A stretch of DNA of 63,591 nucleotides, filler included, from Collodictyon triciliatum (taxonomy: Eukaryota), in the NCBI GenBank assembly GCA_043381765.1. It is 29 parts of 29 records of this genome, joined end to end, with 100 filler letters (N's around TTAATTAATTAA, not from the genome) between each part and the next. Parts side by side here need not be neighbours in the genome. Positions count along the whole stretch, not along the records: positions 33,267 to 35,379 come from JBHJMP010009481.1; 28 more parts are not named here. One strand, given 5' to 3'. The position numbers and the translations under genes are program-made. Below, piece after piece: positions 1-63,591 of the stretch (positions are counted from its first letter, which is position 1; every line of letters begins with the position of its first letter). The notes under the pieces were generated by a model. The model saw nothing but the letters and a program-made list of their open reading frames with translations. It searched no databases and was not told where the DNA came from.

Positions 1-98
1 TTATTATCATTATTATTATCATTATTATTATCATTATTATTATCATTATTATTATCATTATTATTATCATTATTATTATCATTATTATTATCATTATT
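1..98. repeat. (ATTATTATTATC)n microsatellite
   Basis: Read directly from the sequence. Confidence 0.95.
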
Positions 99-157
99 AA
101 TCATTTGTTATAAATATACTAAAGAGTTTCTTTTTATCAAAAGAAAAAGGAGCAAGG

Positions 158-1357
158 ATGAGCCATTTTGGTATCTACAGAACAACATTATCTCTCACTT
201 TATTTATCATCTCAATGTCTGTGCTGGTATACATGAACGGGATGTTGGAATCGAACTTTTATGATGACTTTTGGTCTGGACGTAGGTTACGTGGAAAACA
301 AATAAGCCGCATACAACACCTAGACAAAAAAACTTGTCTGAATAGAAATACCTTAATTTCCCATGACTTATTTAACCCATTTGTTTGCAACGCTTATGTT
401 AATCTAAGTTCGGTCCAATACACGTCTCCAGATGATTGGCTCTCCTCTTTTGTTTGGAATGCAACTGCGTGTTATTGCTCAATATGGACTTATTATCTGG
501 ACTGCGAGTATTTTTTTAGGGGTGACAGTGGTATGAAAAGCATAAAGCAATATCTTATGTACGGTAGAGGGTACTTTCTATCAACAAATTTGAATGTATT
601 TGCAAATCTATCGCCAACTAGCAAATACTCTATGAACATGCTAGATGCTGTGAAGGATCAAATGTATATCGGTATTGGCCATAGCCCATTGGAAAACTTG
701 GTTTTTTTTCAAACTTTGGAGCCCAAGGACAAGAGATTTATTCTTTTTGAGGCTGTTTTGCATAATCATAAAAAACCCCGATGGCAATACCCGACAGAAG
801 AAAGACTTGCGCTTGCTTCAGTACATTTTTCTATCCATCCTAGTAAGGTATTTTACAGAGACAACAACCTTGGTTTACCTAGAAATTATTTCTCAGAACA
901 GGAAGGCGAACCCCATCACGACTGGAACATAACAACATTGGACCATTACTTGTTGGAAAAAGGCCTCAGCCACGTACCTATTCCCATACTTATTGTAGAT
1001 GTGAAAACTCATGTTCTAAAAATTTTGGAAGGTGCTTTTTTAACCTTAAATAGGGTCAGACTCATAATTTTTGGGTGCCAAGCTACAGTCAATCCGAATG
1101 GAAAAGACAGGCACGGGGCATTCCTTCATAGAATTCAAACTTTATTGAGTCCTTACGGGTTCTTATCGTTCATCACCAGCGATGTGCAGCTTGTGCCTTT
1201 TACAGGGAAATGGCTGAATGCTGCAATTGTTAATAGCACTGATTCAGGAGGACAGAAATGTATAGCATTGCGCATAGGTGATCCCCTCATCGACCAAATC
1301 ATTCCAAAGTTTAATGTACTTAAGAGTTGTCAGCGTCGCCCAGCCGAAAAGTTGTGA
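158..1357 (+). CDS. Type II membrane protein with a divergent FkbM-family (Methyltransf_21-like) domain
   Basis: Intronless 399-aa ORF with an N-terminal hydrophobic anchor; TTLDHYLLEKGL..IPILIVDVKTHVLKILEGAFLTL resembles the FkbM pattern TLD..I.llKiDvEG.E..vL.Ga..tL. Confidence 0.55.
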   Translation: MSHFGIYRTTLSLTLFIISMSVLVYMNGMLESNFYDDFWSGRRLRGKQISRIQHLDKKTCLNRNTLISHDLFNPFVCNAYVNLSSVQYTSPDDWLSSFVWNATACYCSIWTYYLDCEYFFRGDSGMKSIKQYLMYGRGYFLSTNLNVFANLSPTSKYSMNMLDAVKDQMYIGIGHSPLENLVFFQTLEPKDKRFILFEAVLHNHKKPRWQYPTEERLALASVHFSIHPSKVFYRDNNLGLPRNYFSEQEGEPHHDWNITTLDHYLLEKGLSHVPIPILIVDVKTHVLKILEGAFLTLNRVRLIIFGCQATVNPNGKDRHGAFLHRIQTLLSPYGFLSFITSDVQLVPFTGKWLNAAIVNSTDSGGQKCIALRIGDPLIDQIIPKFNVLKSCQRRPAEKL

Positions 1358-2122
1358 GCAATTTCGCTCATGATTGGGTGATATAGCATGAAATCAAATA
1401 TATTGACATTTACTTATTTTTCGCCATTTTATTTTAATTGAAGGATTGAGAGTCCGCTACTTTGTTGTCAAAGGCACTTGATGATGATTTCACTCTATTT
1501 CTTTCTTCTTTTTTTTTTCTTTTCCGGTGTCCTCATTCCTTTTTCTCCTTCTTTGCTTTTCATACTTTCTTTAACTTTTTCAGTCGTCGTTTAGAAAGTC
1601 CCACGCAAGTCTTCAGAATACTTTCAATACGACCAGTTCGCCTTTTTAAACATATGTCCAATTCGTTTGCAGAAATATGATGGTCTCATTCTTGTGAGGG
1701 GTTGTCTGGTTTATTGATTCATTCATGCATGCATTTCAAAATTAAGTGCTATGATAATAGGCTTGGTTCACGTGATTATTCCTTGCGAAAGCAGACCTTA
1801 ACCTCTTAAATATGAAAGGAGAAGCATATATGATTACGAACCATCCACAGCTGAAATCTGAATTCTTGTAGTCCAATTAATACGATATCATGCTTCATGA
1901 TTTCACATTCACATTCACCAGTGCAAAAAGATTTGATTGATATTGTCCCACAAAAACGCGCGTGATATTGTGAAAAGCGAATGTTTTTTTTATATTCTGA
2001 TATCCTGATATCGTGTAACCACATCACATCCATCCCTATACATTTATCTATACTTTAATATAGAAAAAGGCGATGTAGCTTTCGATATAGCCTGCACGAT
2101 GTTTTCTGACCCAGGTTGCTTC

Positions 2123-2222
2123 NNNNNNNNNNNNNNNNNNNNNNNNNNNNNNNNNNNNNNNNNNNNTTAATTAATTAANNNNNNNNNNNNNNNNNNNNNN
2201 NNNNNNNNNNNNNNNNNNNNNN
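2123..2222. other. Artificial contig linker N44-TTAATTAATTAA-N44 (first of 28, recurring about every 2.2 kb up to 61928-62027)
   Basis: Identical 100-nt spacer with stops in all six frames at regular intervals; flanking sequences are unrelated and often end in microsatellites. Confidence 0.98.
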
Positions 2223-2332
2223 TTGTATTGTATTGTATTGTATTGTATTGTATTGTATTGTATTGTATTGTATTGTATTGTATTGTATTGTATTGTATTG
2301 TATTGTATTGTATTGTATTGTATTGTATTGTA
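2223..2332. repeat. (TATTG)n microsatellite
   Basis: Read directly from the sequence. Confidence 0.95.
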
Positions 2333-2398
2333 TTCTCTTTGCTCATGGATGATTGCATATTGTTATAAAATTTATCAAATGGATTGCTATACAGTTTA

Positions 2399-3985
2399 CC
2401 CTTCAATTTGGCCAACATATTCATTTATTTCGTCTTCTAATCCCCGATTAATAGCATCAAGTTCCTTAATAATCTGGTCTTGTCGCAATAACTCATCCTC
2501 GTAATCATTTGCATTCCTGATTCTTGTCTGATGTAGTGTTAGCATTCTTTAGAAATGTATTCATGCATCAAAGGTCCACTGGCATTCATTTTAATTTTTT
2601 ACTATTCAGTCATATTTTAATGAAAAGGTAGCAAAAGCTCTTTTCATTTTATTTGGTTTTCTTGAAAGTTACATAAACTGAGTAAATGAACAAACTCTTA
2701 GATCGGAATTCATCTGTTCATTTTTCATAGCTGTTTGTCTTTTCTGTTCCTCTAAATCAGCCACTTGCTCTTTACANNNNNNNNNNNNNNNNNNNNNNNN
2801 NNNNNNNNNNNNNNNNNNNNNNNNNNNNNNNNNNNNNNNNNNNNNNNNNNNNNNNNNNNNNNNNNNNNNNNNNNNNNNNNNNNNNNNNNNNNNNNNNNNN
2901 NNNNNNNNNNNNNNNNNNNNNNNNNNNNNNNNNNNNNNNNNNNNNNNNNNNNNNNNNNNNNNNNNNNNNNNNNNNNNNNNNNNNNNNNNNNNNNNNNNNN
3001 NNNNNNNNNNNNNNNNNNNNNNNNNNNNNNNNNNNNNNNNNNNNNNNNNNNNNNNNNNNNNNNNNNNNNNNNNNNNNNNNNNNNNNNNNNNNNNNNNNNN
3101 NNNNNNNNNNNNNNNNNNNNNNNNNNNNNNNNNNNNNNNNNNNNNNNNNNNNNNNNNNNNNNNNNNNNNNNNNNNNNNNNNNNNNNNNNNNNNNNNNNNN
3201 NNNNNNNNNNNNNNNNNNNNNNNNNNNNNNNNNNNNNNNNNNNNNNNNNNNNNNNNNNNNNNNNNNNNNNNNNNNNNNNNNNNNNNNNNNNNNNNNNNNN
3301 NNNNNNNNNNNNNNNNNNNNNNNNNNNNNNNNNNNNNNNNNAAAAAAAAAAAAAAAAAAAAAAATCGACAAAAAAATGTCCACAGTACATATGTACTGCA
3401 TTTCAGTCAAATAAAACACGAAATGTGTTAAAAGGTATATAAAAGATATTAATGAAGATAGCAGGGTCAGATATGGATATTGAGGGAAAATATAAAAATG
3501 TATACGACTTACTACAAGTTTCTGCTCAATTTGTTCAATATACTGCTCTTGTTCATTATTAATCGCAACGAAGTGTCTTTTTTTTTTTGTGGATTTTGTG
3601 ATAAGAAATAACTTGATATTATTTTATCTAAATTCTTTTTGGTCGTGAAATATGACATAATTGAAAGAGTTCTTCGATAAATAATTTTAATCGACAAAAT
3701 GTAGATTACAATCTACTTTGAATATTATGTGAATGACTTTTCGAATAAGATTAAATTAAAAAAAATTAAGATATCAAAAGCATACTCGACTGTCAATTGA
3801 AGCAACAAAGAGACTTTTGCCAATATCTCGGGTGCAATATTATCTGCCAAGTGGCAAGGGATAATTAAATCCGCAAATTTGTCCAAAGAATCACGTTCAG
3901 CTTCAGGATTCTGTATTTCAAAATATAAAACATTGAAAAATTCAACTTTTATCACATGATAAGGAATGACTGGATTCCAGAATCT
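2399..3985 (-). CDS. Fragments of a multi-exon coiled-coil protein (gapped)
   Basis: Exon-like pieces NPEAERDSLDKFADLII..LLQLTVE, KEQVADLEEQKRQTAMKNEQMNSDLR and TRIRNANDYEDELLRQDQIIKELDAINRGLEDEINEY, mostly bounded by GT/AG. Confidence 0.4.
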
Positions 3986-4243
3986 AAAAAATAGCTAATG
4001 ATAATGATAATGATAATGATAATGATAATGATAATGATAATGATAATGATAATGATAATGATAATGATAATGATAATGATAATGATAATCATCTGTTGGA
4101 TATATTTCATTCCTGAACATTTAATTCAGTACATCTAGAAATGAAAAAAATTGACTCCCTTCAACAAGAAACTGTTGAATGGATCAGAAAAGGGTAAAAA
4201 ACTGCGTAATGCCGCACAGAGGTTGTTGTTTTTTTGTTTTTTT

Positions 4244-4343
<100 letters not shown>

Positions 4344-4443
4344 NNNNNNNNNNNNNNNNNNNNNNNNNNNNNNNNNNNNNNNNNNNNTTAATTAATTAAN
4401 NNNNNNNNNNNNNNNNNNNNNNNNNNNNNNNNNNNNNNNNNNN

Positions 4444-6564
4444 ACAAAATTCAAAGTCATAGTATTCTGGATTCAAGTCAACCTCCAACTCAATCAGACC
4501 AGATTTCGAAATAATGGAAGGACAAAGGTAGCGTTTCGTTTCATCTTGGAGATTGAAAGTTGTTGTGAAATTCATAAAACCAGGAAGAAAATTAGCTGTT
4601 CCGTGATTGGTCGATGTTTTATTCAATCCCAAATACTCAAGCTTTGAAAACCCGATGTATGATTCAGGAATGCTTCCAACAATCGGATTTCCAGTGAGGT
4701 CAAGGGAAGTCCATCTCAATAAATTTGTAAGTTCATCAAGCTTAGTGATGTTATTATTTTTAATACTCAATATTTTCATGTAAAGAAGATTGTTAAATAC
4801 CCTATAATTAAATGCTCCATTCAATTGGTTGTCATCAAGCAAAAGGTTTTCATAAAAATAATCGTAATTGCCCGTTTCTGGTGAGATGAAAACACCAACG
4901 TCTCCTGAAAACGAGTTGTTTCTCAAATCGATGGTGACTAGATTTGGCAGATTCCAGAATAAATCAGGCATGCTTCCAGAAAAATTATTGTGGGATACAA
5001 CGAGTGATTTCAGTTCTAGAAATCCCTGAAAATAGGTTGGGACTGTGCCTTTCATTTTGTTCCAAGACAAGTCGATGTATTTAATTGAAGGCAATGACCA
5101 GTAATTGGGAATAGAACCAATAATTTGGTTTTCGCTCACATCCAGTCTTGTCAGGTTATTCAGATTGAACATCGGTAATGTGCCTGACAGCTTATTTCGG
5201 AACAGTAATATTTCCTTGACTTCGTCGCAATATTTGAAATCTGGAACCTCTCCCTCCAATTGATTATCATAAACAGAAAAAATCTCCAGTTTATGAATAT
5301 ATGAAAAGTTTGGAATTGTGCCTAAAATTACTCATTAATATGAAAGGAAATGTAAAATCAAAAGAAATAGAAAGGGAAAATGAGTAGAAATCACCATTCA
5401 ATCGGTTTCTATCAAGGTAAATTATTTCAATATTTGATATTCCATCGAAGTTTGGAATGGTCCCTGTAATGTAAAGTTAGTTTTCATCAAAAATAAATAA
5501 AATTATTATAATTAACTTACCATTCAATAGATTGATGTAAAGATAAATTCCTAAACCATTTGGAATGCCACTGAAGTTTGGAATCGTTCCTGTAATGTAA
5601 AGTTAGCTTCTTTTTTATATTATATGAAATAAAAATTAAAACTTACCATCCAATTGGTTGTTGTAAAGATGAATTTCTAAAACATTTAGAATCCCACTGA
5701 AGTTTGGAACCGTTCCTGTAATATTAAGTTAGTGTTGCATCAATAATGCATGAAATGATAATTAAAACTTACCATCCAACTGATTGCTGAAAAGATAAAT
5801 TCCTAAAACATTTGGAATTCCACTGAAGTTTGGAACTGTTCCTGTAGTATTAAAATTAGCACTTGTATGCCATCATATTTAATAAAATAGAAAAAACAAA
5901 CCATGAACCTTGCAGCTATAAATTGCAAGAATCAGAACATTTGGCAACGCTGAGAAATCAGGAAGAGTTCCTGACATGAAAAAATCATTAGAATTCAGAA
6001 TAAATCATATTGGAAATTACTTTGTACCTGTAAGTATTTCACTTGAACCAATCCACAATGTATTCAGCGACTGTATTTCAGAAAAATCTGGTATTGTTCC
6101 TTCCAATTCATTCCCATCAATCTCAAGGTGTTCAATTTCCGGCATTCCTTGAAAGTCAGGAATCGTTCCTGTGATTCGATTCACAAAGAGTTTCAGGGAC
6201 GTAATACTAGGGAGATTAAAGTCTGGAAGATTTCCGTAAATGAAGTTGTAACTCATGTCCAAGGAATCCAATAATTGGAGCTTCTCGAAAATTGCAGAGG
6301 CAGCTTCAATGTTACCGTTGAGATTGTTTCCTGACATACTGATTCTGAATATGGGACATGTATTGCTCTACAAATATAAATGAAATAGGTTAAAAATGAA
6401 ATCAAAAGAGATTATTATCATTTCAAGAAATCACCTGATAGTCTTGATCTGAACAGCTCTGATGACACGATATTCCATACCAATCACATATCGGAATACT
6501 TTCATTCTTCCATCCAGTGTTCCGAAACCAATTATCGCCGCCAAGTAAATCATAAAGTTGGACA
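4444..6564 (-). CDS. Plant-type extracellular LRR receptor-like protein (partial, 8 exons)
   Basis: N-cap LYDLLGGDNWFRNTGW..CDWYGISC followed by LxxNxLxGxIP repeats; exons 6435-6564, 6028-6367, five 69-nt exons (5902-5970, 5773-5841, 5647-5715, 5521-5589, 5395-5463) and 4444-5321. Confidence 0.92.
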
Positions 6565-6664
6565 NNNNNNNNNNNNNNNNNNNNNNNNNNNNNNNNNNNN
6601 NNNNNNNNTTAATTAATTAANNNNNNNNNNNNNNNNNNNNNNNNNNNNNNNNNNNNNNNNNNNN

Positions 6665-8185
6665 GATTCTCAACCTATTAACGAGTCGACGGACTCGTTA
6701 AATATCTCCTGGACAAAGGGTTCAGGGGAGGTTTCTGAGAACGAACCTGAAGCGGTCCACGGTGGTTCTTTGGACTGATTCTAAGAACAGACTTGGAGAA
6801 ATCCAAGATGGGTCTTAGAATCAGATCACAGATCCCAAGGACGCACTTGGGTGTCCAGTTGTTACACTACCGCTGGACGTGTGGCCGCAACTCCTTCGTG
6901 AGGAGCTGAAGCCATTCAGACCGACCCACGTGGATATCAAAAAGGACAAAGGCTTCTTCACAGACACGGCCGTGATGAAGCTTCTTTGTCACAAGAACCA
7001 GCTCCCTGCAAAGTTTACGGTCATGGGCAAAAAGTTTCCAAAGCGCATCCTCAAAGAGCGTCCGCCAGCCGCGAACAACGAACGATAAGCAAAAGCTCCG
7101 CTAAAGAATACACCCGCCAAGCAGACAAGCAGAAACGGGTCAAGGAAGCCAAGGCCAGGCAACTATTAGAGTTCGCAAGACTCACAGCAGATACGCGCAT
7201 ACAGCGACAGCGACGATGACATGAAAGGAAATATCGGTTCCTCTTCAGAATCCTCGCACTCGAGTCCTCCACTACCAACCATTGGACAAGCCCGCACATC
7301 GCAAGACCCACGAGCAGCGCATCTCCAAACCCCGAAAGAAATCCCCCCTTGAACTATCCATTCAGACTGACGTGAATATGGTTAACATAGGAGGCATCAA
7401 GGCAGTCTTCGTTACTTATCAGAAAGGATACGCCAAAGCGAAGGCAACACAAGAACCAGCGCCCACCAAAGATAGTCCGTTTACCCTGCCCCAGTCCGTC
7501 GCACCGAGAACCAAGGAGCAAGAGCAAACACCACAAATCGAATCCAAGCTGGGAACTTCACACACCAAAGACAGTCCGAGCAAGCAGGAGCGTATGTTTC
7601 TAAAATCACAAACGCGTATCCATACTCCGGTTAAGCAAAGTTCACTGCCGGCTACGCATGGCTCCGAAACCAGGGGACGGTCAAGCGCCACTTCCGATAA
7701 TACCAGACAAACAACGATGTATCGCTTTTTGTCTGAATCTCCCAGCAAGAAGCGCAAGGAAAGTGACCCGTTGTCCCCTCAAAAGACTCATCCTGTGGAA
7801 TGAAAAAGGATGTAAACCTTGTCTGAGATAGATGGTTGAAAGGATTCGTCGGAATCGATTTGAGAAGTAACAGCCATATGTGTACTTTCATCGACCCGAC
7901 AACTTTATCCGCTCTTCTGTCAGTCTCGAATACAACCAGAAATCGCGTTGGAGCTGATTCACCTCGGGTAAAATAGTCTGCGTGTGACAACCCTTTCTCT
8001 CCTTTCTATTTTCTTTTTCTTTTTTCTTGTTTTCTTTTCTTCCTTCCACCTGAAACATAGAAAATCCAACCACACAACCCGCGGGCTCCACTGTCTTGTC
8101 CACAGCTCATTACTTGTCCTAGAGGCGAAGGCGGTTTACTCCGCTTTGTTTTTCGCTGAATAAACTTTGAAATAAAATAAAAAAA
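6665..8185 (+). mobile_element. Degenerate, internally deleted non-LTR retrotransposon (ORF1-like region, short ORF2-like tail, 3'UTR, A-rich end)
   Basis: Intronless, GC-richer block; frameshifted ORF1-like peptide (PLDVWPQLLREELKPF..GFFTDTAVMKL..LPAKFTVMG); pyrimidine-rich 3'UTR ending AATAAACTTTGAAATAAAATAAAAAAA. Confidence 0.45.
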
Positions 8186-9600
8186 TGTCTCATCCCAAGC
8201 TTTTTAGATGTATATTTATCAGCCTGAATCCTTAATAACCGGGGAAAATGAGTGGATGGGCCGTAAAACACAGACATATAGACCAACCGATAGCCAAAAG
8301 CTGAAAGTAAGCCCGAATATTTCAGCTTATTCCCGAAACATCACGCCCTACTGCTCAATATCTCTAACAGAGCTGTGAAAAGGTGCGCGTGTGGTTCTTG
8401 CGACAAAGGAGATTTGGGGAAAGCGTCGTAATATATCCCTCATCACATCCCAGTCCCTGATGCCTTCACAATTAATCAACATGTTGGCATGCTCGCACAA
8501 CAAACTCGCGGTCACTGATTCCTTTCTTGTGATGGCCTATACTCATAAGTTTTTCATACTTGCGTTTGCTTTTTACTGTGCGCCCTTGACCTTCCCTCGT
8601 ATAGTTCCACCCTCTTGAAGTAAAAGTCGAATAAAAATGGAAATTTTGATATAACACCCCCAATTTATAAAGAACACTTTTGATTTATTATCATTTTTAT
8701 TGAGATTTGTTGCTTTCATTTCAGCTTGCTTGAGCGAGAATGGTGTCCACATGGATGGAATGATTTTGAAGATATCATTTGAGATTNNNNNNNNNNNNNN
8801 NNNNNNNNNNNNNNNNNNNNNNNNNNNNNNTTAATTAATTAANNNNNNNNNNNNNNNNNNNNNNNNNNNNNNNNNNNNNNNNNNNNTTTCTTTTTCTTTT
8901 TCTTTTTCTTTTTCTTTTTCTTTTTCTTTTTCTTTTTCTTTTTCTTTTTCTTTTTCTTTTTCTTTTTTTTGATCAAGGCAACAAAGTAACGAGACAAAGA
9001 GCTCTGAAGTTCATGCAAGCGAGAGAAGCGTTCATCTTCTACTCCGAGACGATTCCCTTCGCTTTCTCAGTCGAGTCTCGTAGGCCACCGGCTCCGCCGA
9101 CTCTTATCGACGCGCAACTTGGATTCGATTGTGCGGTGCGGCTCCTTGGCAGAAATCTTGGCAATTTGGGATTCGTGGGTGAATGAAACTCTCCTACGGA
9201 AATGTTGAATCTAACCAGAATTATGGACATCCAAAAAAAAAAAAATTATTTTGGTCAACTTCGGCTATGAGGTCCGCTATGAATAGTGCTCATACATAAA
9301 AAGTATATATTTTTAATTAATTGATTTTGACTCTTTAGGATTTCCGCAAATGAACAACAAATTTGGAATATATTCGGTTGATAAGGGCAAAGAAATGATA
9401 TGGTCTCTATGTGCCAGATTCAGCCACACACGCGACAGGATTGTGCCCAGAGGGACGTGGTGTTGTGGTGTAGCCCACCTTAAATATGCACACTGTTCAT
9501 CTGCTTCTATTCATTTTTGATTGCACTATTAAAAAAATATTTTTTTTCTTTTTATTGCTTTGCGTATAAATTTGAGTGAAGGAAAACTTGCTTCTTGGGA

Positions 9601-10371
9601 TTAATTCTCCAAGCCAGCAAGTCTCTTCTTTGCCAACTCGCTGCCGTGGTATGCGGCGTACTTGTAGCATGCAATTGCGCGTTGGGCATCTCTTTGAATT
9701 CCAATGCCATGTTGGAGCAAATGCGCTAAGCACTCTACCGCATAAACGTGGCGGGACGAAGCAGCCCATTCGATATATGCCAGGCCACTCGGAACGTTCT
9801 GCGTGCATCCCTTCCCCTGGACGAGAATAAGACCCAGCGCACATTGGGCCAAAATATCTCCGTGGGCAGCTGCATATTCGTAGTAATTTCGTGCTATTTC
9901 GGTGTTTTTGTTTGTCCCGTAGCCGTAATTGAAGCAATCACCCAGCAGTGCAAAAGATGGCAGGAACACGTATTGTGCAGATGTAATTCTATGTGAGAGG
10001 GATTCTTCCTTGGCTCCGAATATCCAACACTCTATCTCGCCTTTCGTAAAATAGACCCCTCCAAGGACCGCACCCATGCTATTTACTTTTGCAATGGACT
10101 CTAATAACTCCAAAGATCTCCACAGGTGGGATGTGGATGAAAGACGAGCCTTTTCAATCAGTTCACGACTATAAATCCACAACTTGTGCTCACCGTCCAA
10201 AAGGGTTAAGAGAGGTGGCTCCATTATTACGATATATCGTAGGAGAAGACATACAACCACTCCATACTCTTCATAGTTCACATAAGGAATCAAGATATTA
10301 GCCGCATCGCGGAAACATCGCATGCTCATGTGATTGAATACGTCTATCAGTTTTTCTCGCGTCAGCGACAC
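9601..10371 (-). CDS. Sel1-like repeat (SLR) protein; 5' exon not resolved
   Basis: LLGDCFNYGYGTNKNTEIARNYYEYAA, AQCALGLILVQGKGCTQN and LAHLLQHGIGIQRDAQRAIACYKYAA repeats. Confidence 0.85.
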   Translation of the reverse strand: MSLTREKLIDVFNHMSMRCFRDAANILIPYVNYEEYGVVVCLLLRYIVIMEPPLLTLLDGEHKLWIYSRELIEKARLSSTSHLWRSLELLESIAKVNSMGAVLGGVYFTKGEIECWIFGAKEESLSHRITSAQYVFLPSFALLGDCFNYGYGTNKNTEIARNYYEYAAAHGDILAQCALGLILVQGKGCTQNVPSGLAYIEWAASSRHVYAVECLAHLLQHGIGIQRDAQRAIACYKYAAYHGSELAKKRLAGLEN

Positions 10372-10917
10372 TGTATTCAGCTGTAGATTATATTTTGGTG
10401 AGTGGCTAAATGTATGCGACTTAAGGGCGATAAAGATAAACGTTCAATATAAAATATATAAATTGGCTTTGCTTTATCGAATAGGCTACATATATACGCA
10501 GATGTATGTATTAAATGGAAAATGCTTGGGGTCAAATATGGCATGCTAAATAAATGCAAGCCTACCCTATGCATGTAGAGAGAACGGCGGTCAATCTCGA
10601 CTGATTTAACTAAGAAAATAATGAAAATGTGAAAATGAAAATGTGAAAATAAAGTAACATTGAATTACATAATTTCTAGTTAATTGGAGAGAGTCAAACT
10701 GATGTCATTACATCAGGTAGAAGTAAAAAAAAAAAAAAATGAAATCTCAGACTCTCAGTGCACATAGGTACTTTAAGGGCATTAGTTTTCGATTTTTATC
10801 AGACAATATAAAAAATAAGACTAAGAAATATGCATGAGTGACTGAATGTTTACAAGTAGAGTACATATGTAAAAAAAAAAAATCCAGAGTGTCGTGTATC
10901 TGATTTACCAAAGGATG

Positions 10918-11004
<87 letters not shown>

Positions 11005-11365
11005 NNNNNNNNNNNNNNNNNNNNNNNNNNNNNNNNNNNNNNNNNNNNTTAATTAATTAANNNNNNNNNNNNNNNNNNNNNNNNNNNNNNNNNNNNNNNN
11101 NNNNGAAAAGAAAAAGAAAAGAAAAAGAAAAGAAAAAGAAAAGAAAAAGAAAAAGAAAAGAAAAAGAAAAGAAAAAGAAAAGAAAAAGAAAAGAAAAAGA
11201 AAAAGAAAAACAAAAGAAAAACAAAAGAAAAAGAAAAAGAAAGAGAAAGAGAAAAAAGAAAAGAAAAGAGAAGGGAATGAGGCGAACTTTCTCCATTAGT
11301 GTAAAAAAAAATCCACCTTGAGAGATATTCTACGTCTCACCGCCCTTACATTATTTGTATATTAG

Positions 11366-11914
11366 GTTTTTCGACCTCGAACATCCCCTGATGTAATTGA
11401 TTTTATATCGAGAGTTTTGAAGTATCACCCACAAGCAAGGATGAAGCCAGTAGATGCTTGCGCTCATCCCGTATTTGACGATATTCGAGACTCAAATGCA
11501 AAAATGCCATCGGGAAAGTCTATGCCTTTGCTGTTTAACTTCAAAACAATAGGTAGAAGTAGCACATCGAATACTTGTGTGATGGAATGATTCAATGAAG
11601 CATATTGGGGATCCTTGTTAATACTGTTCCCGATATTGGTGGACTTTTTATGTTAAAATTACAGAGATTCACACAGTCAATTCTACTATTTGTATTTTTA
11701 ACACAATTGGTACCTCACTCCCTTTTGTTTGTTCCACGAATTGTGGATCTACTTACTTAATTACACAACTAAATACTTATCAGAGATGAAAGGTGCAACC
11801 AGCGAAACAATTCGAAAAATAATACCCGAGCACGCAGCCCCACAGCTTGGGATGTCACTGCCTCAGTTCATATCTGCGTGCGCCCTGGACAACGAAGTGG
11901 AAACAAATATGTGA
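11366..11914 (+). CDS. GSK3: Glycogen synthase kinase-3, last two exons (11366-11552, 11784-11914)
   Basis: VFRPRTSPDVIDFISRVLKYHPQARMKPVDACAHPVFDDIRDSNAKMPSGKSMPLLFNF..IIPEHA matches the GSK3 C-terminus. Confidence 0.9.
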
Positions 11915-12424
11915 TGATGAATTTTATTGACAAACATCCTAAAATTTTGCAACAAGGATATCCTCTACTCATCCTTTTATTATCATTTATCCAAAAGATA
12001 TATATATATATATCTGTACGAGATGCTTCTCCGCAATCTTATTCAATCTCTATATTCCATTTCGTGTCCACCCCGATGCAATTTTCGTTGCCTATAACAA
12101 GAAATATTATCAGGGAAAATATATTATTCATCATACATATAGGTGGTGTTAACATGTAAGTAGAGAAAAAAAGAAAGAGAGATGCTCCACAAACCCATTA
12201 TACTCCTTTTGTCTTTTATAAAGCAACCACACCACCAATTAGATTGAAAAAATGAGACACAAAATGAACAAAGAAAAAAAAATCCCCAAAATCAAAAGAG
12301 GGAGCTATGGTCAAGGAAATTCATACAAGAGACAGGATTAACGAATACACAACACATTGGTTGAATTACATGCTTTTAAGCTTGCAAGATATGCTAGTGA
12401 GATGGTAGCAGAGATAGCGAGTGG

Positions 12425-12670
12425 ATGATGGGCAATAACTTCCGGGGTTTATCTGGAGGCCATCTTGGGGTGCAGTTTAACGGAAAGCTATTTCCAAACG
12501 CCAACTTATCACGCCATAGCAGCTCAGCCATGGCGAATCAGGCCTTGCGGCATATCTCACCCAAGAGAACTCTGCACCCGAGACATATCTCTGATGGTGT
12601 ACCCGGTTGCCTGGCGGGCGGTTTGTCTGTCCCTTCCCTTTGGACGGACAAACAATCCCGGGCATTCAAA
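12425..12670. ncRNA. Candidate structured RNA, family unassigned
   Basis: GC-rich island with nested stems: GGGTGCAG/CTGCACCC, GGAAA/TTTCC, CGCCAT/ATGGCG, GTTTGTCTGTCC/GGACGGACAAAC, CCCGG/CCGGG. Confidence 0.4.
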
Positions 12671-13322
12671 AGTTCAAAATTTTAAAAGTAAAGCGTTGGC
12701 CATGAATTTCGTTTTTTTTTTTTGTTTTTATTTTGTTTGATATTGTTATTGGCGATTGCGTTGTTGGTTTATACTATGTTTGTTAGTAGTCATTTTTAAA
12801 ATACTGAAAATGACGAAGAAAAATAAAACGAAAAAATAAAGAAAAATAAAACGAAAAAGATTAAATTTATTCAAAAATATTGAAGCATATGAAATGTAAA
12901 AAAATATTATATCAAAATATTGAGAATAGAAATGTAGAAGAGCAGGAGAAGCTGAGGTGTGCCTTGGTTTTCTTTCTCAGATCGGCATGGTCTGGCAGTA
13001 AGGAAGGAAGCAAGTCAAGGGGATTGAAAAAAAAAACTAGAAGGAAAACTGAATCACTTTCTATGGTTTCGAGATTTTTTTTTTTTACTTATACATACGA
13101 CACGACATAGACTATGGAGCATCGATAAGTGTTATGGCGATTGTTCAGGCCCGAGGATGCAGGAGCTGTAACAGATGTTATAACCTGTGCACAACACACA
13201 CACACACACACACACACACACANNNNNNNNNNNNNNNNNNNNNNNNNNNNNNNNNNNNNNNNNNNNTTAATTAATTAANNNNNNNNNNNNNNNNNNNNNN
13301 NNNNNNNNNNNNNNNNNNNNNN

Positions 13323-13612
13323 TGCTGAATCACGCTCGCATTCTTCGCTACTCTGACCGCAAGCGAAGAGAGATGTGGGAATGTGTCGTAAGATATCTCC
13401 CACAGCATATCCAACCCCTGCTACCTACGCAACCAATCAACTAGTTGGGTCGCCCACCTGGCCAACTCGCTATCACTGATTTCTTTCGAGTGCTACCCTC
13501 TCCACAGTAGTGTCTTCTCTTACTCGCGTTTGCTCTCTCCCATGCGCAACTATCTCACCCCTTTGTATGGCATAACCTCTCTACACTTTGAATCGAATAA
13601 AGGGGAAAAAAA
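13323..13612 (+). mobile_element. 3' end of a repeated non-LTR retroelement (ORF C-terminus, 3'UTR, AATAAA)
   Basis: Highly similar copy in reverse orientation at 39566-39805; ends CTTTGAATCGAATAAAGGGGAAAAAAA. Confidence 0.7.
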
Positions 13613-13819
13613 CTTCTTTTGCTGCATGCAACTCAATCTACTTCATGGGAGAGCTATATAAAAAACCTGCATAGAACAAGCGAATGATTCGGGCCTAATT
13701 ACCCACACCCTATCCAAGTATTTACCCGGGTGTTACTGAGCTACTTGTGTGGCTTTTGTTTTTTTCTATAAATCATTTAACCTTCCCTCATTTCCATTCA
13801 CAAACAACCCGGTAGAAGT

Positions 13820-14480
13820 CATGACCATTCTTGAACATCTGAGCCAAAATGACTTGAACACAATATTTCGAGAAATTAAGATGATTTAATTCGAAGAGGG
13901 AAAAAAATAAACAAACGACCATAAACATCGAAATCTGTTTGCAAATAGGGAGGAATATAGAATGTTTAGATTCGCAGAGACGTCCAAAAACATCAATGCT
14001 TCCAGAACAGTTTTGTGGGCTTTCTAATGAATAGCCTTTAATGTAACCCCACTCGCCGATAAAAATCTATGTTTGGCCTCATTGAGGGCTTTTGGATGAG
14101 AATCCCTTATTTGATGAGAGCTTCATGGGCCAGAAAATCTCCAGTAGCGAGGATGCATGAGGAAAAAGACGAAAATCCATCCCGGGTAATATTTTCATGG
14201 AACCATACAAAAAGGACAATCCCTCATGTAAATTGGCAACTGGCTCGAATGGTGGATCAACCGATCAAGCCAATAGATTAAAGCTTTGTGGGCTCTTCCA
14301 AAAAAATCATAGGAGTTCTAGTATGTCCCATGGCAGAGGCATGCCCATACAGCTGGACAGACACACTGATACTTACGAAAGCTCGCTTAATTGCCACAGG
14401 ATTGATAATCGCTGAAAGAATATTGTTAAAAAAAATATCGATCATACCTCAACCCGGACCTGAGAAGAAGTACATAAGAT
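13820..14480 (+). pseudogene. Highly decayed intronless ORF, possibly a DNA-transposase remnant
   Basis: Stop-riddled frame containing IGNWLEWWIN..IKALWALPKK..YVP; only a loose resemblance to MULE-like transposases. Confidence 0.25.
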
Positions 14481-15320
14481 AGCACAGATAAAATGACATC
14501 AAACTTACAATCTACCTCGAGAATCGTCACCACCAACCAACTCAATAACCCATCACATGAATACAAGGGGGATTTTTGTTCCCCTTTCGCTATTCAACCG
14601 GTGCTTTTGTCAACTGCAGCTGCAAAACAAAACGTTTGTCCACCAGCCCCACTTATCTATGGGCAACCACCCCCTCCGCAACTCATCGTGCGATTTACCT
14701 CTGTTTGTAACACTGATTTAAGTGAGAAGGCCTTGCGTGCTGAAGGCAATATGAAAACGTATTCTGTGACCATGGATTCCGACCTTTTCAACGTAATTTT
14801 GATATTCGAATTATATGAGAAACATCTATTCTATTCGTTAGGAGACGGTTAATCATCCATTTTTTGAAGATTAGGTCAATGATGAAGAAAAAGTATCATG
14901 TCTGGGTCGCTAATCAATCTTTCTCTTGCTACAGAATATTCGTCTAATCATAGATAGAGATTACCTTGAGTTCGAGATGTCTGGGGATGATGACTGCGAA
15001 TGATATTAATCACTTGAAAGAACAAACCCTCAAACCAAGATAATTTTGCTGTTTGATTCTTTCTCTTGACTTTTCAACAACAACAACAACAACAACAAAA
15101 AAAAAAATTATAAGGAAGATATAACCTCTTTTTCATCAGAATACTTTGAAATCCTTTCTTTTTATACAGCTCACGCAGCTCTAATCATCCTATTATGCAA
15201 CCTTAATTTGCTTCAATAAATTCCTGCTCGTATTTCGAATTCCATTTTATTGGGCCTTGTGGCTCTTCGATAAAAAAATGAGGATGTAAATATGAAAGGA
15301 AGACACTTTTTTCTATGGTT

Positions 15321-15439
<119 letters not shown>

Positions 15440-15540
15440 NNNNNNNNNNNNNNNNNNNNNNNNNNNNNNNNNNNNNNNNNNNNTTAATTAATTAANNNNN
15501 NNNNNNNNNNNNNNNNNNNNNNNNNNNNNNNNNNNNNNNT

Positions 15541-17655
15541 CCTAGTGAAACAATAAGTCACTTATCAAGCCACTTATCAAGCCAAGTCCCAAGCCAAATC
15601 CCAAGTGCATTACCAAGTCAAGTCCCAAGCGAGATACCAACTCAAGTACCAAGTGAAGTACCAAGTGAATTACCAAGTGAATTACCAAGTGAAGTACCAA
15701 GTCAAGTACCAAGTGAAGTGCCAAGTCAAGTACTGAGCGAAATACCAAGTCAAGTACCAAGTGAAGTACCAAGCCAAATCCCAAGTGCATTACCAAGTCA
15801 AGTCCCAAGCGAGATACCAACTCAAGTGCCGAGTGAAGTACCAAGTGAAGTACCAAGTCAAGTACCAAGTGAAGTGCCGAGTGAAGTTCCAAGTCAAGTA
15901 CCAAGTCAAGTACCAAGTGAAGTACCAAGTGAAGTGCCGAGTGAAGTGCCAAGTCAAGTACCGAGCGAAATACCAAGTGAAGTACCAAGTGAAATATCAA
16001 GTCAAGTACCGAGTGAAGTTCCAAGTCAAGAACCGAGTGAAGTTCCAACTCAAGTACCAAGTGAAGTACCAAGTGAAATCCCAAGTGCATTACCAAGTCA
16101 AGTCCCAAGCGAGATACCAACTCAAGTGCCGAGTGAAGTGCCAAGTGAAGTGCCAAGTGAAGTGCCAAGTGAAGTGCCAAGTGAAGTACCAAGTGAAGTA
16201 CCAAGTGAAATACCTAGTAATATACCAAGTGAAATTCCAAGTGAAATACCAAGTGAATTACCTAGTGAAATACCAAGTGAAGTATCAAGTGAAATATCAA
16301 GTCAAGTACCGAGTGAAGTTCCAAGTCAAGTACCAAGTGAAGTACCAAGTGAAGTACCAAGTGAAGTACCAAGTGAAGTACCAAGTGAAGTACCAAGTGA
16401 AGTACCAAGTGAAGTACCAAGTGAAGTACCAAGTGAAGTGCCGAGTGAAGTGCCAAGTCAAGTACTGAGCGAAATACCAAGTGAAGTACCAAGTGAAGTA
16501 CCAAGTCAAGTACCAAGTCAAGTACCAAGTCAAGTACCAAGTCAAGTACCAAGTCAAGTACCAAGTCAAGTACCAAGTCAAGTACCAAGTCAAGTACCAA
16601 GTCAAGTACCAAGTCAAGAACCGAGTCAAGTACCAAGTCAAGAACCGAGTCAAGTACCAAGTGAAATATCTAGTGAAGTACCAAGTGAAGTGCCGAGTGA
16701 AGTGCCAAGTCAAGTACTGAGCGAAATACCAAGCCAAGTACCAAGTGCATTACCAAGTGAAGTGCCAAGTGAAGTGCCAAGTGAAGTGCCAAGTGAATTA
16801 CCAAGTCAAGTACCGAGTGAATTAACAAGTGAAGTACCAAGTGAAGTGCCAAGTGAAGTGCCAAGTGAAGTGCCAAGTGAAGTGCCAAGTGAAGTGCCAA
16901 GTGAAGTACCAAGTGAAGTACCAAGTGAAGTACCAAGTGAAGTACCAAGTGAAGTACCAAGTGAAGTACCAAGTGAAGTGCCAAGTGAAGTATCAAGTGA
17001 AGTATTAAGTGAGGTGTCAAGTGAGGTGCCAAGTGGAATACCTAGTGAAGTGCCAAGTGAAGTGCCAAGTGAAGTGCCAAGTGAAGTGCCAAGTGAAGTG
17101 CCAAGTGAAGTGCCTAGTGAAGTGCCAAGTGAAGACCCAAGTGAAGTGCCAAGTAAACTACCAAGTGAAATACCAAGTGGAATACCAAGTCAAGTACCGA
17201 GTGAAGTACCAAGTAATATATCAAGTGAAGTACCAAGTGAAGTGCCAAGTGAAGTGCCAAGTGAAGTGCCAAGTGAAGTGCTAAGTGAAGTGCCAAGTGA
17301 AGTGCCAAGTGAAGTGCCAAGTGGGGTGCCAAGCCAACTTCCCAGCCAACTTCCCAGCCAACTTCCCAGCCAACTTCCCAGCCAACTTCCCAGCCAACTT
17401 CCCAGCCAACTTCCCAGCCAACCCACCTCCCAGATTCAATCTCAATCTGAGACTGAATCTCAAGCTCCATCTCAATCTCAATCCCAATCCCAATCCCAAT
17501 CCCAATCCCAATCCCAATCCCAATCCCAATCCCAATCCCAATCCCAATCCCAATCTCAGTCTCAATCTCAATCTCAGTCTCAGTCTCAGTCTCAATCCCA
17601 ATCCCAATCTCAATCTCAATCCCAATCTCAATCTCAATCCCAATCCCAATCTCAA
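15541..17655 (+). CDS. Mucin-like Pro/Ser-rich repeat protein, (PSEV/PSQV)n-(PSQL)n-(SQ)n, open at both ends
   Basis: Uninterrupted frame across the whole contig; 12-nt unit CCAAGTGAAGTA with frame-preserving variation. Confidence 0.85.
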
Positions 17656-17755
17656 NNNNNNNNNNNNNNNNNNNNNNNNNNNNNNNNNNNNNNNNNNNNT
17701 TAATTAATTAANNNNNNNNNNNNNNNNNNNNNNNNNNNNNNNNNNNNNNNNNNNN

Positions 17756-17871
<116 letters not shown>

Positions 17872-19971
17872 TTTTTATTTTTTTGTTTTTATTTTTTTGT
17901 TTTTATTTTTTTGTTTTTATTTTTTGTTTTTATTAATGTTTTTTGTATTATGTACCAACTAAAAAATAAATCGTTATTATGAAAAGTTCTCTCTTTTAGA
18001 TTTGTCGCTATCGACATTAAGCGTGAGCCCTTCATTGAGAGGAACATTATGTGATACGCAACCCACCATCATCATGATGTTCATTCGGCTGTTTGTCTAG
18101 AGATAGCTGGTCTTTCGTCTGGTTCTGGCTCTGGCTTTTGCCAGAGATACCAGCTTTCTGGAGTGGAGGGGCTTCGTTTGGAAGGAGATTGTGGTGCTCC
18201 TCACTCTGATCCACAGAAACTTGGACAGTTGTCCATTCGGCATTTGCGGTCGTCTTCTGTCCCTCCATTCGACTCTGCAATCGATTACCGGAAGCCTTGT
18301 TCAATAGTTTTCAGAAAAAAAAAATATTATAAAATTATAATAGCAATCGTAGTTGCGGTGGTATAATCAATCAATGAATTCAAGAAAATGGAAGATGAAA
18401 ATAAGAGGGGAGGGAAAACAGGTTCAAAGAAAAATAAATAGAGACAATGGCGAAGGAAGCAGCGGAGGAAAGAATCGGCCCAGACGTTCTTGGTTTATGA
18501 GGCAGGGTTCGTGTGTGTGCATACTTTATTGTGACGCAGCATGAATCCCCCCCTGCGCTTTCTTGGCTCTGGCGATCGTTTTGCTTTTGGACGCAGGGTT
18601 ATGGATCTGATTCAACTGTGTGTCACTGATTAAGGTCAATGCTGCGCATCAGGCAAATAATACACAACAAAATAAATGTATCAAGTATAAAATTATTTCA
18701 TACCCAGTAAATTACGTCTCTATATCGTAATTACTGTTAAATATCATATATTCCAAATATGGGATAAATATGAAATTCTGGAACTGGAGCGGATTCTTTG
18801 AGATGCATGCCCTTTTACGGACATTTAACGGTGGTGCACCACAGACAAAATTTGCTTTGTGGGTTAATTGCATAGATTTGTGGTGTTATATATATATTAT
18901 TTTTTAAATTAAAGAACAGCCGAGATATGGGATTCGCCCGAAGCCATTTTTTTTTTTTCATTTTCGAAACAAAAATGCTGCAGAAAAGAAAAGCCAGGCA
19001 AAGAACCACCAAAGGAAAAACAAACGCAGAAAAAATACAAAAGAGGGATAATTCATGTGATGCTCGATAAACAAGTGCTAATATGGGCATTCTTCCCCTC
19101 GCTCTGCTGAACGTCCGCATTTGTCTGCTTTTCTTGTCCGCGATCAAAGCGAAGGAGGCGCGTTGCGGGCGGCTGATGTGATGATCAACATAACGTGTGT
19201 CCCGAGCCTGAAAGCATCAAAGCGTGATGGTTTACATATGCGTGTGTTTGTGTGGCTGCGGATGTGTGTTTGATCATCACAGACAACGCAGGCGCAACAA
19301 AGTTTGCAGACGCGACTCCACAATCGAACGGGAAGCAAAACAGGTTTTGCGAAAAAGAAGAGTATCCCAGGGCAAAGAAATGCTGTGCTCAACCGCATCT
19401 GTTCTGGCTCATCAAGTTGGGTTTGGTTGTGGAGCAAGGGATTCATCCTTGCCTTCTTTGTTGTCTCTGTCTCTCTTGTTGCGCCTGCTCCTTTAGCCTC
19501 GTAGGCTCGCCTCCTCCTGGGCGGCATCATTCTATATCGTATCATATCACATCACATACAAAGATATCATTCGCACCCGCATTTCTGTTTACCAAAGCAG
19601 AGACAAACGCAGAGTTCAAAGACATCTATCTCTCGGGCGGATATGTCCGCTCTCGTTGCTTCTGTCACTCGACTCGCTCTTTTTCTCTCTCTTCTTCTTC
19701 TCTTTCTCCCTGCGCGTCCGTAATCAGTTTGTTTCATATGACTATTTATATATCGCAACATTTACCTTCACATATGAGCAAAAAAACAAAAAAATAAAAA
19801 CAAAAACAAAACAAAAAACAAAAAAACAAAAAAACAAAAAAACAAAAAAACAAAAAAACAAAAAAACAAAANNNNNNNNNNNNNNNNNNNNNNNNNNNNN
19901 NNNNNNNNNNNNNNNTTAATTAATTAANNNNNNNNNNNNNNNNNNNNNNNNNNNNNNNNNNNNNNNNNNNN

Positions 19972-22086
19972 CAAACTGGCTCATTTGATGAATCATCATG
20001 TACTTCATGTCCAAATGGAAGTTACAGCCCAGAGAGAAGCGCATCATGCAGTTTGTGTTCATCAGGATTCTATCAAAATGAAGATATCAAAAAAGACTCA
20101 AAATCGTGTCATTCATGTCCAAAAGGCACATTCAACTCATACTCCGGCTCATATGGAAACACATCATGTATCGAATGTCCACAAGGCACTTGGAATGATA
20201 GAGATGGTCAAGCATCATGCACATCATGTCCAGCTGGTACATTCAACAATCAAACTAGCTCAACCAACCAATCATCATGCATTTCATGTCCAAAGGGAAG
20301 CTACAGCTCAGAAAGAAGCTCATCATGCAGTTTATGCTCATCAGGATTCTATCAAAAAGAAGATATCACAAAAGACTCTAAATCATGCTACGCTTGCCCA
20401 AAAGGTACATTCAACTCAAAATCCGGCTCATATGGAAACAAACCATGTATTGAATGTCCACAAGGTACTTGGAATGATAGAGATGGTCAAGCATCATGCA
20501 CATCATGTCCAGCTGGGACATTCAACAATCAAACTGGCTCAGCCAACCAATCATCATGCATTTCATGTTCAAACGGAAGCTACAGCTCAGAAAGAAGCTC
20601 ATCATGCAGTTTATGCTCATCAGGATTCTATCAAAATGAAGATATCACAAAAGACTCTAAATCATGCTATGCTTGTCCAAAAGGCACATTCAACTCAAAA
20701 TCCGGCTCATATGGAAATGCATCATGTATCGAATGTCCACAAAGTACTTGGAATGATAGAGATGGTCAAGCATCATGCACATCATGTCCAGCCGGTACAT
20801 TCAATAACAAAACTGGCTCATTGAATCAATCATCATGTATTTCATGTCCAAACGGAAGCTACAGCTCAGAAAGAAGCTCATCATGCAGTTTATGCTCATC
20901 AGGATTCTATCAAAAAGAAGTAATCATAAAAGACTCGGAATCATGCTATGCTTGTCCAAAAGGCACATTCAACTCAAAATCCGGCTCATATGGAAACAAA
21001 TCTTGTATTGAATGTCCACAAGGCACTTGGAATGATAGAGATGGTCAGGCATCATGCACATCATGTCCAGCGGGTACATTCAACAACAAAACTGGCTCGT
21101 TCAATCAATCATCATGCATTTCATGTCCAAATGGAAGCTACAGCTCAGAAAGAAGCTCTTCGTGCAATTCATGCTCATCAGGATTCTATCAAAAAGAAGT
21201 AATCATAAAAGACTCACAATCATGCTATGCTTGTCCAAAAGGCACATTCAACTCAAATTTCGGCTTATATGGAGACAAATCATGTATTGAATGTCCACAA
21301 GGTACTTGGAATGATAGAGATGGTCAAGCATCATGCACATCATGTCCAGCTGGTACATTCAATAATAAAACTGGCTCATTTAATCAATTTTCATGCATTT
21401 CATGTCCAAATGGAGGCTACAGCTCCGAAAGAAGCTCATCATGCTTTTCATGCCCACCAGGATTCTATCAAAAAGAAGGAATTATAAAAGACTCAAAATC
21501 ATGTTCTCCTTGTCCAAAAGGCACATTCAACTCAAACTCCGGCTCATATGGAAATGCATCATGTATTGAATGTCCACAAGGTACTTGGAATGATAGAGAT
21601 GGTCAAGCATCATGCACATCATGTCCAGTCGGTAAATTCAACAATAGAACTGGTTCATCCAATCAATCATCATGCATCTCATGTTCAAATGGAAGCTACA
21701 GCTCAGTCGGAAGCTCATCATGCTTTTCATGCTCACCAGGATTCTATCAAAAAGAGGGAATAGCAAAAGACTCGGAATCATGCTATGCTTGTCCAAAAGG
21801 CACATTCAACTCAAAATCCGGCTTATATGGCAATAAATCATGCATTGAATGTCCACAAGGTACATGGAATGATAAAGATGGCCAAGCATCATGCACATCA
21901 TGTCCAGCGGGTACATTCAACAATCAAACTGGCTCATTCAATCAATCATCATGCATTACATGTCCAAATGGAAGCTACAGCTCCGAAAGAAGCTCATCAT
22001 GCAACTCATGTCCTACACGCTCAACAACAACCAAAAAAGGGTCTATATCAATCGATGAGTGCAAATGCAAAGATTCTTATGTGTCT
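19972..22086 (+). CDS. Cys-rich GCC2/GCC3 (Ephrin_rec_like) repeat surface protein, partial
   Basis: CPxGT(F/W)N...SCxxC repeats arranged as about 7.5 tandem 279-nt (93-aa) units; open frame throughout. Confidence 0.92.
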
Positions 22087-22442
22087 NNNNNNNNNNNNNN
22101 NNNNNNNNNNNNNNNNNNNNNNNNNNNNNNTTAATTAATTAANNNNNNNNNNNNNNNNNNNNNNNNNNNNNNNNNNNNNNNNNNNNAAAGAAAAAGAAAA
22201 AGAAAAAGAAAAAGAAAAAGAAAAAGAAAAAGAAAAAAGAAAAAGAAAAAGAAAAAGAAAAAGAAAAAGAAAAAGAAAAAGAAAAAAGAAAAAAAAGAAT
22301 AACAGCAATCAAATAACATACCATTTTTGTCCCTTTATTAGAAGCAAAATAACACAAAATTAACTAAAATTTATTCTTCAGAACCCAAAATTATAATGTT
22401 TTGTGTTCTTTTTTCTCCGATGAAATCAAAAAATCATCGCTA

Positions 22443-24023
22443 TTATTTCTCATCGAATCCATCTTCATCTTCGTCGGCAAAGTCTCTGGCGTTGGGTGGC
22501 CTTTATATAAATATAAATATTTTGATAACAGCGGAAAGAGTGACGTGTGAACTATAACGAATGCGTGCTGGAAAAAACTGAAGGTTACCTGATGGATTTT
22601 GTTTTCTTTGGTGATTGTGGTCCCTGGGAGGTGCCTGTGGAGAGCCTTATTTTTTAATTTTAAATTAATTTATAGATGATAAAAATTTCTATCACATTTT
22701 AGTTCAAGGTCTTGATGTACTTTGCAGGGAGTCTATCATATGGAGGGTTTATCATTCAATAACATAATATTCGACGCATACCTTTTATTTGAGATTTTTT
22801 CTGCTCTCCAATCATCATCACTGTCATCAAGAGCAGAACTAGGAAAGTAATTTTTATAAAATAATAATAGCTTATATCCTACTGGCGATGTTAATTAAAA
22901 AAATAATAACCAAGACAAAATAAAGGCCAGCGAAAAAAATAAATACCTGCGATAAATGCTTGGGGGAGGAAAAGTACGGTCTTCAAAGTCGTCTCCATCA
23001 AAATCTGTATTCAAGGGGTCGGCATCTATAGTTCTAGTCACAAATAAATATGGTTGCATGACATCACGTATATCACATAATCAGGACAACAGCTTAATGA
23101 ACCGAAGTTACGTAAAGTCACATAGATATGAAATCCGTGAAAAATGGGATTGAAAATGTCACACCTTTTCCCGGTTTTGCTGTGCCCTCCTCCGTATTTG
23201 CCAGGACCTTCATGAAAAGCATGTGCCAATTTTAACCTTCCAAATGAGCACATGAAATAAACAAAGACTATTAAAGCTGGAAAAGACCTAATTTCTTCGG
23301 CTCTGGTTTCTCTCGAGGTCCAAGAAGATTCTTTGGGCATGAGTCTGCAAGTGATTTTTTTCCTTAATTTTAATAAAAATATGGAAGTACGTAATGTACG
23401 GCTAATGTTACATGCTCATGCTTTATAGTGAAAAAAAAATAGGATATGTACAGGACTTGTGACCAGATTCCTAATTTTCGAATTTAGGTTTAATTAGCAA
23501 AGATATTTTCTTTCCTTTATTTGATTCAAAATGCAACAAGGTTATGGCATACAAGGGGAAAATAGGTACGCAATTAGCTATGATATTTAATTCACCAGTT
23601 TCCCCCCTTCACCAACATAAAGAAATTATAAAATCCTACCCGACATTCGAAGCAGAAGAGTCCACTGTCATATCTCTTCTTTTTGATAAACTCGGCTGCT
23701 CTTCCATTATCCACAGCAAGACTGCACTAGGAGGATACATGTATATTTTTAACAAATACTTCCTTTTTTTTTAAATTTTTTTCCTTTATTCGATTAAGGG
23801 GATTTTTATAAATAAAATTGCAAAAAGGGACTTCGATAAGGTGATTATATACATACATCTAACCATTCCAAATTATCATAAAAAAGTTACTTTCAGTGTT
23901 CGCCCCATAAAATCGATCAAGTTTAGGGCATTAACGCACGTCTGTGCCTCTTCGGGTCTGGAAAACTGAATGAAGACAACACCCTTGCTCTTGTGCGTCT
24001 CCTTGTCTTTCACTATTGTTACC
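22443..24023 (-). CDS. ZCRB1: ZCRB1 (U11/U12 snRNP 31K; RRM plus CCHC knuckle), 5'-partial, multi-exon
   Basis: Spliced peptide RVTIVKDKETHKSKGVVFIQF..MGRTLK|CSLAVDNGRAAEFIKKKRY..CFECR|ESGHKS|YSCPKNLLGPREKP matches ZCRB1. Confidence 0.9.
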
Positions 24024-24401
24024 CTATGAAAAAAAGCAAAAAGCAAAAAGCAAAAAGCAAAAAGCAAAAAGCAAAAAGCAAAAAGCAAAAAGCAAAAAAA
24101 CAAAAACAATAATAACATGAAAAGAAAAAGAAAAAGAAAAAGAAAAAGAAAAAGAAAAAGAAAAAGAAAAAGAAAAAGAAAAAGAAAAAGAAAAAGAAAA
24201 AGAAAAAGAAAAAGAAAAGGAAGAAGGAAAATTGAAATAAATCATTTGCTAAAGTTCTTATTTTTTTGGATTATTTTCATCAAATATGCAAATATTTTGA
24301 GNNNNNNNNNNNNNNNNNNNNNNNNNNNNNNNNNNNNNNNNNNNNTTAATTAATTAANNNNNNNNNNNNNNNNNNNNNNNNNNNNNNNNNNNNNNNNNNN
24401 N

Positions 24402-24490
<89 letters not shown>

Positions 24491-24652
24491 AAAAAAAACA
24501 AAAAAACAAAAAAAAGGCTTTGATAAGTGCTGCACAGAGAAAAGTGAAAGCCTGAAGTTTTTACTGTCTTCAAATACCATCTTTCGTTTCACTTAGGGCG
24601 GCTACTTATTCGCTTTCATATTATACAAATACATATATTCTCATTAGAGCGT

Positions 24653-26368
24653 ATGTCGCAGGAAGAGACGACAGAGGAAAAAAGGGTTTCTTCTCACACT
24701 TGGTCGAATCCAGAGCAGATGCCCTTGCGTAAGTCTCCCTATCTTCCTGGTCTATTGACTTTTCCTCTTTCTGTTTGGACAAGTGACCTTCTTTGTATTA
24801 TACCATTTTTTTCAACCCCTTGAAAAAAAAAAAAGGAAGAAAATCTACTGTTATGGTTTTATTGTCCCACTGGGCTTTTTGAATCGTTAAATGCAAGGGC
24901 AAAGATAGCATTCGTTGCTTCTTTCTCTTTTTTTGATCGTGCTTTTTATTTTCTTTTAATTTTAACCACAGTAGCTTGACGTCGAAATACAAATGACTTT
25001 TTCTTTTGCTTATATTCTCCCTGTCATTTTTTAATATTATTCGTTCTTTCAAAAGTTTCATTTTTTGTATGCTTTATGAATCACATTTGATTCCTTTGAT
25101 GTAGAGAAAAACAACATATTTGCGCCTCCTATAAGGACTGTTACAGTTGCCCAGCACACGCCGCAATACCGAACTCATCGAGCCCCGAAGCCTGTGCGTT
25201 TTCTGAATAAATTTATGTTATCTATAAACATTATTCAACACTCAAATAGTAACCTTGTATTCTTGTTAAAATTAGAGTGACTTTTTGTTTATTATTTTCT
25301 CACCCCAATTGCTTTGACATAAAACATAATCATATAGATGGTATTTTCTATTCACGTAATAAATAATTATAATGATAATTTGGGTCATGTTCTTCTTTAT
25401 GTCAACTGTAATATCTATTATCTTTAGCAAAACTTTGATTATGAATCGACTACGGATCCTTTTTTGAAAGAGATTTTCCAAATATTCTTGGGTATGATTG
25501 TGTCGATCATTCATATATGGCTAATCTCATCTGACCGAGCCATTTCCAACTATCCCCAATTTTTTTTTCTTGTAGGAAAATGGATATCTGTTCAGCTTTG
25601 TTTTCCTCGGTATGTACAAATGCCCCTATTGGAAAGTCCGCTCATGGGAAACACTTTTGATAATCTGGAGGACGAAGGTTTGTACAATATCATGTAAATA
25701 TTTGCTCTCTCTCGCTGAAATGTGATTTACGAACTATGAAATTATAATGTTAGCACCAAAATATCATGTGCGGATGTAAACATTTTTCTTCCATTTGACT
25801 GACTTGATGCAACGCTTGTTGGTATTTTAAAAGAAACCACATCTCTCCACCTCACTTTTGTTCTGTTCGCAGCATCCTTTGATCTTGACGAGTCCTTTCT
25901 TAACATGGACACCTCCACATTTCCCCAATTGAACGAGCATCTACATGATAATCTATTTATGATAGGTGATTGAATCTACTTTGAATTCATTTACTGAAAA
26001 AGAAATCTCGACTTTGTGAAATAATCTCTTTAAATGATTGATGGGACCCTCAACTTATCGATTATTATTTCTTTGTTTTTTTTTTTCTTGTGTGCTTATT
26101 TCAGCTGAGCCCTCTTATTCGTCTGATTATGATGCCCCAATGAGGGAAGAGAACATCCTATCACATGATGTCGACTGGATTACCGTCGATTCTCTCGATA
26201 GCTTGATTCGTCAACACATCCTCCCTACAACAGGGTCGTCTGGAAAGCCGATAAACGACACATTCCCCATTTATATTGAAGTCGGCTCGGTGAGCTTTTC
26301 GGGGGCAAGCGGGTTACTTTATGGAAAAATGCATCTATTTGATTCGTCCAAGTATGAAAATGTTTCAG
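24653..26368 (+). CDS. 5' part of a multi-exon gene, possibly a DOCK-family GEF N-terminus
   Basis: GT-AG exons; IYIEVGSVSF..LLYGKMHLFDSSKYENVS loosely resembles the DOCK-C/D EPxFxxxALYD..KISE region. Confidence 0.35.
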
Positions 26369-26462
26369 GTACGCTCTCTGTTCGTCTGTCGTTTTCATGT
26401 CATACATAAACATTTGAATGAATAGATAGAATCATAAGATATGAATTATCATTCCGTTTTAT

Positions 26463-26516
<54 letters not shown>

Positions 26517-26863
26517 NNNNNNNNNNNNNNNNNNNNNNNNNNNNNNNNNNNNNNNNNNNNTTAATTAATTAANNNNNNNNNNNNNNNNNNNNNNNNNNNN
26601 NNNNNNNNNNNNNNNNGCACTTAATCATATATATAGTAAATAACATAAAAAAATTTTAAAGAAAGAGTGAATCACACATACTTACACCTGGTTTATATAC
26701 ATAATAATCATCTTTTCTTTTTTCTTTAAATTGTTTTTAAAGGAATGCCTATGACTGAATGAATAATAGCTGATTTTCAAATTGAAAAAAAATCGTATTT
26801 ATTGGGAAAGATGAGATTTTTGATATATGTTTTGATATTGCATTCTTTCATCTGACATTCTAG

Positions 26864-28570
26864 GAACTTACTGGAAAAATAGTACCCCATAAATCGTGAG
26901 CCTCCTCATGTCCCTCAACCTCGGGCATCTGTTATTCGGCCACAATCCGGCGCCGTTCTACGCCTGATTCATTCATGTGAATATTTTTCAATATCACTGC
27001 CTTCTTGTTTTTGTCCTATCACTTGGATGTTTCTGTGTGATGATGGTTTTTAAAAGAAAAAGAAGAGAAAGCGAATCTTAATACTGTCGATTTGTATCAA
27101 TCAAGGCAATGGGGAGAGAATAACCAGCTGCGGGTCTAATAAAGTCACTCGTGAAATAAAGCTCCCTTTAACAAAGTTTAAAGGAGAAGGAACAGATTAT
27201 CGAGGTATTTTATAAAGTGACATTCAGCATATCAGGTTTTGCTTGTGTATTTAACACTATATAGTGGCTTTGGATTGTGGACGAAGTAAGTTACTCATCA
27301 TACCACTTGTCCATAATCTACCTGTTAACTTGATGGATAGGACACAGCGCCCCGGTTCTTTTAGTTGCGTATAGTCTCAAGAATGTTATTTGTTGACTTT
27401 TTCTGCTGATAGAACGGTTCGGCTCTGGGGCAGTGGAAATCCTAACACATTTGTCATTTTTCGATACGTTGTCAACAACACAAAGGATGATGCAAGGGTA
27501 TTGGAATTCTCTGTTTTTTCTTTTAAAAACATAATGCTCATGTTCATATATATAAACGGACTCTCTAAGTACGGCCATAAATATAGCTATTTATATTATT
27601 TTTTTAAATTATCAATATTTTTTTACACTTTTTTTAAATAATTAAATGAAGGAGAATCCAGAGTTTTCAGGCCCAATTCGGCAATCAAAGTTCTATTAAA
27701 TGAATAAATGTGTTCTTATTAGTTGTGGCAGTAAGTTGATTGGGTACAAACACGTGATTGAGGAAACCCCTAAAGACGACCTCCTTCGGTAATGGCGAAA
27801 GAAAGCCTTACAATCTCAAATGACACCTTTCAAAGGATTTTTTTGCTCTAATATCCTTGTATGTATAACACCTCCTCAAATCGATGAAATAAATGTAATA
27901 AAAAAAATATAAAAACAGGTTCCAGAATAACAAGAAGTATATATATCAGTTGTGAAATTATCATCAGAGGCCTAAAGTATCACAGATTTTGCATGCATAA
28001 ATTCCTTTTTATCACGTAAGGAAATTTCCATCTAGGTCACTTTCGCTGAAAAAAAAAAACTTATTTATTATTCCCTGTACTTGTATGGCATTGTATGACA
28101 TGATTAATCATATTATTTATACATTCATTTTTTTAACTAATCGATTTTTTTTTCTACGTCAAGATATTGTTATTTGTTCATCATCAGATGAGAGTCTCAC
28201 CGTATTCGATAAGGTCATAAAATCGATAGCACGGAAAATACCTGATGCACATGCTCGCCCCATACATAGGTTTCCATATCATTATATATTTGCATACTCG
28301 CAAAACGTCCTATGTCCCGACAATCTTATAATACGCATGATTTCTAATATTCGGCCATCACGGATTCCTTGTTTCTCTTTCTACCTTTTTTATCTATCAT
28401 CATTATTGTAAAAAAAAGAAAAAAGTAATTTAATTGATTATTCCTTTAATCTTCAGTGTTAGAATGTGTGAAAACTCTTAATCTGTACCACATCCACCGG
28501 AGTCTTATGAACTCTTTTTAACTGCGGCCACAGATAATTATGTGAAGCTATGGGACTTGAGAGCGAATTG
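26864..28570 (+). pseudogene. WDR27: WDR27-like unprocessed pseudogene
   Basis: Exons give KLPLTKFKGEGTDYRGH, SADRTVRLW, SITDFACINSFLSH, DAHARPIH and YELFLTAATDNYVKLWDLRAN; four in-frame stops (26880, 27697, 27973, 28479) and two frameshifts (~27378, ~27940). Confidence 0.82.
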
Positions 28571-28639
28571 GTAAAGCATCAAAACAGCTTAGACTAGACT
28601 AAATGAAGCAGCACATCCATGATTATTTATTAGCACATC

Positions 28640-28738
<99 letters not shown>

Positions 28739-29166
28739 NNNNNNNNNNNNNNNNNNNNNNNNNNNNNNNNNNNNNNNNNNNNTTAATTAATTAANNNNNN
28801 NNNNNNNNNNNNNNNNNNNNNNNNNNNNNNNNNNNNNNTGTGGTCGAAGTGGTTGTTGGTTTCTTGTTTTTTTTTTTTTTTTTTTGGTTCTTTCTGTTGC
28901 ATAAATGAATGAGGGAATGTGTTCTGTCAGCCTTTAAATAAAGAATCTCACGCAGCTTGCCCTATCAACTGAACAATTGATGAAATGGTATGAATAATTG
29001 TGGGAGTCCCTTTCCCCCCGAAACTGAGATATATCCAACAAATGGCGATGGAAGGCGGCAAGGTATTGTAGTCAGCATGGGAGTCCACCAAAGAGCAGCT
29101 TGTGAGGCATGAGTGCCCTTGCTCCTATCATCCCACTGACTTTTTTTCAACACAAGAGCTTGCAGA

Positions 29167-30206
29167 TTACAGAATCAAGCAATGCTTCTTGCGATGCATC
29201 TTGCTTTTGGGGTCAACGGTCTTGTGTTCCTTTTCGAAGCGAATGTACTCGCGAATGCTTGTTGAAAAGCTCTCCTTCACATTGATACCCATCTTGGCGC
29301 TGGTTTCAATAAAAGCACAGCCCATGGACTTGGCGAGCTCTTTTCCCTCCGCTGTGCTTACCTTTTAAGGATTATTATATAGTTGAATACCCTTCCCGAA
29401 CTTGGTTTTTTTTTTTAAGAAAAAGCAGCGGACCGAACAATATATTTTACTACCATGATACATTCTATCATGGTATAAATATAAATTTACCTCGCGGTCT
29501 TTCTCGCGGTCCATCATATTTCCTACCAGAACCATGGGGACTTTTTCCTTGTCTTGAGCTGCAATTATTCGCTGATGAAACTTTGTAACCTCTTGAAAGC
29601 TCTTTTGGCTCGTGATGCTGTATATAAGGACGAAGCACTGGTGATAATGATGGAGAGGAGAGGAAAGGAGAAAGAGAGAACTGTCAGCAGAAATTCACAT
29701 GATAAGCATCGGGGTGACGAATGTCGTCTATAATCTGATGTTGCTAAATCTTGTATATATATGCAAAAAAGATACATTTTTTTCAAATAATGAGAAATAT
29801 CTTTGAAGAAACAAAAATCTTACGTGGCCGTTTCTGAACCATTCATCCTGTAAAACAACATACTCTTCCTGGCCACTGCATATACATATTATCATGAGCG
29901 CCAGGGATTTTTATTGTATTTTTTTGATTTCATAGCACGCTCGCACACCAAAAACATACACACACATAGAATCGATGCGGAATATTCAATTAAACCATAC
30001 GCAGTGTCCAGAATGTCCAGCAGATAAGCTTGGTCATCGATCACAACCTGCTTTCTGTAACTGTCTTCAATTGTAGGGTCGTAGTAGTCCACAAACGAGT
30101 TCATCACAAACTGGATAGTGAGAGAGCTCTTGCCAACAGCACCCGGGCCAGCAACAACGATACGCACTTTGCGCTGGATGTTTCCACTTTCCTTTGTGTT
30201 GCTCAT
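29167..30206 (-). CDS. Ras-family small GTPase (4 exons), CAAX box CLIL
   Basis: [42 protein letters not shown]-terminal CLIL*. Confidence 0.95.
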
Positions 30207-30600
30207 CTTGCAGATTGTTCTCTTGGGTTGTCTTGGGTTGTCTTGGGTTGTCTTGGGTTGCTATCCAGTGTTTCTTCTGCCCTGTGTTGCTTATAATCAC
30301 CTCAAGCGAGCGAGGATGAAATAGGAGCGTCGAATACGCCAGCTTGAAGCGCAAACGCTGATTTATATCTCCGACCCAAAAAGCAGCCCGAAGAAACGTT
30401 CCCCATCTCCCTCGCTGAAGAATTCCGCGAAAAAATCCGCTCCATTTATGCTTTATCATACCATATGTGGAAAAAGAAAGCTTTGCGCTTGCTGACAGAG
30501 ACACATCCTGACTGGTTCTAGACAGCGAGAGAGCGCAACGCGGCGGATTTGCAAGTGGCAGTCCAAACGAGCCATTTTCTTCATCACAGACTTTATTGAG

Positions 30601-30759
30601 TTACTGCTCTGCGGGGTCGAGGTTTTCAGGGTCGTAGGCGATGGGCTGACCGGACACGGAGAAGGGCACGTCGTATTGCTGGTCAAGACCCTGGTAGCTG
30701 TCTGAAACCAAGTAGAGAGTCACCAGACGCTCGTCAGCATTGCCCTCGCAACTCTTCGC
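30601..30759 (-). CDS. Last exon of a Sec63-domain helicase (ASCC3/Brr2-like)
   Basis: VTLYLVSDSYQGLDQQYDV matches the Sec63 C-terminal TLYxxSDxYxGLDQQY motif. Confidence 0.8.
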   Translation of the reverse strand, partial: AKSCEGNADERLVTLYLVSDSYQGLDQQYDVPFSVSGQPIAYDPENLDPAEQ

Positions 30760-31331
30760 CTATAAGAAAAAAAAGGAATCAGAGTGCGTTATCCAGATAC
30801 AAGTGAGGAGGAGGCTACATGTCATATCACTTTCTCTTGACGTGATGAAATGAGGAATAAACAAATAAACAAATAAACAAATAAACAAATAAACAAATAA
30901 ACAAATAAACAAATAAACAAATAAACAAATAAACAAATAAACAAATAAACAANNNNNNNNNNNNNNNNNNNNNNNNNNNNNNNNNNNNNNNNNNNNTTAA
31001 TTAATTAANNNNNNNNNNNNNNNNNNNNNNNNNNNNNNNNNNNNNNNNNNNNGCTTCGGTAACGCTAAGCCTGGGTGATCAGGGTTATCCGTTTATTCAA
31101 GTTTCGTACCCTTTCTTTCCGTCCTTATTAAAGGCGGGCGGCTTCGGCAACCGCTCGCTTAGCGCGCGACACAATTTTTTTGCCACAGCCGGTCGGTCGC
31201 CAAGCAGTGTCGAGTCTCGAGTCGACCTGCAACTGTCGTCTGTAACACGCAACCACTCGCACAAGCAACGCAACGTGGGCTCACGAGCACACCTGCACAC
31301 GTACATACACATGCACACATGAGGGCCGATA

Positions 31332-33166
31332 ACCGCAAAGGCTCTCCACTATGCCGGACTACGACGAAGTCTGCTTCACACAAGACCCGCAAAGGATCTC
31401 CGCTATGCCGAACTACGACGAAGTCTGCTCCACACAAGACCCGCAAAGGCTCTCCACTATGCCGAACGTCGACGAAGTCTGCCTCACACAAGACCCGCGA
31501 AGGCTCCACTATGCCGGACTGCGACGAAGTCTGCTTCACACAAGACCCGCAAAGGCTGTGCGTTACGCCGGACTGCGACGAAGTCTGCCTCACACAAGAC
31601 CCGCAAAGGCTCTCCACTATGCCGAACGTCGACGAAGTCTGCTTCACACAAGACTCGCAAAGGATCTCCACTATGCCGAACGTCGACGAAGTCTGCTTCA
31701 CACAAGACACACGAAGGATCTCCACTATGCCGAACGTCGACGAAGTCTGCCTCACACACAAGACCCGCGAAGGCTGTGCACTATGCCGGAATACGACGAA
31801 GGCTGCTTCACGCGCAAGACCCGATAAGGTTCCCCACTATGCCGAATGTCGACGCAGTCTGCTCCACGCAAGACCCACAAAGGATCTCCACTATGCCGAA
31901 CGTCGACGAAGTCTGCTCCACACAAGACCCACAAAGGCTCCCCATTATGCCGAACGTCGACGAAGTCTGCTTCACACAAGACCCGCAAAGGCTGTGCGTT
32001 ACGCCGGACTGCGACGAAGTCTGCTTCACACAAGACCCGCGAAGGCTCCCCGTTATGCCGAACGTCGACGAAGTCTGCTTCACACACTAAGACACGCAAA
32101 GGCTCCACTATGCCGGAATACGACGAAGTCTGCTTCACACAAGACCCGCAAAGGCTGTGCGTTACGCCGGACTGCGACGAAGTCTGCTCCACACAAGACC
32201 CGCAAAGGCTCTGCACTATGCCGGACGTCGACGAAGTCTGCTCCACACAAGACCCGCAAAGGCTCTGCACTATGCCGAACGTCGACGAAGTCTGCCTCAC
32301 ACAAGACCCGCAAAGGCTCTCCACTATACCGGACGTCGACGAAGTCTGCTTCGCCCAAGACCCGCAAAGGCTCTCCACTATGCCGAACGTCGACGAAGTC
32401 TGCTTCACGCAAGACCCACAAAGGATCTCCACTATGCTGAACGTCGACGAAGTCTGCTTCACACAAGACCCGCAAAGGATCTCCACTATGCCGAACGTGG
32501 ACGAAGTCTGCCTCACACAAGACCCTCAAAAGCTGTGCGTTATGCCGAACGTCGACGAAGTCCGCTTCACACAAGACCCGCGAAGGCTGTGCGTTATGCC
32601 GGAATATGACGATGTCTACTTCACACACAGAGACGAGCAAAAGCTCTGTACGTTATGCCGGAATATGACGAAGTCTGCTTCACACACAGAGACGAGCAAA
32701 AGCTCTGCACTATGCCGAATGCGACGAAGTCTGCTTCGCCCAAGACCTGCAAAGGCTCTGCACTATGCCCGGATACGAAAACCGTAAGTCTCGTGAAATC
32801 AGAAATTCTATTCTTAGCTACGCAACAAGCACTTTGATTTGTGCAAGCACATACCTAGCAGATGTTTTTGTCATAATTCATATGGAAGAATTTTTACCAT
32901 AAAAGTGAATAATAGAATTTCTCCTGCCAAAAATAGAGCAGTCTGTGTTCGGCTATGGGAACATTTAAAGTCCAATTACTTGTTTATGAAACGACAAAAT
33001 GCTTCGCACCCACTGAGACCTGCAGAGGCTCTGTGCTATGCCCGAATACGACGATGTCTGGTTCACACACACTGAGAACCCAAGAATACTCCACTATGCT
33101 GGAATGTGGCGAAATGTGCTTCACACACAAAACGCAGAAAGACATCAAACTATGCTGGAATACGTT
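31332..33166. repeat. GC-rich 54-bp minisatellite, about 26 core units plus a degenerate tail
   Basis: Unit CACAAGACCCGCAAAGGCTCTCCACTATGCCGAACGTCGACGAAGTCTGCTTCA, with 52- and 56-nt variants. Confidence 0.95.
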
Positions 33167-33266
33167 NNNNNNNNNNNNNNNNNNNNNNNNNNNNNNNNNN
33201 NNNNNNNNNNTTAATTAATTAANNNNNNNNNNNNNNNNNNNNNNNNNNNNNNNNNNNNNNNNNNNN

Positions 33267-35067
33267 TTTTTTTTTTTTTTTTTTGTACGCTTTAAAGGCT
33301 GTCGGAATAGTTTCACAAGATAGACCCGCAAGTTTAAAACATCCGGGTTTGAGAGACGACATGATGACTTTTTATCTCTATGTTTTTCGATTCCTTTTGT
33401 CCCGATAAGAACACTTTCCGTTGGTCGGACAGTCTCTAGCATTACCGAACTTGGTGAAGCAAATGTTAGCAGCTTATCATAATGACATTAAGGAAAATTT
33501 TGTAAAAAGGTTACTGCGCTTTATAAACCAAACAGTTCCTAAATATGATGATATTACGGAAGCTGTTAAAAAGCCAGAGCTACGAAAGTTAAAAAAAGCC
33601 ATCTTCAAGAATGTCGAAATACCGGAGCAATATCAAGAATGGGCTATAACGCATCTGCATTATATTATTCCCAGCGACATTGTTAATGGTATCGAATATG
33701 ACGTCAAATTCAATACAAATAAGTACATTCCATGCCTGATTTACATGAATCGCATTTTTGAGGACATTGGACACAAACTGCTTCATTCAATCTCTATAAG
33801 AACTAACAATACACCATGCCATATTACTCTAGGTACTGCATGTTTGATAGATCTATTAGCATCAAATGGAAAAACATTATTACTGAATAATATATCAGGA
33901 TGCAAAAAGACCCTGGGATTATTTTTAAATGAAGAAGGGGGTCTTTCATCAAAGATACTGCAATTTTAAATACATGACACAAACAGACGGCTTGGCGGTG
34001 TCATTATTGTTTGGAAAGAAAGGTATTTCAAATTCAAAAATCCTAATTTAGTCAAAAGAAAACCCAAGAATATCTTTATAGACGAACTTTCCGAAGAGCA
34101 TTTATCTTTATAAGCGAAAAATAAATAGTCAGAGTGGACGCAGGTAAGTTTAATTTGGTTTATATGGTGGATGAGGCGGGTAAGAAATTACGTTACACGA
34201 CACACCAAAGAAGACATGATAGCAAATCTCTTAAAAATCATAAAATACTCTTGTGCAAAAAAAAAAGTACAATTCTTCAGTTATATGCATGGCAACAGAT
34301 TTACAAAGTGCTGTTTCTTTTGGTCATATGGCTTTTGAAAAGAATCAGCGGTTTGAGACATTAAGCATATCTTTAATCGATTTAGAGACAGAACTGATTA
34401 AACATAATTCATGCACGGTCGATTATGAAAAAAAATAATCGAAAATATGTATCTATGAAATCAAAAATTCCGGATAGGATTTTTCAGATTTTATGAACAC
34501 TTAACTTTTCGAAAGATGAAATGGAGACTGTATACTAATACAAAAAGAAGTCAACAGTTGTTTATGGACCGAATCGAAAAGACATTTGGCAAGGATGTTG
34601 CACTGGCGTGTGGAAACTGGAGCAGAAAATCTCAGATGAAATATTCTAAGCCATCAATTGGAAGAGGATTACGAAAAATACTATCCAAATGTTTTGAAAT
34701 AGTTATTGTAGATGAATTTTAGAACCTCCAAGATGTGTTTTAACTGCGAAAAAGAACTGGAATATATGAAACTGAAAGGAAATTCAAAGAAAAGTGTATA
34801 GGTGTCTCATATGTAAAGAATGCAATCGCTTAGAAAGCAAACAAAGTGTATTCTTGACAAGGGACTTTAACAGGGCTAAGAATATACTCAAGAAATTATT
34901 TTTTTTACTCCTTCAAAAAATGCATACGCCTTCCTCTAAAAAATAGACTGTCGGGTCTTTCCTAGCAGTCTTCGCCACTACACAATCTTTGTGAAAACAG
35001 TGGTGAGATCTTAAATACTAGCGCACCAGGTTTACCATTCGTTCGATGGATATACTCCTTCTAGTAA
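33267..35067 (+). mobile_element. Fanzor1 (eukaryotic TnpB) element, pseudogenised copy A
   Basis: Across frameshifts: HNDIKENFVKRLLRFIN, QTDGLAVS, VDAGK (RuvC-I), LRYTTHQRR, GNWS..PSIGRGLRK, VDEFRTSKMCFNC (RuvC-II plus Zn finger), CKEC, TRDFN.AKNI (RuvC-III). Confidence 0.9.
34945..35067 (+). ncRNA. Predicted Fanzor omegaRNA scaffold, copy A
   Basis: Non-coding segment conserved with copy B; stems AGACTG/CAGTCT, TCGCCACT/AGTGGTGA and TACTAG/CTAGTA. Confidence 0.65.
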
Positions 35068-35094
35068 TGAACTATTTTTAAAGCATACGAAACT

Positions 35095-35379
35095 ATGAGG
35101 GTTCGATTTTACAGTACTCAGGATACACAGCCAACCACAGCCGTCCTGAACAACAAAGGAGAATGGCGCTCACGACTCCCCATCTCATACGGAGCGCCGT
35201 CGCCATTTATCTTTCGCCTGAAGAACCAAAGGCGGTCCATTACACCTGACTCTCCGCAATTCTCGATCGCCATGACGTACTCCAAGCTGTTTCGATATAA
35301 AATCATCAGTCCGAATCCCTACAAACCGGAGAAGATGAGTCGTTGGGCCGAAACTATAGGCATTATAGACCCGCCGATA
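35095..35379 (+). mobile_element. Probable fragment of a LINE ORF2 post-RT region
   Basis: Intronless, GC-richer open frame (..YSKLFRYKIISPNPYKPEKMSRW..) starting abruptly after the Fanzor end. Confidence 0.3.
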
Positions 35380-35738
35380 NNNNNNNNNNNNNNNNNNNNN
35401 NNNNNNNNNNNNNNNNNNNNNNNTTAATTAATTAANNNNNNNNNNNNNNNNNNNNNNNNNNNNNNNNNNNNNNNNNNNNTTGTTTTTGTTTTTGTTTTTG
35501 TTTTTGTTTTTGTTTTTGTTTTTGTTTTTGTTTTTGTTTTTGTTTTTGTTTTTGTTTTTGTATTTGTATTTGTATTTGTATTTGTATTTGTATTTGTATT
35601 TGTATTTGTATTTGTATTTGTATTTGTATTTGTATTTGTATTTGTATTTGTATTAGTCGATCCTCTCCGCTTACTCGACAGCAAATTGAAAAAAAAATGC
35701 AAAACATCGTATTCATGTTACTCTTATTATTCCTAAAG

Positions 35739-37461
35739 AGGATGGGAGTCTCTCTTGGAGATGTTGACGATGTTGCAAGAGCTATCCGTATCACTTCAAA
35801 ATTACATAGGCAATATTGTAGTGACCGTAAGTATTTCCACAGACAAGAGTTCAATTTTTCGATACTTATGCGTACTGTTGTGAGCCCCTTTCTCCAATCA
35901 ATGTCAGATATCAAGCACAGCATTGAGAGATGGTATAGGAGATGCATGCGGAATAAATCAAGAACTATGGAAAAAATTTATAGGGCAATTGGAAAAGCAT
36001 AATCACGTATTTCTGAACACACCCAATATATATTAACATGATTCTCGTTCTATAAACGAATTATGCTTTCCCTCTTCACTTTAACTTTCTCGAATTTTAA
36101 TTCGCCCTTTTATACTTGTAATTTACAGATCAATATTAATACTGTCAAAAAGTCTATGACCAAAGTTCAGTTCAGCTCTAATGACATCCGGAAGTTGACT
36201 CCATATCTCCTATTTGATAGTTTGTTTATATATTTATTAAACCGCCACATGATAATTATATTGCTTTTTTTCCTCCTGTTTTTTTTTTTTTTTTTGGTTT
36301 CTTTTCAACAGTTTCTTGAGAGAAAACTTCCTCCTGTTTTATAATATCTTTGTATTACGATATCAGAACCTATCGAACAATTGAGCACATTCCCAAAACC
36401 GATTACAAGAAGTATCAAATTGGAGCATGGACTAGAAAAAATACGGCGCTTTGGTCGGCTTATCAAAGATTGGGGAATAGATATTAAAGTAGACTTTATG
36501 ATATATTTACACCCTAAATCGGTCGAAAGAAATTAGCTGTTCTTCATTTTGATTTAGTGCATATATAGGCCATTTTTCTATTATGACCATTCACTCGTTT
36601 GTACCAACACCTTTAAACAAAATCCCTTCTCCCCCTTTCCTCCTTTTTTCTCTTCAACATTACAAGCTTAACTTCTCAGCCTTCTGCTTGACCGGTGGAC
36701 ATATTTATTCAGATATTATATTCAATGTAAGCTTTCTTCAATATTTATCGCTGCCGACTTGTATGTTTTATGCTACTTTATTTCTGTTTCCTACGCCCAG
36801 TAAAACTAATTGATGTTATGCCATAGTTCAAAACAGACCAGGATGATGTTATTATTGTTGGTGGCTCATTTGAGCCTCTTATAAGTAAATATTATATTTC
36901 ATGAATTGATCCAATCAGGGGTGTTGTGATATCGACTTCATTAATGCCACACAAAATTTTCTAATTCATGTAACTGGTACCAATTCAGCACCATATCGAA
37001 GATTGGATGAGTTTAATCAATTCTCTGCTTTTGGCTGCACAATATCATTGGACAGAATATCATCCACTATTATATCATCTCGAAACACGACACCAGTATA
37101 GACTATTCTATTCAAAAAAAAATTGTTCATTCGAATAAATCTGATAATACCACTCCAGGTTCATGTCTTGCAATTATATTCTATCACAGTTTGGCCCTCC
37201 TGGGGTTACTATTGTTCGATTGTCTGTCTCTTTTTCTCTGCTTGCTTTTTACAATATATAACTTAATAGGATAGCAGTCAAATCTTATTGCCTTCGGTTG
37301 ATGCAGTGGTATGGTCGCAGAGCAGAGATGCATCGCAACAGATTCACAAAGTTACAAACATACTTCGTCAGGCAGGATTTAAAGTGGATGCTTGTTATCA
37401 TTTCGAAACTAGTATTGACCAATTGTCTGCTGATTGCCGAAAACTCGGCATTCAATGGCTG
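35739..37461 (+). CDS. GCN2/eIF2AK4-like HisRS-related and anticodon-binding region (internal exons)
   Basis: LIKDWGID, IYSDIIF, IIVGGSFEPLI, AFGCTISLDRI, VDAVVWS..ILRQAGFKVDACY..GIQWL. Confidence 0.6.
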
Positions 37462-37495
37462 GTAAGAAGCCTACATTTCATGGAAATCTTATCTA

Positions 37496-37526
<31 letters not shown>

Positions 37527-38327
37527 TGTATGTATGTATGTATGTATGTATGTATGTATGTATGTATGTATGTATGTATGTATGTATGTATGNNNNNNNN
37601 NNNNNNNNNNNNNNNNNNNNNNNNNNNNNNNNNNNNTTAATTAATTAANNNNNNNNNNNNNNNNNNNNNNNNNNNNNNNNNNNNNNNNNNNNCTCTCTCT
37701 TTTTTCTCTCTCTTTTTTCTCTCTCTTTTTTCTCTCTCTTTTTTCTCTCTCTTTTTTCTCTCTCTTTTTTCTCTCTTTTTTTTCTCTCTCTCTTTTTTCT
37801 CTCTCTCTTTTTTCTCTTTTTCTTGAAAGGCAGAGCCCCTCCTTCCACTGGGAAACAAAAATAAGTTTTCTACCTCCTTTGCAAAGGACAACAAAGCGCT
37901 CAAGTCCAAGGTGGCCATCAGTCCGTCAGTCGGTCGGTCAGCGGGTTGCTTAGCTGTGCTGTTTATGTACGATCAAGGCGGTGGTTGAGGCGGGTGCTTT
38001 GGTGTGTCTGAGTCCCCTGCGTGCTTTCCTTGCAATCTGCTTGCTTCTGAGAAATCCCGCCCGAATCAGCCACAGTCTTTGGCGGAAACCGGAGTGTGAT
38101 GAAAGGGAAGAGAATGGAATGCGGTATCACCACACAGCGCGTTGCCCTTTGCCGTGGGCCTCCTCCTTGGAGTCAATACGCTCTGGTGAAAGCAGCTGTC
38201 ACGCTGTATCACGCCTGGCTTTTATGACACAAAAGGATTGAAGCAGATGCATATATCTACAATGAGAAGTACGCCCTAAAACCTAGGCGTCTCTTCTTTC
38301 TACGAGCTTCGATTCTTTCGTTTTCTT

Positions 38328-38450
38328 TTACTAGAAGAGGCATGCCATTCTTTCGATTGGTAAACCTGGTTCGCTAGTATCCAAAGTCTCATCACTTTTT
38401 TCACAGAGGTCGTGTAGTGGTGAAGACTTTCAGGAAATACCAGACAGCCT
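38328..38450 (-). ncRNA. Predicted Fanzor omegaRNA scaffold, copy B
   Basis: Aligns by eye to 34945-35067; similarity ends at CTTCTAGTAA. Confidence 0.62.
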
Positions 38451-39557
38451 GTTGTTTTTTAGCGAATTGTATACATATTTTGAAGGATTAAAAGAACTTT
38501 GTTGAGTATATTATTAGCGCTCTTAAAGTCCCTTGTCAAGAATACGCTTTGTTTGCTTTCTGACCGATTGGATTCTTTACATATGAGACATCTATATACA
38601 TTATTTTTTGTATTTCCTTTCAGTGTCATATATTCCAGTTCTTTTTTGTAGTTACAACACATCTTGGAGTTATAAATTCATCTACGCTAACTGGTTCAAT
38701 ACGTTTGGATAATATTTTCGTAATACTCTATTGATTGATGGCATAAAATGTTTCATCTGACATTTTCTGCTCCAGTCTCCATACACCAGCATGACATCCT
38801 TATCAAATGTCTTTTCGATTCGGTCCATAAATAACTGTTCACTTCTTTTTGCATTAGCATACTGTCTCCATCTCATCTTTCGAAAAGTTACTTGTTCATA
38901 AAATATGGATAGTTCTATCTGGTATCTTGGTTCCATAGATACATATTTCCGAAATTTTCATAATCGACCGTGCGTGATTTATGTTTACTCAGTTCTGTCT
39001 CTAAATCGATTAAAGATGCTCTTGATGTCTCAAACCGCTGATTCTCTTCAAAAGACATGTGACCAAAAGAAACAGCACTTTTTAAACCTGTTGCCATGTA
39101 TATCCCTGAAGCATTGTACTTTTCTTTTTTTTTTCTCGCACAAGAGTATTTTGTGATTTCCAAGAGATTTGCTATCATGTCTTCTTTGGTGTGCCGTGCA
39201 ACGTAATTGCCTGTCTCATCCACCATGTAAACAATTTTAAACTTGCCTGCGTCCACTCCAACTATATTTTTTCGCTAATAAAGATACCCGCTCTTCGGAA
39301 AGTTCATGTATATGGACATATTTTTGATTTTTTTGTTTATATTTGATTTTTGAATTTGAAATACCTTCCTTCTCAAACAATAATGACACCGCCAACCCGT
39401 CTCTTTGTATCATGTATTTAAAATTGTAGTCTGTTCGATGAAAACACCTCTTGTTTATTTCAAAGAAATTATCACATAGTGTCTCTTTGCATTTTGATAT
39501 ATTCTTCATTAATGGTTTTTCAGATAATGCCAATAGACCTATCAAACATGCGGTATC
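38328..39557 (-). mobile_element. Fanzor1 element, pseudogenised copy B (5' part interrupted by a retroelement)
   Basis: Colinear with copy A: DTACLI, RDGLAVS, GVDAGK, YGDWS, VDEF, TRDFKSANNI, and the same 3' non-coding scaffold. Confidence 0.9.
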
Positions 39558-39565
39558 AAAAAAAA

Positions 39566-39805
39566 TTCCTTTATTCGATTCAAAGTGTAGCGAGGTTATG
39601 TGATACAAAGGGGCGGGATGGGAGCGCATGGGAGAGAGCAAACGCGAGTAGGAGAAGACACTACCGTGGAGAGGGTAGCACTGGGAAGAAATCAGTGATA
39701 GCGAGTTGGTCAGGTGGGCGTCCCAACTGGTTGATTGGTTGCGTGGGTAGCAGGGGTTGGATATGCTGTGGGAGATATCGCACGACACATTCCCACATCT
39801 CCCTC
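39566..39805 (-). mobile_element. 3' end of the same retroelement family as 13323-13612, abutting the truncated Fanzor B ORF
   Basis: Reverse complement closely matches 13368-13605. Confidence 0.75.
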
Positions 39806-40442
39806 NNNNNNNNNNNNNNNNNNNNNNNNNNNNNNNNNNNNNNNNNNNNTTAATTAATTAANNNNNNNNNNNNNNNNNNNNNNNNNNNNNNNNNNNNNNN
39901 NNNNNGGGCTGAAGTCATCTTTCTTATTTAATTTACTGAATTAGTCTTACATAGAGCGGTTCCATTCATAATCGACTTGAATACTAGATGTTTTCATTCA
40001 ATATATTAATTATAGCTAAGACTTCACGGAGCTATCATTCGATTTACGTCATGCAGCAAGTAGATATTAATGAACCATAAATGCTTAAATGCAGGTGGAA
40101 ATAAGAAATGTAATAAGGAGAACCATTTCTCTGCGAAATTCGATTCTGCTTCTTTCTTTCTTTTCTGTGGTTTCTGTTGCTCTAGTGAGCGTGGTTCCGT
40201 CATATACGTTTGGTTTTTCGGTATAGGCATTAATTAGTTATATAAAATTGTACTTGTTTTTTTTGTAAATTAATGGATCTAGTCGTTGTAATTTTTTGAT
40301 GAAATTTCACTAAAATATGAGCTTAACGATATAGTCTATCGATGATGTTTCTGATCAATTACAAAAACAGGTAGAATTGGAGCTTTCTTATTTTTAAAAT
40401 GTCTGAAAAGTGTGGATTTTTTTTAACAAAGATACAAATTAG

Positions 40443-42018
40443 ACTGTGGAGCGCATTCGTCAAGAAATACAGGCATCACTTGACATTCCTCACGATTTGC
40501 TTAGAGGTTTTGAGCCAACTGTGTTTCAAATGAACTTAGATAATAATGGCTTAAAGTGTGATAACTTTGCGGCACGTTTAATGATATTCGGAATTGTAGA
40601 GGTATGAACTTATCTCTATTTACTTGCTATTTTAACAAGCAGTGCCCCTAAATAACAAAATGTATTGAACATGTATTTTAGAAATCTAAATTTCTCTCCC
40701 AAGCCTTATTTGGAACTGAGGATGGTAGCTTATTGGGTATATCTTTTCATATATTGTAGCATGAGATAAAACAGTTTTTTAAAATAACTAAAATTTAGCT
40801 TATTTGATAAATAATTATGAAAATATTTATTAGTTTACTATAACAACGGAGTTGAAACTGTGCTGTTGTGCTCAGCTCCGGAAACAAATTACGAATTCAG
40901 GGGAGCACTCATTACCAGAGCCACGAGAATGACACCTTTTAGTGAACTTAATATAAGCAATACGTTTCTTGGATACAACGCTACAACATTCCCTTGGTGA
41001 TAATTTTACATTAGGCCAACTAATTTTAATTTCAAACTTCAAACAAAACAACGTTTTGTTGATATCAAAATAATATAAAAATTTTAACGAAGGTATACAG
41101 CGACAAAAATAAAGAACAGCGCAAGTTGGGGCCCTGTTTTTACTGCAAGCGGAATCGATCGCGTTTATTTGCTTATAAATGCCGGTAGACCAATATTCGA
41201 TGACCATGAGGAAAGTAATATAAGCTTACATGAATATCCATATATTAATTTATAGAAGATATTGAAATATTTGATCACTTGATTTGACTACCACATTTCA
41301 CAAATTAATAAACAACAAAAAAAACTATACTCAATTTAGATAATTTTCTGATTTTGACATCTATATTACGTTCGAAAAAAGCAAAATTTGTAGGTGTCTC
41401 TAGCGCTGGGATGAGGTTGGACTTGGTAAATGAAATATTGGGGAGCATCAAAATTACTGATAATGGTGAAGCATATATTCTTCAAAAGGTAATCAAATAA
41501 AATCAACATTAAACAATATATAATTATCATTTTGCAAAAATAGTGAAAAGAAAATTAACTGAATATCGAATTTCAAGGATGGATCCATCATCGCAAATAC
41601 TTTTGATGTCCCTGTAGTTGATAGAGATACCAATATGGTTCATTATAAGGATTCCAAAAACCAACTCATGATTAAGTCCGCAGATGTAATATAGTATTTT
41701 TTATGAATATAATCACCTCTTGATGACAACTTATAAACGCCGATTAAATAAAACTGCAGAAGTTGAAGAAATTGCCCGATGCAAGTTTCGAAGCTATCCA
41801 AGGCATAAAAACGTTTTCCATTTACAAAGGAGATGAAGAATATTTCACTTTTGCTACAACATTAGTTGATCCTAGAGGAGGCTTAGAATGGGTATATAAT
41901 CAAATAAATATTTGCATAATGTTAACTGAATCATATATATACTCATGTTTGAAAACTAATCCTTAACATAAATTAATAGACAGTTGTCATTCTGATTCCT
42001 CGCAGTGATATCTTCGCT
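40443..42018 (+). CDS. Intron-containing dCache_1 extracellular sensor domain protein (partial)
   Basis: Spliced: FGTEDGSLLG..YNATTFPW|YTATKIKNSASWGPVF..PIFD..FVGVSSAGMRLDLVNEILGSIKITDNGEAYILQK|DGSIIAN..GGLEW|TVVILIPRSDIF. Confidence 0.75.
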
Positions 42019-42994
42019 NNNNNNNNNNNNNNNNNNNNNNNNNNNNNNNNNNNNNNNNNNNNTTAATTAATTAANNNNNNNNNNNNNNNNNNNNNNNNNN
42101 NNNNNNNNNNNNNNNNNNATAAAATACTCGATACGAAGAAACCAAGCTATCCATACAGTAAGCACCCTCCAAAAAGTCATATAAGTTGGCTGCCTATTAA
42201 AAATTTTCATGTGACTGTGTCTATACATATTGAACACAATATTTAGTTATTAAACTATTCATCATTATAAACGTTAGCATCTGCATTAATCAAAATAAAA
42301 AGTAAAAAAAATCCTTCAAAACTGGCCTGTGTAAAGGTTTTTTGGCCGCAGGTAAAAACGTTTTCCACGGATTTACATTCTCGATATAACACTGTAGAAA
42401 AACACCAAATAAAATCGCGCGTTCATATATATTGGTAGACAAATGGGCGGATTATAGCGTCAAACAAATATGAGCTCTACGACATAAAAACAAGAGTAAA
42501 AAAGAAATACAAGTGATTAGCGAAGAAGCGAAGCATATCAGACGTGTTTTTTGGGGGATTGTGAAGCAAAAGCAGAGTCAAATATTCTTATTTTTGCTTT
42601 ATTGTTATTTGCCCAGTCGCGTTGCACACAATGATTTATGATACAAAAAAGTAGAAAGTAAAAAAAAAGCATGTGTTTCCAGAAGCTTTAGATTTATGAA
42701 TATAATAGAATTGTGTTTAATCCGTCTTGATGGAGCACACGACTGAATGGACGCCACTGAATGCTACCTATCACTGGACATATACCATAAGACATAATCT
42801 TGTTTTGGATATACACTACTAGGCGGGGTGGCATAACATACGACCCATGCTCGTTCTCTCTTTTTTCACATGCCGCAGTCAATAGAAAACAAAGTATTAT
42901 ATGTCGATATCACACAGAGTGAATCATTTGCTTTTTCTATATTTTTTATGTTCTGGTTTGCATTTATTTTGTTTTGGCAGTGTTTTCGGCTGCT

Positions 42995-43037
42995 TGACAT
43001 TATTTATATATTAATATTAAATATATAAATAATGTCA
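42995..43037. repeat. Perfect 18-bp inverted repeat with a 7-nt spacer
   Basis: TGACATTATTTATATATT-AATATTA-AATATATAAATAATGTCA. Confidence 0.95.
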
Positions 43038-43427
43038 CTTTATTTCTCTCGACCTATTTATACCCCTATTTCACGGTCTTTCATACCATATATGGCGAGT
43101 ACGGTACCTTTTTAGACGCTTCTAGACGCTTCTATTCCCATATAAGGCGATACCAATGTGGAATATAAACAATCTAAATTAATTCGCTGATACCAAATGT
43201 GGAATATAAAGAATAAAAATTTATTTGCTGATACCATATGCGGTATCTTTGCGCTGGCCCACCTGGCCCAAAAATCCCAAAAATTTCACGCAAAAAACTT
43301 GTTTGCCTGTGTAGATTTTTTTACACGATGATTAAAAAAAACATACGCGAGAATATATATTTACCCCTAAATTTTGGGATAAGTATATAAAAAATGGGCC
43401 AGCCTTCAACTCCCCCCTGACTTTTTT

Positions 43428-43736
43428 TTACCATAAATAATTCCAAGACCAATATAAGGCACTGGTAGGGTCATCCTTAATTTTTTCATACTGAGAACCA
43501 AAGCGTGACCTGAAATTATCCAGGCGCTTTTTATCATTATGGTCTAAGTGTGAGTACTGTTTAAACTTATCTTTGTAATGCTCCATCGATACATCCCCAA
43601 ATCTCACAGGGGCTGATAGCAGATATTTGTCTCCCATTTTGCTTGCAGTCCACGCGACATATTTATGTTTGCCATCGTCCGCTTTTTTAATTCTATACAA
43701 TCTTTTGTCAATTTTTATATCCTTGTACCAGTCCAT
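43428..43736 (-). CDS. Tlr6F-like / DUF5754-like small viral protein
   Basis: KHKY..VRFGD..MEHYKD..HLDHNDKKRLDNFRSR..SALYWSWNYLW, the pattern I recognise from PLV/virophage/NCLDV small proteins. Confidence 0.75.
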   Translation of the reverse strand: MDWYKDIKIDKRLYRIKKADDGKHKYVAWTASKMGDKYLLSAPVRFGDVSMEHYKDKFKQYSHLDHNDKKRLDNFRSRFGSQYEKIKDDPTSALYWSWNYLW

Positions 43737-43742
43737 ACATTC

Positions 43743-43907
43743 TTAAATATTTATTTTTTCAAGCTCAATCTCAGGACTAGGCTCACGCGTTTCCATCACG
43801 CTACCACAACACTGAGACTTACGAACGTGTTTTAAATAATACTTCATCGCACGCTCAGCAATCAAACATAAATTAATAATCAACGATACAATTAACACCG
43901 GGTCCAT
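43743..43907 (-). CDS. 54-aa viral-type membrane protein with a KSxCCG motif (absent from the ORF track)
   Basis: MDPVLIVSLIINLCLIAERAMKYYLKHVRKSQCCGSVMETREPSPEIELEKINI*. Confidence 0.7.
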   Translation of the reverse strand: MDPVLIVSLIINLCLIAERAMKYYLKHVRKSQCCGSVMETREPSPEIELEKINI

Positions 43908-43923
43908 ACAATTAAAAAGAAAA

Positions 43924-44243
43924 TTATGAAAGCTCGTAAAGATGCCACGCGTGGCCTCCTGCTATTCTATCTCTGAAAACACACTTCCAATATTTATATA
44001 CAGCTGCATTAGCAGCAACCACATCAGCATTGCTACTCCCACTAATAACTGTTTGGTTTGCTCCTGCATTAATTCGTAAATCAACTGATGTGTCATTTTT
44101 AAAATTAACTTTACCAGTAAGTGTTGAAGATGTTGCAAGGTAAAATGTAAAACCATCATAGTCCTCTTGACTGCCTCCTTGTGTAACTAAATTTTTAAAT
44201 GCAACTGTTGTAGTATTTTCACGAGTTAATAAAACTTCCTCCG
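43924..44243 (-). CDS. C-terminus of a putative viral fibre/structural protein (5'-partial)
   Basis: Open frame EEVLLTRENTTTVAFKN..YDGFTFYLATSSTLTGKVNF..YWKCVFRDRIAGGHAWHLYELS*; rich in T/S/G/N/V, beta-like. Confidence 0.5.
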
Positions 44244-44501
44244 NNNNNNNNNNNNNNNNNNNNNNNNNNNNNNNNNNNNNNNNNNNNTTAATTAATTAAN
44301 NNNNNNNNNNNNNNNNNNNNNNNNNNNNNNNNNNNNNNNNNNNAAATAAAAAACAAATAAAAAACAAATAAAAAACAAATAAAAAACAAATAAAAAACAA
44401 ATAAAAAACAAATAAAAAACAAATAAAAAACAAATAAAACAAAAAAAAAACAAAAAAACAAAAAAACAAGAGTAGCTCTCGGACACTTAAACTCACCCAA
44501 A

Positions 44502-45133
44502 GACATGATTTTCCGCCCAACCAGATTCCTGGAAGCGACCTTCAAGACCCACTCACATACCGCATCCTCTTCAACGAAGGGGGCTCATACGACTTCTACG
44601 AGCAGATGGTGGACGCCATAGACAGAGCAGGCCGTAACACCCCACCGCAAAGAACCCAGACACTACCTGGACCTCAGCGAAGCCAGCCAACCCCACATCT
44701 GCCGAGCCCGCTACCTGGCGGCCCTCCGGGTTCGCACATGCACCCCGGCCAGTATCTGCAGTTTGGAGCAGGGCCCAACACCGCATATAATCCGCCAATA
44801 GTGATTCAAGTGCCTTTCCCCGCGCAGCACGGAGCGCCTCCGCAACTGCCCATGAATGCGCAGATACCCGTCCAAATGTTTGGCCAATCTGCATATCCAC
44901 CACACGGGCACCCTTACTCTGTTCCGCATCAACAGCAGATGTTGTTTCCACGCCAGGCTCCGCCCCATGGCTCCGTCACCCTCCAAGCACCGCCGAATCC
45001 GCTTACCTTGGAAGACCCGCTCAAGTGCGCCTACATCGACCCTTCGAATCCGTTTACGATATACATCGTCGAAACTCCGCCCATGCAGAGCCCATCACGG
45101 CCCGCACAAAGCATCTCTGCCCCACCAAAATGA
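44502..45133 (+). CDS. WBP2/UPF0664-like protein, last exon (end of GRAM-like domain plus Pro-rich tail)
   Basis: YRILFNEGGSYDF and AYIDPSNPFTIY motifs flanking a Pro/Gln-rich region. Confidence 0.65.
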
Positions 45134-45359
45134 GAAGAAAAAAAAGGTTAGCTACCAGAACAGAAGGGACAGAAAGAACAAAAACAAAGCCCATTCGCTA
45201 GGACGTGCTGGTGGCAAATAAAAAATTGTAGCCATGTTGCAAAGGACCGGGAGAAGGCAGTGGTTGACTGGAAGAGGACTATGCCGAAGCCAAAAGATAT
45301 AGCAATAAAAAAAAAATAGTGAATGCTGCGTTGCATGGTACTACTGGAAAAACAAAGTC

Positions 45360-45376
45360 CGCTCCCAGGTGGGCTC

Positions 45377-45413
<37 letters not shown>

Positions 45414-45432
45414 CCGGTTGCGCCATGGAAGC
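45360..45432 (-). tRNA. tRNA-Asn(GTT)
   Basis: 73-nt cloverleaf: acceptor GCTTCCA/TGGGAGC, anticodon arm TTCGG-CTGTTAA-CCGAA, GGTTCGAGCC T-arm, downstream T-run. Confidence 0.96.
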
Positions 45433-45767
45433 TTTCTTGTGAAGGTAGAAATATTGACTATAATTATTGACTATTTTATGGAGTATTGTGGCTTTGAGCT
45501 CGCTGTTTCCGTTCTCTTGGAAGCCCAAAGAAAAGAAGTGTGGAGCAAAAACCGAAGAAGGCAAAAAAAAGCGTCATGTGTTGCGATAAATGAGGAATGA
45601 TGAGAATGCTCCATTTTTTTTTCTATTGCACCCCCGACTTTACTCGCAGGCATTCTTTGCACGCAGCCGACTTGTCCTTTCCAGCCGCAGGCGTGCCCAG
45701 AAGGAAACACAAGAGCCAAGCTCGAGAACGTGTCCAAAAATACCAACCGAAGTTCAGTCCTCCGCAG

Positions 45768-46317
45768 ATGCAAAGCCCCGTCCAGCAAGCTTGGAATGAG
45801 GCTCCACTGGCCGGCCAAAGCGTCTGCACCGGAGCAGAAGCCGCCACGCACTGGAGGGTCATTGCCTTGAAGGATTCTGCTCAGAATCAGTCTGTGTTTT
45901 GCAATAACATGGTCGTCACTTCAAAGTATCACATATGGAGTTTCCTGCCGGTGAATCTGTTCGAGCAGTTCAGAAGACTCGCAAACTTTTACTTCCTTTG
46001 CATCGCAGTCTTGCAGGTGAATGTGGCTGTGGCGCGTCATGTGTGCTGCTCTATGCAAAAAACTTGAGCGAGAGCGCTCGAGTTGATATGACTGCTTTTT
46101 TTCATACCCGCACATCCTTGTCTGCTGCATGTGTCCAATATCTAACCACGCTCTTTTTTTTTTTCTAACAGGATGGTTCACCCTCTATCTTATATATGTA
46201 ACATTAACTGTATGATAGGCTATCCCCAATGTCTCTCCGGTTGATCCGTGGACGAGCATTCTACCACTCGTATTCGTCCTTGGTGTATCTGCCATTAAAG
46301 AGGCACGCGAGGATTAT
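45768..46317 (+). CDS. P4-type phospholipid-transporting ATPase, first two exons (45768-46016, 46219-46317)
   Basis: [61 protein letters not shown]. Confidence 0.93.
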
Positions 46318-46556
46318 GTAATCAGCACCTATTATCATCATTATCATTATCATTATCATTATCATTATCATTATCATTATCATTATCATTATCATTATCA
46401 TTATCATTATCATTATCATTATCATTATCATTATCATTATCATTATCATTATCATNNNNNNNNNNNNNNNNNNNNNNNNNNNNNNNNNNNNNNNNNNNNT
46501 TAATTAATTAANNNNNNNNNNNNNNNNNNNNNNNNNNNNNNNNNNNNNNNNNNNNA

Positions 46557-46652
<96 letters not shown>

Positions 46653-46959
46653 AGAAAGAAAGAAGAAAGAAAGAAGAAAGAAAGAAGAGAGAAAGAAGAG
46701 AGAAAGAAGAGAGAAAAAGAGAGAAAATAAAAACAAATACACTTAAACTATATTGAAAAAACTGCAACGTATTTACATATAACTGCTGCCTGAGAGAGCT
46801 TGCGAATGAGCGGTGATGCTCTAGTTCTGCTTGGATGTCGGGAGGCTATTGTAAATAAAGCATTATAATAATAAATGTATTGATAAACAGAAATCGATTC
46901 AATCATATAAGAAACATAGGCTCGTTAATTATGTGGGCTGCTATGATGTATTAATCTAC

Positions 46960-48390
46960 AAACATGTTCTCCATAGTTGAATGTTGGGTTAGTTTGAAGT
47001 CGAATATCGCTGATGATCTGATTGGCCAGATTTTCCAAGACAGATGAAACAGCAGCCTGAATTTGACGATGATTCGAAGTATTTGTCTCTTCACCCGGAA
47101 CGGAATCCATCTGGTCGATTTGGACGTGGAGTTGTTTAAAATAAAAACTAAAATAAAACAGACAAACACTGTGCGATGGGTATACACAAAGTCTACTGCA
47201 TTAATTCTGCACAATTCAGCTTATACAAGCCTCAAACATGATTCATACTATAATCTACATAATGAAATGCATTTTTATCATGTATAACTACATTAAGGAA
47301 TCCCTTTCTGTGCTACTTAAGTCATAATTTTTTAAAATGTATGGCGCTCTACTATATAATTATGATAATTTTAATCATAAACCCTTCTTGGCGCAGAACT
47401 TGGTCGTGGCATTGCAGAAAGACCTTTCGTATCCTATTCACCAAAGTGTTAAGACAGGGTAGAATTTGCAAATAGGTTTATTATGAACCAGGAATTGAAA
47501 AAAAAAACAGTGGAAAAAAAAAAGAAAAAGAAGAGGTAAAAGTTATTCACACAATCTTACGATAATAAAACAATAAATTCAACCTTTTGGGAGAGCATGA
47601 TCTTAATTTTTTTGTCAATCTCCACACCCGCATCGGTCACTGCACGAGCATATGCCTGGGTGACATTGGCCACTACAGTTGGACTTCCTGTCCGCCCTAA
47701 TATATCACGTGATAAATCTACCGAACCACGTATTTTTCCTGCTGTACTTGGGCGTGGGGCTGTTGGCAGCCCTGCCATGAGAGTAGAACTAATATTTGCA
47801 TCAGGGTCGATATCCAGGCCTTCAAACATATCCGTCAGCTCCACACGAGCTGTAGCCAGCCGGCTTTCAATCTGTTGTAGCAAAATCTCGCTCTGACTCA
47901 AATCTCGATCCAGTTGGCTGACCTGTGCATATCTATCTGAAGGGGACGCACTGCGAGGCTGATAAGCAAAGAAATGTGAACAAAGAAATATGGGCACAAA
48001 TACAAGAAGAGGTGTTTGAGCGTTATCCAGCCTTATATGGCAGAGGTGAATGTGAATATATCTGCATTTCCCCTCTTGTTTTCTCAAATTAATTATCGGT
48101 ACATTTTTTATTTTAAGCATGCAAGTCTTAAAAATGAGTATATGCTATGAATACGAATAAATATTATAAGGGTAAATAATTAGAAGAGCATGAATGATGT
48201 CACTGGAAACAAGCATAAAGAAAAAAAATGATAATTGCTGAATAAACAATGAATAATGGTAAACTCACACGCAGTTTCAAAGTATTTGTAGGATCGTTGG
48301 TATGAGCCGTTGAAGTAGAAGTTTTCTGTGTTGCTTTGCCTCGGTGCCGCACTTGCGGAGGCGTTTTTGCCTCCATCTGGGCTGTCTGCA
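46960..48390 (-). CDS. Internal exons of a hypothetical coiled-coil protein
   Basis: GT-AG-bounded open exons, e.g. PRSASPSDRYAQVSQLDRDLSQSEILLQQIESRL..MLSQK. Confidence 0.55.
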
Positions 48391-49144
48391 AGTGATTTTT
48401 GTATAAAATATCGATTATGGGACTTTATAGATCTCAAGTATCTGCTAGGGCTATTACATTTCTATTTTGATTATTTTTGAATGTTTATTGTACTGAATAG
48501 TTCTACAATACCACTTCAATCATCTGGAAAAAAAGAAAAGAAAGAACTAATACTAATACTAATACTAATACTAATAAAATTACTAATAAAATTACTAATA
48601 AAATTACTAATAAAATTACTAATAAAATTACTAATAAAATTACTAATAAAATTACTAATAAAATTACNNNNNNNNNNNNNNNNNNNNNNNNNNNNNNNNN
48701 NNNNNNNNNNNTTAATTAATTAANNNNNNNNNNNNNNNNNNNNNNNNNNNNNNNNNNNNNNNNNNNNTAAGAAAAAATAAGAAAAAATAAGAAAAAATAA
48801 GAAAAAATAAGAAAAAATAAGAAAAAATAAGAAAAAATAAGAAAAAATAAGAAAAAATAAGAAAAATAAGAAAAAAATAAGAAAAAATAAGAAAAAATAA
48901 GAAAAATAAGAAAATAGAAAAATAAGAAAAAAGAAAAATAAGAAAAAGAAAAATAAGAAAAAAGAAAAATAAGAAAAAAGAAAAATAAGAAAAAAGAAAA
49001 ATAAGAAAAAAGAAAAACAAGAAAAAACAAGAAAAAACAAGAAAAAACAAGAAAAAACAAGAAAAAACAAGAAAAAACAAGAAAAAACAAGAACGCTCAA
49101 ATATGCATTTATTTTTATCTTTTATCCCAATCCCTCCCAGCCAA

Positions 49145-50574
49145 ATGCCTCCCAAGAAGAAAGAAAAGCCGACCAAGCCGGAGCCTCCACCGGTTCCTCC
49201 ACCAGCCGATCCCGAAGCCGAACTCGCAGTATTGCAGTTCCAACATCGGAATCTCAAGCAGAAGTTTGAGAAACTGTAAGATGCTCGTTCCTCTTTCCTT
49301 GTACATCGGGCTCTTTATATCCCCGTTGCGCAGTCTCATTTCCCCCTTTATTCTTTCCATGCTGCCTCTGCATACGATTCGACGTTGTTTTATATCATTC
49401 CAAATAGATACCATTTATATGGTGTAATGTGATACCTATTATTCTTTTTTCTTTTTTCTTTGTAAGATTGATGCTTTTATTACACAACTGATTTATCGTG
49501 ACCAATTATTTGATTAATACATTTAATTCTTATTTCGATTGCTGCAATTATGTTAAATTGTTAATGCATGAAAACATCTTCACGCATCTATCATAACATG
49601 TGTTGCATCCTTTTCATAATTGTGCGATTGATTATTGCAAAAATATAGGGAGCGAAAACTTTATGAGTTAAATCAAGACAACGAACGCTTAAAAGCAGAC
49701 CTGGTTAGGCGAGGAGAAGATCGAGTAAGCATGATGCTGCACTTTAACTTTCTGGTTACCAGTCTGAAGATTGCCCAAAGAAAATCATTTTTTCTCACTA
49801 GTAACTGATCTTTCATATGCCTTTTTATCGTTCTTCTCATCATGTCTTTATATCCCATTCAACATATTATTTGAAGGATGATTTGTATGAAGAAATGAAG
49901 AGGATGATCGACGAAAGGGAAGACGATAGAAATCGGAATCTGGACAGAGCTATTCGCGCTGAAGAGGAGAAAGAAAGGGCTGAATTAGAATTAGGTGAAT
50001 CCTCTTCTGCATTCTGCTTTCGTTCACTTTAATGACTTTTATGAACACATCTCCATGCAGCCCTCTTGTGATATTTATGAGTACAGTGTTAATTTATCAA
50101 GCACTAAGTTGTTTGAGGAATTCTACCATTTCTTTCATTGGATTTATTCAAATGAACAATCACCTTTGAATCGAATAAAGTAAAATAAAATAACCAAATA
50201 AACAGTCGACCTCTAAAACTCCAATTCATCATCCCAAATTCATATCAGAAAGTAAGTTGGAGGCTGAGAAACAAAGTTCTATCGAGCAGATAAACAAGTT
50301 GAAAGAAAAGGTATTTTAGCTTATTTAAACAATATTATATATCATTCTTGACATGCGCTTTTCCTATACCAATACATACGAACATCATCATTACCTGATT
50401 CATAAGCCTATTAGCATGGAATCGAAAGTGAAAAAAAAAATACTGGCTCTGTGGCCCATGAAATCAAGAAGAAATTCCTGTTATACAATAATACACTTTT
50501 CTTCTCGTACATTTAAACAGATATCGATGTTAGAGGATGAGCTGCAAGAATTACATGATTTCAAGACACAAAAA
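49145..50574 (+). CDS. CFAP157/BBOF1-like ciliary coiled-coil protein, 5' exons
   Basis: Spliced MPPKKKEK..LQFQHRNLKQKFEKLERKLYEL..DDLYEEMKRMID..LEDELQELHDFKTQK is colinear with the CFAP157 N-terminus as I recall it (..LAALEEFRLQK). Confidence 0.6.
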
Positions 50575-50652
50575 GTACTTTCATAAATTTTATGTTTTCA
50601 ATCTATCTATCCTTTTCAAACGTATATACCACATAAACAAGAAACAAAAAAA

Positions 50653-50741
<89 letters not shown>

Positions 50742-63591: not shown

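Follow-up and report, generated by a model that had tools for sequence, protein, structure and literature searches.

Fanzor guide RNAs and Fanzor-carrying Helitrons are both known already. In the available text of the reports on SpuFz1 (Saito 2023, PMC10432273) and on GtFz1 and PpFz1 (Xu 2024, PMC11423790), the omegaRNA is 75–150 nt long, its scaffold lies at the right end of the element and no pseudoknot is needed; the last stem closes at the guide (PMC10432273), the RNAs vary freely behind the first stem (PMC11423790), and they are known from small-RNA sequencing and from structures. The Fanzor1 reRNA of SfAV (Yoon 2023, PMC10711439) is described, in the portion available, as having a three-stem shape and as building fixed flanking bases into its scaffold (from the TSD, or the IS607 right-flanking base), its carrier being a TIR/TSD element. 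Among Helitrons, CRe-1, 2, and 3 (CrFNuc) of Chlamydomonas (Bao and Jurka 2013, PMC3627910; Jiang 2023, PMC10530073) are presented as non-autonomous elements that carry a Fanzor1 gene, have lost internal segments while keeping their 3′ ends intact, and possess a structured 3′ RNA; they are Helitron2 elements, with ATIRs, TTTT targets, frequent TSDs, introns, and a 3′ end homologous to that of the parent Helitron (PMC3627910). Helraiser/Helibat1 (Grabundzija 2016, PMC4778049), an element without Fanzor, has TC and CTAG termini, a palindrome ~11 nt before its end and an AT-rich 3′ flank; its hairpin is assigned a terminator role in the text available, and de novo ends are said there to follow terminator bypass. 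In the partly available literature on Fanzor with Helitron, Helitron1, or RepHel, the cases found are Helitron2 (CRe) and none is Helitron1, although Repbase entries and supplements may contain one; a review, in its available part, states that Fanzor in Helitrons implies an unexplained donor-site fate and cites further cases in Repbase (PMC13565253).

The locus described here lies in a 63,591-nt stretch of Collodictyon triciliatum DNA (referred to hereafter as the window), a string of short contigs from a genome of 75 Mb. Two broken Fanzor1 genes with the same 3′ end are found in it: copy A (33268–34946, plus strand), disrupted by stops and frameshifts, with its 5′ side lost at the contig start, and copy B (38331–39555, minus strand), interrupted at 39555 by another repeat. 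We put at roughly 70% the probability that the stretch behind the copy A gene is the right end of an old, dead, non-autonomous Helitron1 of ~3.7 kb that carried Fanzor1, with scaffold and terminator in one; the same 120 bases, a length within the range given above for SpuFz1, GtFz1, and PpFz1, seem to have served both as guide-RNA scaffold and as transposon stop signal.

Searches of the genome returned 318 candidates for the 3′ region of the repeat and 386 for the protein piece; about 100 distinct copies were analysed, a non-random sample picked by similarity to window pieces, and related copies are also present in contigs from four DNA sequencing runs, while no RNA run was listed as containing the stretch. 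Full copies measure 3.4–4.2 kb, and deletion forms of 1.3–1.9 kb retain both ends, internal deletion beside an intact 3′ end being a trait shared with the CRe elements. General 5′ truncation was rejected, since many of the short copies either retain both ends around an internal deletion or owe their length to a contig end or to an interrupting repeat. Divergence is level across the three codon positions (0.069, 0.073, and 0.066) and the tree of copies is a star; the family is therefore the product of a single burst of copying by one master lineage, followed by neutral decay.

The gene is a Fanzor1, nearest to PpFz1, SpuFz1, and GtFz1, as placed through relatives (P0007, alignment A2) that are 64% identical to the family consensus: A profile of P0007 and 27 relatives matched these three alone in the PDB (E 1e-56 to 7e-42), and the predicted fold of P0007 likewise agrees best with them. 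The majority consensus of 20 copies spans ~645 aa, with individual copies 88–92% identical to it, and is 64% identical over 655 columns to the intact metagenomic protein P0004. It carries VDAGK, DEFRTSK, a C4 zinc finger, and TRD, retaining all three RuvC acids, and thereby displays the Fanzor1 order D-x-[TS][TS]xx–C4 zinc finger–RD with RuvC D/E/D in a protein of 600–700 aa. As the three RuvC residues and the zinc finger are kept, the master copy was probably active. In copy A (plus strand), the RuvC-I Asp codon lies at 34137–34139 (VDAGK, with DPG in intact relatives), the RuvC-II Glu codon at 34714–34716 (DEF-RTSK, followed by a frameshift and then by the C4 zinc finger), and the RuvC-III Asp codon at 34863–34865 (TRD). 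No intact Fanzor was present among the 68 scored of 1130 candidates, every long match containing stops, and a Pfam search assigned no family to the Fanzor proteins. A 33-aa RuvC insertion (alignment A2, columns ~465–497) is present in P0004, P0007, and the Collodictyon family and absent from the other 26 relatives; in a midpoint-rooted quick tree, the consensus pairs with P0004 (support 100) and adjoins the clade of the two viral proteins carried by mariner elements (86).

Between RuvC-III and the element boundary lies a structured non-coding end with a variable flank behind it, the arrangement that marks a Fanzor1 omegaRNA. In copy A (plus strand), it begins with hairpin 1 (34945–34971), preceded by an A-run-C/T motif as in viral relatives, and continues with stem 2 (34972–35006), which has an inner hairpin and an A-rich bulge and whose outer helix is TCACC/GGTGA (TGACC/GGTCA, GTCT/AGAC, or GTTC/GAAC in viral relatives). 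The linker that follows (35007–35016) reads TTGGAT in the family majority and TTGAT in viral relatives, and is mutated in copy A. Behind it, ACTAG (35017–35021) is the predicted 5′ arm of a closing stem, being complementary to CTAG and the next T. A terminal palindrome (35033–35051) would supply both a terminator-type hairpin and the distal part of the last scaffold stem; in the family this is a hairpin of 8-bp stem and 4-nt loop that stands ~10 nt ahead of CTAG and has become worn in copy A. CTAG itself, the right end of the element (35061–35064; of CTRR form), is exact in 59 of 94 copies.

The sequence-only reading had let similarity run to CTAGTAA, where the alignment of copies A and B also stops (142 of 188 positions identical over the 3′ region; copy B span 39555–38328, minus strand), and in doing so overshot the end by 2 nt. 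Among the 59 copies with exact CTAG, T follows in 56, but A occupies the second position in only 30 and the third in only 28, so the AA common to A and B is AT-rich host DNA and the element boundary is CTAG|T. The scaffold and right end of copy B (38331–38450, minus strand) conform to this, with CTAG at 38334–38331 and T after it. We take the T at 35065 (T in 56/59 and 75/86 copies) as the target-site T and predict it to be the last scaffold base, in the manner of the SfAV reRNA with its built-in flanking base (PMC10711439, available text), except that here the fixed base would be the target T of a Helitron in place of one contributed by a TIR/TSD element. The host flank at 35066–35082 is AT-rich and copy-specific, and would be the putative guide source by analogy with Fanzor1 (PMC10432273).

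The right flanks of A and B differ, as had been claimed from the two copies, and the wider claim of copy-specific guides holds for most copies; 3 of 98 (L040, L053, and L129) have a common right flank, over 200 nt in L053 and L129 and ~85 nt in L040, which represents either read-through transduction or segmental duplication. The conserved stretch had further been placed after the ORF. This is so in copy A, where the codon at 34944–34946 is TAG (29 of 97 copies), but in the 52 of 97 copies with CAG the frame extends 16 codons further, into the scaffold, and its tail aligns with that of intact P0004; an overlap of similar kind, 17 aa, is described for GtFz1 (PMC11423790, available text). All stems named at that stage are present (34945–34971, 34972–35006, and 35016–35021 with 35061–35066), and the strongest terminal hairpin of the family was missing from the list. 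The copy A fold has a z-score of −3.06 (0 of 200 shuffles as good); that of copy B has −1.33 (19 of 200) and a different shape. A closing stem of 5 bp appears in the predicted fold of copy A and is absent from the family-majority fold. The predicted scaffold has the three-stem shape of the SfAV reRNA and, as in SpuFz1, GtFz1, and PpFz1, would sit at the element right end with its last stem closing at the guide; Spu-1 has inverted repeats, whereas the Collodictyon element ends in hairpin-CTAG.

Covariation among genomic copies, proposed earlier as a check on the scaffold, is not seen: The 98 copies hold 10 compensatory changes against 17.5 expected, and paired and unpaired sites have diverged equally (9.5% and 9.2%). 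Such covariation is not expected of copies that decay neutrally, and by the same token differences between A and B prove nothing; the pair noted earlier as G-U in one and A-U in the other differs by a one-sided transition found in 17 of 98 copies, and a further pair of its stem is broken in B. A GGTCT/AGACC pseudoknot was tried and rejected (one compensatory copy, L153, against 0.3 expected), the viral alignment explaining those bases otherwise. An Rfam search gave no match at E ≤ 1.

Evidence for the fold comes instead from relatives outside the family. The next relatives of the protein (38–47% identical to P0004/P0007) are mostly found in giant-virus bins, and in the closest viral group the gene is followed, in order, by an A-run-C motif, an 11–12-bp hairpin, a stem with inner hairpin and A-rich bulge, and TTGAT; in a more distant viral group hairpin 1 is weak or missing. 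Across five close viral tails (few and related sequences), 5 of 24 pairs have changed on both sides with 97.5% paired, a level reached in 0 of 500 shuffles. A covariance model was built from these five tails only, as MAFFT misaligned the divergent viral tails. Run over the 63.6 kb of the window, it ranked copy A first (E 7e-4) and copy B second (E 0.013) among 17 matches, and a sequence-only control model recovered neither. Of 12 further copies, it picked out the right end in 10 at E ≤ 0.14, in 7 of them at E < 0.01; a held-out viral tail (L242) scored E 6e-9, and two Fanzor-less sister Helitrons gave no match. The E-values are rough and the model is loose: It misses one copy (L048), barely finds another (L031) and, in two more, also scores a pair of hairpins lying upstream of the gene (L036, E 0.0015; L050, E 0.028). 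Position and the matching protein tail thus carry part of the scaffold argument, the model not being sharp. The upstream stretches (L036:2629–2710 and L050:2755–2837, both minus strand), 90–200 nt before the Fanzor start codon, may be 5′ UTR structure or chance.

The viral tails also inform on the closing stem. In most of the distant ones, TTTACAC behind the linker pairs with the element's own terminus, while the predicted closing stem of the closest group begins further on; ACTAG in the Collodictyon family occupies the place of the viral arm that pairs with the viral end. Two members of the viral set (L161 and L163) encode a DDE_3 transposase and belong to Tc1/mariner elements whose Fanzor1 protein is 44–47% identical to P0004/P0007; their hairpin 1, stem 2, and linker are homologous to the Collodictyon scaffold, but they have TIRs of ~30 nt, which the closing stem uses. 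A TACACC-type motif lies upstream in 60 of 105 viral loci, mostly as a 30-nt mirror of the right end and in some cases by chance. A loose DNA pattern tried as a relative finder in viral contigs returned mostly unrelated loci. The viral loci (L161–L319) make up a large family of intact, TIR-bounded Fanzor1 elements from giant-virus bins whose 3′ RNA is conserved and covaries; they are candidates for a new RNA family model. Given its position behind a Fanzor1 gene and its structural homology to covarying viral tails, the omegaRNA-like scaffold proposed from the two copies stands, and we judge it very probable that the 3′ stretch is the relic of a real omegaRNA-type scaffold, a prediction here where the SpuFz1, GtFz1, and PpFz1 RNAs were sequenced and solved.

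We next consider the carrier, which on the sequence evidence is quite likely a Helitron1-derived element, with all copies seen being dead. Its 3′ end has the Helitron1 form, a CTRR end with a palindrome before it. The genome encodes a RepHel (L094, G000:C6377) with STPR, Helitron_like_N, and PIF1, in a frame of 1194 codons including assembly gaps that is stop-free in the sequenced parts; its nearest solved relative is Helraiser (E 3e-42 and 3e-30), and it is possibly a young autonomous Helitron1. Sisters of it stand in tandem arrays, one of which (L551) has a repeated 23-nt 5′ terminus. A decayed RepHel promoter and the first ~110 codons lie inside five long Fanzor copies (L136, L043, L581, L106, and L087; DNA identity 72–80% in the first four), and Fanzor-less sister Helitrons hold the same relic and end in hairpin-CTAG|T (T after CTAG in 27 of 29 sister ends). 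Five sisters with head-to-tail CTAG|TCTATAC junctions fix the 17-nt 5′ terminus as TCTATACAATAAATTTG, matched at 17, 16, and 15 of 17 positions by the Fanzor copies L066, L039, and L064; two complete short sisters have no duplication. The subterminal block that precedes the terminator in sisters was found in 19 of 29 testable Fanzor copies, and 38 copies read T-tract-CGGT-cassette where sisters have T-tract-CGGT-hairpin-CTAG, indicating that the Fanzor cassette replaces the sister terminator. In L586 a sister end abuts the 5′ end of a Fanzor copy. The RepHel relics and the sister blocks and ends bear out the Helitron-type 3′ end, which had been mentioned only in passing.

Among 3 Helitron_like_N and 7 PIF1 loci, none was seen to combine a whole RepHel with Fanzor, and no sampled sister element matches the 600 nt that follow the 5′ terminus. 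By inspection, neither end has Helitron2 features (ATIRs, 5′ hairpin, TT targets). The likeness to the CRe elements, also non-autonomous Helitrons with Fanzor1 and a structured 3′ RNA, would thus go together with a difference in type: The Collodictyon element appears as Helitron1, with apparent TC...CTAG|T termini, a Helraiser-like RepHel, no introns in the family consensus, and a 3′ end that is not the parent's. Helraiser resembles it in the CTAG terminus and, where a 5′ start is recognizable, the TC terminus, in the palindrome before the end and in AT-rich targets, the right flanks of Fanzor copies being AT-rich as well (PMC4778049, available text), and differs in that the Collodictyon element is non-autonomous with badly preserved 5′ termini.

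This erosion leaves some room, in our view a small share, for a different carrier: a genuine Fanzor1 omegaRNA relic in an unclassified element that, like MCi-2, makes TSDs and has no inverted ends, with the Helitron pieces brought in by nested insertion. Over the first 13 nt of the Helitron 5′ terminus, most full-length copies match poorly, at 1 to 13 positions (~6 on average); a TCTATA-like start is recognizable in 5 of 18 and clear in 3, and an inner A|TTTG may be where the eroded copies begin, with A at −1 in 16 of 18. Two copies (L105 and L158) look TSD-flanked, with apparent, imperfect duplications of 13–20 nt, and the nearest relatives among viruses are TIR elements that encode a DDE_3 transposase. 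Duplication tests at three lengths gave p 0.18, 0.05, and 0.02 (with several wrong anchors), and p 0.09 for 18 hand-anchored copies; split by subgroup, they show no signal in 28 truncated copies (p 0.74) or in 5 with an intact 5′ terminus (p 0.54), and p 0.03 in the eroded ones (a post-hoc division with anchors set by eye). A regular TSD, which Helitron1 insertion at A|T would not produce, is unsupported overall. Right flanks moreover resemble the Helitron 5′ terminus, a likeness that can mimic duplication: L100 has an intact 5′ terminus, yet 9 of 11 positions are alike. No inverted repeat was seen between the ends and no viral left TIR region was matched upstream of the gene, on which grounds Tc1/mariner was rejected, whereas both termini and the AT-rich right flank match the sister Helitrons. 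No empty sites were found among the sequence stretches compared. A perfect, AT-rich palindrome (~40 nt) borders L140 on the left, and L581 has half of this palindrome at its own left flank.

A less probable alternative accepts the Helitron1 carrier and disputes the RNA: The hairpins would be DNA signals only, a de novo Helitron terminator at a passively captured Fanzor gene from which no guide RNA was made. The terminal palindrome does behave as a DNA hairpin. Its loop reads GAAA in 68 of 98 copies, the reverse complement TTTC in 26 (copy A is one of these inverted forms) and otherwise in 4, with the forms scattered over the star tree (24 changes against 22.8 for shuffled labels, at least 6 of them forced by supported branches); this scatter rules out loop orientation as a subfamily marker, and such repeated inversion means that the palindrome folds back on itself as DNA, either when the element transposes or when it is replicated later. 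None of the common loop variants of the other hairpins is an inversion, confining this behaviour to the terminal one. It fits a terminator role without proving one. That the family lacks covariation or extra conservation, and that new ends arise readily in Helitrons (PMC4778049, available text), would suit a DNA-only reading too. One hairpin is enough for a terminator, however, and yet an upstream two-stem module homologous to viral Fanzor tails is present, with the ACTAG arm at the position of the viral arm that pairs with the viral end; the RuvC residues and zinc finger of the consensus likewise point to a master that was probably active. We therefore regard DNA-only signals as doubtful.

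Least probable by some way is that a Fanzor-made break aided integration in some copies, with ragged 5′ ends and variable duplications as the outcome, a possibility discussed for CRe-1/2/3 (where TSDs are described, in the text available, only where the 5′ terminus is lost and as rarer in old families; PMC3627910), because, beside the ragged ends themselves and 2 of 13 full-length copies without terminus that score as duplications (p 0.03–0.07), 0 of 28 truncated copies reach that score and the subgroup was picked after the data were seen.

Under the preferred reading, a Helitron1-borne scaffold that doubles as terminator, transcription would continue beyond both the Fanzor frame and CTAG, and the RNA would adopt hairpin 1, stem 2, and a closing stem whose last base is the target T. 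Its guide would be the ~15 nt of host flank that follow, directing the nuclease back to its own site when the element is missing there, for cleavage by analogy with characterized Fanzor1. In DNA, the last hairpin and CTAG would act as rolling-circle terminator, read by RepHel supplied in trans. As to how this arose, a Fanzor cassette may have entered a RepHel-deleted Helitron at the first arm of the hairpin that served as its terminator, and that terminator would have been lost; a new end would have arisen at the cassette tail, hairpin-CTAG replacing a mariner-type inverted-repeat end and ACTAG replacing the 5′ arm of the closing stem, after which one master lineage would have given rise to several hundred copies that later decayed neutrally.

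The origin of the cassette is a more tentative matter. We suggest, as a possibility that we hold at somewhat less than even odds, that a canonical Helitron1 received it from a giant-virus element of mariner type and that the guide RNA was rebuilt on arrival, its closing stem now pairing with CTAG and T and its dispensable distal hairpin serving as terminator. A TIR ancestor would be the simpler reading, TIR elements also being found at 38–40% identity. In this family an exchange of transposon ends can be traced while the core of the scaffold stays conserved, which makes it a tangible example for the proposal that Fanzor1 RNAs recode host termini. It also bears on the question, raised in the available part of the review cited above (PMC13565253), of what would make a transposon that moves by copy-out and restores its donor hold on to a homing nuclease; if the reading is true, several hundred Fanzor-bearing copies would imply that Helitron1 donor sites were sometimes emptied and refilled by RNA-guided homing. 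Its value is limited in that all copies seen are dead, with intact P0004 as a usable handle.

Several other repeats and frames were noted along the way. A ~430-nt repeat ending in AATAAA and an A-run, which looks like a retroelement tail, sits in the A-tracts of many Fanzor copies (window 39556–39805, in copy B, and 13367–13603; also L022, L037, and L055). Another repeat begins ~65 nt behind copy A (35131–35379, and again at 8195–8292) and is deep in freshwater metagenome contigs. Two frames on the minus strand of the window, of 102 aa (43428–43736) and 211 aa (61976–62611), gave no match in a Pfam search; the former may resemble giant-virus or virophage proteins, and the latter may resemble the tail of a non-LTR reverse transcriptase. 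Between two Helitron remnants in L121 (G000:C1887, reverse strand 4965–6563) lies a 532-codon host frame with histidine clusters, which may be desaturase-like. Window positions 31350–32780 hold a long minisatellite of ~49-nt GC-rich units that is open in several frames.
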